From positions 160,001 through 224,000 of the forward strand of contig OZ244922.1 of NCBI GenBank assembly GCA_965221905.1: 64,000 nt of DNA. The letters are read 5' to 3'. The notes under the pieces were generated by a model. The model was not told the origin of the DNA, searched no databases, and saw only the letters and a program-made list of their open reading frames with translations. Positions 1 through 64,000 of the stretch are shown one piece after another; positions within the stretch are counted from its first letter, which is position 1, and each line of letters starts with the position of its first letter. This DNA comes from Chloroflexota bacterium (GTDB lineage: Bacteria > Chloroflexota > UBA11872 > VXOZ01). Made by a program: the position numbers and the translations under genes.

Positions 1-387
1 TAGCCGGATAATTGTTCTTACAAGCTCTACAGCCATTTTCTACTCGTCAACTGGCATGCCAATTCCCAAGACAATAGTTCACTAACGTCTACCAGGCCAT
101 AAGCCAACTATACTAAACCGTTGCGGATCGCATTACAATCGAGGCAAAGCAACTAACGGCAAGCCGAAGTCTAAAACGAATGAACGAGCCGGCAATGTAG
201 GATTCTTGGCTAAGTCTGCCCCGCTCGCATGTTGTCGAGATCTTGAAGAGCCACGCTTGGGTCATTTGAATATGTAGTGACCCGTCTGGGGAACGGTGAT
301 TACTTAAGTGCCGTAACTACGAACACTAGGCCCTTCTCATAGCAAATCGCGAATGCAGTGAGACTTCGCAAGCGGGGAAGGGCAGTC

Positions 388-1737
388 CTAGGAAGACGAA
401 GGCGTGGGGGTGGCTTGCGCGGACTGAATCTGCATTTGGATGGCGTTGTGGGTGTCGGCGGCGGCTTGCTGCGCGGTGGCTTGACCGGTGAGGACGGGGA
501 AGACGAGCGAGGCGAAGATGAGGAACGCAAGCCATTCCGGCGCATCGGCGTCGATGTATTGACTTTGCTCCATGCTTTCCAAGAGCACCAGCGAGTCATT
601 GACCGTAAGCGTCTGGTGCACGGAACGCAGCGTCTCCGCGCTAACGCGTATGGCGGGCATGCTCAGGATCAGAGAGGCTGCTTGCAGGAGTGGGTCCAGC
701 ACCTCGTAGGCAGCATCCGGTTGGTTGCTCTCCTGCGCCACGCCTGCCATGTGCTCCGTCATCCCCCACGTCGCCGCATCGTTGCCGCGAGGAACCTCGA
801 CGAGCTCAAGGGAAGCACGTCCGGCGCCGCGCCAAAAAACCTCTGCCTTGACCATACTACCCACCATGGCGATCTGGCCGGAAAGCATCATGTCCCGCGC
901 CTTGCCGGTAAGGTTAATAGTGAGATTGTCCGTGCGGTAATCTACGACGTTGAGGGGCGGCGCAACCTCATGGTGCAGGATCAAATTTGCTTGGAATTGT
1001 AACGCATCGATGACCCCGGGGTGCGTGACGTCCCAGTTGCGGTCTTGAAAGAGGGTGCTGCCATCTTGCCAAGCCATGGCAAAGAACGGCGGGACTAACG
1101 GTGCTTGTAACGTGCCCCAGACACGCGGCGTGGCAGTTTCGTCGTTGAGCGATTGAGCCAGCGTTAAGAAGTCCTGCCAGCTCCAGTTATCCTCCGGCAG
1201 AGGGGTATTCGATTGAGAAAAAAGCGCCGGGTTGTACAGCAGGGCACAAACCGACGCCGCAAGAGGGAGAGCATGCAGCGTACCGCGGTAGGCGCCGCTA
1301 CTTAGGATGTGCGGCCAGAAGTTATCAGTAGAGAAATCAATATCACGACGCGTATACTCGGTGAGCTCGCGCGTCACGCCTTGTTGTGCCAGAGTAGGCA
1401 ACGCGAACTGGTCCATCCAAACAAGATCGGGGCGGGTGCCGGCTGCCGCCAATTGCGTAACAGCTTCAGAATACGTCTGACCGCCCGTAGGCCGCAGCGC
1501 CACCGGCTCGACTGTATACTGCTCGGCGAAGGTCGCTTCCTCGAGCACCGTCCCCATTTCACCAGTCTGGTCGCCGGAGGCATCGGGCATGAGCAGCGTA
1601 AGAGCCGTGGCGGGCGTGACGGTTGCTGATGTCCCAAGGGACTCTTCCGTCTCCGAATCATCCGACGAGAAAGGCCCACAAGCACCAACAATTGCAGGCA
1701 CAAAGGGCGCCAAAAATAGCAGCTTTCGTCGCGTCAC
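388..1737 (-). CDS. ABC transporter extracellular solute-binding protein (sugar-binding family 1), Tat/lipoprotein
   Basis: GTG at 1737 after GGAGG gives VTRRKLLF...VGAC (twin-Arg plus lipobox); PDLVWMD and LLYNPALF motifs typical of CUT1 binding proteins. Confidence 0.8.
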   Translation of the reverse strand: MTRRKLLFLAPFVPAIVGACGPFSSDDSETEESLGTSATVTPATALTLLMPDASGDQTGEMGTVLEEATFAEQYTVEPVALRPTGGQTYSEAVTQLAAAGTRPDLVWMDQFALPTLAQQGVTRELTEYTRRDIDFSTDNFWPHILSSGAYRGTLHALPLAASVCALLYNPALFSQSNTPLPEDNWSWQDFLTLAQSLNDETATPRVWGTLQAPLVPPFFAMAWQDGSTLFQDRNWDVTHPGVIDALQFQANLILHHEVAPPLNVVDYRTDNLTINLTGKARDMMLSGQIAMVGSMVKAEVFWRGAGRASLELVEVPRGNDAATWGMTEHMAGVAQESNQPDAAYEVLDPLLQAASLILSMPAIRVSAETLRSVHQTLTVNDSLVLLESMEQSQYIDADAPEWLAFLIFASLVFPVLTGQATAQQAAADTHNAIQMQIQSAQATPTPSSS

Positions 1738-2102
1738 TGCGGACTTGCCTCCAAGCAGCCGGGGATAGCTCGCGGTAATATCAGTCTCGCCTCGCCCTGC
1801 GTGGGCAATACGCGGAAGGACACCCACGCGCCACCGCTCGTACACATCGTTGTGCTTTGCTCCCGTGTCACTTTGCGCTGTCTCGAATTCTCTGCCGAAC
1901 TAGAGATCAGTACTACTCCTAAGCATGCTTGAGAAAGCTGGGAATTTCCTGAGATTCACACGTAGCCGTGCAAATTAACCGCCGTTTGCCCTTTACCAAG
2001 CTATTTGTTGCTGCAAACACCTGACCGCCCGCGAGGGCAACAAAGCGTCTTCTATCGTTCATCGTATCACGTGGACACGGCTGGTATACGTTGGCTCCGC
2101 GG

Positions 2103-3362
2103 TCAGACCTCGCGGGCGGCGATATCCCTGCGATAGTAAGCATTCTCAAACGAAATGCGTTCGATGTTGGCGTAGGCGCGTGCACGCGCTTTAGGAACGT
2201 TGGCAGCTTGTCCTACCGTTATGAGCACCCGGCCCCCGGCAGTGACGACCGTGTCGTTTGCCAAAGCGGTGCCGGCATGGAAGAGCAGCACGTCGTCATG
2301 GATGGTATCCAGTCCTGATATGGGGTAGCCGGTGGTATAGGAGGCGGGGTAACCGCCGGAGGCGACCACCACACCGCAGGTGGCGGCGGGATCCCAGGTG
2401 ACATCGGCTTCCGGCAGCCGTCCTTCTACTGCCGCCTGAAACACGGTTACCAGGTCGGCCTGCAAGCGCGGCAAAATGAGTTGCGCTTCGGGGTCGCCGA
2501 ATCGCACGTTGAACTCTACGATGCGGGGTCCGTCGTTGGTAAGCATTAGTTGACCGTAGAGGACGCCGACGTATGGGTGCCCTTCCTGTGCCATAAGCGT
2601 GATGGTGCGCTCCATGATCTCGTGATGGATGTAGTCCAGAGTCTCCGGGTCCACGAACGGGGCCGGTGAATAGCCGCCCATGCCGCCGGTGTTGGGACCG
2701 GTGTCGCCGTCGAAGGCGCGCTTGTAGTCGCAAGCGGTCGCGAGCGGAGTAATGTGCGTGCCGTCGGCAAAGGCGAAGACCGAAATCTCGGTGCCGCGTA
2801 AGCACTCCTCGATCACGATGCGGTCGCCGGATTCGCCAAAATCGCGGCTCTCCATAATGGAGTGCAACGCTTGCTCGGTCTCGGTGGAGGAGGTGCACAC
2901 GAACACGCCTTTGCCGGCAGTCAAGCCATCGGGCTTGATCACGATCGGCAGGGGCGCTTGCTCCAGGTAGGCTGCCGCCGCTTCCCGCTGATCGAAAACG
3001 GCGAAATCGGCCGTAGGCAGTCCGTGCCGTTGCATGAACTCCTTCGACCAGACTTTGCTCCACTCCAGTTTCGCCGCTTCCCGCGTGGGGCCGAATGCTG
3101 CCTGATTACAGGCTTGCAACGCGTCCACCGCGCCGAGCGCCAGCGGATCGTCTTGGGCAACCACCGTGAGGTCTATGGCGTTGGCCTGCACCCACTTGAC
3201 GAGAGATTCAATGTCAGTTGCCGCAATGGGCACGTTCTCCGCCAGAGCGGCCGTGCCGGCATTGCCGGGCGCAACGAAGAGCGTCGGCTTTAGCGGACTC
3301 TGCGCACACTTCCACGCAATCGCGTGCTCTCTTCCACCCCCGCCGACAATTAGGATGCGCAT
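2103..3362 (-). CDS. purD: phosphoribosylamine--glycine ligase
   Basis: MRILIVGGGGREHAIAW, APGNAGT, GPNTGGMG, EFNVRFGDPE, GGRVL motifs. Confidence 0.97.
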   Translation of the reverse strand: MRILIVGGGGREHAIAWKCAQSPLKPTLFVAPGNAGTAALAENVPIAATDIESLVKWVQANAIDLTVVAQDDPLALGAVDALQACNQAAFGPTREAAKLEWSKVWSKEFMQRHGLPTADFAVFDQREAAAAYLEQAPLPIVIKPDGLTAGKGVFVCTSSTETEQALHSIMESRDFGESGDRIVIEECLRGTEISVFAFADGTHITPLATACDYKRAFDGDTGPNTGGMGGYSPAPFVDPETLDYIHHEIMERTITLMAQEGHPYVGVLYGQLMLTNDGPRIVEFNVRFGDPEAQLILPRLQADLVTVFQAAVEGRLPEADVTWDPAATCGVVVASGGYPASYTTGYPISGLDTIHDDVLLFHAGTALANDTVVTAGGRVLITVGQAANVPKARARAYANIERISFENAYYRRDIAAREV

Positions 3363-3369
3363 AGGCCGG

Positions 3370-3753
3370 TTACTCCAACGCTAGCAGTCCTTCACGGAAG
3401 TCGACGACCAAGCGCTCGCCGCGCAAGAAATCCAATCCCAACACGCCGTCTATCCCGGCGCGGGATGGCAGCGTGTGGCAAACAACGCGCATGTTGGTTG
3501 CCGCTTTCCCCAACGCCTCGATCCTTTCGACGCTTAGCAATGGCACGGACACGGCGCCGCTGCCAGTGATGATGCATACGTCTTCTCCCATTGCATAGAG
3601 ATCAAACCCAAGAGATTGAGCAACTTCCTTACTAATGACCGTTCGCGTTGCGCCGGTATCGAGAGCTAATCGAGCGGTTTCAGGACTATTCCCACGTTAG
3701 AGCCGGGTAGGAACAATAATGAGATTACTGCGTGGATCGAAACGGAAGCTCAT
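3370..3753 (-). pseudogene. retropepsin-like (clan AA) aspartyl protease with in-frame stop
   Basis: ATG 3753: MSFRFDPRSNLIIVPTRL*RGNSPETARLALDTGATRTVIS...GVLGLDFL; DTGA motif; TAA at 3697-3699. Confidence 0.8.
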
Positions 3754-4001
3754 ATAAGTATTTCTACATCATCCGGAATGTCGCCAAAAAACCAGACCGC
3801 CCAATGACTAGGAGCGTTGCCCTCCTCTTGCAGCCGCCACAGCGCCTGATAGACGACTACCCGGTCTTCGTCGTGAACGAGAACGGCACCGCGTATCACC
3901 TCATTCATCGCCGTGAGATCGGGTTCGCCAATCAGCACCCATTCTCCGTCGAATGCCGCTTCCATCTCCGCATAGGTCATTGTTTCAGCTTGAGTCTTCA
4001 T
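3750..4001 (-). CDS. small DUF5678-like protein, partner of the aspartyl protease
   Basis: 83 aa, FDGEWVLI...GAVLVHDEDR pattern; GGAGG RBS; stop overlaps the protease ATG (ATGA). Confidence 0.6.
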   Translation of the reverse strand: MKTQAETMTYAEMEAAFDGEWVLIGEPDLTAMNEVIRGAVLVHDEDRVVVYQALWRLQEEGNAPSHWAVWFFGDIPDDVEILI

Positions 4002-4398
4002 GTTGCATGCGCCTCCTTGACTTTGACACCTAAATGCTACCAGATAGGCAGCGCCATGCGCGACGACTAACAAGATGGAAAACCAATTTGATCGCCGCAA
4101 AAGGCACAGCAGTGTCTGCGCAAGTTCTAGGCATCGATCGCCCTGTACGCCGTCGCGCGGAGAGCGCGAAGGGAAGCGATTGGAAGTGCATACTCCCCCA
4201 ATCTCTGTTCATGCTTACACAAGCTCAGCGCGAACGGTCGAGGAGTCCAGTCTGTCTTGATGCAACGGCTTGTGCCTGCGAGGATTTGTGCCTGCGAGGA
4301 CAAGAGTAGTCCACTTGGTTTTGCGGTTGACAAAGTTTATCCATGCTCGCTATAAATGGTGGCAGAATGTGTCACTGGCGAGTAATGGAGGCTTCGTT

Positions 4399-5772
4399 AT
4401 GAACGAGTACATCACTCGAAGGACGTTCTTAGCCGGCACGACCGTGCTCGGAGCGGGCGTGCTGGCGGCGGCGTGCGGACAGCCTGCGCCAGCCATGGAA
4501 GAGCAAGAGATGGCGCCGGAGAAGAAGGAAGAGGCTCAGGCGGAAGCGGAAGCTCCTTCCGGGCCGCAGGGCGAGGCGCTCTACTGGCACCGCGGCTTCT
4601 TTGATTTCGAGCCGTTTGCCGCCGAGTTCGCGGACCTGAATCCCGGCCTAACCTTTAACGCCGTGGGCGAAGCCGACCGCTTGAACAAATTCGTTGCGGC
4701 AGTGGCGGCGGGCAGTCCGCCCGATGCCGTGGACGTGGGCGACTGGCAGACGGTAGAGCTCGGCCTCACGGATATTTCCCAGCCGTTGAACAATTACTAC
4801 AAAGCATCAGGGGTGCTCAATATTGCGGAATTCTGGCCCAGCGTGCTGAGCTATCTCACCGATGCGCCGACGGGCAATTTGTACGGCGCGCCCTATGCGC
4901 CCGACTTGCGCGTGATGTATATCCATGGGGATACCTATCTCGAAGTTGGCCTGGATCCCGAGAATCCGCCGTCGAGCTGGTCCGATTTCGACACCGCCAT
5001 CCTCCAAACCACGAAGTTCGATGGCGACACCTTGGTACGCGCCGGGTGCCCGCCTTTCTGGGGCAGTGGCGGCACCGCGCTCTGGCTCCTGCTGCTCTGG
5101 CAGTTAGGCGGCGACGTAATGGCCGACGACTGGTCTGCCGTAACGATTAACAGCCCCGAAGCCGTCAGGTCGTTGGACTGGCTGAAGAACATCCACGACG
5201 TGCAGGGCGGCTGGGACGCCATCGCCCAACTGCGGGGCGACGGACTGCACCGCAATAGCCACCTGGCCGAAGCGCGTGCGGTGCACTATTACGCGACCTT
5301 CGCCGAGCGCGGGCAGTGGTTCAAGGAAAACGCGCCGGACCTGAACTTCGGCTTCACGCCCTGGCCCAAGCCGGAGGGCGGACTGGACGCGAACCTGGGC
5401 GGCAATCACACCGCCACGTTTGCCGTCAACGCGCCAAATCCGGACGCGATGTTCAGTTGGGTTGAGTACTTCTTAAGCGCGGAGACGAACCTGCGCTTTG
5501 CCAAGCAGTTCGACCGTGTGCCGGTGCGCGAGGCCACTACCTCCTCACCGGAGTACACGGAGAACGATCCGTTCCGCGAACTGATCGCCCAACAGATGCC
5601 ATTCCGCCACTTTTACTACTCCGGGCCGGGCGCTACGGAAGCGCGCAACCACTCGAGGGACTTCGTGCCGGACGTGATGGCGGGCAATATCACCGCGCCG
5701 GAGGCGCTCGAAAACGCCGAGAAGCAAATCACGGAGCTCCTGGCGGGCTGGAACGAGCGCCTGGGACGGTAA
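4399..5772 (+). CDS. ABC transporter extracellular solute-binding protein, Tat lipoprotein
   Basis: MNEYITRRTFLAG...LAAAC; GSPPDAVD; GGAGG RBS before ATG 4399. Confidence 0.85.
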   Translation: MNEYITRRTFLAGTTVLGAGVLAAACGQPAPAMEEQEMAPEKKEEAQAEAEAPSGPQGEALYWHRGFFDFEPFAAEFADLNPGLTFNAVGEADRLNKFVAAVAAGSPPDAVDVGDWQTVELGLTDISQPLNNYYKASGVLNIAEFWPSVLSYLTDAPTGNLYGAPYAPDLRVMYIHGDTYLEVGLDPENPPSSWSDFDTAILQTTKFDGDTLVRAGCPPFWGSGGTALWLLLLWQLGGDVMADDWSAVTINSPEAVRSLDWLKNIHDVQGGWDAIAQLRGDGLHRNSHLAEARAVHYYATFAERGQWFKENAPDLNFGFTPWPKPEGGLDANLGGNHTATFAVNAPNPDAMFSWVEYFLSAETNLRFAKQFDRVPVREATTSSPEYTENDPFRELIAQQMPFRHFYYSGPGATEARNHSRDFVPDVMAGNITAPEALENAEKQITELLAGWNERLGR

Positions 5773-5801
5773 CAAGCCGGCTAGGACGAGACGCTATTGC
5801 G

Positions 5802-5835
5802 GATGAGGAAAGGAACTCCGTGCCCCTTCCTCATC
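5802..5835 (+). terminator. stem-loop downstream of the solute-binding protein gene
   Basis: gatgaggaaagg...ccccttcctcatc inverted repeat; no U-tract. Confidence 0.35.
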
Positions 5836-6101
5836 TCGCCGTGCGCATCTTCCCCTCTCCTCTTAAAGACCAATGGGCACCCATTGCAAACCAATGGGCA
5901 CCCACTGGGGCTGAGACGCGAGAGGCTTCGGGGGAATCGGCCCTTGTTCCGGCACTGTATGGGGCTCCGGCTGCAGTACGACACGCCGGACCGCTTGAGG
6001 ATACGTCGATTTCGAGCGGAGTCTGCGCAGCGGCGGTTAAGCGAGCGACTTTCCAGAGAGTCGCTGAGGCAGTTTGAACCCAAATACCCTAAGAGAGGCG
6101 T

Positions 6102-7265
6102 ATGAATACACAACCTGACACACCATACGATCTGGTAATCCACGCGGGTCGGGTTATCTGCCCGGCAACCGGACTGGACGGGGCCGGCGCAGTGGCACTG
6201 CGCGGCGACCGCATTGCCGCAGTGCTGGATTCCGTGGAAAGTGCCGCGCTGACGCAAGATTCCGCGCGGCAGACTCTCTCTTTTCCCGATGGCATCCTGC
6301 TCCCCGGCCTGGTGGACGCGCATGCGCATCCGGCGCTGTCGGGTTCCAAGTACGGCATTGATCCCGATGCGCACATCCTGCCGTTTGGCTCTACCACGGT
6401 GCTATCGCAAGGCGATGCCGGAGCAAGGAATTGGGCGCGCTACAAGGAAGAAACAATTGCGGGCAGCCGCACCCGCATTCTCATGGCCCTCAACCTATCG
6501 GCCTCCGGCGAATCCAATGAAGAAGGCTGCTTTGCCGATCTGGCCGACGCCGATGTGAACGCCTGCGTGGGGACCGTCATGCAGGAACCCGGACTCATCT
6601 GGGGCATTGCCCTGAATGTTGGCCCTACTAACTGCCGCGAGAACGACCCCCGCAAGGTCGTGGCCCACGGGTTGGCGGCCGCCGAGCGCACGAAAAAACC
6701 CTTGCTCATCGGCCAGCGCCGCCACGACGACTGGGCGCTGGCGGAGCAATTCAACCTGCTGCGTCCCGGGGACGTGGTAACGTACTGCTACCATGCGCGA
6801 GCGGGGAGCATTGTGGCTGACGGGCGCGTGCTCGACTGCGTGTGGGCCGCCCGCGACCGCGGCATCCTCTTCGATCTCGGCCACGGCATGGATTCGTTCA
6901 ACTTTGAGATCGCTACGATCGCTATTGCCGAGGGATTCCTGCCGGATACCATCTCCGGCGACGTCTACGCCCGCCACAGCGGCGCGACGCCGCGCCACCA
7001 CCTCCCGCTGGTGATGTCGAAGCTCCGTGCCGCCGGCATGCGGGAGGCCGACATCTGGCCCCGCGTGACATCGCGTCCCGCCGCGCTCCTCGGCCAAGAA
7101 AACGAGCTTGGCGTGCTGACGCCGGGAGCATGCGCCGACCTGGCCGTACTGCGTTGGCACGACGAACCGCAGGCGCTCCGCGACGCCGCCGGCAACGAAT
7201 ACTACGGCGGGGTGTGGGATCCGGTGCTCACCGTCCGCGGCGGCGAAGTTGTCAGCAGCCCGTAG
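6102..7265 (+). CDS. metal-dependent amidohydrolase (dihydroorotase-like/deacetylase family)
   Basis: PGLVDAHAH, LRPGDVVTYCY, FDLGHG, PDTISGD, ADLAVL. Confidence 0.85.
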   Translation: MNTQPDTPYDLVIHAGRVICPATGLDGAGAVALRGDRIAAVLDSVESAALTQDSARQTLSFPDGILLPGLVDAHAHPALSGSKYGIDPDAHILPFGSTTVLSQGDAGARNWARYKEETIAGSRTRILMALNLSASGESNEEGCFADLADADVNACVGTVMQEPGLIWGIALNVGPTNCRENDPRKVVAHGLAAAERTKKPLLIGQRRHDDWALAEQFNLLRPGDVVTYCYHARAGSIVADGRVLDCVWAARDRGILFDLGHGMDSFNFEIATIAIAEGFLPDTISGDVYARHSGATPRHHLPLVMSKLRAAGMREADIWPRVTSRPAALLGQENELGVLTPGACADLAVLRWHDEPQALRDAAGNEYYGGVWDPVLTVRGGEVVSSP

Positions 7266-7408
7266 TGCCCCTGCGGCAACCGGCCTGCTGCACTGCGCCT
7301 ATCTTCAACGCGACAACTTTATAGAATTACGCTACCTTGCTAATTCGCCGATTTCTTAGCACGGTCCGCGCATTGCAGTGCGGAATCTGAGAAGGGATTT
7401 TTGCGGTA

Positions 7409-8200
7409 GTGCTTGACACTTCTGATTACACTCCGGTGGCGCCGCATTATGACGCCAGTCGCAACATGCCTGAGGGCCTCCTGCTGACGTGCTTTCAACG
7501 CATCTTCGCAAAGGCAGCTTTCCCTGAGAAGAGCCGCATTCTCGACGCGGGCTGCGGCACGGCCCAGTTGTCCCTACCGTTGATTAAGAGCGGCCATAGC
7601 GTTGTTGGGGTAGACGTATCACACGCTATGCTGGAAATTGCCCGTCAAAAACTGGCGCCGGGCGATGCCGCAGAATTCAGGCTGGGCGATGTTCGATCTC
7701 TGGAAGATCCGGACGATTCCTATGATGCGGTGGTCGTTTCTAAGCTCTTTCAGCATGTTGGGAATTGGCGGTCAGCAGTCGACGAGCTCTTGCGGGTGAC
7801 GAAGGACAGCGGCCTTTTCATGCACATCAATGAAAGAGGCGCTTTCAAGCATGCGGTACGAAGGCAGTTCTCCGCTGATTGTGCGCAACGCGGCTACACG
7901 GACCTCTACGTTGGCATCAAAGACCGCAGCCAACTTGGCGCGCATCTCATTGAAAAGGGAGCAACGCCGCTTGCAATCGACACGCGCGGTCTGGCATGGG
8001 AGAAGACCATCACGTACAAGACCGCGCTTGAACACCTTAGGCAAAAGCTCCATTCGGAGTTCTGGGCGATCCCTGACAAAGTGTATGACCAAGTCTTGGC
8101 AGAGGTGCAGGAATGGGTGCGCGCGCAGCCGGAGGGCGAGGATACCGTCGAAACAGTGCGCCCTTATCTGGCGGCTGAAGTGTTCACTATCAGAAAGTAG
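7409..8200 (+). CDS. class I SAM-dependent methyltransferase
   Basis: ILDAGCGTA, VVGVDVSHAML motifs. Confidence 0.85.
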   Translation: MLDTSDYTPVAPHYDASRNMPEGLLLTCFQRIFAKAAFPEKSRILDAGCGTAQLSLPLIKSGHSVVGVDVSHAMLEIARQKLAPGDAAEFRLGDVRSLEDPDDSYDAVVVSKLFQHVGNWRSAVDELLRVTKDSGLFMHINERGAFKHAVRRQFSADCAQRGYTDLYVGIKDRSQLGAHLIEKGATPLAIDTRGLAWEKTITYKTALEHLRQKLHSEFWAIPDKVYDQVLAEVQEWVRAQPEGEDTVETVRPYLAAEVFTIRK

Positions 8201-8385
8201 CCCGTGGGAACAGGCGCAGGGCACTGCTAGAGAAGCTTGGAACCGGTACCAACCAGAAAGATAGCCTTCGTAGCGCTGCTTGCTCCTGCAGAGCCTGCCC
8301 ACCCTGCGGGGACATCGCGCTTCCGCCAATAAGATGATTGCCGTTCCGCGAACACATGCCCCAAGCGCAATGCGTCTCCCGCAAG

Positions 8386-9150
8386 CTATATCCCTGCTTG
8401 CACCCAGGCGCAGAAGCGGCGGTCGAGGAACTCGATAAAGGCATAGAGGCTGAGGCCCAGCGCGGCCATGGCAACGATGCCCGCATACATGGCAGGATAG
8501 TCCACCCGTCCCCACGACTGCACGACGATGAAATAGCCCAGGCCGCTGCGCGTGGCAAAGGTCTCCGTGAAGAAGAGCACCGCAATGGCTGTTCCGCTGG
8601 TGATGCGCAGCGCACTAAGGATCGAGGGCAGCACGGCTGGAAAGTAGACGTGCCGCAGCAAATGGCGGCGGCGCGCGCCCAGCGAGCGCACCGAGAGGAT
8701 GAGTTCCGGCCGCACCGCATAGGCGGCATCGCGGGTGAGCACGAGAATCTGAAAGTATAGGATGAGGCTGATGATGAAGATCTTCGAGGCCTCGCCGATC
8801 CCCAGAAAGAGCATGATGATGGGCAGCAGCACGATCTTGGGCACCGGGTAGATGAGGTAGATGAGCGGGCTGGCAATGCGGTCGATCAGCGGCGCCTGGC
8901 CCACTGCCATCCCAGCAGGCGCAGCGAGAATCACGGCAATGATGATGCTCAGCACCACGCGGTAGCCGCTGAAGAGCAGGTGCTCCCAGAGACCGGCAGA
9001 CCACTCGCGTATGAAGGCTTGCGCCACCACCCACGGCAGCGGCAGAATCGGATTCCCGATCAACAGCGCCGCTAGCGCCCATACCCCCACCAGCGCCACA
9101 ACAGCGGCGAGCACAAACGGCGGCGTGATGCGGGCACGCGGAGCGAGCAT
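8386..9150 (-). CDS. ABC transporter permease, NitT/TauT/SsuC family
   Basis: YPVPKIVLLP, SLGARRRHLLRHVYFPAVLP (EAA-like loop), multiple hydrophobic segments; start set at ATG 9150. Confidence 0.85.
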   Translation of the reverse strand: MLAPRARITPPFVLAAVVALVGVWALAALLIGNPILPLPWVVAQAFIREWSAGLWEHLLFSGYRVVLSIIIAVILAAPAGMAVGQAPLIDRIASPLIYLIYPVPKIVLLPIIMLFLGIGEASKIFIISLILYFQILVLTRDAAYAVRPELILSVRSLGARRRHLLRHVYFPAVLPSILSALRITSGTAIAVLFFTETFATRSGLGYFIVVQSWGRVDYPAMYAGIVAMAALGLSLYAFIEFLDRRFCAWVQAGI

Positions 9151-9233
9151 TTTGGTTGAGGCTTCCCTCTCATGTTTGCCCCGCAACACTTGTATTTTGG
9201 CATCGGGACGGGGGCTGCTTCCCGAAAGACGTT

Positions 9234-9588
9234 CTACTCCGAATGCTCCAAGTCTGTCTGTACTCGCACCAGATGCTTCTTCACAGCAGGCAGATCTACA
9301 GTGAGTATCCTCCATACCTGTTCTACGATAATCCCGTAATACCTGTGAATCAGCACGTCGCGCAAGCCAGCGACCTTTTGCCAAGGAATGTCAGTGCCTT
9401 TCGCGGACCGCTGGGGGAATGTGCTTTGCGGCCTCACCAATTATCTCTAAACGACGGAACACCGCATCTTGCAGAAGAGAGTCTTCTTCAAATCCATCTG
9501 TGTCCATCCTGGCAAGGTAATTCTCTATCTTCTCAATGCTCTCCAGCATGTCCTGCACGAATAGGCCGACGCCCCGCTCCTCACTCAT
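9234..9588 (-). pseudogene. HepT-like (DUF86) HEPN toxin, frameshifted
   Basis: N-half ...DAVFRRLEIIGEAAKHIP...RERH* and C-half DIPWQKVAGLRDVLIHRYY (RxxxxH) lie in different frames; shift near 9393. Confidence 0.85.
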
Positions 9589-9896
9589 AAGAGAGGAACC
9601 TCTTCGCTAAGTATGCGGTCGCGCAGGAGTGGCTTTATGGCAGCGTATTGCACCAGATCAACACGCCGTTCCAAAACCTCTTCGAGTTCAAGCTTAATCC
9701 CGATAAAGTCGAATAAGCTTGCCTGCCCGTCAAGCTCTACTAGGATATCGACATCACTCTCCGGCGTCGCCTCACCGCGCACGAACGACCCAAACATGCC
9801 CGCACGCTTAATACCATGCCGCCGCAAAACGGGGAGAATACGCTCCCGGATGTCTAGTGCGTCTGCAGCCTGATTGCTACTCGAATTCGTCGCCAC
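9585..9896 (-). CDS. MntA-like minimal nucleotidyltransferase antitoxin
   Basis: FGSFVRGEATPESDVDILVE motif; GTG 9896 after GGAGG; ATGA overlap with the HepT gene. Confidence 0.88.
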   Translation of the reverse strand: MATNSSSNQAADALDIRERILPVLRRHGIKRAGMFGSFVRGEATPESDVDILVELDGQASLFDFIGIKLELEEVLERRVDLVQYAAIKPLLRDRILSEEVPLL

Positions 9897-10071
9897 GATG
9901 TTCCTCCGCTCCATGTCGCTGAAGCTGCCCGCCTGCCAAAGACCGTTTCTCTCGCCGTACCTCTGCGATTGCATGGGCCACCACGCGTTCGATCTCCTCT
10001 TACAACACACCCGCGAACGGCTCTCGCATCTCCGCCAGTACCTTGAGCTGCGCTCGACGTTCTTGTTCCAC
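9877..10071 (-). pseudogene. degraded antitoxin-like fragment
   Basis: VEQERRAQLKVLAEMREPFAGVL*EEIERVVAHAIAEVRREKR resembles C-terminal helices of Phd/AbrB-type antitoxins; TAA at 10000-10002. Confidence 0.4.
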
Positions 10072-10162
10072 ACAATCTCCGTGTTATAGTCCTTCGCCTT
10101 CGGTCAATTCACTTAAGCCCTTGTAATTCTTAGTTTTCGTACAATTTCGTACACTATACTAT

Positions 10163-11743
10163 GTGGGTGAGTGGCGAGCTACAGCTCTTCCTGGAATGAT
10201 TGTTGCTGCAAGTATGAGACCCTCTCAAATGCCTGTTGACCCATCGAAAGAGGATGCGAAGAAGAAAGTCGCAGACTTCGCTGCAAACCTTGAGAGAAGG
10301 CTCAAGAACCTCCGTCCAAGGGATTACCTACCCTTTGCCGCGGCAACTCTTAGGAAAGTATTGGAGAGGCAGGAGATTTGGGACACTTATCCCCCGCACT
10401 TCATCCTTCACTCAATGGAGGCGAATTGTGCGTTCAATCGCAGAGGGCTTCATGCAAAAGTTGGGCGTCGAATATTCGACAAGGTTATGAAGCTTTATAC
10501 GAGCTACGACCCTCCCGCTGACCTACACGCCCTAGAGAAAAATACCGATGTGGAAACTGACCTATTCATGCTGGCCAAGGCTAGACAACAGTTCCCAATT
10601 CAGAGTACTTGGGGAACAAATGACCTTGCTGCTGGAATCATGATATTCCAGGAGAAACACTTCCCCAACGTACATCGTCTCTTCCAAAGTAAATTCGGCA
10701 TAGGATTCGCCGAGTGGATAAGGCTTTGTTTCATCGTGTTCACCGCTAGCAAACAAAACGACGTAGTTCTCGCTGAGCGTGTTGTACAAGCAATTAGGGA
10801 AATGGTTTCGGACCGTGTATGTGAGGCAGGATTCGACCTACTCTCACTCACAATAGATGAGCTGCGGCTCAATTACACTAGATCACGCTGTGAGCTACCC
10901 TCAATCCTACTGGAGTATCAACTCCAACCTATGTTTGCAGAAAAACCACTTGTACATCTTGATGAAGATACCTACTTAGTCTCTCACCCTGAGTTTCTGG
11001 TCTTTCGCGGTGGCGAAGGGATATATGACTTGTGCCACGAGCACTTCGAAGATGAGTTTGGCTCAGAGATGGGGGATGCCTTTGAAGACTACGTTGGCAA
11101 ACTCTTAGCCGAAGCTCCCGGCGACAAGACCCTGATGACGGAAGCGGAATTGAGCCAAGTCATACAGGGGAAGATATGTGACTATCTCTTGGCGATGAAG
11201 GACCTTGTTCTCTTGATTGAATGCAAGGCCACTTCCTACTCTTCCAAGTATGTTACTGACTGTGCAGTTAAAAACGATAACTCGACAACCAAGATCGTTG
11301 ATGGCATGCACCAATTGTCTAATGTCGCACAACAACTAGAGTGTCCAGAATTGAAAACCCACATTGGCGAAATTGGGGACCGAATGGTCATCGGCCTTGT
11401 CGTTACCTTCAAGCATATCTGGTTTACCCATAGCATGCTTTACCGTTCGATTATTGATTCTCGGGTCGATTTGGCCAAGGAATTCACTTCACGTCCTCAG
11501 GCATTTCACATTCGAGCGCTCCAATTGCTCATTCTAAACGCCTGCGGAGGGGGAAGGCTCTCTTCTTTGTTCCGGCGAATGCTGGACTCAGAAGTACATT
11601 ATCCTTACGACTGGGACAACTACCTCCTCGATGTCAATCGCGAGCAGCAAGAGAGGGGATTGAAGCCAAGTATCCCTCTGTTGGAGACTGCGTGGGAACG
11701 CTTTGTACAAGATGCAATTCAAGTACATACCGACTTAGGATAG
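10163..11743 (+). CDS. hypothetical protein with C-terminal PD-(D/E)XK/NERD-like nuclease motif
   Basis: GDAFEDYV...ICDYLL...LLIECKA; visibly AT-richer than flanks; exact start uncertain. Confidence 0.6.
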   Translation: MGEWRATALPGMIVAASMRPSQMPVDPSKEDAKKKVADFAANLERRLKNLRPRDYLPFAAATLRKVLERQEIWDTYPPHFILHSMEANCAFNRRGLHAKVGRRIFDKVMKLYTSYDPPADLHALEKNTDVETDLFMLAKARQQFPIQSTWGTNDLAAGIMIFQEKHFPNVHRLFQSKFGIGFAEWIRLCFIVFTASKQNDVVLAERVVQAIREMVSDRVCEAGFDLLSLTIDELRLNYTRSRCELPSILLEYQLQPMFAEKPLVHLDEDTYLVSHPEFLVFRGGEGIYDLCHEHFEDEFGSEMGDAFEDYVGKLLAEAPGDKTLMTEAELSQVIQGKICDYLLAMKDLVLLIECKATSYSSKYVTDCAVKNDNSTTKIVDGMHQLSNVAQQLECPELKTHIGEIGDRMVIGLVVTFKHIWFTHSMLYRSIIDSRVDLAKEFTSRPQAFHIRALQLLILNACGGGRLSSLFRRMLDSEVHYPYDWDNYLLDVNREQQERGLKPSIPLLETAWERFVQDAIQVHTDLG

Positions 11744-11779
11744 TGCTCTCCGAAATTTTGCATCTGACCAGACGATTCC

Positions 11780-13192
11780 TCATTCGTGAGGTTTCGCCGG
11801 TTGGCGCTCCGCAAAATCCCGCGCCAGTCTTGCCGCCTTCTCTCTATCGTCCTCCCCCAGTTCGCCGTCTATAACAAGCTCAAGCAGGTGGTCCTTGATC
11901 GGCTTGATCCAGGGGCCTGGGCCGCGGTCGAACATGGTCATCAGGTCGTTGCCGTCGAGCGGGCTTTGCAGCTTGGCCACGTCCTCTTGCGCTTGGAGTG
12001 CGCGGCAGCGGGCCTCCAGATGATTCACGCGGGCCACACCCGCCTCCACGCGGGAACGGCGGTAGCTAGTAATGTCGGCGCGAGAGAGGGCAAAGAGATC
12101 GTCCGTAATTCCCTCGGTCTCGCGCAGGAAGCGGCGCACCGCGCCGTCAGTCCAGTCCGGCGTGTAGAGATTAGGGCGCAGGTGCTCGGCCACTAAACGC
12201 TGAATCTGCTCCATGCTCTCCCGGTCGAACCGCAAGCGCCGCAGAATGCGCCGCGCCATGCGCGCGCCCACGGTCTCGTGACGGAAGAAGTGCACCTTGC
12301 CGTCCTGCTCCGTCTTCGTTTTCGGCTTCCCAATGTCGTGGAGCAGCGCCGCCCAGCGCAGCACCGGCGTAGCGGTCACGTTCTCCACCACCTTGAGCGT
12401 GTGGCCGAATACATCCTTGTGCCGCCGGTCATCCTGGCTGGTGCCGCGCAACGGCAGGAGCTCTGGGAGGAAATGCGCCGCCAACCCGGTATCGCAGAGA
12501 ATTTCTAGACTCTCCATCGGCCGGTCGGCCAGCAACAAGCGGGTCATCTCGGCAGCGATGCGTTCCTCGCTCACGTGCTCTAGTGCGCTCGCCTGCTGTT
12601 GCAGCGCTTCATGCGTGGCCAGATCGATGCGAAAACCAAGCTCAGCCGCAAACCGCACGGCGCGCAACATGCGCAGCGGGTCTTCGCGAAAGCGCTCCAC
12701 AGGATCGCCCACGGCGCGGATGAGACCCTTCTGCAAGTCTTGCAGCCCATGAAAGGGATCGAGTACACCGCCTGTAGACGGCTCTTGCGCGATAGCGTTG
12801 ATCGTGAAGTCGCGGCGCGACAGGTCGTCTTCTAAGTTCGTACCGAAAGTAACCGCGGGCTTGCGGTTGGCGAAGGCATACTGCTCGCTGCGGTAGGTCG
12901 TAATTTCCACTACCCAGTCGCCAAAGATGGCGCCTATTGTGCCGAATTTCTCCCCCACGTCATAGCGAGAATCCGGATTTGCTTGCGCCAGTAAGCGTTT
13001 GATGACCGGTGGGTGGGCATCGGTAGCCAGGTCCAGGTCGTGGGTCGGGCGGTGGAGGAGCGCATCGCGGACCGAGCCCCCCACGAGGTACAGCTCGTAA
13101 CCCGCCTCCGCGAAATGCGACGCCAAGGCTCGCAAAGTCGGCGCTGCTACGAGATTTTCCACGACGCTGGTACCGCGCACAGCCACTCCCAC
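11780..13192 (-). CDS. cca: CCA tRNA nucleotidyltransferase with HD domain
   Basis: LVGGSVRD, DLDLATD, RRDFTINA, EDPLRMLRAVRF, LLHDIGKP. Confidence 0.9.
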   Translation of the reverse strand: MGVAVRGTSVVENLVAAPTLRALASHFAEAGYELYLVGGSVRDALLHRPTHDLDLATDAHPPVIKRLLAQANPDSRYDVGEKFGTIGAIFGDWVVEITTYRSEQYAFANRKPAVTFGTNLEDDLSRRDFTINAIAQEPSTGGVLDPFHGLQDLQKGLIRAVGDPVERFREDPLRMLRAVRFAAELGFRIDLATHEALQQQASALEHVSEERIAAEMTRLLLADRPMESLEILCDTGLAAHFLPELLPLRGTSQDDRRHKDVFGHTLKVVENVTATPVLRWAALLHDIGKPKTKTEQDGKVHFFRHETVGARMARRILRRLRFDRESMEQIQRLVAEHLRPNLYTPDWTDGAVRRFLRETEGITDDLFALSRADITSYRRSRVEAGVARVNHLEARCRALQAQEDVAKLQSPLDGNDLMTMFDRGPGPWIKPIKDHLLELVIDGELGEDDREKAARLARDFAERQPAKPHE

Positions 13193-13678
13193 ATTCTTGC
13201 TTATCTTCTGCTTCGTGTTCTTTCACGCCGGACGGCATCCCGCCCGCAGGCGACTAGACTAGCAGTCCCACCATCTTGGCCGCTTGCCGAGGCAACCAAC
13301 GGCTGCGCGGAAGACGGGTTCGCGGGTACGATACGGGGTGCCGTTGCTATTCCGTCCGGCCTCTTCTCGCGCCGGCCCACGCACTGCAGGGAGACGCTAC
13401 ACAATCCCATGATAGCACGGTGAAAGGTGATTTCGGCTGCAGGTCGCATGGAGGCGAGCCCTGGGTTGCGTATGGTGTACCGGTCTGTACAATGGGAGTC
13501 GTTGCGTTGCGGGCTTTGCGGCAAGGTTTGCAGTGACTGGAGTGTATCGGTTCCCAGCCGGCGCAGGCACATTCGTCCGGCGGAGCCTGCCGGCACGACC
13601 GGGATTGGGCGCGGTCACACTCCTGAAATTTCTGAATCATTGCCTCCACGCCACCATCAAGAGCTAAGGCTGTAAGCG

Positions 13679-15691
13679 ATGCCACGTGATTTGCCGGTGG
13701 GCAACGGTCGTCTGCTTGTTTGCTTCGACAGCGACTACCGCATCAGAGACGTCTACTACCCCCACGTCGGGCAAGAGGACCACGCACAGGGTCAGCCTTT
13801 CCAATTCGGCGTCTGGGTGGATGGACACTTCGCCTGGATCCACGACCGGTCGTGGCAAAAGTCGCTGCGCTACAAGGACGACACGCTTGTCACCCACGTC
13901 ACGGCGCAGAATGACCGCCTCCAATTGCACCTTACGCTCAACGATGCGGTTGACTATAGCCACAACGTCTTCCTGCGTCGTATTGTCGTGGAAAACCAGA
14001 CAGACACTGAGCGAGAGGTGCGCCTCTTCTTCCACCACAACTTCTCACTGGGCGGTATCAGCATTGGGGACACGGCCTATTACGATCCCCGGCACCGAGC
14101 GCTCATTCACTACAAGGGCAAGACCTACTTCTGGATGAACGTTATGAGCGGCCCTGAGATTGGGCTGGATTCGTATGCCACGGGCACGAAGAACGTCGGC
14201 GGGCTGGAAGGCACCTGGCGCGATGCCGAAGACGGCCGGCTGGAAGGGAATCCGATCGCGCAAGGCTCCGTGGACAGCACCGGTTCCGTCAGCGTCACGA
14301 TTGCCGGCGGCGAAACCGCTACTGTGTACTACTGGATGGCTGTCGGTTCTGACGCCATGGAAGTGGAAGGCATAGAGCGCCATATTCGCAAGGTCGGCCC
14401 CGCAGCGGTGCTTTACCGCATTCAGGAGTACTGGCGGCATTGGGTACGGAAAGAGGGATTCTCCTTAGCCGACCTGCCAAAGGAGATAGGCGCCCTCTTC
14501 AATCGGAGTCTGCTTACCATCCAGACCCAAACCGACCATGAGGGAGCGATCTTAGCGGCCAACGACAATGATATTGCCCAGTTCGGCCGCGACACCTACT
14601 CCTACATGTGGCCGCGCGACGGGGCACTGGTCGCGTACGCGCTGAGCAGCGCCGGCTACGGTGAGATTTCACGCCGCTTCTTTAATTTCTGTTTGCGCAC
14701 GATCACGCCCCAGGGTTACATGATGCACAAGTACAACCCTGACGGTTCGGTCGGTTCTTCGTGGCATCCCTGGGCCGCGCCGGACGGTTCCCGCCAACAC
14801 CCGATTCAAGAGGACGAGACCGCCCTCGTCATCTGGGCCTTGTGGCAGCACTTTGAAAAATACTGGGACGTAGAGTTCATGAAGCCCTTCTACGCCTCTT
14901 TCATAAAGCCCGCGGCCCAGTTCATGAGCCTCTACCGCGACCTCACCACCGGCTTGCCGGTGCCCTCTTACGACCTGTGGGAGGAGCGGCACGGCGTGCA
15001 TGCCCACACGGTGGCAACCGTGTACGGCGGCCTGCAGGCCGCGGCCAACTTCACGGAAGCCTTTGGGGAGAAAACCTATACCGACAGTTACCGCCGCACA
15101 GCGGCAGAACTCAAGCAAGCCGCCCTCACGCATATGATCAACCCGGATACCGGGCTGTTCTCGCGCATGGTCACCCCTCTCCCCGACGGTACAGTGCGGC
15201 ACGACCCTACTATCGATAGCGCCACGTACGCCCTCTGGTACTTCGGTATGCTAGAGCCCGATGATCCGCTGGTGATTAAGATGATGGAGACCGTGCGGGA
15301 GCGGCTCTGGGTGAAGACCGATGTTGGCGGGATCGCCCGCTATGAAAACGATTACTACCACCAGATAAGCAATAACATCGCCGTTGTTCCGGGTAACCCG
15401 TGGTTCATTTGCACGCTTTGGCTGGCAGAATGGTACATTGCCAAAGCTACGTCTCTTGAAGACCTGCAACCGGCCAAGGATATCTTACTTTGGGTGGAGC
15501 AACGTCGCCTGGAGAGCGGTTGTCTCGCAGAGCAGGTTCACCCCTTCACCAACGCGCCCTTGAGCGTCTCTCCGCTCACGTGGAGCCACGCTACAGTTGT
15601 AATGACCGTCAATGCGTATGTCGCCAAGTATCACCAGCTCCAGCAAGCAGAAAACGCCGAAATCCCCACTCCCGCCCCAATCCATCACTAG
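13679..15691 (+). CDS. glycoside hydrolase family 15 (glucoamylase-like)
   Basis: YSYMWPRDG, QEDET, DLWEE, LAEQV...PLTWSHA. Confidence 0.92.
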   Translation: MPRDLPVGNGRLLVCFDSDYRIRDVYYPHVGQEDHAQGQPFQFGVWVDGHFAWIHDRSWQKSLRYKDDTLVTHVTAQNDRLQLHLTLNDAVDYSHNVFLRRIVVENQTDTEREVRLFFHHNFSLGGISIGDTAYYDPRHRALIHYKGKTYFWMNVMSGPEIGLDSYATGTKNVGGLEGTWRDAEDGRLEGNPIAQGSVDSTGSVSVTIAGGETATVYYWMAVGSDAMEVEGIERHIRKVGPAAVLYRIQEYWRHWVRKEGFSLADLPKEIGALFNRSLLTIQTQTDHEGAILAANDNDIAQFGRDTYSYMWPRDGALVAYALSSAGYGEISRRFFNFCLRTITPQGYMMHKYNPDGSVGSSWHPWAAPDGSRQHPIQEDETALVIWALWQHFEKYWDVEFMKPFYASFIKPAAQFMSLYRDLTTGLPVPSYDLWEERHGVHAHTVATVYGGLQAAANFTEAFGEKTYTDSYRRTAAELKQAALTHMINPDTGLFSRMVTPLPDGTVRHDPTIDSATYALWYFGMLEPDDPLVIKMMETVRERLWVKTDVGGIARYENDYYHQISNNIAVVPGNPWFICTLWLAEWYIAKATSLEDLQPAKDILLWVEQRRLESGCLAEQVHPFTNAPLSVSPLTWSHATVVMTVNAYVAKYHQLQQAENAEIPTPAPIHH

Positions 15692-15779
15692 CCTCTACCC
15701 CCTCCCCCAGGTGCTCTGCCTCAACATAAACTTTCCGTTCGTGTCCTTCCTTGCCGTCTCACTCGGAGGTAGCGCCATA

Positions 15780-16160
15780 TGTGGATAACTATGACTTTTC
15801 CCGTGGATAAAATACCCGAAATGGGGATATCCTAGGCCTAGAGCGGAAAATTCGCCTTTTTTTCAACTTGACCGAATATCTAAATGCGGAACCAAAATGA
15901 CTGCCTTCTAGGGAAAACCGCGGACGTTAACGGGGAGGGAGGTATGATTTGACTGACTTTTCCCCACTCCACTTCATCAACGCTACATACCCCCCGACTT
16001 GCTCTCTGTTTGCGCCGTTTTGCGGTATTCCATCCAGAGAGATATCCTCACACCAAAGGCGCACGGGTGCTGGGGAATCAATACTTTTCCCAAATACTCA
16101 CAGCCCTTATTAAGATGAAGATGAGACTTAGAGACTTAAAGTCAGCTTCTATTTAACAGA
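15780..16160. other. candidate chromosomal replication origin (oriC)
   Basis: Perfect DnaA box TGTGGATAA 15780-15788, degenerate boxes at 15802, 15822, 15958, 16042, 16094, then GCCCT and NAN trios 16108-16125, in an ORF-free gap. Confidence 0.65.
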
Positions 16161-16405
16161 GTGGTCGTGTAGCCGTTACAATGCGTAACTGTAGCGCGTT
16201 TGCCGTTGGACGATAGCCGTTGCTCCCAAGAGCCAACTGCTTTGAGCTATCGCCCAGCTGAGTTCAGGCCCCCATTGGTGCAGGCTTCGAAAGGTGTCCC
16301 CTTCCGGTAGCCGGAGATTGTCTGGTTTAGCCTGCGACCGTCATCTTAAAGTAAGAGAAAAGGGCCGGGGCCGGTGGTACCTGAGCTCACTTAAGGAAAT
16401 CCAGC

Positions 16406-17524
16406 ATGGATAGTGACATCACGAGTACGCGAGAAGGTAACCGCGTCAAGCTAGAGCTTAGCGATGGCGGGGAAGCCGTAGCGCGGTTGACGATCGTGGA
16501 CTGCGAGATGCGTCTGGTGAAAACCTGGTTGCGCATGGGAGGGTTGGCTAGTGTTAGAACTAACCCGGTGCACCGCGGCAAAGGCTACGGGCGTCGCCTC
16601 TTGCTGGGGACCCTAGACTACATGCGTGAGGAGGGATACATTGTTTCTACCCTCTTTGGGATCCCAGATTTCTACAGTAACTTTGGGTATGCCACGGTGC
16701 TGCCGAGGAAGAGTGTCGTTAGCGTTAGAACAGGGGCGGCGGAATTGTTGCCGGGGGCGGTGGCGGTGCGTGAAGCTGAGCCAGCGGATTTGACGGCGTT
16801 GCTGGATATCTATCACGAGGCGAACGCAGAGCGCAACGGTCCTCTGAAGCGCAGCAAATCTTCATTCTCGCGATGGCCGGATAAAGCGGATGATTGGTTT
16901 CAAGAGCCACGGCGCATCCTAGTGGCGGAGGAAAATGGAGTGCCGGTCGCGTATGTTGTGGGCGAGCAAGGGTGGCAGGCGGAATCTAAATGGGGAGTGC
17001 AACAGCATGAGATTGCTGTTGCACGCGCCGGCGCTGCCAGAGCAGCATCCAGTCTGATCCGGGCGCTTGCGCAAGAAGCTGCACAGCAACGCTGTGAGTG
17101 GCTGAAATTCGAGATGTTGCCGGATTCGCTGTTGGCGCCGGCGCTGCGGCAAGTGGGCTATAGCCACGAAATCGAATACTCACACGACCAAGGCGGCATG
17201 GGCCGCATCATCGACCTTGCCGGTCTTGCGAAGGCGCTCACTGAAACGTTAGTGACGCGGAATTTGGCGCTGCACGAGAGCTTGCGCCTCGGTAAGCTCA
17301 TGTTTCTCTGCGAGGACGAGCAAGCGGCAGTGGTGCTCGGAGTCGGTCGCACGGTCGCCATAGCCCTGCCCCAACACGCTCTGCTGCAGCTCTTGATGGG
17401 CTACCGTGGAATCCATGAACTGCGCTTGGAGCACCCAACGTGTGTTGAGCAGCAGGATGTCGCCCCAGTAGATGCCCTGTTTCCACAAGGCTACCCGTAC
17501 ATGTGGAACAACGACCACTTCTAG
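16406..17524 (+). CDS. GNAT acetyltransferase, Eis-like
   Basis: GGLASVRTNPVHRGKGYGRRLL, LFGIPDFYSNFGY; tandem GNAT layout. Confidence 0.85.
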   Translation: MDSDITSTREGNRVKLELSDGGEAVARLTIVDCEMRLVKTWLRMGGLASVRTNPVHRGKGYGRRLLLGTLDYMREEGYIVSTLFGIPDFYSNFGYATVLPRKSVVSVRTGAAELLPGAVAVREAEPADLTALLDIYHEANAERNGPLKRSKSSFSRWPDKADDWFQEPRRILVAEENGVPVAYVVGEQGWQAESKWGVQQHEIAVARAGAARAASSLIRALAQEAAQQRCEWLKFEMLPDSLLAPALRQVGYSHEIEYSHDQGGMGRIIDLAGLAKALTETLVTRNLALHESLRLGKLMFLCEDEQAAVVLGVGRTVAIALPQHALLQLLMGYRGIHELRLEHPTCVEQQDVAPVDALFPQGYPYMWNNDHF

Positions 17525-17531
17525 GCTGCTA

Positions 17532-18185
17532 ATGGACATCGGCGGAGTCATTTTCGACGTAGACGGCCTCATGGCGGATAGCGAGCCACTGCACCGCGCG
17601 GCTTGGCACGAGCTTGGCCGCCAGTGCGATTTTCCTACGTATCCCACCGATGCGGCGGAGAGCCTGGGCCAGCGCGTGATCGAAAATCTTCGTATGCGAC
17701 ACGCGCAAGGGCGATTCACCCAAGAACCACGGGAGATGCTTGACCATTACCATGCGATTCTCATAGAGCTCATCAGGCTTCGCTTGCGGCCGAAGCCAGG
17801 ATTGCGGGAAGCGCTGAATTTTGTGCGCGAGCAGGAGTGGCGGTGCGGCACGGCCTCATCCGGCGATAGAGTCTATATTGACGTAGTGCTTGAGGTGCTT
17901 GGGATACACTCCTGTTTTCAGGCTGTGGCAACCGGCGAAGAGGTGGTTGAGGGCAAGCCCCATCCGGCGCTCTATCTGCTGGCAGCAGAACGGCTCGGCG
18001 TGCCGCCGGCAGAGTGTGTCGCTTTGGAAGATAGCCCCCGTGGGGTCAGAGCCGCGAAAGCTGCGGGGATGCGCTGCATTGCGGTGCCTGAGGGGCCTGC
18101 GGACGTGGCTGAGGCTGACGCAGTTTGCGAGTCGCTGCTCACGACGGTAGACGTGATGCGCCTGTGGGGTGCACGGCAGGAATGA
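17532..18185 (+). CDS. HAD family phosphatase (beta-PGM/CbbY-like)
   Basis: IFDVDGLMADSE, GKPHPALY, ALEDSPRGV. Confidence 0.9.
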   Translation: MDIGGVIFDVDGLMADSEPLHRAAWHELGRQCDFPTYPTDAAESLGQRVIENLRMRHAQGRFTQEPREMLDHYHAILIELIRLRLRPKPGLREALNFVREQEWRCGTASSGDRVYIDVVLEVLGIHSCFQAVATGEEVVEGKPHPALYLLAAERLGVPPAECVALEDSPRGVRAAKAAGMRCIAVPEGPADVAEADAVCESLLTTVDVMRLWGARQE

Positions 18186-18260
18186 ACAAGACGTACAGCG
18201 ATGCCGTTAGTGAAGGTGTGTAGAAGCTATCTCATAAATCGGTTCGATAGCAGATTTGTG

Positions 18261-18338
18261 CTTTGACAAGGGCTTCGCGCAGCACTCAGCACGAACGGAT
18301 TCTCGCCTTTTCCGTTCGCCCTGAGCCTGTCGAAGGGC
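18261..18338. repeat. REP-like inverted pair (ctcagcacgaacgg / ccgttcgccctgagcctgtcgaag family)
   Basis: Same family recurs at 19307, 20699, 22379, 44139, 49076 and 57353-59230. Confidence 0.8.
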
Positions 18339-18481
18339 AGGTCTACACAGAGCGATGTATTTGTGAGACAAGCTCTAGTGTAGCCTCTTGGTGCACGGGT
18401 TCTGCTACACTGCTTCTAAAGTAAAGGCAAGCCGAGCTTCTAGAAATGTTGGACTTTGCACCGGCGGGCAGGGAAGAGCTA

Positions 18482-19276
18482 ATGGACAGAGCAGCGTTAC
18501 CGAAAGAACCACGCCAATTGCGGGCGCGCATACGCGCCGGAGAGTGGCAGACCACCACGGAAGGGCTTGCGCCGGGGTTTGTGCAGGCGAATCTAGCAAT
18601 TGTGCCGAAAGACTTGGCATTTGACTTCCTCCTATTCTGCCAGCGCAACGCCCAGCCGTGTCCGGTGCTGGAGGTGCTGGAACCGGGGTCGCCCGAACCG
18701 CGCGAGACAGCCCCCGGCGCGGATATTCGAACGGACTTACCACGCTACCGGATCTATGAGAATGGCAGCTTGGTGGATGAAGTCACGGAGATCACTGGCC
18801 GCTGGCAGGATGATTTTGTCTCATTCCTGCTGGGCTGCAGCTTTAGTTTTGAATCAGCCATGCTGGCAGCCGGGATTCCCCTGCGTCACTTGCAGGAGGG
18901 GAACGACGTCCCGGTGTACGTAACGAATCGGGCTACAGCGGCTGCCGGAGCTTTTTCAGGTCCGCTCGTCGTCAGTATGCGCCCAATTCACCATACTCAA
19001 GTAGTGCGCGCAGTGCAGACGACCTCGCGCTTTCCCGGCGTCCACGGCGCGCCCGTGCATATCGGTGATCCGCTGGAGATAGGCATTTCGGACCTCGATA
19101 GCCCGCAGTGGGGGGCGCGCACCGAAGTGCAGGACGGGGAAGTGCCCGTCTTCTGGGCCTGCGGCGTTACACCGCAAGCAGTGGCATTGGCGAGCAAGCC
19201 GCCGCTGATGATCACCCACGCGGCGGGCCACATGTTCCTGACAGACCTGCAGGATGCGCATCTGGCAGTACTGTAG
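18482..19276 (+). CDS. D-glutamate cyclase-like putative hydro-lyase (DUF1445)
   Basis: GFVQANL, FCQRNAQPCP, DIRTDLPRY, GCSFSFE, VFWACGVTPQ, ITHAAGHMF. Confidence 0.88.
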   Translation: MDRAALPKEPRQLRARIRAGEWQTTTEGLAPGFVQANLAIVPKDLAFDFLLFCQRNAQPCPVLEVLEPGSPEPRETAPGADIRTDLPRYRIYENGSLVDEVTEITGRWQDDFVSFLLGCSFSFESAMLAAGIPLRHLQEGNDVPVYVTNRATAAAGAFSGPLVVSMRPIHHTQVVRAVQTTSRFPGVHGAPVHIGDPLEIGISDLDSPQWGARTEVQDGEVPVFWACGVTPQAVALASKPPLMITHAAGHMFLTDLQDAHLAVL

Positions 19277-19306
19277 GAAACACGGAGCCACCGGGCGCGG
19301 CCCCTT

Positions 19307-19339
19307 CCGTTCATACTTCGACAGGCTCAGCACGAACGG
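19307..19339. repeat. REP-like palindrome
   Basis: ccgttcatacttcgacaggctcagcacgaacgg. Confidence 0.8.
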
Positions 19340-19442
19340 AATGGGAAGCTCAGTTCCTGTGCAACTGGCGCGGTACGAGCGGAAAGGGAGGCTCCGTGCC
19401 AATGGAACAGGCTCAGCACGCACTTAATGGGCAAAGGTCTCT

Positions 19443-20654
19443 CTAATCGCTGGCTGAGACATGTCCTTCAACGAATGAGAGGATTCGCTCAGCACGCTGC
19501 TCCCACGTGTAGGCTTGCACCTCTTCTTGCGCTTGCGCGGCCAGGCGTGCCGCCAGCGCGGGCTCCGCCAATAGGTGTTGGATGCCCTGAGAAAGCGCGG
19601 CGGGATCATCGGGCGTCGTCAGCCAGGCGTTCTCGCCGTGACGCAACACCTCCCGCAACGAAGGCAGGTCCGAAGCCACAATGGGCCGACCGGCGGCCAT
19701 GTACTCGAAGAGCTTCAACGGCGAGGTGTGTTCGCGGGAGATCGCCGTCTGCGCCGTATTGGGCAACACGAGCACGTCGGCCGCCGCCTGATAGAGAGGC
19801 ACCCGTTCCGGCGCAACGTGGCCCGTGATGACCACATTATCAAGCCCTAGCTCACCCACCAGCGCCCGCGCCTCCGCCAGTTCACGGGGAGCGCCGCCGA
19901 CGAGGCAAAGCGCGGCCTCCGGCAGCGCCGCCATGGCCGCGATGAGCGTGTGCACGCCCTTCCAGCGATAGAGTTGTCCGGTGTAGCAAATGAGCGGACG
20001 TTCGGTCGGCAGCTCCAAGCGCAAGCGTGCTGTCCTCTTGTCCGGGAGCTGTCCGTAGCGGGCAAGGTCTACCCCGTCCGGCGCCGTAAGCACCTTTTCC
20101 GCCGGGACGCCGAGCTGCCGATAGTAGCGGCGGATTGACTCCGTGATGGTAACGATTCCGTCGAGGCGGGCTGCGAGCCGGCGTGCCAGGCGCCGCGACC
20201 ACGGCGTTTCCGGCGTGGTGTGGGCCTCATAGAACAGCCGCCAGCGACGCTGGGGGTCCGCCGCTCGCAGCAGAGCTAGCGCGAAGAGATCGCGCGAATA
20301 GCAGATGCCGGCGCGGTGCGAGCGCAACCGCTGCAGCGCTCGTATGAGAAACGTGCCGGTCTGCACGTAGTGACTGAGCTGCGCCAACGGCGTCTCGTTG
20401 AACCGGGGATGGTCTATCGTGGTCGCTTTGATATAGTCAACGCAAGGCACCGGCTGCATGGAGAAGGATGCAGGCACGCCGTAATAGGCGAATACGTCGC
20501 CGGTGGCGGCCCATGGCCCGTATGTCTGGCGTTGCGGATAGAAAAGGTCTACCTGCACGCTTTGGGATGCCAGCGCCGCGCACATCTGCATCACCTGGTA
20601 GGCGCTGGCGCGTTCGCTGGGAATGCGGGTGTTGGTGATGTAGAACAATCTCAT
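19443..20654 (-). CDS. glycosyltransferase family 4
   Basis: YTGQLYRWKGV, SPLKLFEYMAAGRPIVASD. Confidence 0.92.
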   Translation of the reverse strand: MRLFYITNTRIPSERASAYQVMQMCAALASQSVQVDLFYPQRQTYGPWAATGDVFAYYGVPASFSMQPVPCVDYIKATTIDHPRFNETPLAQLSHYVQTGTFLIRALQRLRSHRAGICYSRDLFALALLRAADPQRRWRLFYEAHTTPETPWSRRLARRLAARLDGIVTITESIRRYYRQLGVPAEKVLTAPDGVDLARYGQLPDKRTARLRLELPTERPLICYTGQLYRWKGVHTLIAAMAALPEAALCLVGGAPRELAEARALVGELGLDNVVITGHVAPERVPLYQAAADVLVLPNTAQTAISREHTSPLKLFEYMAAGRPIVASDLPSLREVLRHGENAWLTTPDDPAALSQGIQHLLAEPALAARLAAQAQEEVQAYTWEQRAERILSFVEGHVSASD

Positions 20655-20698
20655 GGGCGTAAACTTCGTTCAACAAGCAACGCGTCAGTGTAGCAATT

Positions 20699-21073
20699 CC
20701 GTTCGGCCTGAGCCAGTCGAAGGCCGAGTACAGTCGCTTCTGTGCGGCTACAAGTCGTCAAAGAGCAAGGGCCCAGTACATCATTGCCGTTCGGCCAGAG
20801 CGTGTCGAAGGCTGATCACAGGCACTCGCGTGCGACAACAATGCGCAAGAAGCAACAGCGCAAGGCATCATTGCCGTTCGGCCAGAGCGTGTCGAAGGCT
20901 GAGCACAGGCGCTCGCGTGCGACAACAATGCGCAAGAAGCAACAGCGCAAGGCATCATTCCCGTTCGGCCTGAGCGTGTCGAGGGCCGATTACAGGCACT
21001 CGCGTGCGACAACAATGCGCAAGAGGCAACGGCGGAAGGCATCATTGCCGTTCGGCCTGAGCGTGTCGAAGGG
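20699..21073. repeat. 87-bp tandem repeat built on a REP half-site
   Basis: Units start 20779, 20866, 20953, 21040 (catcatt(g/c)ccgttcggcc(a/t)gagcgtgtcga...); extra REP at 20699. Confidence 0.9.
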
Positions 21074-21333
21074 CCCTCCGCAGCCAAGCGTCCGCTCGCC
21101 TTGGCGCCACTAACGCCCTTCGGTCGGCGAAAGCCGGAGTGTGAGCCGCGAGTCGCTGCGCGCCTTCCTAACTGGTAGGCAGACCGCAAGCAGCCACTCA
21201 TGCCGGCGCATACCTGTGGTGTCGCCAACTTTACCGTATCACATCGATGAGTCTCTGATTGCCGTCTCTTGCCGGAGCAGCGCAAGTTCGACATAATACT
21301 ATGCAGTTTGTCAATTAGCAAAGTGAGGCAGCA

Positions 21334-22269
21334 ATGGCACGGCGAGTAAGGATTGCCACCGTTTCTTTCCTAATGGGCGGCGGGCCGGTGACGCAGGCCG
21401 CGCGCTACGACCAGGCGTTTCGCTACCTGGAGGCGGCGCTGGCGGACCACCCCGATCTCATCCTGCTGCCGGAGCTCTTTGAGACGATGGGTTGCGTGGA
21501 GTGGCAGCAGATTGCCCGAATGGATGATGCGGAAGCGCGCTTTGCGGCTGCGCTGGAATGCGCCATGACGGAAGAAGGCCCGGTTGCCGCGCGCTTCCGG
21601 CAGTTCGCCGCGCGGCACAACGTGACCGTGGTCTCGAATAACCTGACCCGGGACGGCGATGCGCTGTATAACCAAGCGACATTCTACGGCAGGCAGGGCG
21701 ACATCGTCGGGCGCTACCGCAAGGTGCAGCCCACGGAGAACGAGTACGAGGTGAAGGGGACCACCCCCGGTGACGAAATTGCGCCGATCGAGGTGGACGG
21801 CATCCGCTACGGGGTCTTCATCTGCAACGATCAGGCGTTTCCTGAGATTTGCCAGCTATTCGGCTTACAAGGCACGGACGTACTCCTGCACCCTACCCAG
21901 GCCGCGGGGCCGACTGAGACCATTCGCTCGGAGATGCTGCGCACCCGCGCCCACGACGCTTCCTGCTTTCTGGCGACGTCAACCTTCATCCAGGATAAGC
22001 CCCTCGGCTGGCAGTACCGGCAGAGCCACGCAACAATTTATGATTTCAACGGCTTTACGCTAGCTGAAACCGGCCACCGCGACGGCCACGCGACTGCTAC
22101 GTTCGACTTGGATGAAGAGCGCTGGACAAGCTGGTGCACGAAGTACGACCACCGCCGCACGATGCTGCGCCAACACCGCACCGACCTCTACGCCCGTGCC
22201 TACGCAAGGCTCGCGCCGGAGAAGGAAAACATGATTCCGGTGGAAGAATCAAGCGCAGTGAAGTCGTAG
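21334..22269 (+). CDS. carbon-nitrogen hydrolase (nitrilase superfamily)
   Basis: LPELF, YRKVQ, FICND: E-K-C triad. Confidence 0.9.
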   Translation: MARRVRIATVSFLMGGGPVTQAARYDQAFRYLEAALADHPDLILLPELFETMGCVEWQQIARMDDAEARFAAALECAMTEEGPVAARFRQFAARHNVTVVSNNLTRDGDALYNQATFYGRQGDIVGRYRKVQPTENEYEVKGTTPGDEIAPIEVDGIRYGVFICNDQAFPEICQLFGLQGTDVLLHPTQAAGPTETIRSEMLRTRAHDASCFLATSTFIQDKPLGWQYRQSHATIYDFNGFTLAETGHRDGHATATFDLDEERWTSWCTKYDHRRTMLRQHRTDLYARAYARLAPEKENMIPVEESSAVKS

Positions 22270-22378
22270 TGCCCGCCAAATAGGCCGTCGCTCTTGGAGG
22301 GCTAAGCACAGCAGTTGGGGGGACGAGAGGCTGAATCAGCAGCCCGGTGGGCGAGTGAGAAGTCTCAGCGAGAGTAAC

Positions 22379-22433
22379 CGTTCGTGGTGAGCTTGCCTGT
22401 CCTGAGTTCGTCGAAGGGTCGAACTATAAACGG
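22379..22433. repeat. nested REP-like element between convergent genes
   Basis: ccgttcgtggtgagcttg[cctgtcctgagttcgtcgaaggg]tcgaactataaacgg. Confidence 0.7.
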
Positions 22434-23627
22434 TTACGTGGCAGTGAGGCGCGTGAAGACCTCCACGAACCGGTCTGTCAGGCCTGCCACGCTGTGATCG
22501 TCCACCACGATTTGCCGCAAGGCGCGGCCCAATTCGCTGCGGCGGCTTTCCTCTAAGGCAAGTACTGACGTGAGCCGCTCGGCAAGTTCCGCCGGATTGC
22601 TGGGGGCGAACATGAGCATGCCCTCGTGATTTGCCAGTACGGGCGCGAACGACTCATTGCAGGTGAGCGCCGGCTTTTCGCACGCCATTGCTTCCAACAC
22701 GACCTTGTCGATGGAGCCGGTGTGACTGGCGTTGATGAGCACGTCGCAGCGCCGGTACTCGTCTACCATGAGACGATTGGGTACCTTGCCGACAAACGTA
22801 ACGTGCGCTTCCAACGCGAGCTCTCGCACCAACCCTTCTAGTTCGGTCAAGTAGGCGCGGTCGTCGGCGTAAAAGGGCGTGCCGATGATGCGCAGGCACA
22901 CGTCGAGATCAGGCGACTGCGATCGCAGCAGGTCGAGGGCTTGGATGATCGTGCCGTAGTCCTTAGAGCGCGATAGCCGCCCCACAGTAAGCAAGACCTT
23001 GGTGCCCGCAGACGCAAGCGCAATATCGCCGTCCGTTGCCGCACCGGTAGCGCAGGTTTGCAACCTGCGGCTGTGTGTCGCCGGGTCGGTAGCGCAGGTT
23101 TGCAACCTGCGTCCCTCTGCGGTAGCCGTGGGTTCCTGCTCAGCCGCAGTGAAGTAATCGGCGTCTATGCCGTGGCCGGTGACGATCCGCTTCGGACTGT
23201 TGATGCGGAACGATGCGGGAGAGGCCGTAACAACCGCCGCGACCAGGTTGTGCGCGATACGCAAATAGCGGCTCACGGTACCGTGGGCGTTCCAAAGCAC
23301 TATCGGCACTCCGAAGAGACGGGCAAGCGGCGCGGCGAGAATGGCGTAGCGCGGCACCATGTGCACGAAGACTACGTCTACTTCGCGCCGTCGCAGCAAG
23401 CGCCAGAGGTGGCTATAGAAGTTCCTTAGCAGAAAGAGCTTGTTCGCGCTGCGCTCTTTGCCCATGGAGTAGAGCGAGACGTTTGCTGGCAGGTTGGCCG
23501 CGCCGACGCTGAGCGCCAAGACCGCCACGTAGTCCACCTTGGGGGCCAGGTGCCGAATCCAGGTCAGCGTAACGCCGAGCAGGGCACTATTCTCATCGAT
23601 CTCCTGGGTAATCAGAAGGACGCGCAT
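22434..23627 (-). CDS. glycosyltransferase family 4 with in-frame repeat insertion
   Basis: MRVLLITQE start, VGRLSRSK, GSIDKVVLEAMAC; RRLQTCAT twice in the interdomain linker. Confidence 0.88.
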   Translation of the reverse strand: MRVLLITQEIDENSALLGVTLTWIRHLAPKVDYVAVLALSVGAANLPANVSLYSMGKERSANKLFLLRNFYSHLWRLLRRREVDVVFVHMVPRYAILAAPLARLFGVPIVLWNAHGTVSRYLRIAHNLVAAVVTASPASFRINSPKRIVTGHGIDADYFTAAEQEPTATAEGRRLQTCATDPATHSRRLQTCATGAATDGDIALASAGTKVLLTVGRLSRSKDYGTIIQALDLLRSQSPDLDVCLRIIGTPFYADDRAYLTELEGLVRELALEAHVTFVGKVPNRLMVDEYRRCDVLINASHTGSIDKVVLEAMACEKPALTCNESFAPVLANHEGMLMFAPSNPAELAERLTSVLALEESRRSELGRALRQIVVDDHSVAGLTDRFVEVFTRLTAT

Positions 23628-23641
23628 ACGCTCTAGATTCC

Positions 23642-24817
23642 TCACTGCGATCGGAATGACGTGGAGTCGCACGGCGCAGCGCCTATCAGGCGGAGATAGC
23701 CCTCCGCATACCGTCGAATGCCCTCCTCATACGCGAACGGTGTCACGGCTGCGCGGGCCGCCGCGCCGAGGCGCTGCTGGAGAGATTCACTTTCAAGCAC
23801 GGCGAGGAGCGCTTCGCTCAGGCTCTCAGGAGTCCAGTCTACCAAATAACCGTTCTCCCCCTGCGCAATAACCTCCGGCATTGCGCCGACCGGCGTGCTG
23901 ATCGCGGGCAGGCCGCATGCCATTCCTTCCAAGGTGGTGCGCGGCCCGCCTTCGTTGAACGAAGCGCAGACCACGACCCGAGCGGCGTTGTAAGCGCGGG
24001 CGACGGCCGCCTGATCGGGCAGCCAACCCAAGAGCCGCACATTGTGCTGGAGGCCGTGCTGTGCGAGGTGGTGGGTCAGCGCATCCTTGAGGGGGCCTTC
24101 CCCAACAATGTGCAGGCTGATGTCCGGCTTGTGCCGTTTGGCAAGGGCAATGGCGTCCAGCAGCAGAAAGAGCCCCTTGTTCTTCACCAGGCGGCAAACA
24201 ATTATGACGTCGGCCTCTTTGGCGACGGGTTGCGGTGCAAACGCGTCGAGGTCCAAGTAATGAGAAGGCAGCGCGAGGATCTTAGCTTGCGGCACGCCCC
24301 ACGCGCGGTAGAGCTCCGGTATCTCACGTTCGTTCCCCGCGCGGAAGGCCGCGGCGCGGCGCTTCGCCCACTGGACGTAGAGCCAATAGAGTCTCTTTTC
24401 CAGTCGCTCAGTGGCGTCCGCGGCGCGCGGATGTCCCGGTACGTGGAAGATCTCCGAAACATACGGTATCTCCGCGCTGTCCGCTAAACGGGCCGCGGCG
24501 CGTCCGTTGTGGAAGAGGCCGTAGTCGTGGCTGACGGTGAGGCCGTAGGCGCGTTCCTGCAGCAAAGTATCGGCACGCTGCTCAATAAAATGCGTCCGGC
24601 TGAGCTTGCCGCCGCCGCTCGGGTGAATGAAGACGTTGGGAAAAGGCTGCTGCGGCGCGGCATCGGGCTGGGGCGGCACGATCACGTCTATGCGCTGCCA
24701 GTAGCGACGCAACGCCGCCAGCGTGTAGTAGAAAGGGCCTTTGCGACCGCGAGAAACGTCCCGGTCGCCGCTGAGCATGAGAAGATTCGGCGCACTCTGC
24801 TGTGTCATCGAGTCCAT
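23642..24817 (-). CDS. glycosyltransferase family 4
   Basis: CRLVKNKG, EGGPRTTLEGMACG. Confidence 0.9.
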   Translation of the reverse strand: MDSMTQQSAPNLLMLSGDRDVSRGRKGPFYYTLAALRRYWQRIDVIVPPQPDAAPQQPFPNVFIHPSGGGKLSRTHFIEQRADTLLQERAYGLTVSHDYGLFHNGRAAARLADSAEIPYVSEIFHVPGHPRAADATERLEKRLYWLYVQWAKRRAAAFRAGNEREIPELYRAWGVPQAKILALPSHYLDLDAFAPQPVAKEADVIIVCRLVKNKGLFLLLDAIALAKRHKPDISLHIVGEGPLKDALTHHLAQHGLQHNVRLLGWLPDQAAVARAYNAARVVVCASFNEGGPRTTLEGMACGLPAISTPVGAMPEVIAQGENGYLVDWTPESLSEALLAVLESESLQQRLGAAARAAVTPFAYEEGIRRYAEGYLRLIGAAPCDSTSFRSQ

Positions 24818-24901
24818 ACGTATTGCTGAAGAGAAGCCGGTGTGTCTCCTGTCGAGACAAGCAATGCCTACCGGCGCACGAGACGTGCCGCCATTTGCGC
24901 T

Positions 24902-26092
24902 TTACGCGGAACCTTCTCTCTCTTGGGGCATCTCCGGTAGCGGTCGCTCTCCGGCGAGACGCTGCAAGACCGATTCGGTCTCACCGACCAGGCGCGACCA
25001 TACGTAGTAGTCCAGCCCGTGCCGTGCCGCCGCGCTGAGCCGCTCGCCCTTCTCAGGAGCAGCCAGCAGTTCGTTGATCGCTGCCGCCATGGCGGCAAGG
25101 TCGTCCAAAGGAGTGAGAATGCCCGTCTTATCGTGTTCGATCACCTCGAAATTGCCGCCCACGGCGGTCGTGACGATGGGCACGCCCAAGGAGCGCACCT
25201 CCAGCAGCGTGTGCGATAGCCCTTCATATTGCGTGTTGAGCACGAATACGTCGGCAGCGCGCAGATAGAGCGGCACCTGCGCGTGCGGTACGCGCCCCAC
25301 GAAAACGACCCGCTCGGCAACGCCTTGATCGCGCGCGCGTTGTTCGAGCGCGTCCTGTTCGGGGCCATCGCCAACGATCACCAGCTTGGCCGCCGCGTGA
25401 ATCTGCGGGACAAGGTCGATGAGCTGGTCTATATTCTTCCACGCGTAGAGGCGCGCCACCGTCATGGCAGTGGGAAAGTCGAACCCAAGCTGCGCTTTGG
25501 CGGCTTCCTGGGTTGCGTCCACGCGCACTGCCTCGGTGAGTGCGTTGTAGATCACCTGCACGCGCTCGTCCGGTACGCCCCACCCAACTACCAGCGACTT
25601 CACGTAGTTGCTCGGCGTGATGACGACGTGGGCGTTGCGGGCGTAGAAGCGCTGCAGGCTGCGAATAATCTCCACGCGCCAGGCGTGCCGCTCCGTCTGA
25701 AAGGCGTCGATGTGCGCCACGTCCCAGTTGTGGCGGATGGCGTATTCCCAGGCAAAGTCCCCGACCACTTTCAAGGCGCGCGGCTTGCGCAGTAGCTTGC
25801 TCGCGATAATGGCAGGCAGGTCGGCGCCGTTGACATACACCACGTCGGCATGGCGCGCGACGCGCAAGGCCGTGCGAATGAGCGCCAAGTAGCGCCGCCA
25901 CACCGGCAATTGTCGTGAAACTTTGTAAACGGGGAAGGGAAACAGGGCCGACGTGTCAGCAGGATCGTCAGCGGTGGCAATGACTGCTACCGTGTGACCC
26001 CGCTCGTGCAGCTCCTCGGCAAGATGCGAGACGTACGTGGCCGGACCGCCAATGTCAGGCGGAAATATGTTGGTGATAAAGCAAATGTTCAA
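24902..26092 (-). CDS. glycosyltransferase family 4
   Basis: FPPDIGGPATY, ARLYAWK, YEGLSHTLLE. Confidence 0.92.
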   Translation of the reverse strand: MNICFITNIFPPDIGGPATYVSHLAEELHERGHTVAVIATADDPADTSALFPFPVYKVSRQLPVWRRYLALIRTALRVARHADVVYVNGADLPAIIASKLLRKPRALKVVGDFAWEYAIRHNWDVAHIDAFQTERHAWRVEIIRSLQRFYARNAHVVITPSNYVKSLVVGWGVPDERVQVIYNALTEAVRVDATQEAAKAQLGFDFPTAMTVARLYAWKNIDQLIDLVPQIHAAAKLVIVGDGPEQDALEQRARDQGVAERVVFVGRVPHAQVPLYLRAADVFVLNTQYEGLSHTLLEVRSLGVPIVTTAVGGNFEVIEHDKTGILTPLDDLAAMAAAINELLAAPEKGERLSAAARHGLDYYVWSRLVGETESVLQRLAGERPLPEMPQEREGSA

Positions 26093-26222
26093 GGCGTTGC
26101 CATTCCCTGCCCCTGTGCGCAGGCAGGGCGCGTAGCGCTAGTTTGCGTGGACGCTTCAAGAACTCGCTCATTCCTCCTGTGCCAGGGCTCATCGTTGCTG
26201 TGCCGGTAAGGACAATTCCATT

Positions 26223-26332
26223 CCGTCATTCCCGCGAAAGCGGGAATCCATCTTTCCTTGACCAGCAGCGCGCCTTCCCAATCAACAGAGCGGTTCTGCC
26301 CCGGATGGACTCTCGTGAAAGCGGGAGTGACG
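26223..26332. repeat. inverted pair of CGTC-type palindromes
   Basis: ccgtcattcccgcgaaagcgggaatcca and tggactctcgtgaaagcgggagtgacg. Confidence 0.8.
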
Positions 26333-26471
26333 AATAGCGCGGCTACTTGGAAGCTATCTCTTCGTTCAAGCATGGAGTGTCCGACACTCGGTTCCGTCTG
26401 AGCACATAAACCTCGCATCTTGTACGCCAAGTTAGAGTTGAAGAGGTTTTGTCCCTGGGCATTTAGCGGTG

Positions 26472-26957
26472 CTAACGAGAATTCCCGCTCGCGCCCTCAG
26501 CGGTTGGCGACACTCCTTCTACCCATACCTCCCCGTCGTCGTAGGCCTCTTTCTTCCAGATGGGTACCGTCTCTTTCAGCCGATTGATAGCAAACTCACA
26601 GGCCTCGAACGACGCTTTGCGGTGCGGAGTTGCCACCGCAATCGCCACCGAGACCTCGCCGATCTCCAGTTTGCCGATGCGATGGAGCATGGCAACCCGG
26701 CACTCCGGCCATTGGGCATAGACCTCTGCCGCGATCTTGCGCATCTCCGCCTCTGCCATCTCCGGGTAGGCCTCGTACGAGAGGGCGGTGACGTGCTTGC
26801 CGCGCGCATTGTTTCGCACCGTGCCGGAGAAGGTTGCCACGGCGCCGTAAGCGTCGGTGAGCACGTGGGGGATCAGTTCGTCGGCCGTAATCGGGCGCTC
26901 GAGAATGCGAAAGAATCCGGTCTCGATCTTCTCCGCTGCGGTCATGGCAATTGTCAT
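26472..26957 (-). CDS. moaE: molybdopterin synthase catalytic subunit
   Basis: GAVATFSGTVRN, YEAYPEMA, HRIGKL, VPIWKKE. Confidence 0.95.
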   Translation of the reverse strand: MTIAMTAAEKIETGFFRILERPITADELIPHVLTDAYGAVATFSGTVRNNARGKHVTALSYEAYPEMAEAEMRKIAAEVYAQWPECRVAMLHRIGKLEIGEVSVAIAVATPHRKASFEACEFAINRLKETVPIWKKEAYDDGEVWVEGVSPTAEGASGNSR

Positions 26958-27241
26958 CGGTTTGCTGCTCCAAAGAGTGAAATCACGCCGCCGCTCACCG
27001 GCGGGATGAACGCCACCTCGTCACCGGCCTGGAGGACGGTTTCCGCCGTCGCATACGTGCGGTTTACAGAGAACGAGACGGCCGCTTCCGCGCCTGCCAA
27101 AGCCGGAAACCGGTCGATGAGTTGGGCGAGCACCTGCTCCACTGTCGTTCCCTCCGGGGCCTCTTGCGTAAGCGTGCTCGTGCCCAGTGCTTCCCGAAAG
27201 ACTGCGAAGAGTCGCAGTGTAACCAATATGGTCTCAGCCAT
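26954..27241 (-). CDS. moaD: molybdopterin synthase sulfur carrier with C-terminal extension
   Basis: LFAVFRE...GDEVAFIPPVSGG followed by VISLFGAANR. Confidence 0.9.
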   Translation of the reverse strand: MAETILVTLRLFAVFREALGTSTLTQEAPEGTTVEQVLAQLIDRFPALAGAEAAVSFSVNRTYATAETVLQAGDEVAFIPPVSGGVISLFGAANR

Positions 27242-27269
27242 AGCGCACATTCTTGATGCGACGACCAAT

Positions 27270-27295
27270 GTAGGGGCAATCCTTGTGGTTGCCCT
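27270..27295. repeat. GTAG-type REP
   Basis: gtaggggcaatccttgtggttgccct; same family at 30628-31007 and 44300-44660. Confidence 0.8.
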
Positions 27296-27604
27296 CTTTC
27301 CTCCTCAGTATACCAAAGCCGCTCCCGCGCACCGAAGCGGCTACCGGGGCAAATACACCGGCACAGCGGGGTAGAAGAAAAGAGCGCAGCGTGCGGGATA
27401 TTTTCAGGTACCTATGTGCTTAACGGAGCCTCGCTGCCGGTTCGTCTAAGGTGCTTGCCGGGATAGAGAAGTGAACAACGAAAATGAGTCCAACTTGGTA
27501 CTATGCGGATAACAGACGCAGTACCATGTGCGAATCAAGAGTGCGGCAGACAACTATGCCGCAATAGGACTGAATCAGGCCGGTTACAGGAAGGGGCTTG
27601 GGCA

Positions 27605-28882
27605 ATGGAACAGGATATAGCCTTTGAGATGGCAGCTTCCAGCATCCGTTTCGGCTGGGGAGTCACCCGCGAGGTAGGTATGGACCTGGTGGACTGCGGG
27701 GCGAAACGCGTGATGGTGGTCACGGATCCAGTGCTGCGGGAATTGCCGCCGGTAGCAACGGTACGCACTGCGCTTGAAGAGGCCGGCGTGCCCCACGTGC
27801 TCTTCGATCGCGTGCAGATCGAGCCGACGGATGCCTCGTTCAAAGAGGCGATTGCGTTTGCAGTGGGCGAGCAAGTGGACGCCTTCGTGGCGGTGGGCGG
27901 CGGCTCGACGATTGACACGGCCAAGGCTGCCAACCTCTATGCGACCTATCCGGCTGACTTTCTCGACTACGTCAACGCTCCTATCGGCAAGGGGCTGCCC
28001 GTACCGGGGCCGCTCAAGCCGTTGATCGCGATCCCGACCACTGCCGGTACCGGCAGCGAGACCACTGGCACTGCCATCTTCGATCTGGTGTCGATGCACG
28101 CCAAAACGGGCATCTCCCACCGCAACCTCAAGCCTACCCTCGGCATCATCGACCCCGAAAACACCGCCACCCTCTCGCCAACGGCAGTGGCGTCTACCGG
28201 CTGCGACGTGCTGAGTCATGCCCTGGAGTCCTATACCGCAATATCGTATACCATGCGACCGTACCCGGAACGTCCTATCTTACGGCCGGCGTATCAGGGC
28301 GCGAATCCAGTGAGCGACTTATGGGCGCGGGAGACGCTCGCGATGGTGGCGCAGTATCTCCCGCGGGCTATGGCGGACCCCGAAGATAGGGAAGCCCGGG
28401 AGAAGATGCTGCTGGCGGCATCGTTTGCCGGCATTGGTTTCGGCAATGCGGGCGTGCATCTGCCGCACGGTATGTCCTATCCCGTCGCCGGCATGGTGCG
28501 CGACTACCACCCGGCAGGATATGCCGGCGACCACCCTATGGTGCCCCACGGCATGGCTGTAATCCTCAATGCACCGGCTGTGTTCCGCTTTACTGGAGCG
28601 GCGGGGCCGACGCGCCATATTCAGGCAGCCGGGTTGCTCGGCGCGGACATCAGCCGGGCGAAACCCGGCGACGCGGGAACAATCCTCTCCGACCGCCTTA
28701 TCGCTCTTATGCAAGAATTACAGGTCCCGAATGGTCTCAGCGCCATTGGCTACACCTCAGCCGACATTCCGGCGCTCGTGGAAGGCACGCTGCCGCAGCA
28801 TCGCGTCACCAAGCTCTCGCCGCGTCAGGCCGCGGCGGAAGATCTGACGCGCCTCTTCGAGGATGCAATGCGCTACTGGTAG
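27605..28882 (+). CDS. hydroxyacid-oxoacid transhydrogenase (iron-containing ADH family)
   Basis: FEMAASSIRFG, GGGSTIDTAKAANLY, FGNAGVHLPHGMSYPV, PQHRVTKLSPR. Confidence 0.9.
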   Translation: MEQDIAFEMAASSIRFGWGVTREVGMDLVDCGAKRVMVVTDPVLRELPPVATVRTALEEAGVPHVLFDRVQIEPTDASFKEAIAFAVGEQVDAFVAVGGGSTIDTAKAANLYATYPADFLDYVNAPIGKGLPVPGPLKPLIAIPTTAGTGSETTGTAIFDLVSMHAKTGISHRNLKPTLGIIDPENTATLSPTAVASTGCDVLSHALESYTAISYTMRPYPERPILRPAYQGANPVSDLWARETLAMVAQYLPRAMADPEDREAREKMLLAASFAGIGFGNAGVHLPHGMSYPVAGMVRDYHPAGYAGDHPMVPHGMAVILNAPAVFRFTGAAGPTRHIQAAGLLGADISRAKPGDAGTILSDRLIALMQELQVPNGLSAIGYTSADIPALVEGTLPQHRVTKLSPRQAAAEDLTRLFEDAMRYW

Positions 28883-28937
28883 TGCGCTTGTACCGTGGCA
28901 AGATGCAAGGACAGCTTTCTTGCCACAGCAACGAGAA

Positions 28938-28967
28938 CGTAGGGGCACGGCATGCCGTGCCCCTACG
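28938..28967. repeat. GTAG-type REP palindrome
   Basis: cgtaggggcacggcatgccgtgcccctacg; related copy at 36038-36067 shares the flank tgtcacgca. Confidence 0.8.
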
Positions 28968-29262
28968 TGTCACGCAGGAAATACACGACCGCCGTGCCCC
29001 TTCATGTCTTGCGAGAATACGCGACTGCTCACCCTCATCCCCGATATGCGGCCCGGCACGGTTTGTAATGGGTTGTAGCTCTCGCGCAGTTGCCGCCGGT
29101 TCGGGTTAACGCACGTTTTCTCTTCGGCGTCCAAGCTGTCGGCGAATTGTCCGACACGAATATCCGACACGAATAAGAGTGACGTGAGCTATCACCCAAC
29201 GGAGAGATCAAGTCAAAATTCGCAGTTTCCGCAAGAATGAGTAGATTTGCACTAAATCCCCC

Positions 29263-29315
29263 TTGACATACCAATATATTGTGTTTTAGACTCTCATCTA
29301 CACAAGATATAGTGT
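29263..29315 (+). promoter_or_regulatory. sigma70 promoter overlapped by tandem NrdR boxes
   Basis: TTGACA 29263, TAGACT 29287 (18-bp spacer); TACCAATATATTGTGT 29269-29284 and ACACAAGATATAGTGT 29300-29315. Confidence 0.75.
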
Positions 29316-29387
29316 GCGGTGACTATCATGCAGGGAATGTGTGGCTACGGCATAATGGGAAGAGAAACTGACGTATGCAGTACATGT

Positions 29388-29464
29388 CTCCCTGTAGCTC
29401 AGATGGATAGAGCAGCAGTTTCCTAAACTGCAGGTCGGGCGTTCGAGTCGCCCCAGGGAGGCCA
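29388..29464 (+). tRNA. tRNA-Arg(CCT)
   Basis: CTCCCTG/CAGGGAG acceptor stem, GCAGT-TT-CCT-AA-ACTGC anticodon arm, GTTCGA, encoded CCA. Confidence 0.96.
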
Positions 29465-29578
29465 ACCGAATCGGAACCGGTGTGGCGCCGGTTCTTACGG
29501 TCGATCCGACCATGCGCTCATCCCGGCACTGTGGCAGTCCCGCTTCGCTGCAACACCCACGTGGAAGGATGGGACCCT

Positions 29579-30571
29579 ATGGATTCGCTAAAGCGAACAC
29601 GACGCTCGTTATTCTGTTTATTGCTCGCCTTGGCGGCGCTGCTGGCCGGATGCTCGATGCAACCGGCGGCTGGCCCGCAGACCGAGGCAGCGGCCCCTGC
29701 TGCGGTGGAAGAACCCGCGGACAGCCAGGGCTTTCCGCGCACGATTACGGATGGCTTGGGAAGCGAGGTTACGATCCCCCAAAAGCCCCAACGGATCGTT
29801 TCGCTCACCTTGGCCACGGACGAAATCCTGCTCTCGCTGGTCGCTACGGAGCGCGTGCGCGCTGTTACGTACTTGGCGGGAGACTCAATTTGGACAAATG
29901 TGAGCGAGATCGCTCGGCAGGTCGAACACACCGTGCAGTCTGATCCGGAGCAGATCATCGCCCTGGAGCCGGACCTCGTCTTGGCCGCTACCTATAACAA
30001 TCCCGACCATATAAAGCTGCTTAGAGACGCCGGCATACCGGTGGTTGTGGTGTCGCTTTTCGATTCGGTGGATCGAGTAGCGGATAACATTCGCTATGTG
30101 GCGCAGCTAACCGGCGATGAGGCACGGGCGGAAGAGTTGATCGCCGCCATGGAGGAACGGCTCGCTGCCATTGAAGCTATGGCGGCCAAGGCGGAGACGA
30201 AACCCCGTGTATTGTTCTACACTGCCTTTGGCAGCTCTGCCGGTAAGGGCTCCACCTTTAGCGACATTGTGCAGCGCGCCGGTGGCATCAACCTCGGCGA
30301 TGAGGCGCTGGACGGTCCCTTTGGCGAAATCTCGCTGGAGAAGATCGTGGAACTCAACCCCGACGTGATCGTTACCGATGAGTTTTCGCCGGAAGACAAT
30401 GCCGAGTGGCAGGAAAACTTCAGCAACCATCCCGCTTTGGCGAATGTGAACGCCAAGAAGAACGGCCGGATATACACCGTGCCTGCCCGCCACATATCCA
30501 CGCTTTCGCACTACATCGTTGAGGGTGTTTACGACGTGGCGAAGCTGCTCCATCCCGATTTGGTGAAGTGA
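29579..30571 (+). CDS. BtuF/FhuD-type periplasmic binding lipoprotein
   Basis: LLAGC lipobox, FPRTITDGLG, PQRIVSL, EQIIALEPDLV. Confidence 0.88.
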   Translation: MDSLKRTRRSLFCLLLALAALLAGCSMQPAAGPQTEAAAPAAVEEPADSQGFPRTITDGLGSEVTIPQKPQRIVSLTLATDEILLSLVATERVRAVTYLAGDSIWTNVSEIARQVEHTVQSDPEQIIALEPDLVLAATYNNPDHIKLLRDAGIPVVVVSLFDSVDRVADNIRYVAQLTGDEARAEELIAAMEERLAAIEAMAAKAETKPRVLFYTAFGSSAGKGSTFSDIVQRAGGINLGDEALDGPFGEISLEKIVELNPDVIVTDEFSPEDNAEWQENFSNHPALANVNAKKNGRIYTVPARHISTLSHYIVEGVYDVAKLLHPDLVK

Positions 30572-30627
30572 GAGACCGGTGCCGGTGGTGGACAGGCGGT
30601 TACAATGCCCAACGTCGGCGCATTATG

Positions 30628-31007
30628 GTAGGGGCAACCCTTGTGGTTGCCCCTGTAGCCCCAAGGCTGTCGCAGGAAATTAAGAGGGCAACCGCGAGGA
30701 TTTCCCTACGTCGGGCGAACGTGGTCGCAACAGATAAGAGGGCAACCACGAGGGTTGCCCCTACGCCGGGGGGAACGTGTTCGCATGAAACAAGAGGGTC
30801 ACCACGAGGGTTGGCCCACAACAACGGGCGTATGTTGTTGCAACAGATAAGAGGGCCACCACGAGGGTTGCCCCTACATTGGGCGAACGTGGTCGTAACA
30901 AAGAAGAGGGCAATCACGGGGAATGCCCCTACGGCGGGTGGGCGCAGGTTTCAAACCTGCGCTACCGTGAGTCGAAGAGGAGGGCAACCCTCGTGGTTGC
31001 CCCTACG
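30628..31007. repeat. cluster of about 7 GTAG-type REPs plus one cgcaggtttcaaacctgcg palindrome
   Basis: Repeated gagggcaaccacgagggttgcccctac variants. Confidence 0.85.
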
Positions 31008-31040
31008 TCAAGAAACCTCGCTTAGGAAGGCTCCTAGTTA

Positions 31041-32106
31041 CGTGCTGAGACGGACGTTGGATGTTGAAGCGCCGCTGGCATTGCGGCTGGCGCTGGCGGT
31101 GGGTGTGCTCGTGCTGCTGCTGTTCCTGTCGTTTGTGGTGACCATGGCGTTTGGCGCTGTGGACGTGCCGGTGGGCGTTACCGCTTCGATTGTCCTGCAG
31201 CAGATGGGCATTCCTCTCGGCGCGACGGCTACCGACGTGCAATGGAGCATCATCAGCCACGTGCGTCTGCCGCGTGTGCTGACGGCGGCGCTGGTGGGCG
31301 CGGCGCTCGCGGTGGCAGGCGCTACTATGCAAGGTATCTTTCGCAATCCGCTTGCCGACCCCGGTATCATTGGAGTTTCCGCGGGTGGAGCGCTGGGCGC
31401 GGTGATTGCTATTCACTTTGGTTTCCGCAGCCTGCACTATTTGGCGACCCCGGCACTGGCCTTTCTGGGCGCGCTGGGCGCCGTGATGCTGGTGTACGTG
31501 CTGGCTGCCACGCGGGGCGTTGACCCGCTGACAACGATGATCCTCGCAGGCGTAGCAGTGCAAGCCTTTATCGGCTCTGTTATCTCGGCAGTGCTCACGC
31601 TCACGGCCAATGTCAACTCCATGCGCGAGATCGTGTTCTGGCTCACGGGCAGTCTCGGCGCCCGCAGTTGGACCCACGTACAGCTTATCTTGCCGTTCAT
31701 CGTGGTTGGGAGCCTGCTCTTGCTCTTCTTTGCACGCGACCTTAATCTAATGGCGTTAGGAGAAGACTCTGCGCGGAGCATGGGGGTCAACGTGCGGAGA
31801 GTCCGGTTGATCATGCTGGCGCTGGCGGCACTCATCACGGCGGTTGCCGTGGCGGTGAGCGGGATCATTGGCTTTGTCGGCCTGGTCGTACCCCACATGG
31901 TGCGCTTGGTGGTAGGCCCCGACCATCGCATTGTGCTCCCCACAAGTCTCTTGACGGGGGCGGTATTGCTTACGTGGGCCGACTTTGGGTCGCGGCTGCT
32001 CTTGCGGCCGCAGGAGTTGCGGGTGGGACTAATCACCGCCTTCTTCGGCGCGCCCTTCTTCCTCTACCTGCTGTATCGCAGCAAGCGACAGGGCAATATT
32101 CTATGA
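31041..32106 (+). CDS. FecCD/BtuC family ABC permease
   Basis: RLPRVL, FRNPLADPGIIG, FWLTGSL, GFVGLVVPH; start uncertain (frame open from 30568). Confidence 0.88.
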
Positions 32107-32990
32107 GTATCCTGCCTGATTCCGATCGCATCGAAGGCGCCGCGCTCTCCGCAAATGACGTCTCCTTTGCAGTGGGCATGGCGCAATTACTGGAAGCAGT
32201 TTCCCTAGAGGTGCGGAGCGGGAGCCTGTTGGGGCTTATCGGCCCAAATGGGGCGGGAAAGTCTACGCTCCTTAAGTGCATCAGCCAGTTGTTGTCGCCC
32301 GCTGCCGGGCAGGTGTGTTTGGATGGCGACGACCTGCGAGGCCGGTCGCCCCAGGAGATCGCACGGCACATAGCGCTGCTACCCCAGAGCACTACGCTAA
32401 ATTTTGCCTTCACGTGCCTGGAAGTGGTCTTGATGGGGCGCAATCCTCATCTGGGACGTTTCCAAGCCGAGGGCGCGCGGGACCACGCTATCGCCCGGCA
32501 AAGTATGAAGAACACCGGAACCGAGGAATTCGTCACGCGCCTTATCACCCAGGTCTCCGCCGGAGAACGCCAGCGTGTGCTTTTGGCGCGGGCGCTCACC
32601 CAGCAGCCGCGGTTGCTCTTGCTCGACGAACCGACCGCGGGACTGGACGTGCAGCACCAACTCCAGGTGTTTACACTGATCCGCAATCTGGTGCGCCAAG
32701 GACTAACGGCCATTGCCGTGGTGCACGATCTCAACCTCGCGGCGCGCTACTGCGACCGCCTTGTGCTGCTAGACCGCGGCACGGTGCACGCGCGCGGGCT
32801 TGTGGGCGACGTGCTTACTCCGAAAAACCTGGCGGACGTTTTCAAGGTGGAGGCGACGGTTGAGGAAGACCAGGCGCTCGGGGTGCCTCGGGTCACTGTA
32901 CTTGCCCCGCTTGACGAAGGGCAGAGTCCTGCCGCGGCGACAGCCGACCATGCGATTGACCGGGCTGCCGCGACTCTCCCTCGAAAATAG
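32103..32990 (+). CDS. ABC ATPase (FecE/BtuD/HmuV-like)
   Basis: GPNGAGKST, VSAGERQRV, LLLDEPT, HDLNLAARYCD. Confidence 0.92.
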   Translation: MSILPDSDRIEGAALSANDVSFAVGMAQLLEAVSLEVRSGSLLGLIGPNGAGKSTLLKCISQLLSPAAGQVCLDGDDLRGRSPQEIARHIALLPQSTTLNFAFTCLEVVLMGRNPHLGRFQAEGARDHAIARQSMKNTGTEEFVTRLITQVSAGERQRVLLARALTQQPRLLLLDEPTAGLDVQHQLQVFTLIRNLVRQGLTAIAVVHDLNLAARYCDRLVLLDRGTVHARGLVGDVLTPKNLADVFKVEATVEEDQALGVPRVTVLAPLDEGQSPAAATADHAIDRAAATLPRK

Positions 32991-33503
32991 GCCGGCCCTG
33001 CCGGTTCGTCCTGCAATTGCCCTCCTATGCAGTGGGGGCACATGACGGAGGGTTGCGGCATTTCAAAGGACTGGCGGTAATTTGTCGGGTTTAATCTGTC
33101 GTTCATGCCGGCATAACGTGCTCCTAACATGGCACACGTAGTATCGTAGATGCCACCTAAGGCCCACTGTTGCGTGGCCTTACCCTTCGTCATAGGGTGG
33201 TTTCCATAATCGCCCTATGACGAATCCCCCTACCGCGCCCGTAAGAATCTGCGAAGTCTCGTAACGTGAATTGTGCCACGGCTGCAAGAATCCAGTTCAC
33301 TCGAGAGAGGGGCATGGAGCGTCAAGGAGGAACTTCGCTCAGGCTGACCGCTGATCAAAATAGGGAGCTACGGAATGGCGGCGCATGGCAGCCACCTGCT
33401 TAGCGTTGTGTGCGTATGACATAATAGAAGCGAAGTGCGCGGGCATGCCCGCTTTTGAATGCACGAAAGCGCTACAGAATGAGCGACTGCTAAGGAGCCG
33501 CAA

Positions 33504-34205
33504 TTGCCACGTGAGAAAGTGCTCATAATCGAGGACGACGACAATCTGCAAGAGGCGCTACGCTATCGCCTCGAGCAGGACGGTTATGTAGTGCATAGCG
33601 CAATGGACGGCGAGGAAGGGCTGGACCTGGCACGGGAGGTCCTGCCCGATTTGATTATCCTCGATATCATGCTGCCGGTGTTGGACGGCCTGGAGGTCTG
33701 CCGCATCATTCGCCAGGAGACCGCAGCGCCGATCATCATGCTCACGGCGAAAGGTGAAGAGGTGGATCGCGTGGTCGGTCTCGAATTGGGCGCGGATGAC
33801 TACGTTGTAAAGCCCTTCAGCACACGCGAATTGCTGGCCCGCATGCGTGCCGTGCGACGACGCGCACGGTCGCGTGGGGAGGCTCTCCCTGCCGCTGACA
33901 CGGCAACTGTGCTCAGTGCCGGAGATCTCCAAGTCAACCTTTCCAGCCACACCGCGAGGCTTGGAGATCAGGCGCTAGCGCTCAAACCCAAGGAATTCAG
34001 TCTATTGGCGTTGCTGATGTCCGGCCGTAACCGCGTCTTTACCCGCGACCAGATTCTCGAGCGCATATGGGGATTCGATTGGGTCGGCGACAATCGCACA
34101 GTAGACGTTCACGTACGGCGACTGCGGGAGAAGATCGAAAAGGATCCCAGTGATCCCGCCCACATTGTGACCGTGCGCGGCGTAGGCTACCGGTTTGAGG
34201 GATGA
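33504..34205 (+). CDS. phoB: OmpR/PhoB-family response regulator (probable phosphate regulon)
   Basis: LDIMLP, LTAKGEE, GADDYVVKPF, VDVHVRRLREK; adjacent to a PhoR-like kinase and phoU. Confidence 0.75.
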   Translation: MPREKVLIIEDDDNLQEALRYRLEQDGYVVHSAMDGEEGLDLAREVLPDLIILDIMLPVLDGLEVCRIIRQETAAPIIMLTAKGEEVDRVVGLELGADDYVVKPFSTRELLARMRAVRRRARSRGEALPAADTATVLSAGDLQVNLSSHTARLGDQALALKPKEFSLLALLMSGRNRVFTRDQILERIWGFDWVGDNRTVDVHVRRLREKIEKDPSDPAHIVTVRGVGYRFEG

Positions 34206-35980
34206 AATTTCCGCGAACGCTGCAATGGCGCATAACGCTTGCCTTCACCGCGTTGATCATACTCACGCTGGGTGTAGCGAGTTTCTATCTCGTCACGGTC
34301 GTGCGCAGCAGCTATCTGACCAACCTCGAAACGCGACTGGAGCACGAAGCGCGCCTCGTCGCCGAAGCCGGTGCCCGCTACTTCTCCGAGCAACCGGATA
34401 CTAGTGCGCTCCAAGCGGCCGGTGAGCGCATGAGCGCTAACATTGCGGCGCGGGTTACCCTCATCGCACGCGACGGCACAGTGCTCGCCGACAGTGCGGA
34501 AGACCCGGCACGCATGGCGAATCAGGCCGTCCAACCCGAGGTAGCGCGTGCACTAAACGCCGGAGTGGGAATCAGTACGCGACGCAGCGGCACTGCGGGC
34601 GAGGAACTGATTTACGTTGCCGTGCCCGTGATTGCCGGGGAGAGCGTGCAAGGAGTGGCGCGGGTAGCGGCGCCTGCGGCACAGGCGCAGGATAGCGTAA
34701 ATCGCAGCATCACCGTTATCGCCCTGATAGGCATTGCCGGAGCGGTCTTCGCGGTGCTGCTTGGGTACGGCGTGGCGTCGCGCACCTCTCGTTCCATCGG
34801 GGCGCTCACGGAAGGCGCCCGCCAGCTTACGGCCGGCGAGCTCGACTACCGGGTGCAGGCGCAAGGGAGAGACGAAACGCAGGAACTTGCGCAAGCGTTC
34901 AACCGCATGGCGTTGTCCCTGCGCAATCTCGTACGCGATCTCTCGGTGGAACGAGGCAAATTGACGGCTGTGCTCAATACGATGGCCGATGGCGTCGTTG
35001 TAATCGACGGCAGCGGTAGGATCGTGCTGGTGAATCACGCGGCGGAAGAGATTCTCAACCTCACCGGCGGTGACGTCTTAGACCGCCGCTTTACTGAGAT
35101 CATCCGCGACCACAACCTGCAACAGCTTGTCGCCCGCTGCATGGAGCAGCGCGAGGTACAGCACGAGGAGGTGGAGATTCCGCAGTGGCAGCGGTATCTG
35201 AGTGTCATAACCACGCCCTTGGCCGAGCACGGCGATTCAAGCGTTTTGCTGACGATGCACGACCTGACGCGCATTCGCCAGGTGGAAACGACCAGAAAAG
35301 AATTCGTGAGCAACGTCTCCCATGAGTTGCGGGGTCCGCTGGCGGCCGTGAAGATTCTGGCTGAGTCGCTGGCGAGCGGCGCTCTCAAGGAGAAAAAGCG
35401 GGCTAAGGACTTCCTGCGTCGTATCAACGGTGAGATCGACCGCATGGCTGCCATGGTGAATGAGCTGATGGAGCTCTCACGTATAGAAAGCGAACAGTCC
35501 GGTCTCCAGCATGCGCCGCTCGATCTGCACCCATTCATCGACGCACTGCGCGAAGAGCATTACGAGCGGACGGAAAAGCGCAAGATCGCACTCGAAGTCG
35601 CGATTCCCGAATACTTGCCGCAGGTCCGCGGCGATGAAGAGAAGCTGCGCCAGGTTTTCGACAATTTGCTAAGTAACGCTTTGAAGTTCACGCCCGAAGA
35701 CGGCCGGATATCTCTCTCTGCACAGCAGGAGAACGGCAAGGTCTGCTTGCGCGTGGCCGACACGGGTGTTGGCATACCGCGGAAGCACCTCCCCCACATC
35801 TTCGAGCGCTTCTATAAGGTGGACCGCTCGCGCCACAGCGAGGGGTTTGGCTTAGGACTGGCCATCGTGAAGCACATCGTGCAAGCCCACGGCGGAGAGA
35901 TTCACGCGGAGAGCGCTGAAGGACAGGGCACGACCTTTACGGTGATCCTGCCTGCTGTGGCTGACGACCCTGCCGACTAA
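34202..35980 (+). CDS. phoR: PhoR-like sensor histidine kinase (HAMP-PAS-HisKA-HATPase)
   Basis: EFVSNVSHELR, NLLSNALKF, DTGVGI, IFERFYKVD, GLGLAIVKH. Confidence 0.78.
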   Translation: MKFPRTLQWRITLAFTALIILTLGVASFYLVTVVRSSYLTNLETRLEHEARLVAEAGARYFSEQPDTSALQAAGERMSANIAARVTLIARDGTVLADSAEDPARMANQAVQPEVARALNAGVGISTRRSGTAGEELIYVAVPVIAGESVQGVARVAAPAAQAQDSVNRSITVIALIGIAGAVFAVLLGYGVASRTSRSIGALTEGARQLTAGELDYRVQAQGRDETQELAQAFNRMALSLRNLVRDLSVERGKLTAVLNTMADGVVVIDGSGRIVLVNHAAEEILNLTGGDVLDRRFTEIIRDHNLQQLVARCMEQREVQHEEVEIPQWQRYLSVITTPLAEHGDSSVLLTMHDLTRIRQVETTRKEFVSNVSHELRGPLAAVKILAESLASGALKEKKRAKDFLRRINGEIDRMAAMVNELMELSRIESEQSGLQHAPLDLHPFIDALREEHYERTEKRKIALEVAIPEYLPQVRGDEEKLRQVFDNLLSNALKFTPEDGRISLSAQQENGKVCLRVADTGVGIPRKHLPHIFERFYKVDRSRHSEGFGLGLAIVKHIVQAHGGEIHAESAEGQGTTFTVILPAVADDPAD

Positions 35981-36797
35981 GGCGGCACGTGTCCGGTCTC
36001 GATATTGTCGCGCGCATGTCCCTGAACGCGCTACTAGCGTAGAGGCTCGACATGTCGTGCCCCTACGTGTCACGCAAAGAGTACCTACCCACCCGCCGGG
36101 CTCCTTCCCCGGTGGGCGGCAAAACACCGCCTTTGGCGCCCGGCACGCTCACGTACAGTTGTCGCCGGTTCGGCCTAGCGTTCGTACTCTCTTTTACATC
36201 CTATCTGTCACGAAGGATCGGGTGATAGATTGTTTCATCGATCATCCCACGATTATCGTGCGCAAAACGCAGTACTGGCGCTGCCCCGTGTGCAATGCGG
36301 TTGCCGGTCAAGAGTCTCTGCGCTGCGCGGAGGCAATTGAGTACATCTCGAGCAGCGCCTAGTTTTCGGTTGTTTGTGCGCTACGGCAAACAACGCATAA
36401 CTGGCGCGGGCACAAGCAGTGCGGGCGTTTAGGCGGAAGTTTGCGAGAAGATGAGGCCTTGTTCAACAGGGACCCGGCAGGTGTACCCTTCCAGGTTCGA
36501 AAGAGAGCAGCAGCAAAGAGGGTTTCGACGGGCCGGACTCTCTAAGTCTGTGCTGCACGGGTAGGCAAATGCCCGTCAAGAGTGCAAAATAGAAAAGGAT
36601 ACGGCCCGGGTCTGCGGCATGCGTAAGTCCTAAAGCGGAAGGCGGAGCGCAGTGCGGCGATGCCGGCGCCCGGCATGTTTGTGCCGGTAATGTGCGCCGA
36701 GGGTTTTACCGTCCGTGGAAAGTGAAGTCCGCCCGCGTAGGCGCATAGAAGTGGTTGTCGAGAGAGTAGCCGGGGAGCGGTGGAAAGGGGCAGTGCC

Positions 36798-37469
36798 ATG
36801 GTACGCACGAATATCGAGAATCGACTGGACGAGATCCAGGATGAAGTCCTTGCGCTGGCGAGCATGGTGGAGAAGGCCATTACTCATGCCATAGATGCCT
36901 TGCGGGAGCGCGACCTGGAGGCATCTATGGCCGTCGTCGCGTTCGATGACGTGATCGACGAAAAGCGCTTTGCCATCGAGGAAAGCTGCGTTGACCTGCT
37001 CGCTACCCAGCAACCGGCTGCCGGTGACCTGCGTTGGGTCATAGCTTTGCTCCACATAGCGGTCGAGTTGGAGCGCATGGGCGACTATGCGGAAGGCATC
37101 GGCAAGATCAGCCTGATGATGGGCGACGAGCCGCCGCTCAAGCCGCTCATCGATATTCCGCGCATGGCGGAAATGTCCATCAGCATGCTCCATCGGAGCA
37201 TCGACGCGCTGGTGACCCGGGACATAGATTTGGCCAGAAAGGTGTGCGAGGCCGATGATGACGTCGATGCGCTCCATGAGCAAATCTATAACGAACTGCT
37301 CCTATTTATGATCAAAGACCCGAGGAGCATCCAGCGCGCAACATACTTGCTCTGGGTAACACACGACCTAGAGCGCACGGCCGACCGCGCGACGAATGTC
37401 GCTGAACGCGTGATCTACATGGTGACCGGCAAGATGCTGGACCTGAACCTCTCGAAGCAGGTGATTTGA
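36798..37469 (+). CDS. phoU: phosphate signaling protein PhoU
   Basis: QQPAAGDLR, ELERMGDYA, DLERTADRATNVAERVIY. Confidence 0.95.
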   Translation: MVRTNIENRLDEIQDEVLALASMVEKAITHAIDALRERDLEASMAVVAFDDVIDEKRFAIEESCVDLLATQQPAAGDLRWVIALLHIAVELERMGDYAEGIGKISLMMGDEPPLKPLIDIPRMAEMSISMLHRSIDALVTRDIDLARKVCEADDDVDALHEQIYNELLLFMIKDPRSIQRATYLLWVTHDLERTADRATNVAERVIYMVTGKMLDLNLSKQVI

Positions 37470-37594
37470 TCGCCAAGGAGGCGGTGTTAGGGCGTGTGCA
37501 CTATGGCAAGCGGAGAGATTTAGAAGATTGAGAGAAGAGCGGCAATGTAGCGTTAGCGCAGTAGTGTTACGTGCTGTGATACGTCAAGCAGACC

Positions 37595-38014
37595 TTGCTA
37601 AAGGAGAAATCTCGATTGAAACGGGTACTCTTCGTCTGCGTGCACAATGCGGGGCGCAGTCAGATGGCGGAGGCGTTTCTCCGTCAGCTTGCCGACGGCA
37701 AGGCGGAGGCGCGTTCCGCGGGCACGGCGCCGGGCGAGCGGGTGAATCCAGTTGCCGTGCAGGTCATGGCCGAGCGCGGGATTAGTCTCGATGCCCATCG
37801 GCCCAAGTTACTGACGCAAGCGTTGGCGGATTGGGCGGACAGAATTTTCACCATGGGCTGTGGCATCGACGAGTCATGTCCGACATTGCGAACAGAAGTA
37901 GAAGACTGGGAACTCCCCAATCCCAGCGGACAGCCGTTGGCCGTGGTGCGCGGCATCCGCGACCAAATCGAGAAGCGGGTCAACCTTCTTCTACGCGAAC
38001 TCGACGATTCATAG
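37595..38014 (+). CDS. arsC: arsenate reductase (LMW-PTP family)
   Basis: LFVCVHNAGRSQMAE, TMGCG...CP, WELPNP. Confidence 0.85.
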   Translation: MLKEKSRLKRVLFVCVHNAGRSQMAEAFLRQLADGKAEARSAGTAPGERVNPVAVQVMAERGISLDAHRPKLLTQALADWADRIFTMGCGIDESCPTLRTEVEDWELPNPSGQPLAVVRGIRDQIEKRVNLLLRELDDS

Positions 38015-38801
38015 CACCGCCACTCTGGGTCTCGGGCTGCTGTACAGTTGATGATCTCTGTACATAGTCTTCCAAGTACTGGGATACCACCTTACTGATC
38101 TCCCGGTGGATTTTCTTCGGGCTGGGCGTCGCGTCGATCATTTTGAAGCCGTACTCGTCTGCGAGCCTATGGAAGTTCTTGCGCAGCGAGGCCTGGTATT
38201 TCAGAAAGCTCTCGAACATGCTGCTGCCCATCTGCAGATCCATGCCGGACTCCCAGTAGTTGAGCTCGCCGTACTTCTCCAACGTGCGGTGGAAGAGCAC
38301 TTCCGGCTCCGCGTCGAGGAAGACGATCAAGTCCGGTTCCAGCGCAATGCCGAACAAGCGTTTCAGCCACTTCAGTTCGGCGCCGCGCGCCAAGTCGCGC
38401 GCCATGAGCGTGTAGATGTAGCGGTCGGCAATAATTACAAATCCGGCTTGCATCGCGGGTACAATGCGGCTTTCTAACTGATCGGCAAGGTCGGTTGCGT
38501 AGAGCAGACTCAAGGTCGTCTTTCCCAGCAGATTGCCTTGCTTCGCGGAGGAGATGGCCTTGGCCAACAGGTCCGACCGCCGGATGCCCATCTCCAGCAC
38601 GGCGTGTCCCGCCGACTCCAGCGATTCCTTGAGCATTTGGGCCTGCGTGGAGCGCCCGGAACAGTCAGAGCCTTCAATGACGATCAGTGGGCCGCCGAGT
38701 TCGAGGTCGTCGAGGTACGGCAGGCCGCAGCCATAGAACCGTGCGCGTGTGGGTACTACAGTAGAAATTTGCTCATCCCCTTGTTGCTGCTTGTCGTCCA
38801 T
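37980..38801 (-). CDS. thymidylate-kinase-like protein with degenerate P-loop
   Basis: EGSDCSGRST (K to R), ADRYIYTLMARD, YWESGMD. Confidence 0.85.
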   Translation of the reverse strand: MDDKQQQGDEQISTVVPTRARFYGCGLPYLDDLELGGPLIVIEGSDCSGRSTQAQMLKESLESAGHAVLEMGIRRSDLLAKAISSAKQGNLLGKTTLSLLYATDLADQLESRIVPAMQAGFVIIADRYIYTLMARDLARGAELKWLKRLFGIALEPDLIVFLDAEPEVLFHRTLEKYGELNYWESGMDLQMGSSMFESFLKYQASLRKNFHRLADEYGFKMIDATPSPKKIHREISKVVSQYLEDYVQRSSTVQQPETQSGGAMNRRVRVEEG

Positions 38802-38894
38802 GCGGTCTCGTGGGCCTACTACGAGTAATGCGCAAGGCTATTGCCCGGCGGTGAATGAGGCGGCGCGGCCGCTCCTTCAGTCAAGTTTCTTCCT

Positions 38895-39587
38895 CTAGGC
38901 TGGCGGCACATAGTCCGCCAGCTTCTCCTGCACCACTTTTTGCACTTCTCCCCAGGTCTCATGTATCGTGCGCGTTGCATCGATGACGGCGAACTGCTCG
39001 CTGCGCGCCATCTTGTCGTATTGGTCCTTTATCCTGCCCTGGAACAGCTTGAAGCTCTCCACCGGATCGAGAGAGAGACCGGTGTCCATGCCGGCTTCGT
39101 AGTACTTTAGCGAGGGCCGGCCGAAGAGGATCCGGGAGATCGATACTTCCAACGGCGCGTGGAAATAGAAGGCTATGGTCGGCTGCACGGCAAAGTTGTA
39201 GGTGTTACGCACCCACTGCAGATCGCAGCCCCGCGCCACGTCACGCGCGTAAGCGGTGTAGACATACCTATCGGCCAGCACGATACACCCGGCGTGGAGC
39301 GGCGGGAGGATGACTTTCTCGTAGCGGTCGGCAAAGTCGCAGGCGTGGATGAGGCTAAACGTGGTGGGTGTGAGCTGCTCCTTCCGCTTTGCCCGACGTG
39401 TTGCCTGCTTGACGATGGCCGAGGAGTTCCACTCGGTAAAGACAACCGGGTACCCTTGCGACTGCAACCAGACGCGCAGGAGGTGGAGTTGGGTGCTCTT
39501 GCCGGAACCGTCGCAACCTTCTACGACGATCAAGCGGCCGGGGTACTGCTTGTTGAGGCCTAAGCCGCGGACCTTTTTCATTGCCAT
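38895..39587 (-). CDS. thymidylate-kinase-like protein with canonical P-loop
   Basis: EGCDGSGKSTQ, FTEWNSS, ADRYVYTAYARD, YYEAGMD. Confidence 0.88.
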   Translation of the reverse strand: MAMKKVRGLGLNKQYPGRLIVVEGCDGSGKSTQLHLLRVWLQSQGYPVVFTEWNSSAIVKQATRRAKRKEQLTPTTFSLIHACDFADRYEKVILPPLHAGCIVLADRYVYTAYARDVARGCDLQWVRNTYNFAVQPTIAFYFHAPLEVSISRILFGRPSLKYYEAGMDTGLSLDPVESFKLFQGRIKDQYDKMARSEQFAVIDATRTIHETWGEVQKVVQEKLADYVPPA

Positions 39588-39966
39588 TTGTGGTTTCTCC
39601 CAACTCTTGGATTACCGGACGAATCACCAAAGGGGTAGAGTTTGCCGCTATTGGCGTACCGCCGGCAGAGACTGCTGTGTTTCACCGCTTTGAGCGTCAG
39701 CCAATCTGGTGACGGAAACTTGCTGTTCAGCACTGTCCGTAGAGTGTGGAAAACACTCAATACCGACATGCCGGCACGGAAGCTTGCCACCGTATCAAGT
39801 ACTGGGCCTGAGTACATTGCTGACACGTTCCCAGAACCGGTCTCCGCCGAAATGACGCGTGGCAGGCCGCCTACGCGATACGCGATCCGTGGCCCGGCAC
39901 CGCCCATGACGGCTTTCTCGGCGAACTCATGAGAAGACCATCTTGTGCCCGTCAATGTAAGACAGT

Positions 39967-41619
39967 CTACCCAATAACCCCAGAGTTAGCCCGCTTCAAG
40001 CGTCCGTGTGAGTCATCAAGAATAAAGTGTACACCAAATGCGGTTGCAATGTCATTGAGCGTCGCCTCCGTTTCGCGGAATTCGCAAACTGCATCGGGAT
40101 CAGCAGCGAGGCTCAACGTTATTCCTCTGGGATCGCCTGAAATCGCACACGTGACGGCTTCCACAAGGCACGACTCGCTGCGATCGAGCGCCTCGCTGAG
40201 TTGTAGGACCGCGCCGAGCTTGGTCACGGTGTCAAGATCGTGCTTTTCCAAGAGCGAACGGTACTCCGGCTGGCGTTTCAATGGGCCGCCGCTGCCGTTG
40301 TGCGCGGCCACGAGGCCTGCAACCATGAGTAACTCGCGGTGGGTCAGGCCGTCGATGCCCGTACGCGTGAGCAGGTAGAAGCCGTGCTCGTCGTGGTTGT
40401 AGAAATTTACGGCAATGCCCACGTCGTGAAGGAGCGCCGCGATTTGCAGCAGCCTGCGCGCTTCGGCATCCAGACCGTGCACCGGTGCGAGTTGATCGAA
40501 AATTGACAGTGCCAGGTCGGCCACGTGGTTGGCGTGGGTCTCGTCAACGTTGTAGTACCGCATGAGGTTAGTGGTGGCAAAGAGCGCCGGATCGGGCACG
40601 CGCGGCTCCACCATGTCGCCGCCCAGCACGTGGTTCAGGAACAAGCCTTCCCGCAGGCCTCTGCCGCTAATGGCAAGCGCAGTGGCGCCAATAGTCTTCG
40701 CCAGCCCGCACACCACCGCCGCACCCGCGACGATGATGTCTGCCCGCTTAGTGGAAAGTCCGGGAACCTTGCGCCGCTCTTCGAGAGTTAACTTGCGGAG
40801 CATGGCGTAGATCTCTTCTACGGCGCCGATTGGGAGAATCATGCCGTGGAGGAGGTCCAGCGGATAGCCTGTCTGCCGCCGGTAGATTTTTGCCAAGTTG
40901 CGCACGGTGCCGCCGATGCCAATCAAAACCGGCTTGCCGTTGTGCGAGAATGTCCCATTGCGGCGCCCAGCGCTCCCGGACGCCGGTTTTTCATCAAGCG
41001 AGTGTGCGGCTGCTTCGCCCTGCCCATTGAGCCAGGAGAGCGCCCCAAGATTGGCCGCGATGTGTTGCTCCAGAGTGCGGATCTGCTTGTTCGTCGGTCT
41101 ATCGCGATTGAGAAAATCGGTGGTGAGTGTGATGGCGCCAAGGGGCAGGCTTGTCTTGTGGGTAGCGGCGCGTTGATGGGCGCGCACGATTTGCACGCTG
41201 CCGCCGCCGACGTCTACCATCACGCCGTTCGCCGCTGCAGTGCTGTTGACCGCTGCCACATAGTCGTAGTAGGCCTCCTCATCGCCGGATATGATGTTGA
41301 CGCGCAGACCGGTTTCGGCTTTGATGCGGTCAACCACCTCCGGCCCGTTGCGGGCGCGCCGCAGGGCGCTGGTGGCGACGCCGATGACGTGCGTGACGCG
41401 ATGGGCTGTGCAGAAGCGCGCTAAAACGCGCGATATCTCCAACGTACGCTCAATCGCTTCCGCCGTGAGGTCGCCGTTTGCATCGAGCTGCTCGCCCAGC
41501 CGCAGCGTCTCGCGCAGCTCGTCTACGAGCTTGAACGCGCGGTCTGCATACACCTCAAGAAGCGCCAAACGCGCTGAATTCGAGCCAATATCAATGACAG
41601 CCACGCGTTCTCCGGTCAT
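39967..41619 (-). CDS. ppx: exopolyphosphatase Ppx/GppA with HD domain
   Basis: IDIGSNS, ATSALRRA, DVGGGS, GLREG, LLHDVG. Confidence 0.92.
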   Translation of the reverse strand: MTGERVAVIDIGSNSARLALLEVYADRAFKLVDELRETLRLGEQLDANGDLTAEAIERTLEISRVLARFCTAHRVTHVIGVATSALRRARNGPEVVDRIKAETGLRVNIISGDEEAYYDYVAAVNSTAAANGVMVDVGGGSVQIVRAHQRAATHKTSLPLGAITLTTDFLNRDRPTNKQIRTLEQHIAANLGALSWLNGQGEAAAHSLDEKPASGSAGRRNGTFSHNGKPVLIGIGGTVRNLAKIYRRQTGYPLDLLHGMILPIGAVEEIYAMLRKLTLEERRKVPGLSTKRADIIVAGAAVVCGLAKTIGATALAISGRGLREGLFLNHVLGGDMVEPRVPDPALFATTNLMRYYNVDETHANHVADLALSIFDQLAPVHGLDAEARRLLQIAALLHDVGIAVNFYNHDEHGFYLLTRTGIDGLTHRELLMVAGLVAAHNGSGGPLKRQPEYRSLLEKHDLDTVTKLGAVLQLSEALDRSESCLVEAVTCAISGDPRGITLSLAADPDAVCEFRETEATLNDIATAFGVHFILDDSHGRLKRANSGVIG

Positions 41620-41662
41620 ATACTCTCCTTGTTAGACTTCCTTTACGGGAGCCCAACCCGCG

Positions 41663-42661
41663 TTAGGTCGATGTTGATACGCATTCTCGCAGGCGTTGAC
41701 GGAACTCGCAGCCGGTGAGGTGCTCCCAGATGGCCGGGAACGTATGGGCGTTCGTCCGCACGCGGTCATCGCAATACGCGAGGTATCCGGCAAGCGCTTC
41801 CCCGGCTGCGGCCGGGTAACGCGCGTCGTCCGTTGCGCACTGCCACTTTTTCATGAGCTTACGCAGGTCTTCACCGGCTACGTACGCGTCGTTTATTTCG
41901 CCCAGGTGGTCTTGAGCATGCTTGAAGTCTTCGATGGCGGCTTCTGCCTGCGGGGAAAGGGTCTCGCGCAGGAATTCTAAGGCGTACCGCAGGCGCTTAC
42001 AGTCGATACGCAGGGTGTGCAGCGTTTCAATCGACGCTCCGTGCAACGAAGGCCCATAGGCGAGGAGTTTTTCATAGCGCTTTGCGATGAGGCGCGGTGT
42101 CACGGCGGCAACGAGCGGTTCTTGCGGAGCAGCCGCCTGGCCGTTCAGCGTTCCTGAAGCCGCTACCGGCGGGCCCACCAACTCAAGGAGTGGGCCAATC
42201 CGTTGCTTCAGCAGGCAATAACGCTTGCCTGCCAGATACCTCACCATTGCGTTGCGGGCTCGTTCTCGCTGTCTCTGCCACCGCTGCACCAGCGGCGCGA
42301 ACGTATCCTGTGTGGGCGCCGGCAATTCCGCCCGGTACGCTTCTAGATTCGCAAGCATGACGTCGCAGTCGCGTGCCGGACCGAGGGCGCGCCCCAAACG
42401 CCGTAGGTCTTTGCGCAGGTAGGCTGCGTGTTTCTTAGGGAGGTAGGGTCGAAACAACCTCACTGCCGCGCGCATCCGGCGCACGGCAACACGCATATCG
42501 TGCAATGCTTCGATGTCACTGCCGTCGATAGAGCCGGCTTCGTGTCTCAGCATGCGGTTGAAGTGAAAGCGCAGGGTCTTGCGTGCGGCATCTGATACAG
42601 TGTCGTGCCGCTCTATACCCGGACGTTTGGGCGACCGCTTGAGGTCGGGTGGCGTGGTGAT
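41663..42661 (-). CDS. CHAD domain (polyphosphate-binding) protein
   Basis: LHDMRVAVRRMR, LHTLRIDCKRLRY, QDHLGEIND; frame stays open and CHAD-like upstream of ATG 42553; start tentatively ATC 42661. Confidence 0.85.
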   Translation of the reverse strand: MTTPPDLKRSPKRPGIERHDTVSDAARKTLRFHFNRMLRHEAGSIDGSDIEALHDMRVAVRRMRAAVRLFRPYLPKKHAAYLRKDLRRLGRALGPARDCDVMLANLEAYRAELPAPTQDTFAPLVQRWQRQRERARNAMVRYLAGKRYCLLKQRIGPLLELVGPPVAASGTLNGQAAAPQEPLVAAVTPRLIAKRYEKLLAYGPSLHGASIETLHTLRIDCKRLRYALEFLRETLSPQAEAAIEDFKHAQDHLGEINDAYVAGEDLRKLMKKWQCATDDARYPAAAGEALAGYLAYCDDRVRTNAHTFPAIWEHLTGCEFRQRLRECVSTST

Positions 42662-43379
42662 GGCTCTCTCTTCAATGGTGGTAGAAGGCTGCGGTAGTGT
42701 TTAGTTTGGCTCTGATTCGCGTGATTTGGCGGTGCCTGGCCAGTGCTGGGCTAACGAGCCAGGGTGGGATTAACCGCGTGACCGGCGCAGTGGCGCCCAC
42801 TCCATTTGGCGTGTATTCACCTACCAGATCCTGACGCGAAACGGGCCTTCGCACAACATTAATCTACCAAGACTAGCAAGAGATTGCCAGACTTTGATCG
42901 CTGCATTGTAGCTGGAGGTGTTATGGGCATTGCGGCATTGCGCTGAGCGCGCCTCAACGCGCGGGCATGCTCCCCAGCGTGTCATATTCCTGGTGCATGC
43001 TTTTGTGTGTGGTCAAAAGGCAAAGGATAGGGGGCGGTGTACCTGTTTTTTGGTTGCCTACCTGCCTAATAGTGTCGTTGCTTCACGCCTAAACCCTATC
43101 CCCAGGGCAATCGCGTCTAAATGAGATTTATGTAATGCCATCCGGCGACGTTACCTCTAAGCGTGCGCTTCTTTGCCCTGTCTACGGTGCGACTGCGCCA
43201 ACCAGAGCACCTAAATCTATTGACAGTCGGCTTATATCACGGTATTTTGTGATAAAGGTGCCGCGAAACCAACCAAAAATAAGACGCGATTGCCCTGCCC
43301 TATTCCAGCGTCCTATACGGCCAAACCTGTGATACTCTCAGAACAGAGGGCATGCTTGGTACGGAGTGAGAGAGTGGCT

Positions 43380-43670
43380 ATGGTCTGGCGCAAGGGGGTC
43401 ATACGGCGCGAAACCGGCACGGGTGAACCGGTCACGGTAAGCGGCGTGACGGTCGTGCCGCAATCCCAGGCATTCGCTGTGTGGTTGCCCTTCGGCGGTA
43501 TCCTGTGGAACCGGCCGGTCGGCGTCCTCATCAAGCGTGGCGCGGAGACACGCCGCATACCGATTACGGATGTGAGCGCGACGATATGCCGGGTACTTTT
43601 CGGGATCGGTGTGCTATGTGTCAGTATCGCTATCATTCGGTTAATCCGAGAGAGGGGAGCACGCCCATGA
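43380..43670 (+). CDS. small GerW/YtfJ-like membrane-anchored protein
   Basis: GEPVTVSGVTVVP...RPVGVLI...RRIPI plus C-terminal hydrophobic helix. Confidence 0.55.
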   Translation: MVWRKGVIRRETGTGEPVTVSGVTVVPQSQAFAVWLPFGGILWNRPVGVLIKRGAETRRIPITDVSATICRVLFGIGVLCVSIAIIRLIRERGARP

Positions 43671-44086
43671 GCAAAGAAAAGGACAGTGTACTACGCGGCG
43701 CGATGAGCTCGCAGGAGCAGAGTCAGCGCGTTCTCCAAGACTTGATCGCCGCCGCGCAGGCACGCTCAGTGTTCGGTGAGCCGGTAACGCACGGTGAGTA
43801 CGCGGTAATCACTGCTTCTGAAGTGACGGTGGGGCTCGGCTTCGGCTTTGGTATGGGCAGCGGCTCTTCAAGCGCCGCGGTGGATGAAGAATCCGAAGCG
43901 AGTGGCGGCGGTGGCGGGGGTGGTGGCGGTGGTGGGGCGAGCGGCCGCCCGGTCGCCGTCATCAGCATCGGGCCCCACGGTGTGAGCGTTGCGCCGGTCA
44001 TAGACCGCACGAAAATCGGTCTTGCCTTGATTACCATGCTGGGCGGTATACTCTTGGTGCTGCGCGGCATGCGGCGGCGCCGGTAG
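43667..44086 (+). CDS. GerW/YtfJ family protein
   Basis: VFGEPV...ITASEV..GLGFGFGMG...GGGGGG...RPVAVI. Confidence 0.75.
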   Translation: MSKEKDSVLRGAMSSQEQSQRVLQDLIAAAQARSVFGEPVTHGEYAVITASEVTVGLGFGFGMGSGSSSAAVDEESEASGGGGGGGGGGGASGRPVAVISIGPHGVSVAPVIDRTKIGLALITMLGGILLVLRGMRRRR

Positions 44087-44138
44087 CGTCCACCCGGAGA
44101 CCAGGACATTTCGACTATGCGGCTGGCGTCAGGTTCAG

Positions 44139-44258
44139 CGTTCGCTCTGAGTTTGGCCTGTCCTGAGCTTGACGAAGGGTCGAAGAGAAGTCCGTTCATG
44201 CTGAGGTGGCCACGCTGACTTCGTCAAAGACGCCAAGCCCCTGTCGAACCATGAACGG
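44139..44258. repeat. nested REP-like elements
   Basis: cgttcgctctgagtttgg[cctgtcctgagcttgacgaaggg]tcgaag and ccgttcatgctgag...gtcgaaccatgaacgg. Confidence 0.7.
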
Positions 44259-44262
44259 ACTT

Positions 44263-44760
44263 CCCAGCAGACTGTGAAAAGCGAAAGACCCTGCCTGGCG
44301 TAGGGGCAATCCTCGTGATTGCCCTTTTTCTTTCCAGCGACAACGTTTAGGTAGGTAAGCGCCCCTTTAACCGCTATCAGCGGCAACCGCTGCTGCCAAC
44401 GCCGCTTGACAGGACTCTACATCCGCGCTACCCAGCAGACTGTAATAAGCGAAAGACCCTGCCTGGCGTAGGGGCAATTCTCGTGATTGCCCACTTATCC
44501 TGCGCCAACGTTGGGGTAGGCGAGCGCCCCTTTAGCCGATATCGGCGGCAGCCGCTTACGCCAACGCCGTGTGGCAGGCCGCCACGTCCGCGCTACCCAG
44601 CAGACTGTAATAAGCGAAAGACCCTGCCTGGCGTAGGGGCAATTCTCGTGATTGCCCACTTATCCTGCGCCAACGTTGGGGTAGGCGAGCGCCCCTTTAG
44701 CCGCTATTAGCGGCAACCGCTGCTGCCAACGCCGCTTGACAGGACTCTACATCCGCGCTC
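44263..44760. repeat. three ~165-bp tandem units (REP plus copy of the aminotransferase 3' end)
   Basis: Units start at cccagcagactgt 44263, 44431, 44596. Confidence 0.9.
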
Positions 44761-45827
44761 GTGTTGTAGAAGTGCGGTGAAATACGCACCCGCCCCTCTT
44801 TGTACCAGACTTGCACGCCGGCGTCATGCAGGGCATCTCCGATTTCCCGGAAATGCGGCGTTTCAAACGAGACGATGCCTGCGCGCTGCGTGGGGTCGCG
44901 CGGAGTCAGCGGCGTGATTCCCAGCCGCTCCAAACCGTCGTGCACCTGGCCCGAAAGCTCAAGCACACGCTCCGCGATGTATGGCATCCCAACTTGATTC
45001 AAGAAACCCAGCGCCGCGTGCAGTGTGTAGACCGCGGTGTAATCGAGCAGCCCGGTCTCGAAACGGCGGGCATCATCATGGAAGGTATAGTCGAGGGTGT
45101 TCACCACAGAAGGAGGATCCACAGTGCCGCGCCACCCGGCGTAGAAGGGCTGCACGGCGTCGAGACTCTCTTGTCGGCAGTAGAGGAAGGCCAGCCCGTG
45201 GGTTGCGAGCAGCCACTTGCGGGTGCAGGCGGCGATGAAGTCAACGGCGCCAACCTCCACCGGCACTGCCCCCACCGACTGTGAGGCGTCTACGAGCAGC
45301 AGCGCCCCGTGATCGTGAGCGCAGTCAGCTACGGCCTCGAGGTCTGCTCGGTAGCCCGAACGATAGCTAACGTGGCTGATCACCACCAGACGCGTACGGT
45401 CATCCACATACTCGGCAATGGCCGCCGGAGTAACCGCGCCGCCGGTATGCCGCACCAAGCGTACGTCGACGCCGAAGCGCCGGCCAAGGTGCAGGCACGC
45501 AATGATCGAGCTAGGAAACTCCAGGTCAGTTACGACCAGGTTGTCACCGGCTTCCCAGGGCAGACCGAACAGGATGGCGTTCACGCACTCGGTGGTGCTC
45601 GACAGCAGGGCAATTTCCGCAGCGCTGCACGCCAGGAAATCCGCCACGCGCTGACGGCAGTCGGCCTCGACCACCTGCATTTCCGTGGGCGTGATCGCGC
45701 CCTGCAGCTTCTCCTCGGTGTACTGCTGTAAGGCAGCGGCTACCGTGCGCCCCATGCACGACCCCGCCGCGGTGTTGAGATACACCCGGTCCCGCAGCCC
45801 CGGAAATTCGTCGCGCCAGTCTGTCAT
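44697..45827 (-). CDS. class V PLP-dependent aminotransferase (cysteine desulfurase-like)
   Basis: YLNTAA, DLEFPS, VDASQSVG, RKWLL, RFETG, RISPHFYN. Confidence 0.9.
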   Translation of the reverse strand: MTDWRDEFPGLRDRVYLNTAAGSCMGRTVAAALQQYTEEKLQGAITPTEMQVVEADCRQRVADFLACSAAEIALLSSTTECVNAILFGLPWEAGDNLVVTDLEFPSSIIACLHLGRRFGVDVRLVRHTGGAVTPAAIAEYVDDRTRLVVISHVSYRSGYRADLEAVADCAHDHGALLLVDASQSVGAVPVEVGAVDFIAACTRKWLLATHGLAFLYCRQESLDAVQPFYAGWRGTVDPPSVVNTLDYTFHDDARRFETGLLDYTAVYTLHAALGFLNQVGMPYIAERVLELSGQVHDGLERLGITPLTPRDPTQRAGIVSFETPHFREIGDALHDAGVQVWYKEGRVRISPHFYNTSADVESCQAALAAAVAANSG

Positions 45828-45892
45828 GGTTGGAAGACTCCGCAATGCTGTAATCTGCAGTGAGTGGTGAGAGAGGAAAGAGCTTCTAGGAG

Positions 45893-46444
45893 CTAATCGG
45901 GAGAGCTGTACGCCGCAATGATCTTATCTATCCCTTCTGCGGCTTCTCTAGCAATGCCCATAGGGATGTGCGGCTTTAGCTCATTAACTCTTTGTGCTAC
46001 TTGCTCTATGGATCTTGAATCGTCTTCCTTATTCACGTATAAAGCAGTTCCGAGTTGCTCCAATTCTTTCACCGATTTGGAACCAAGATGAGCAACAGTA
46101 AAGTCGATCTCTTTCCGATGTTTCTCTACGGCGGCGGAAAAACGCTCTTGGAGCTTCTTGCCTGTCCGGGTGGTTACAAGAGTGGGCCCGTAAGGAATGG
46201 GATTTGCGCGAATCTGCAATTGATAGTCTGCTCGCATCGCTGTAAGAGCGTCTCGCAAGTCAAATGAGAAGGGCCCATGTTTGTAGAGGATGAAGTCAAA
46301 ATCAAGCGGCACATGAGTGAGCTCTTGAAGAAGATAGACGGCTTTCTGCAAGTGAGTCTCGCCACACCAGCTTCCAGCGGTTTTCAGTTCGTCTGTAAGT
46401 GAAAGCACTATTGCGTTTCTTCCAAGTCTATTCAATTGACCCAC
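45893..46444 (-). CDS. YwgA-like hypothetical protein
   Basis: GETHLQKAVYLLQ...FILYKHGPFSFDL...ELEQLGTALY; AT-richer than flanks. Confidence 0.6.
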   Translation of the reverse strand: MGQLNRLGRNAIVLSLTDELKTAGSWCGETHLQKAVYLLQELTHVPLDFDFILYKHGPFSFDLRDALTAMRADYQLQIRANPIPYGPTLVTTRTGKKLQERFSAAVEKHRKEIDFTVAHLGSKSVKELEQLGTALYVNKEDDSRSIEQVAQRVNELKPHIPMGIAREAAEGIDKIIAAYSSPD

Positions 46445-46695
46445 GGTCCTCCTCCTTTGCTCTTTCTATAATATCCTCCCTATTCTCATTGAGCCACTTG
46501 GTAGCCCTTTCCCGGTTGCTTGGTTCAACAAAGACGTAGTCAATTGCAGCCTCTGGAAGATTCCCCGAGACCTGAGACTGTGTTAATGACGAGACAATTC
46601 TGCCATCTTTGCTCAATACGGGAAACTCGGGAGTTCCTCCCCCCTTCCTGTCCTGGTCTAGGCGGATATTTTCGGAGCCGGACTCTGCGCATTTG
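46428..46695 (-). pseudogene. 5'-truncated remnant, probably the C-terminus of an HD-domain phosphohydrolase
   Basis: Open frame ...GSENIRLDQDRKGGGTPEFPVLSKDGRIVSS...DYVFVEP...KWLNENREDII overlapping the downstream start; family assignment is from memory. Confidence 0.4.
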
Positions 46696-46898
46696 GTGCC
46701 GAGGTCAACGAAAACCCTAGTGATGTGGGAACTTCATATCTGTGACATAGTCCCGCACATGAATTGCTTGGTCATTTGCCAAGTGTTAGTCTCCTTGTGT
46801 GGTTACCCCCTCCCACGTGTGCCCTCTTGCTGATTGGCGCACCTTATTTGAAATCGACAAGCTAATACCTTGCGTGTGCTGTCCCAGGAGCGATCACA

Positions 46899-48851
46899 TT
46901 GACCAGAGAACAGCGGCTGAGTTCTATTGGCATTGCTTTGGCGCTCTTCCTGGGGGCGCTCGATCAGACGATCGTCACCACGGCGTTGCCGCGCATTACG
47001 GAAGAACTCGGCGGGCTAAACTACTACGCCTGGGTGGTGACGGCGTACCTCCTTGCCTCGGTGATTGGGTTGCCGCTCTTCGGGCGTCTTGTGGAGCTAT
47101 TCCCCGCAAAATGGGTGCTGCTTGCCGCTGTGAGCGTCTTTCTCGCCGGCTCCGCGCTTTCCGGTCTGGCACCGGGTATCGAGGCGCTGATTGCCTTTCG
47201 CGCCCTGCAGGGCCTTGGCGGCGGCGGCATATTCGCCCTGGCTTTTTCGTTGATTGGCCTGCTCTTTTCGCCTCGAGAGCGGGGACGGATGCAAGGCATG
47301 CTGGGCGGCGTATTCGGAATCTCCAGTGTGGTGGGGCCCTGGCTCGGCGGTTTCCTGACCGACTTGCTCTCCTGGCGCTGGATTTTCTATATCAATCTGC
47401 CGCTTGGTGTCGTTGCCATCATCTTTCTCGTGGGCTTCATGCCCCGGCTCCAGTCCGAACAGCGCGGCCGCTTCGACCTGCTGGGAGTGATCATGCTTGC
47501 CCTTTGGGTCGTGCCGCTTGTGCTTGCGCTCTCCCTTGGCGGCTCAACCTACCCCTGGCTCTCCGGACAGGTTCTCGGCCTGGTTGCATTTTCGCTCGTT
47601 GGCTTGCTTCTCTTCCTGTGGTGGCAACGGCGCAGCGTTGACCCATTGATTCAACTGAAGCTCTTCCAGATCAAGGTCTTTCGCTGGGCGGTGGTGGGAA
47701 GTTTCTTCTTTGGCGGTGCGTTTCTCGGCTCTGTCGTTTTTCTGCCGCTCTATCTGGTGCACGTGAAGGGATTTTCGGCGACGAATTCCGGCCTTTCAAT
47801 TACTCCCCTCGTATTGGGCGTGGTGGCGGGCAGCATGCTGGGCGGCCAGTTGGCCAGCCGCTTCGGCCGCTACAAGCGGCCGCTCTTAGTGTCGATCTGC
47901 TTCGGCATCATCGCCTTTGCGGCCTTTGCCTTCAATCTGCGTGTCGATACGCCGTTGTGGCAGGTGCTCCCGCTCATGGTAGTGATCGGCCTCAGCCTGG
48001 GACCGTCGCTGCCGCTCTATACGCTTGCCGTGCAGAATGCCGTGCCCCGCAACCGCCTCGGCACTGCCACGAGCACGCTGCAGTTCGTGCGCCAGGTTGG
48101 CTCCACAGCTTCCGTCGCCCTCATGGGCACCGTGCTCGCCGCGACCGTCACTGCATCGGCTACCGAGAATGTGCCGTTTGAAATGCGCGAGCAAATGGGA
48201 GGACTGGCAGTGGATGATGGGAGAAGCATTGGCAACCTAACCGCGGCGGTAGAGGCGCGCTTTGCGGCTCTGGAGCAACAGGTGGTCGCGGCGCTAATCG
48301 GAGATGAGAGCGCTCGGCAAGCGCTGCTGGCAGACCCGGCTTTGCCGCCGGAGTTCGAGTCTCGGCTACAGGCAGGCAGCATTGGCGATCAGGTACGGAT
48401 GGGGCTGGCGCAGTCGCTTGCGCAAATCGAGGCCGCGCTCGCCGGTGATGCAACTGCCCGCGACGCGGCACTGCAGAATCCGCTCATCCCGCAAGAGGTA
48501 AAGACTGTGCTCGCAAACCCGCCTGCCGCCGATTCTGCCCGAGAGGAGCTTCTGAAGACGATCCAAGCGCGCCTTCTGGCGCAGGAAGAGGCAATTGTCA
48601 GCGATGCGCAGACTCAGATAGTCTCCCAGGCCCAGACAGAGCTACGCAGTCGGGCGGCAGAGGTTGCGGCAGTGGTCACGCGCGCAATTCAATCCGGCAT
48701 CACCGCTGCCTTGCAACGCGTCTACATCTTCGCTACAGCTTATATGTTCTTTTGCCTCCTTGCGGCCCTGCTTCTGCCGGACCTCGAGTTGGGAGGCCCG
48801 CCGCAAGCGAGGCGCGAAGATGGGCCGGCGCCTGCAGAAGCGTCGCCATAA
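46899..48851 (+). CDS. MFS drug:H+ antiporter (DHA2, EmrB/QacA-like) with large C-terminal loop
   Basis: ALDQTIV, FRALQGLGGGG, WRWIFYINLP; long Ala/Gln-rich insertion before the last helix. Confidence 0.9.
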   Translation: MTREQRLSSIGIALALFLGALDQTIVTTALPRITEELGGLNYYAWVVTAYLLASVIGLPLFGRLVELFPAKWVLLAAVSVFLAGSALSGLAPGIEALIAFRALQGLGGGGIFALAFSLIGLLFSPRERGRMQGMLGGVFGISSVVGPWLGGFLTDLLSWRWIFYINLPLGVVAIIFLVGFMPRLQSEQRGRFDLLGVIMLALWVVPLVLALSLGGSTYPWLSGQVLGLVAFSLVGLLLFLWWQRRSVDPLIQLKLFQIKVFRWAVVGSFFFGGAFLGSVVFLPLYLVHVKGFSATNSGLSITPLVLGVVAGSMLGGQLASRFGRYKRPLLVSICFGIIAFAAFAFNLRVDTPLWQVLPLMVVIGLSLGPSLPLYTLAVQNAVPRNRLGTATSTLQFVRQVGSTASVALMGTVLAATVTASATENVPFEMREQMGGLAVDDGRSIGNLTAAVEARFAALEQQVVAALIGDESARQALLADPALPPEFESRLQAGSIGDQVRMGLAQSLAQIEAALAGDATARDAALQNPLIPQEVKTVLANPPAADSAREELLKTIQARLLAQEEAIVSDAQTQIVSQAQTELRSRAAEVAAVVTRAIQSGITAALQRVYIFATAYMFFCLLAALLLPDLELGGPPQARREDGPAPAEASP

Positions 48852-48917
48852 TTTGCGTTGGGATGAGGGTTGGCGTGAGACGGCAGGGCACTGAGGGAAG
48901 AGGGTTCGCCCAAGGAT

Positions 48918-49089
48918 CGCGCCTGCGAGCGGCAGGTACAGGTTTGTAACCTGCGCTACGAGGATGGACGCAGGCTGCGAACCCGCGCAACAGAGGATGT
49001 TGGTTGCAGAGATACCCTACGAAGAACGGACGCAGGTTACAAACCTGCGCTACCAAGAGATGCATGGTTGCGGGGCTCAGCACGAACGG
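48918..49089. repeat. cluster of cgcaggtt...aacctgcgctac palindromes plus REP half-site
   Basis: Copies near 48938, 48969 and 49031; gctcagcacgaacgg near 49075. Confidence 0.75.
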
Positions 49090-49262
49090 AGTCTCTAGTC
49101 ACACACGTCTGATAATGTGCAACTATGCGACTGACAGTGCCTCCCAGAGAGACCCAGACTCGAATCTGCGCCAGCCGCTCAATCGAGAGGCCATAGCCGC
49201 CGCGCATAGCGGCCGGACAGTTGCGTATGGTGTGTATGCTACAATTGAAAAGGCATCTCCCT

Positions 49263-49337
49263 GCCGACGTAGCTCAGTGGTAGAGCAATGGTTTCGTAAA
49301 CCATAGGCCGCCGGTTCGAATCCGGCCGTCGGCTCCA
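49263..49337 (+). tRNA. tRNA-Thr(CGT)
   Basis: GCCGACG/CGTCGGC stem, ATGGT-TT-CGT-AA-ACCAT, encoded CCA. Confidence 0.96.
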
Positions 49338-49547
49338 TTGGATACCGGCGATGGTCGGGGAGGCGGCGTGAATTCACCCGGATAGCGACTACGCCGTTGC
49401 AACGGAGGCGATTGCAGGGGTGTTTCCGTCTCGGCTTTAATGTGAGAAACTCTAGAAAGTACCATGGCGTAACGCGTGTTCGAGACCATGTGCGCTGCGC
49501 GGGGAGTGGATAGTTTCCGCTCCTCCCTTTCCGCTTGATCCGCCGCT

Positions 49548-50447
49548 ATGGAGTCTACTCAAGGATCGAACCGCAATCCCGATGCCAGCATAGTAGCGCT
49601 TGTGCTTCTCTTGGCGTTGTTGTGGGGCGGCAACTCCGTTGCCATCAAGATCGGATTGCAGGACATTCCGCCGTTGGCGCTGGCAGGCTTCCGTTTCATC
49701 ATCGGACTGGCGGCGGTTACGGGCTGGGCGTGGTGGCAGCGGGTCCGAATCCGACTGGAACCGGGCGAACTGGCACCCCTCATCTATCTATCGCTGATTT
49801 TTCTGCTCCAGATCATTGCCCTCAACGTGGGTACGCACTTCACTACCTCATCTCGGTCTGTCGTGCTCAACAGCACCTATCCGCTCTTTACCACTCTCTT
49901 CGCACACTACCTGATTCAGGGTGACCGGCTGACCGTCCTGAAAACTACGGGCATCCTGCTTGCCTTTGGCGGTGTCACCGTGACGTTTATGGAGAATTTG
50001 AATCTTGGCACACGTGAACTCTTGATTGGCGATGCTATCGTATTGGCAAGCGGCGCTCTCCTGGGTTTGCGGGTAGTCGCAACCAAGCGGCTGGTGCAGA
50101 GCATCCACCCGTATCGACTCTTGATCTGGACCATGCTCTTCACCCTGCCTTGGTTCTTTCTGTTGAGCCTGATCTTCGAGCAGGGCTGGGAGTATCAGCT
50201 AACACTTTCCAGTGTCGCTGCCATTTTGTACCAGGGTCTTGTGGTGGCCGGTTTCTGCTTTGTGGCATGGACGTCAGTGCTGCGGCATTACCGCGCGAGT
50301 AGACTGGTAGTGCTATTCTTTGTGACGCCGCTCTTTGGCGTCGTGCTGAGCAACCTGCTGTTGGACGAGCCGCTGGGCCTTGAGCTAATTTCGGGCGCGG
50401 TGCTTGTAGCAGCCGGAATCTATCTCGTCAATCGTACGAAGGAGTAA
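49548..50447 (+). CDS. DMT/EamA family transporter
   Basis: LWGGNSVAIK, PPLALAGFRF, two EamA repeats. Confidence 0.9.
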   Translation: MESTQGSNRNPDASIVALVLLLALLWGGNSVAIKIGLQDIPPLALAGFRFIIGLAAVTGWAWWQRVRIRLEPGELAPLIYLSLIFLLQIIALNVGTHFTTSSRSVVLNSTYPLFTTLFAHYLIQGDRLTVLKTTGILLAFGGVTVTFMENLNLGTRELLIGDAIVLASGALLGLRVVATKRLVQSIHPYRLLIWTMLFTLPWFFLLSLIFEQGWEYQLTLSSVAAILYQGLVVAGFCFVAWTSVLRHYRASRLVVLFFVTPLFGVVLSNLLLDEPLGLELISGAVLVAAGIYLVNRTKE

Positions 50448-50671
50448 GGCAAGGCATCACGCTTGCCGCTCCGCCCTTACTTTGCGCTTTGACACGGCGC
50501 CTGCAGGTGCCGTGCGGCCGTATCGCATTGATGCCCCTGCTTATGCTTGCAAGCTATTGGTGGGAACCTATGCGTTAGACACGTACGGACGCTTGGGGGT
50601 GATGACAAAGGGGGTTTTCACTGCTATACTGATTTTTAGGAAAGCAAATACCTGCTTGCTGCCTGATTTAT

Positions 50672-50755
50672 GGGTCGGTGGGCGAGCGGTCAAAACCACC
50701 AGACTGTAAATCTGGCGCTGTAATGGCTACGGAGGTTCGAATCCTCCCCGGCCCA
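50672..50755 (+). tRNA. tRNA-Tyr(GTA)
   Basis: CCAGA-CT-GTA-AA-TCTGG, long variable arm, no encoded CCA. Confidence 0.96.
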
Positions 50756-50789
50756 CCGCGACGGTTCTCCGCGTATGTGAGAACGTATT

Positions 50790-50864
50790 GGTCCCGTGGT
50801 GTAGTTGGCCCAACACACGGCCCTGTCAAGGCTGAGATCGCCGGTTCGAATCCGGTCGGGACCG
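50790..50864 (+). tRNA. tRNA-Asp(GTC)
   Basis: GGTCCCG/CGGGACC, CGGCC-CT-GTC-AA-GGCTG, no encoded CCA. Confidence 0.96.
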
Positions 50865-51026
50865 CCCCTAAGCACAATATCCGGGCAGCGGCTTTCACTA
50901 TACGCAACAACGTGTGAGGATCGTGATTTCACGGTCCTCCTCTTTATTTGTCTGCGTAAGGCACCTGCTACTACTGCACTTTCACGGGTAGAGTATGGTG
51001 TTCCTGCCAGGCCAATCCTTAAGACA

Positions 51027-51062
51027 GAAGAAGCCGCGAGCAGTTGGGCTCGCGGCTTCTTC
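51027..51062. terminator. probable bidirectional terminator
   Basis: gaagaagccgcgagc-agttgg-gctcgcggcttcttc, perfect 15-bp stem between convergent units. Confidence 0.8.
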
Positions 51063-51115
51063 AATTCCGTGCTCTGTTTCGGTGCGTGACCGAAGACAGG
51101 GCTTGCTACGCGCTT

Positions 51116-51586
51116 CTAGCGACCTACCGGCTGGGCTGCAGTCTCGGTAGAATCGATCATCTTGCGCACGCGTGCTTCCTCGCGCTTCTTCTGGGCCCAG
51201 CGCTTGGTCGTGATGAGGCGCTTGCGGCGATATTCGGCGTCGGTGTGGTACTTGTTGCGCACGTAGCACTTGCGACAGCGCAGCGCACGCTGGACAACGG
51301 TACCGCAATCGGTGCAGAATTGTGGTTCCTTGGGCTTCTTGGGCTGCTTGCTCAAGCGGATGCGGCGCAACTCCGCCACGCGCTCTTTATTCTCCCGCGC
51401 CCACCTGCGATTCTTTTCAAGAATCTTGTCTTTGTTGCGCTGGTAGTAACGCTTGAAATAGGTAGAGAGCCGCTCCGCGCGGCCACAGCGCGCACACAGG
51501 CCGGCACGCTTGGACTTGCCGTCACGCTGACCGGAAATGTCAGTGTCACAGCGCGCACACGTTAGAACTTGAACTGTTGCCTCCAT
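51116..51586 (-). CDS. highly basic hypothetical protein with four CxxC motifs
   Basis: CARC, CARC, CTDC, CRKC; Arg/Lys-rich helices; GGAGG RBS before ATG 51586. Confidence 0.7.
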   Translation of the reverse strand: MEATVQVLTCARCDTDISGQRDGKSKRAGLCARCGRAERLSTYFKRYYQRNKDKILEKNRRWARENKERVAELRRIRLSKQPKKPKEPQFCTDCGTVVQRALRCRKCYVRNKYHTDAEYRRKRLITTKRWAQKKREEARVRKMIDSTETAAQPVGR

Positions 51587-52204
51587 CAGATCCTCCAGCG
51601 AAAACTGAACACTAGTACCCGAATACCAAATGCATGCTGCACACGGACGCGGTACGTAGGCGTATCTACTAAGGCAGTAATTTCCTTCTTCTAAAATACC
51701 TCGTACTACTACTTTGTGTGCACTTTCACATGCATTTCCAGGATATCTAAGAATGGCTGCTGCTGTCAAGCTTATGGAAAAACGATTGATGCGCGCTATT
51801 GCAGGGAAAAGTGCCCTTCCGGCCAAATCTCCTCCGCGAAGTTTCCTAAGAGCTTGATAAGAAACTGCTCTTGGGCGGCAGTGTAGCTCGTTGCTGGGTT
51901 ACACCATATAGAGCACCGATAGACCGCATCGCTCAATTGTCGCATACTACAATGTGGGCGAAATTGACAATTTAATGATTGCTCTCCAGAATGGGCGGTA
52001 GATACGGCCAAATCGCCCTTCTTATCTGTATGCGCGGTTTAGGCGGTACGTGGCATTGACATGCTCTCTGCTGATTGCTACGGCTGTTACAACTATCACA
52101 AGCTGGTTTCTAAGCAGCTTGAGTGTTTGTTCAACACAAGGTAATAGACCTGCATTGACCGGTTTAGGCACGGCAATGCTCGCGCTCTCTGACCTGAAAA
52201 TTCT

Positions 52205-53167
52205 GTGCAACCAAACGTAAAGGCCTCGCAAGTGGTGCTATCCTCAGCAGTCCAATCTCCCGCTTGGCCGGCTCTGCCGCCCAACGGGTGGAGTTGGCCC
52301 GCGTTTGCGCTCGGCGCGATCTGGTATCTGCGGCAGGGAATAAGTGAAAAGGGGCGTGTGCTGCTTGTGCCCCAAGTCGCCGTGACGGTACTCGCGATTA
52401 TCAACACGCTGTTCCTCATCCGCCAGCTCTCATTTCCGGCGGCCGTGCCTCCCGCGATCGTCGGTTCGCTCATACTATGGTCGTTCTTCGGTTGCTATTG
52501 TGCCGCGGCGTTTCGGGGTGATGCTTACCGCCACTGGTGCGAGGCAAACGGACAAACGCCGCTTGTGCCGACGCAGTGGCAGTGGGGGGCATTCTTGCTT
52601 ACCGGTGGCTGGTATGTGGCCCAAGGTATGCGCGTGAAGGGTCTTTGGCTCTGGCTCGCCTTCTTTACGTCGGTGGGCAGTGTGGTCGGCATACCGATTG
52701 GGTACGCTATTATGTGTTACTGTGGCGCGAACTCCCGGGCGGACCGGTTTCTGGAGAATCCACCGGCGCACATCGGCCCCACGCCGCAAGAACACTGGAT
52801 TCACCAGGATGTGCTGAAGGCGCTGACACCGGTTGCGAAGACTCCCCAGGCATCGTTACGTGCCTCGCTGCTGGAAGCTGCGGTGCGCGGGCTGCGCCGA
52901 CAGGGATATGCGGTGGCCCTGGCCGACAGCCAGGATGAAGGGGCCGCCTCTCTTACTCTGGAGAGAGGCGCACGCTTCCTGGCCGTGCGTGTGGTGCCGG
53001 AACTGCCGGTGCCCGCAAGCGAAGTCGTGCAGCTTGTGGCGGCATTGGAGGGAGATGCGCACAAGGTAGGCGTGCTGGTGGTGAACGGGCCGCTTTCCGG
53101 TCCGGCGCAGTCGGCAGCAGAGCAGGCGCACGTGCGTGTCCTAAACGTGCAGGCAGTGGAATCATAG
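52205..53167 (+). CDS. membrane protein (DUF2628-like repeats) fused to a degenerate Mrr-like domain
   Basis: WSWPAFALGAIWY and WQWGAFLLTGGWY; C-terminal LRRQGYAV...GVLVVNG...VRVLN. Confidence 0.6.
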   Translation: MQPNVKASQVVLSSAVQSPAWPALPPNGWSWPAFALGAIWYLRQGISEKGRVLLVPQVAVTVLAIINTLFLIRQLSFPAAVPPAIVGSLILWSFFGCYCAAAFRGDAYRHWCEANGQTPLVPTQWQWGAFLLTGGWYVAQGMRVKGLWLWLAFFTSVGSVVGIPIGYAIMCYCGANSRADRFLENPPAHIGPTPQEHWIHQDVLKALTPVAKTPQASLRASLLEAAVRGLRRQGYAVALADSQDEGAASLTLERGARFLAVRVVPELPVPASEVVQLVAALEGDAHKVGVLVVNGPLSGPAQSAAEQAHVRVLNVQAVES

Positions 53168-53291
53168 TGTTACGTGCTGCCCGCCATCGCGCCGCATTGC
53201 GGCAGCACCACGTGTCCGGGGTCCGCCACGCAAGCCGCAGGGCTATGGCGACGGTAGGGCTGTCACTGTTTGAAACTGAGGAGCGACTCTT

Positions 53292-54110
53292 GTGAACGCA
53301 CGGCGTCTCGGGGCAATTGCGCTCCTTGCCGGGGCCGGCATCCTGCTCCTGCGTTGGTTGCGGCAGTGGGCTGGCGATCCGCCCCTGCAACGCACCTCGC
53401 ATAAGGAGGCAATCGAGCGGCCGGAAAACGTAGCGAGTTACAGCCGCTTCATGGGGCTGCTGCCGTTGCGGCTGATTCGCGGCTTCCTGGCGCGTTACGC
53501 TGCCGCCGGTTCAGTGCAGTGGCGTGTCCTCGACGTGGGGTGTGGGCCGGGGTGGTTTCCGCTCGAGTTGGCGGACCAGGCCCCCGACGCCGTGGTCATT
53601 GGCGTAGACCTTTCGTATCCGATGATTGCGGAGGCGGTTGGCCACGCCGCATCAAGCCAAGAGAAGCAGCGCGTGCTCTTTGCGCAGGCGCGAGGTGAGA
53701 CCTTGCCGTTTGCAGACGGCGCGTTCGACCTCATCGTCAGCACGCTGGCGCTCCATCATTGGCAAGACCCGGTAGCGGTCCTAGAGGAGTTGCGGCGTGT
53801 TGCGCAGCCCGCGGGCCGGATCGTTGTCTTCGATACGCGCCGCGATGTTCATCCCTGGCTTTGGACGGTGCTCAAGGCGGGCCAATCGGTCAGCGATCAG
53901 ATACAGCTATGCGAGGACGGCGAGCCGTCGGCGTCCGTTGCCGCTTCCTATACTGCTTCTGAAACCCACCGCCTTGCGCTCCAAGCCGGTTGGGAACGGG
54001 CGCACGTGAAGGCAGGCTTCGGCTGGATCATGCTGGAGCGTCCCGCTGCGCGGAGGGTGACATTCGCGCCGCCGCCTGTGCCAATTCGCAAGCGGGACGA
54101 TGTGTCATAG
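53292..54110 (+). CDS. class I SAM-dependent methyltransferase
   Basis: VLDVGCGPG, GVDLS, LPFADGAFDLIVS, LHHW. Confidence 0.88.
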   Translation: MNARRLGAIALLAGAGILLLRWLRQWAGDPPLQRTSHKEAIERPENVASYSRFMGLLPLRLIRGFLARYAAAGSVQWRVLDVGCGPGWFPLELADQAPDAVVIGVDLSYPMIAEAVGHAASSQEKQRVLFAQARGETLPFADGAFDLIVSTLALHHWQDPVAVLEELRRVAQPAGRIVVFDTRRDVHPWLWTVLKAGQSVSDQIQLCEDGEPSASVAASYTASETHRLALQAGWERAHVKAGFGWIMLERPAARRVTFAPPPVPIRKRDDVS

Positions 54111-54482
54111 GTTATTGGGATCGCGACTGATTATGGTCGCGGCAAAGTGTGCAGGGAGAGGGAGGGGCGGCCCGCCGCAGCGTTGCGTTACCTCCTCGTA
54201 TCCTTCTAATGCGGTTCTATATCGTTAGATAGTTCATCCGGCTGCGTGAGGGATGCTGGACATTGCATTGGCTTGTCGCAATAGGCAGATTACCACACGC
54301 AGGCTTCTGCTTAGATTGTGGGCAGTGATCCGGCTGGCAGCCGTCCCAAACGCAACAATCCCACGAATTTAGTAGACTTGAACGTGATCATTTCGCTGGG
54401 TTGCGTTTCCTGTAAATCCGGGCGCAGCGGCGAACCAGAGTTCGGCGAACCGGAGTTTGAGGAATCGAGAACCAGTGCACAC

Positions 54483-54541
54483 GAGATTCTTCGTCGCCGG
54501 AGCTTATCCTGAGCTTGCCGAAGAGCTTCCTCACAATGACA
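54483..54541. repeat. nested REP-like element
   Basis: gagattcttcg...atcctgagcttgccgaaga...ctcacaatgaca. Confidence 0.6.
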
Positions 54542-54636
54542 GATTGAGGAGCCCGTCAAAGTGCGGATACGCATGCTGTCTCGTATATCCGGACGGCCTA
54601 AGTCCAAACCTGCGATCTCCGTAGTCTCTTATACAC

Positions 54637-56418
54637 ATGAGTGATTCTCGCTGCCAAAATTCCGAGTTCTTGCAGCCCCAAGCCTTCCTACGAGGTCGAG
54701 AAGGTATTCTCGTGCTCGTGCGCGGAGTCTGCGCAGGCCCTTTTCTCGCAATGCTCTTCGTGGATCGCGCCTGGCCGTGGCAAGCGTCGCTGCCGTGGTT
54801 GTTGGCGATTGCGCTTGCGCCGGTTGGCGTTATCTGCTGGCAGTGGGCCTATTGGTGGGTGCTCCGACGCATGGGAGCGCAGGGCCCGGCGCTTGGGCGC
54901 GCCTTCAACTGGTCGCTAGCGCCCTTTTGGCTGGGAGCACCGGGTCTGGCGCTGTTCTATCTCAACGACTTCACCCACCACCTGCTCTGGCATGTTGCGT
55001 TGGCAAAAATACTTGCAGCGTACGTGATTGTGGGAATTACGCTCGCTCTGCAGGTGTGGGTGCTCGATACGGCGCCTGCGCTCGACCGCTGGCCGCTCTT
55101 GCGACTGGCAATGCTCTTCCGCCAAGCAACGCCTTTTCGCCTGGCGACGCTTTTCCGCCGGACAACGCCATTCCGTCATTCCCGCGAAAGCGGGAATCCA
55201 CTCTTGGAGAGCTGGTCCCAGGTGTGGCAGTTACTCCGCGTGCATGCCGCGCTCGTAATACTGCTTGTGGCCGGCCTGGCGCTGCGCCTGCGCGATCTTC
55301 TCCTCGAGGGCGGCGACGTGGAGCACTTCTATTTCTACGCCAGCACGGTCTTCACCAAGATCCACTTCCTCTACTACCACCTGACCCGCGACCTACCCTG
55401 GCCGCTGGACCAACTGGCAACGTTCAATCTCATCATGGCGCCACTTTGGCGCGCGGCGTACCACTTCGATTGGCCGCAGATTCTCTCCATCAAGATTCCT
55501 ACCTACGCCGCAGATGTGCTGAGCACGATTGTCGTCTATACGCTGGTCTTGCAGGCGCAAAGGTATTTTTTGGGAGGGGTTGCCGGTGGCGGGGATAGCG
55601 AATCCGATGGTGAAGCTTCACTGTCTGCGCCCCGGCTGGGCCTGCTTGTAGCACTGGTCGCCGCGTCTGTTTGGTACCTGCACCCCTGGCTGCTGACCGC
55701 CACAATCGATAACGCGCAAAGCCACGCCGTCGCCCTGCTCTTCTTTGTGCTGGCCGTGGCGCGGTGGGAGAAGCCCTGGCTGGCCGGCATCTTCCTGGCG
55801 CTCGCCGCATCCACGCGCCTGGAGTTCGGCATTGCCGGCATTGTGGCGTTCTTCTGGTACCTGCGCTGGCGCGGCGTGCAGAGTGCCGGCCTTTACGCGC
55901 TGACCTCGCTCGGTCTGTTGGGACTGATCGCAGTACCGTACGCCGCCGTTGACTTGTCGGCTTTCCGCTGGGCGCTCGGCGGACACCTGCTGGACCGCGG
56001 CGAGCCGCTGCTACTCGTGCAGGAGATTTACGAATCATTCGGCGGGTCTGCCCCCGCGTGGCTAAACGCGCTCGACAACCGCTACGTGGGCCTGGCGAAC
56101 GCGCTCTTCGCCATTCTTGTGATGTTCGATCCCAGCCACCGCCGCGCGCTGGCCAAAGCCGGGCTCTTCTACATCCTCACACTGCCGGTTATCCACGTCC
56201 GCTACCTCCTGTTCGGCTGGGCAGCGCTCTTCCTCTTCGCGCTACCCCACCACCGCCGCCTGCTCTACCTCGTCCCCGGCCTGCTCTGGGTAAATTCGGA
56301 CATCCCCCGCCTCTGGCTCCTCGGCACCTTCTTAGCTGTGTTCGTGGCGCTGTTCTTTACCAAAGAGCCTCGCATGGAAACCGAGACGGAAAGTGCACCC
56401 GCTGCCGTGCCAAGGTGA
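54637..56418 (+). CDS. polytopic membrane protein, possible GT-C glycosyltransferase (GT87-like)
   Basis: Many TM segments; GDVEHF, IKIPTYAAD, WYLHP, HVRYL resemble GT-C motifs; start uncertain. Confidence 0.55.
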   Translation: MSDSRCQNSEFLQPQAFLRGREGILVLVRGVCAGPFLAMLFVDRAWPWQASLPWLLAIALAPVGVICWQWAYWWVLRRMGAQGPALGRAFNWSLAPFWLGAPGLALFYLNDFTHHLLWHVALAKILAAYVIVGITLALQVWVLDTAPALDRWPLLRLAMLFRQATPFRLATLFRRTTPFRHSRESGNPLLESWSQVWQLLRVHAALVILLVAGLALRLRDLLLEGGDVEHFYFYASTVFTKIHFLYYHLTRDLPWPLDQLATFNLIMAPLWRAAYHFDWPQILSIKIPTYAADVLSTIVVYTLVLQAQRYFLGGVAGGGDSESDGEASLSAPRLGLLVALVAASVWYLHPWLLTATIDNAQSHAVALLFFVLAVARWEKPWLAGIFLALAASTRLEFGIAGIVAFFWYLRWRGVQSAGLYALTSLGLLGLIAVPYAAVDLSAFRWALGGHLLDRGEPLLLVQEIYESFGGSAPAWLNALDNRYVGLANALFAILVMFDPSHRRALAKAGLFYILTLPVIHVRYLLFGWAALFLFALPHHRRLLYLVPGLLWVNSDIPRLWLLGTFLAVFVALFFTKEPRMETETESAPAAVPR

Positions 56419-56640
56419 TTGCAGCCATCATGATCTTGGTCGCTACGCACGGGCGCTTGTTGGTCTGAGAAGCTCAATCAAAGGATATGCGGCGCAACAG
56501 GCGCTTAATTGGCGTCGATACGTGGATTGCGTCAGCTAGAGAGATGGTGCCCACATGATGGGACTTCGTGTTGTGGTCTCCAGCGACGAGGCGATATGAT
56601 ACGGAAGTAGGAGGTCGAATACTGGATAGAAACACCTAAC

Positions 56641-57288
56641 ATGATTGCGATTATTGACTACGGTGCCGGGAATTTGCGGAGTGTGAGCCGGGCGGTGGCG
56701 TTGTATACGCAGGACTACGTGGTGACGCAGGACCCGGCGGCGGTGGAGCGCGCCGCGGCGGTGATCTTGCCCGGCGTGGGGGCGGCGGGAGATACCATTC
56801 GCGGGCTGGCGCGGCACGGCATGACCGATCTGGTGAAGGCGACGATTGCGTCCGGCAAGCCCTATTTCGGCATTTGCATGGGGTTGCAGGTCTTGCTGAC
56901 GGCGAGTGAGGAAGACGGCGGCACGCCTTGCCTGGATATCTATCCCGGCGTGGTGCGGCGCTTCTCTAAAGGGCTTACCGTGCCGCATATGGGCTGGAAC
57001 CAGGTGCGCCAAGCGCAGGAGCATCCCATGTTCGCCGGTATCCCGGATGACGCCTATTTCTACTTCGTGCACTCGTACTACACCGATCCGGACGCCGCCG
57101 CGCTTACGGCCGGTACGACCGACTATGGCGTGACCTTTCCCAGCGTGCTGGCGCGCGAGAACGTCTTTGCTACCCAGTTCCATCCGGAAAAGAGCGCAGC
57201 ATTGGGCCTGCGGCTCTATGCGAATTTCGTGGCCTGGGCGACGGGCACGACGGCATGTGCATCGAGTGGTCTGCACGCTAGACCTTGA
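56641..57288 (+). CDS. hisH: imidazole glycerol phosphate synthase glutaminase subunit
   Basis: IIDYGAGNL, LPGVG, GICMG, PHMGWN, YFVHSY, QFHPEKS. Confidence 0.97.
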   Translation: MIAIIDYGAGNLRSVSRAVALYTQDYVVTQDPAAVERAAAVILPGVGAAGDTIRGLARHGMTDLVKATIASGKPYFGICMGLQVLLTASEEDGGTPCLDIYPGVVRRFSKGLTVPHMGWNQVRQAQEHPMFAGIPDDAYFYFVHSYYTDPDAAALTAGTTDYGVTFPSVLARENVFATQFHPEKSAALGLRLYANFVAWATGTTACASSGLHARP

Positions 57289-57777
57289 GGTCAAATGGGG
57301 TTAGGGTCAGCGAGTGCATGGCCGGGCATGGTAGCTATCTAAGTGCCAAGAAGCGGGGACAAGTGCCGTTCATTCTTCGACCCTTCGGCATGCTCAGGAC
57401 AGGCATGCTCAGGACGAACGGATACTGTTCCGTCGCCATGACGCAATGCCGGAGAGGCGGGGGACAAGCCCCTGTTCATCCTTCGACCCTTCGGCATGCT
57501 CAGGACAGGCAGGCTCAGGACGAACGGATACTATTTCGCTGCCATGACACGGTGCTGAGGAGCGGGGGACAAGCCCCGTTCAACCTTCGACAAGCTCAGG
57601 ACGAACGGATACTATTTCGCTGCCATGACACGGTGCTGAGGAGCGGGGGATAAGCCCCTGTTCATCCTTCGACAAGCTCAGGACGAACGGATACTGTTCC
57701 GCCATGACGCAATGGCGGGGAGGTGGGGGACAAGCCTCCCGTTCATCCTTCGACAGGCTCAGAAACTGTCTTGGGTG

Positions 57778-58731
<954 letters not shown>

Positions 58732-58734
58732 CTA

Positions 58735-58900
58735 TGGCTGGCGCTCCCATGCAGTCCCTGCCTTACGGATACGGACTTCGTGTCCCGGTAACTGTTCGGG
58801 CTCTGGGGGAGCTCGGCAGGTGTGGCGACCACTCTGAGCCACGGTCTGCCAGACCTAGGACGAACCGGTCTGCCACGCCTGCTCCCATTCTATCTCCCTT
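58735..58900 (-). ncRNA. putative IS110 bridge RNA
   Basis: Contains GTTCGTCCT and GGCTCAG (match target) and ACAGTTAC and GTAAG (match donor) in the expected order; ends approximate. Confidence 0.8.
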
Positions 58901-59343
58901 TTCCAAGATATAAGGACGAACGGATACTATTTCGCTGCCATGACACGGTGCTGAGGAGCGGGGGACAAGCCTTCCGTTCAACCTTCGACAAGCTCAGGAC
59001 GAACGGATACTATTTCGCTGCCATGACACGGTGCTGAGGAGCGGGGGACAAGCCTCCCGTTCAACCTTCGACAAGCTCAGGACGAACGGATACTATTTCG
59101 CTGCCATGACATGGTGCTGAGGAGCGGGGGACAAGCCTTCCGTTCAACCTTCGACAAGCTTAGGACGAACGGATACTATTTCGCTGCCATGACACAATGC
59201 CGGAGAGGCGAGGGACAAGCCCCCGCGCTACGAGATGCTAATGAAGATTGAGCTTGCGCAGCCAAGGGAACATAAATTTAATTCAGGTGATAAGATTCGT
59301 GGAATGCTAACGGGCAAGCGGCAATCAGGCTAGTTACAAGGTT

Positions 59344-60069
59344 ATGCAAGTTATTCCCGCAATCGACATCAAAGACGGCGCGGTCGTGCGCCTCTATAAA
59401 GGCGATTTTGCCCGGCGGACGGTCTTTTCCCACGATCCCGTGGAGACCGCCCGCGGCTGGGAGACCCAGGGCGCGGCGCTGCTCCACGTGGTAGACCTGG
59501 ACGGCACCGAGAAGGGCAGCAGCCGGAATCTGCCGGTGGTGGCTGCCGTGGCGAAGGCGCTGACGATACCCGTGCAGATGGGCGGCGGCTTGCGCGACCT
59601 GACGGCCATCGAAGAGGTGATCGCAGCGGGTGTGGCGCGGGTGGTCTTGGGTACGGTGGCGTTGGAGGAGCCCGCGCTGGTGGCCGAAACGTGCGCGCGC
59701 TACGCCGATCGGGTGGTGGTGGCGCTGGACGCCCGCAACGGCAAGGTGATGACCCACGGCTGGCAGCAGGAAAGCACCGTTGACATGTTCGACCTGGCGC
59801 AGCAGATGGTCGCCAACGGTGTGAGCCGCTTCCTCTACACCGACGTAGAGCGCGACGGCACGCTCTCCCAACCCAACTTCGAGGCAACAGCGGCACTGGC
59901 GCGGGCCGTGAGCGTGCCGGTGATTGCTTCCGGCGGGGTCGCGACTCTCGAACACCTCACGCGGCTGGCAACCCTCGGCGTTGAGGGTTCAATCGTCGGC
60001 TCCGCGCTCTATCGCGGCGCATTCACGCTGTCCGAGGCCCTGGCAGTGGTGGGCTATCCGGGACTATAG
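59344..60069 (+). CDS. hisA: ProFAR isomerase
   Basis: IPAIDIKDG, LHVVDLDG, QMGGGLR, TDVERDGTL, IASGGV. Confidence 0.96.
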   Translation: MQVIPAIDIKDGAVVRLYKGDFARRTVFSHDPVETARGWETQGAALLHVVDLDGTEKGSSRNLPVVAAVAKALTIPVQMGGGLRDLTAIEEVIAAGVARVVLGTVALEEPALVAETCARYADRVVVALDARNGKVMTHGWQQESTVDMFDLAQQMVANGVSRFLYTDVERDGTLSQPNFEATAALARAVSVPVIASGGVATLEHLTRLATLGVEGSIVGSALYRGAFTLSEALAVVGYPGL

Positions 60070-60206
60070 GTGACGATTCGGGCACACCTCACTAAGTTCT
60101 TGTTGTGTTAGGAAGGATGATCAGGACGTATTGCCGCTGCTGGCTGTTTCTGCCCGGGTGATTGATAGAGGCACACGAGGGGACTTGGATTGCTGCCTAT
60201 TGCACC

Positions 60207-60300
60207 TTGACACCTTTTGTGCTGTTTGCTAACATTTGAATACAACCCCTATCCGCTTCGCCGGTAGGGTGGAGACCGCTCCCAGAGCGGTCTCTGTCTT
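60207..60300 (+). promoter_or_regulatory. promoter, two-hairpin leader and terminator-like stem upstream of the NYN gene
   Basis: TTGACA 60207, 17 bp, TGnTAACAT; hairpins 60247-60269 and 60272-60294 followed by tgtcttt. Confidence 0.7.
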
Positions 60301-60323
60301 TAAGTGGTCAGATGGAGTGTCGA

Positions 60324-60953
60324 GTGAAGACCAACGTCTACGTAGATGGTTTCAATCTCTACTACCGTGCATTACGTGACACGCCATTCAGATGGCTCGA
60401 CCTCTGCAAACTGGCGGAGGTGCTCTTTCCGCAAGACACGATCAATCAAGTCTGTTACTTTACCGCATTGCTTAGTGCGCGTCCGAATGACCCCGGTCAA
60501 CCGCGGCGGCAGTTGGTGTACTTGAGAGCGCTAGCAACTTTGCCGAATCTTGAGGTCTACTACGGTACGTTCCGTTCCCGAACCAAATTTCGTCCGCTGG
60601 CTAACCCAATAGCAGGAATGCCGGGCGTAGTTCAAGTAAGAGATTCGGAGGAGAAGGGCTCTGACGTGAACCTCGTAACCAGGCTGTTGGTTGATGGGTT
60701 CAATGGCCGGTATGAACAGGCTGTTGTGGTATCCAACGACTCAGACTTTACAAGCGCCATACGCTACGTGCGAGAGGGATTGCGCCTTCGCGCAACGGTT
60801 GTTAATCCAGATCGCAAGATTAAGACGCACAAGGACCTAAGAGCCGCGGCAACATATGTCAAAAGGCTCTGGAAGAGTCATCTACGTCAAAGTCAGTTTC
60901 CTGATACGCTGGTCGACGTCCATGGCACAATCAATAAACCACATAGTTGGTGA
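60324..60953 (+). CDS. NYN (LabA/DUF88, PIN-like) domain protein
   Basis: VYVDGFNLYY, EEKGSDVNL, VSNDSDF; GTG 60324 after GGAG. Confidence 0.9.
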   Translation: MKTNVYVDGFNLYYRALRDTPFRWLDLCKLAEVLFPQDTINQVCYFTALLSARPNDPGQPRRQLVYLRALATLPNLEVYYGTFRSRTKFRPLANPIAGMPGVVQVRDSEEKGSDVNLVTRLLVDGFNGRYEQAVVVSNDSDFTSAIRYVREGLRLRATVVNPDRKIKTHKDLRAAATYVKRLWKSHLRQSQFPDTLVDVHGTINKPHSW

Positions 60954-61176
60954 TAGGTGTAACCTGGGAGAGACCTTTGTAGAACGAGGCCGCACTGAAT
61001 TGAAGTGCGCTAACAGCCCTTCAGCAATTCGCTGTAGGCCGATGTGATGCCTTGAAAGATGTCCTCTATCATGGTAATTGTGGGGGGTACGTTCAATTCA
61101 TTTTTAGCTCCGGCTAAGCGCTAACAGAGGTTTATGCAGTTCTTCCCGTTCTATGTGACGAATCGCTTTGATAGGA

Positions 61177-61950
61177 ATGCTTACAACACGCATCATCCCC
61201 TGTCTCGACGTGCATGGCGGCCGCGTGGTGCGCGGCGTGCAATTTTCGGCTGATAAGGACGCTGGCGACCCCATCGAGCTGGCTCTGCGCTACAACGAGC
61301 AGAGCGCCGACGAACTGGTCTACTACGACATCACCGCCTCGGCGGAAGAGCGCGGCATCTTTCAAGACCTCGTGGAGCGCACCGCCGACCAGCTTTTCAT
61401 TCCGCTCACTGTCGGCGGCGGCATTCGCACGGCGCCGGACATGCGCCGCATGCTCATGGCGGGCGCGGACAAGGTCTCCATCAATACGGCGGCGGTGGAG
61501 AATCCCGACCTCATCAACGCCGGGGCCGAGGGCTTCGGCAGCCAGTGCACCGTGCTCTCCATGGACGTCAAGCGCGTGCCCCAAGCCGACGGTACGCTGA
61601 AATGGCACGTCTTTACCCACGGCGGCCGCCGCCAAACGGCGGGCGAGGCGGTGCCGTGGGCGGTCGAGGGCGTGGAGCGCGGCGCGGGCGAGATCGTGGT
61701 CAACAGCATCGATGCCGACGGCACGTTGGCCGGCTACGATCTGGAACTCCTCGCTGCCGTGTGCGCCGCCGTGGACGTGCCGGTGATCGCCAGTGGTGGC
61801 GGCGGCACCCTGGAGCATCTCTTCGAGGCCCTCGATCAAGGCCACGCCCACGCCGTGCTCGCTGCTTCGATCTTCCACTACGAGCACTTCACGGTGCGTG
61901 AAGTGAAGGAGTACTTGGCCGCGAAGGGCATCCCCATGCGGCTGGCGTAG
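61177..61950 (+). CDS. hisF: imidazole glycerol phosphate synthase cyclase subunit
   Basis: [36 protein letters not shown]. Confidence 0.97.
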
Positions 61951-62012
61951 GTCGTTGTAATCCACGTCGATATTAGCGCTTACTTTCTAAATTCAAATCT
62001 GTGGAGAAGAGT

Positions 62013-62993
62013 ATGTCGGCGAAGCTGCAAATTCGACCGTACAACCCTAATCTCGACTCGGTGGCCCTGCTTCCCCTCTGGCAGGTTGCGCTCGGTGACA
62101 CCTGGCCGATGCGCGATGATCTCTTGCGGCGACTATTGACCGATCATCGCTTCTATCGTGGGGACGATCACTTCGTGGCGGTCGCGGACGAGCGGATCGT
62201 TGGCTTCGTGGGCACGCAGATTGACCGGAGCGAGGCAGACGTGCAGGAACGCAGCGGCGGCATCTCCGTCGTGCTCGTGCATCCCGAAAGGCAGCGGCGG
62301 GGTATCGGCACGCGATTGCATGAGGCGGCGCTTGAACATCTACGGCAGGCGGGCGTGGGTGCGTTGCGTCTCGGCGGTGGGGGAGCGTATCGCTTCTGGC
62401 CGGGAATCCCCACCGACTTGCCCGGCGCGTACCCGTTCTTCGCCTCCTGTGGCTGGCCTTTGGACCCGGAGCAGCGGTCGTGCGACCTCGTGCGCGATCT
62501 TAGCGACTATCAGATGCCTGCGGCGATGCGCGCGCGCTTGGCGCAGGAGCAGGTGACAATACGCCCGGCCCGGGATGACGAGGTAGCGGACGTGCTCGCC
62601 TTTGAAGCGGAGCACTTTCCCGGTTGGGCCACAGCATTCTTCTACACGGCCGAACTCGGCGACTTCCAGAATATGCTAGTCGCAATCGACCAACGGAAGA
62701 GCATCGTGGGCACGCTTATGTTGCACACCCCGACGTCCCGCTGGCTGGGGGCGAATGTGGTCTGGAAAACGCTGCTGGGGGACAACCTCGGCGGCATCAG
62801 CGCCGTGGGCGTGGCGGCGAGCGAGCGGGGGCGCGGCATTGGCATCGGCATGGTGGCAGTGGGCTCAGAGGTGCTGCGGGACCGTGGCATCGGCAATTGC
62901 CACATCGACTGGACGCGCATCGTCGACTTCTACGGCAAGCTGGGCTATACGGTCTGGCGCGAATACTGGATGAGCGGCAGGGCGCTCGTGTGA
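62013..62993 (+). CDS. tandem GNAT acetyltransferase
   Basis: VHPERQRRGIG and GVAASERGRGIG acetyl-CoA motifs; FYGKLGY. Confidence 0.88.
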   Translation: MSAKLQIRPYNPNLDSVALLPLWQVALGDTWPMRDDLLRRLLTDHRFYRGDDHFVAVADERIVGFVGTQIDRSEADVQERSGGISVVLVHPERQRRGIGTRLHEAALEHLRQAGVGALRLGGGGAYRFWPGIPTDLPGAYPFFASCGWPLDPEQRSCDLVRDLSDYQMPAAMRARLAQEQVTIRPARDDEVADVLAFEAEHFPGWATAFFYTAELGDFQNMLVAIDQRKSIVGTLMLHTPTSRWLGANVVWKTLLGDNLGGISAVGVAASERGRGIGIGMVAVGSEVLRDRGIGNCHIDWTRIVDFYGKLGYTVWREYWMSGRALV

Positions 62994-63439
62994 GCTGCCG
63001 TGGGCCTGACCACAGGTTGCGCAAGGCGCTAACGCGGGTCTCGCGGTTAGCAGCGCGCCTGATACGAGGTGCCTCGTTTCTCCCCAAGACCGCGCTGTGA
63101 TTCGCGGACGGCTGCCAGTCAGAACAGCTACTTACGAAGGTCCCCGCGGTTGCTCCTTTCTGTCGCCGGAATCGTAGCCTGAGCTTTCTGCTGGGGCCAC
63201 TCGGCGTGCACAGATCCACTCCGGCAAAATCCTTAGCTCGTCCAGGCCGTGAACGCGTGTTCCCTATCCTTTTCGAGTCTCCCGATCCAGGGCGGGTCGG
63301 CCAGAGTCATTTACTGGATGGCTCGTCTACCAGCGGGTTGCGTCCTCCCTCTAGAATCTCCATATTCACTCAACCAGACCCCACGGCGTGTTGCTGACAA
63401 CTATTCCCAAAAAACGCACAGAAATCGCGCTTGAGGGTC

Positions 63440-63499
63440 TTGCAATCGCCATCTGCCGCGTGTATAATAATTTTCACACGGTATTGCTAATCATTCGCA
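63440..63499 (+). promoter_or_regulatory. sigma70 promoter with two Fur-family-like 7-1-7 boxes
   Basis: TTGCAA-17-TATAAT; GTATAAT-A-ATTTTCA 63462-63476; TGCTAAT-C-ATTCGCA 63485-63499. Confidence 0.65.
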
Positions 63500-63540
63500 T
63501 TAGCTAAAGGCCCTAGGTTTCTTGGCGAAGGGGGTACGCA

Positions 63541-64000
63541 ATGTCCGCTATTGTCACGCCTTCCAAGACGAAGCAGCGCGTGGCTATGATTGTAGTGGCC
63601 GGGCTGTTGCTGGCATTCGGCACAGTGCGGTCAGCGCACGCCATGCACATCTCAGAAGGGTTCCTGCCTCCCACGTGGGCGATACTATGGTTCATTGCCG
63701 TGATTCCGTTCTTTCTCTGGGGACTGCGCTCTATAGCTAAGCAGGTCAATCGCTCCCCGCAGAGCAAGATCACACTTGGCATGTCGGGGGCCTATTCGTT
63801 TGTACTATCGGGATTGAAGCTGCCGTCCGTTACCGGTAGTTGCTCACATCCGACCGGCATCGCCCTGGGCGCAATTCTCTTCGGCCCCACCACCATGGTG
63901 GTGCTTGGCACCATCGTGCTCTTGTTCCAGGCCATTGTCTTGGCGCACGGGGGTCTGACCACCCTCGGTGCAAACGTGTTCTCCATGGCCGTGATCGGTC
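63541..64000 (+). CDS. cbiM: ECF cobalt transporter substrate component CbiM (runs off window end)
   Basis: Signal peptide ...AHA|MHISEGFLP; [15 protein letters not shown]; [17 protein letters not shown]. Confidence 0.93.

Follow-up and report, generated by a model that had tools for sequence, protein, structure and literature searches.

Four co-oriented genes on the minus strand of a 64-kb window, the whole stretch of DNA analyzed here, from an uncultured Chloroflexota bacterium very likely form a polyphosphate (polyP) module, with a CHAD granule protein, an exopolyphosphatase (Ppx) and a two-subunit polyP kinase of the PPK3 type encoded by two thymidylate-kinase-like (Tmk-like) genes, A and B. 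Membership of A and B in the PPK3 family is supported by sequence, a tree, obligate pairing and gene neighborhood. The locus is a member of a published family and not a new system, as PPK3 has already been scored in four Chloroflexota genomes (Data S1 of PMC12995831).

The characterized member of this family is the heteromeric, reversible polyP kinase of Sulfolobus acidocaldarius (SaPPK3), composed of Saci_2019 (cPPK3) and Saci_2020 (rPPK3) (Hofmann et al., J Biol Chem 2026; PMC12995831). The sequence-only reading had pointed to such a two-subunit enzyme from this organism, and the report is real. As described in that paper, both genes adjoin ppx and CHAD, neither protein has dTMP kinase activity, which is found instead in Saci_0893, and Saci_2020 is inactive by itself. 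SaPPK3 strongly favors ATP formation from ADP and polyP, and makes polyP at high ATP/ADP. Most PPK3 genomes are described as lacking PPK1 and PPK2, and the operon neighbors include PPX, CHAD, SixA, Pst and others. PPK3 was defined only in 2024-2026, from a thermoacidophilic archaeon, with bacterial members, Chloroflexota among them, already predicted in the same work (Fig. 5, Data S1). Among the 83 Chloroflexota rows of Data S1 examined, PPK3 was scored as 1 in four (GCA_016887485.1, Pelolinea submarina, Ktedonobacteria bacterium brp13, and Ktedonosporobacter rubrisoli), of which all four have PPK2 and two have PPK1. In our literature search, no assay of a bacterial PPK3 member was found, nor any work on thymidylate-kinase-like PPK3 besides the two versions of Hofmann et al.; the other matches were, by their listing, older PPK1/PPK2 or CHAD papers. 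The earlier view that such systems are little characterized in bacteria thus holds for biochemistry, but not for prediction.

Pfam matches were obtained for each of the four genes, bearing out their proposed identity, and the proposed co-orientation is confirmed as well. The CHAD-domain protein (41663..42676, minus strand) belongs to the polyphosphate-granule-associated family (PF05235, E = 2e-59). Its first canonical start is an ATG at 42553 (ORF 41663-42553), and when read from this ATG the protein enters the PF05235 profile at position 10. No stop interrupts the 49 codons 5′ of this ATG, which contain no in-frame ATG, GTG or TTG, and an in-frame ATC lies at 42661, 36 codons 5′ of the ATG. 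The upstream peptide is conserved in related loci L001-L004, and L002 and L004 have a TTG in frame at the corresponding position. Judged from the reading frame and its conservation, the true start is probably ATT at 42676 or ATC at 42661, and the end coordinate of 42661 given originally was reasonable. The exopolyphosphatase (39967..41619, minus strand) is a Ppx/GppA family protein with a C-terminal domain III/HD (PF02541, 3.9e-55; PF21447, 6e-24), scoring 275.7 bits against TIGR03706, under the cut-off of 307.

Between ppx and the kinase pair lies a 379-bp spacer (39588..39966, minus strand) with a 125-aa ORF that matched no Pfam family; the spacer itself matched no Rfam family. The sole Rfam match in the 37500-43600 region was to sRNA P10 inside the CHAD gene, which at 22.6 bits was below the threshold of 37 and was read as chance. 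Neither promoter-like sites (2 observed, 2.2 expected from shuffles) nor terminator-like sites (4 observed, 5.3 expected) were enriched in the spacer. It is shared with L001 only, at 88% identity; in L002-L004, about 110 bases separate the matched stretches of Ppx and A. The spacer may have room for an internal promoter, and transcription of the genes as a single operon is therefore only putative. Tmk-like A (38895..39587, minus strand; 230 aa; PF02223, 1.9e-21) and Tmk-like B (37980..38801, minus strand; 273 aa; PF02223, 1.2e-21) are separated by 93 bp.

The module converges on a set of plus-strand genes. A low-molecular-weight (LMW) phosphatase/ArsC-family gene (37595..38014; PF01451, 5.3e-23) overlaps the 3′ end of B by 35 bp with its own 3′ end and is found in the same position in L001-L004. 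Beyond it lie genes for PhoU (36780..37469; TIGR02135, 192 bits, cut-off 130), a PhoR-like sensor histidine kinase with HAMP-PAS-HisKA-HATPase architecture (34202..35980; TIGR02966, 298.6 bits, under the cut-off of 334) and a PhoB-like OmpR-family response regulator with Response_reg and Trans_reg_C domains (33504..34205; TIGR02154, 240.5 bits, under the cut-off of 296). The ArsC models likewise scored under their curated NCBIfam cut-offs, so the names PhoB, PhoR and ArsC denote likeness and not equivalogs; the convergence on phoB-phoR-phoU-arsC suggested initially stands for layout and for PhoU. We infer that a position facing PhoU and the PhoB/PhoR-like genes reflects a role in phosphate homeostasis. 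In a profile scan of 58 window ORFs of at least 90 aa (8 + 50 ORFs, one of the selected ORFs being replaced by a longer one that overlaps it), no PPK1, no PPK2 and no third Thymidylate_kin domain was found, as had been claimed for ppk1 and ppk2, and the same ORFs contained no SixA or Pst gene. The absence of ppk1 and ppk2 from 64 kb says little, because both occur together with PPK3 in Chloroflexota genomes and near some pairs.

Protein A has the features predicted for a catalytic subunit. It contains the P-loop GCDGSGKST, the ADRYVYTAYARD motif and YYEAGMD, and B contains the degenerate P-loop GSDCSGRST, ADRYIYTLMARD and YWESGMD, so that all of the motifs quoted in the first description, including the DRY and Y.E.GMD types, are present. 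The best solved match of A was STK_15430 of S. tokodaii (2plr/5h70; 1.8e-58, 201 bits), aligned end to end over residues 17-222, versus 73 bits for the top-scoring canonical Tmk. K30, D106-R107-Y108, R115, R119, R152, R157 and K161 are kept in A, and by alignment columns K30, R107, R115, R119, R152, R157 and K161 are conserved in 78-80 of 80 A-types. The basic residues K67, R88, R115, R119, R152, R157 and K161 are common to A and STK_15430, with R157 being a lysine in the latter. B-types do not have the basic residues R157 and K161 of the lid, and the retention in A of these two along with K30 and DRY agrees with the description in PMC12995831 of positive cleft residues conserved in cPPK3 and not in rPPK3. 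This residue pattern supports the assignment of A as the cPPK3-type catalytic subunit and B as the regulatory, rPPK3-type subunit.

Protein B had the same S. tokodaii chain as its best solved match (1.1e-40, 143 bits; best canonical Tmk, 47.6 bits). At the position of the Walker-A lysine B has arginine (R50), but it retains an intact DRY motif (D126-R127-Y128), the P-loop glycines and Ser/Thr, R135, R139 and R172. Alignment-based column counts gave arginine at the Walker-A position in 79/79 B-types of related loci. In the representative set of 108 B-type domains among the best 150 representatives, the lysine was absent from 81 of the 82 domains that are not gapped at this position (Arg 69, Cys 8, others 4). 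The DRX (DRY) arginine was present in 79/79 B-types of related loci and in 105 of 106 representative domains with a residue there, the only exception being P0314, which has 7 homologues. It is also kept in the B-types of Nitrososphaerota and Ktedonobacteria loci, groups that bear PPK3 according to PMC12995831. In that paper, replacement of the DRX arginine in rPPK3s is given as the cause of their inactivity. As B keeps R127, this reason does not fit B, and its predicted inactivity rests solely on the lysine-to-arginine change. Since the DRX arginine is retained across B-types, its replacement lies outside the operational (phylogenetic) definition of PPK3, and the published explanation may be limited to a small subgroup. 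The diagnostic signature that these alignments suggest is an A/B pair with the Walker-A lysine in A and Arg or Cys in B.

Pairing and phylogeny are consistent with a two-subunit enzyme. In 79 of 80 related loci, the gene directly after A on the same strand is of the B type, and the contig of the 80th ends right after A. The distance matrices of A and B were correlated across 78 loci (r = 0.88; the highest value among 500 shuffles was 0.14). Natural A-B fusions occur as well, including P0241 and others; in a 459-aa ORF of Alicyclobacillus tolerans (L044), the N-terminal half falls in A and the C-terminal half in B. The tree comprised 79 rows; one branch separated all 35 A-type rows from the rest (SH-aLRT 96), and others did so for the 35 B-type rows (91) and the 6 canonical Tmk rows (88), with the window proteins inside A and B. 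It came from a quick search with only six canonical Tmks, carried long-branch warnings and had no Sulfolobus sequence. The clade of the window, together with L001-L004, grouped with Armatimonadota, Methanocella and Bacillota. Ppx lay no more than 5 kb from the pair in 48/80 loci; the corresponding counts were 33/80 for a SixA-like histidine phosphatase, 26/80 for CHAD, 6/80 for PPK2 and 4/80 for PPK1. At least 589 confirmed stretches show the family to be widespread in bacteria, and its distribution suggests that it is frequent in soil bacterial phyla. No PPK3 pair was found in a plasmid collection, where the only matches were canonical Tmks at <35% identity.

The database annotation would make both genes a duplicated tmk encoding genuine dTMP kinases, which we consider very unlikely. 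Its basis is PF02223 at about 1e-21 for both proteins, the 'dTMP kinase' names that homologues carry in their source annotations, and scores of 83.5 and 83.6 bits for A and B against the NCBIfam dTMP-kinase equivalog TIGR00041, barely above its cut-off of 83.25, which accounts for the double label. In addition, an earlier report cited in the preprint of PMC12995831 described the S. tokodaii homologue as an unusual thymidylate kinase. However, canonical Tmks score far below the cPPK3 homologue for either protein, B is without the Walker-A lysine, and the pairing is obligate and has polyP genes as neighbors. The identity of A to canonical Tmk is 24-29%, and in an alignment with five canonical Tmks the TREPGG motif corresponds to TEWNSS in A and MGIRRS in B, with the AAR arginine corresponding to F85 and L105. 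Both TREPGG and the AAR arginine are taken here to belong to the dTMP site of canonical Tmk. Loss of dTMP-binding residues in PPK3 is stated in general terms by Hofmann et al., and the absence of dTMP kinase activity from Saci_2019 and Saci_2020, with Saci_0893 having it, also counts against this annotation (PMC12995831). The solved homologue, tree, pairing and neighborhood support the proposal that A and B would be polyP kinase subunits.

It is also conceivable, though improbable, that the pair is a polyP-linked phosphotransferase with another reaction, maybe just a polyP-dependent NMP/NDP kinase that would make no polyP in vivo, with polyP synthesis carried out by PPK1 or PPK2 elsewhere. The strong preference of SaPPK3 for ATP formation, the PPK2 and PPK1 genes of the PPK3-positive Chloroflexota in Data S1, and the loci with PPK1 or PPK2 within 5 kb of the pair would fit such a role, but SaPPK3 synthesizes polyP at high ATP/ADP and most PPK3 genomes are described as having neither PPK1 nor PPK2 (PMC12995831). 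Nothing in the window tells the two reaction directions apart. Catalysis by B itself, which would make both subunits active kinases or add a second substrate, would draw on its retained P-loop residues, D126-R127-Y128, R135, R139 and R172. The near-universal loss of the Walker-A lysine from B-types, the missing counterparts of R157 and K161, and the inactivity of Saci_2020 alone make this highly improbable.

In the favored PPK3 reading, A would be the catalytic kinase, moving phosphate reversibly from ATP to a polyP chain end and back onto ADP (ATP + polyP(n) <-> ADP + polyP(n+1)). B, a paralogue without the Walker-A lysine, would be non-catalytic by analogy with S. acidocaldarius, and would bind A, probably as an A2B2 tetramer, boosting its activity. 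Fusions, pairing and archaeal precedent point to an A-B heteromer. Four features are carried over from the archaeal enzyme (PMC12995831): the reaction, its bias at low ATP/ADP toward making ATP out of polyP, the activating effect of the second subunit, and the absence of dTMP kinase activity. We infer by this analogy that the bacterial pair would act in the same way.

A more tentative idea, which we regard as possible but doubtful, is that B is a ligand-binding pseudokinase in most PPK3s and not a dead scaffold, and that PPK3, as a third polyP kinase, is widespread among soil bacteria (Acidobacteriota, Chloroflexota, Bacillota, and others), in many cases beside PPK1 or PPK2, and not an archaeal specialty found in 'a few bacteria'. 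Ligand binding by B is conceivable because its P-loop is otherwise complete, DRY and three conserved arginines are present, and only the catalytic lysine is changed to Arg or Cys. B could then bind ATP/ADP or the polyP end, gating A by energy charge.

Phosphate storage and energy buffering are under the control of polyP kinases, enzymes that are also relevant to wastewater phosphorus removal and biocatalytic ATP regeneration. The comparative data leave the picture of what a PPK3 system is unchanged, with two refinements: B-types have the Walker-A arginine yet keep the DRY arginine, and the family is widespread in bacteria. The locus is a clean bacterial PPK3 example labeled 'dTMP kinase' twice in databases, and the A/B signature and distribution are helpful for annotation and for the choice of mesophilic test enzymes.

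Compared with known systems, the locus is most like that of SaPPK3, where neighboring genes for two Tmk-fold paralogues, catalytic first and regulatory second, also lie beside ppx and CHAD (PMC12995831). Here the host is bacterial, CHAD is upstream and not downstream, and the LMW phosphatase/ArsC-family gene faces the pair in place of SixA. B differs from rPPK3 as published in keeping the DRX arginine and having arginine for the Walker-A lysine. The bacterial PPK3 operons predicted in PMC12995831 (Fig. 5, Data S1) share the same identifying criteria, but the clade of the window is apart from the Ktedonobacteria and Anaerolineae PPK3s in our tree. Canonical Tmk (COG0125/TIGR00041) shares the PF02223 fold family, P-loop, DRY/DRH motif and lid with A and B, which differ in the loss of TREPGG and the AAR arginine, a lid insertion of about 12 residues, and their separate clades. 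Neighbors of canonical tmk are holB in E. coli and Ruegeria and a DNA polymerase III subunit gene in Collinsella, and never ppx in these. Two-domain class II PPK2 (such as P. aeruginosa PA3455) similarly combines an active kinase unit with an inactive paralogous unit thought to aid oligomerization (PMC12995831), but belongs to another P-loop kinase family (PF03976) that was not found in the window, and has its units fused and not split.

The window system is a predicted bacterial member of the PPK3 family of two-subunit, Tmk-fold polyphosphate kinases. Its two Tmk-like proteins, A and B, are the putative catalytic (cPPK3-type) and regulatory (rPPK3-type) subunits. This assignment, proposed in the sequence-only reading, is supported by structure matches, phylogeny, pairing, gene neighbors, and residue patterns. 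Over all PDB sequences, the best match to A was the S. tokodaii chain 2plr/5h70 (1.8e-58, 201 bits, residues 17-222), compared to 2.9e-19 and 73 bits for the best canonical Tmk. For B, the scores were 1.1e-40 and 143 bits to this chain and 47.6 bits to the best canonical Tmk. The chain is identified in PMC12995831 as the cPPK3 homologue STK_15430.

That paper (Hofmann et al., J Biol Chem 2026; preprint 10.1101/2024.08.28.610084) is the report behind the ppx-adjacent tmk-like pair of S. acidocaldarius named in the sequence-only reading. In the portions of PMC12995831 drawn on here, the ppx operon has the order sixA-ppx-saci_2019-saci_2020-CHAD, and thymidylate kinase was the former annotation of both Saci_2019 and Saci_2020. 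Saci_2019 (cPPK3) acts reversibly as a polyphosphate kinase, with ATP formation from ADP and polyphosphate favored. Saci_2020 (rPPK3) is inactive, yet boosts activity approximately six-fold at a 1:1 ratio, and the complex behaves like an a2b2 tetramer. Saci_0893 phosphorylates dTMP; these two proteins do not. Among the papers listed by literature searches, only the preprint and journal versions of this work dealt with thymidylate-kinase-like PPK3; the others were older ones on PPK1/PPK2 or CHAD.

Related loci were collected by scanning one genome per species with two A-type peptide patterns from an alignment (A1), which gave at least 599 stretches, 589 of them confirmed, and the best 80 were kept. 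Among these, the nearest (L001 to L004) were from Chloroflexota metagenome-assembled genomes with A proteins 93-98% identical to that of the window, which places the window in this phylum; tblastn identities in L001 (OZ244145.1), the closest relative, were 98% for A and 100% for B. In 79 of these 80 loci, the A-type gene is succeeded by a B-type gene in the same orientation, and in the remaining one the contig stops 93 bases past A.

The proposed comparison with true Tmk was made in a 79-row tree (quick IQ-TREE search, LG+C20) containing the window A and B, 34 picked loci, two fusion halves, one Clostridium plasmid protein, and six canonical Tmks (E. coli, B. subtilis, Collinsella, Bosea, Ruegeria, and Streptomyces). 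Single branches, with SH-aLRT values of 96, 91, and 88, set apart the A-types, the B-types, and the canonical Tmks, respectively, the canonical rows carrying a long-branch warning. The A and B subtrees were mostly congruent, and the A and B distance matrices were correlated over 78 loci (r = 0.88, maximum 0.14 in 500 shuffles); A and B are inherited together. In both subtrees the window clade sits beside Armatimonadota, Methanocella, and Bacillota, and apart from the pairs of Ktedonobacteria and Anaerolineae, a position that fits the horizontal spread described in the consulted text of PMC12995831. The plasmid protein (L087:3224-4642, Clostridium estertheticum NZ_CP086250.1) is named a "hypothetical protein," is Tmk-like, and shares 33% identity with A; its gene immediately follows one for a CYTH (triphosphate tunnel) domain and stands alone, without a B-type partner. 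The branch by which it joins the Nitrososphaerota A-types is very long, which makes its position uncertain.

Residues were compared in an alignment of 80 A-types and 79 B-types including the window proteins, with a fusion protein excluded and one locus lacking B. The Walker-A lysine position held Lys in 79 of 80 A-types (one gap) and Arg in all 79 B-types. DRY was intact in A and B, with its arginine invariant (80/80 A-types, 79/79 B-types), and R115, R119, and R152 (A numbering) were kept in both. Conserved only in A-types were E52-W53-N54-S55, T73-P74, F77-S78, H81 (Tyr in B), R88, and the lid residues R157 and K161. The S. tokodaii chain is basic at K67, R88, R115, R119, R152, R157 (as Lys), and K161. 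A B-type profile search over 1.84 billion cluster representatives gave 17,035 matches at E <= 1e-3, 3,695 at 1e-10, and 472 at 1e-30. The best 150 of the 17,035 representatives contained 108 B-type and 46 A-type domains. Within these 150, the 82 B-type domains with a residue at the lysine position had Arg (69), Cys (8), Lys (1), or another residue (4), the DRX arginine was present in 105 of 106 B-type domains, and 41 of 43 A-type domains had the Walker-A Lys. PMC12995831 describes the DRX arginine as replaced in rPPK3s, a loss that may be confined to Sulfolobales. These counts sharpen the predicted subunit signature to a Walker-A Lys in A versus Arg or Cys in B, with DRY in both, although some of the residue patterns may already be shown in the supplementary figures of PMC12995831.

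We read A as the probable catalytic subunit and B as a paralogue that specifically lost the phosphotransfer lysine and retains the rest of the phosphate-binding apparatus. This reading agrees with the catalytic/regulatory split described in the sections of PMC12995831 cited here. Natural A-B fusions were identified: a 459-aa ORF of Alicyclobacillus tolerans (locus L044), whose N-terminal half falls in the A clade and C-terminal half in the B clade, and the profile-search representative P0241 with its cluster, from Alicyclobacillaceae. Three longer representatives (P0244, P0268, and P0280) have an additional Ppx domain III/HD module located after A and a weaker segment resembling B. Obligate pairing, co-inheritance, the fusions, these longer proteins, and the S. 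acidocaldarius precedent provide indirect evidence suggesting that A and B associate physically. P0244, P0268, and P0280 belong with P0334, P0363, P0389, P0374, P0357, and P0387 to a set of proteins in which Tmk-like domains of this clade are fused to phosphate-related modules, the partners being Ppx domain III/HD, inorganic pyrophosphatase (InPase), SPX with DUF2252/APH, and an MFS transporter with DUF2252. A 2575-aa member of this set also bears an ADP-ribosyltransferase (ART-PolyVal) domain.

ORFs and Pfam matches confirmed the four co-oriented genes on the minus strand: a CHAD-domain gene (41663-42553 from the first ATG; PF05235, 2e-59), the exopolyphosphatase gene ppx (39967-41619; Ppx-GppA 3.9e-55, domain III 6e-24), A (38895-39587, 230 aa), and B (37980-38801, 273 aa), the last two matching PF02223 at about 1e-21. 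The motifs quoted from the sequence were all found, GCDGSGKST in A, GSDCSGRST in B, and ADRY..T..ARD and Y.E.GMD in both. The intergenic gaps are 43 bp (CHAD-ppx), 379 bp (ppx-A), and 93 bp (A-B). The CHAD frame is open through 42554-42700 on the minus strand and conserved at the protein level over 36-41 codons upstream of the first ATG. No in-frame ATG, GTG, or TTG occurs in this interval, and the start is likely at ATT (42676) or ATC (42661). An in-frame TTG occupies this spot in L002 and L004, which a 2-nt indel separates from the window, L001, and L003. The ppx-A spacer (39588-39966) is unusually long and contains a 125-aa ORF without a family match. It is common only to L001 (88% identity), with approximately 110 bp in its place in L002 to L004. 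It had no RNA-family match, and promoter-like and terminator-like sites in it were not significant. This stretch could have been inserted recently or could contain an internal promoter.

Convergence of the four genes on phoB-phoR-phoU-arsC, described in the sequence-only reading, was confirmed. Four facing genes are present on the plus strand, an OmpR-type regulator (33504-34205), a PAS histidine kinase (34202-35980), phoU (36780-37469), and an LMW-phosphatase/ArsC-family gene (37595-38014), but only PhoU scored above its cut-off (TIGR02135, 192 bits versus 130). The other three fell below curated NCBIfam cut-offs and are therefore called PhoB-, PhoR-, and ArsC-like, without equivalog status. 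The tie between the A-B module and the PhoB/PhoR-like genes and PhoU is one of position only, conserved in L001 to L004. The 3′ ends of B and the convergent LMW-phosphatase/ArsC-family gene overlap by 35 bp (37980-38014), as they do in the same four loci. Elsewhere in the window, GC drops to 0.49 at 10001-12000 versus approximately 0.60, and this region, which may be acquired DNA, holds a 526-aa ORF without a Pfam match (10163-11743) beside a nucleotidyltransferase-domain ORF (9585-10073). An IS110-family transposase (DEDD_Tnp_IS110 and Transposase_20) is encoded at 57778-58713 on the minus strand.

Neighbors were counted in the best 80 loci from clusters of the ORFs lying up to 5 kb from the pair, each cluster being named by Pfam. 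Ppx was found in 48, a SixA-like histidine phosphatase (His_Phos_1) in 33, CHAD in 26, a histidine kinase in 9, an OmpR-type regulator in 8, PhoU in 8, PPK2 in 6, PstS-like proteins in 5, and PPK1 in 4. Tallies from tblastn were consistent, giving 52 loci with Ppx, 43 of them with it no more than 600 bp from the pair, and 24 with CHAD. Only L001 to L004 matched the window order CHAD-ppx-A-B, the commonest arrangements being A-B alone (25), A-B-ppx (16), and A-B-ppx-CHAD (12). The presence of PPK2 and PPK1 near A-B, as in some Acidobacteriota (for example Pyrinomonadaceae L028:5040-5996 and L040:4303-6426), indicates that the classical kinases are not always replaced by PPK3. Neither PPK1, PPK2, nor a third Tmk domain was found among the 58 ORFs of at least 90 aa covering the window, as the sequence-only reading had stated for ppk1 and ppk2. 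In Data S1 of PMC12995831 (columns PPK1, PPK2, and PPK3), PPK3 is marked in 4 of the 83 Chloroflexota rows examined, with PPK2 in all four and PPK1 in two; absence from 64 kb thus does not imply absence from the genome. The best 80 loci comprised 74 bacterial, 5 archaeal, and 1 without an assigned domain, including 43 Acidobacteriota, 10 Chloroflexota, and 8 Bacillota, which is evidence that the family is far commoner in bacteria than "a few."

Compared to five canonical Tmks, the TREPGG segment is replaced by TEWNSS in A and MGIRRS in B, the AAR arginine aligns to F85 in A and L105 in B, and both proteins have a lid insertion of about 12 residues. The TREPGG and AAR segments presumably form the dTMP site of canonical Tmk. 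Nonconservation of dTMP-binding residues in PPK3 is stated in general terms in the consulted text of PMC12995831. Canonical tmk genes typically lie beside holB. The TIGR00041 cut-off admits both subunits and so allows their misnaming as "dTMP kinase." The PPK3 family is already published (preprint 2024, journal 2026), and the parts of PMC12995831 cited here already predict bacterial and Chloroflexota members. To that work the present analysis adds the subunit signature, the abundance of the family in bacteria, and the TIGR00041 misnaming.
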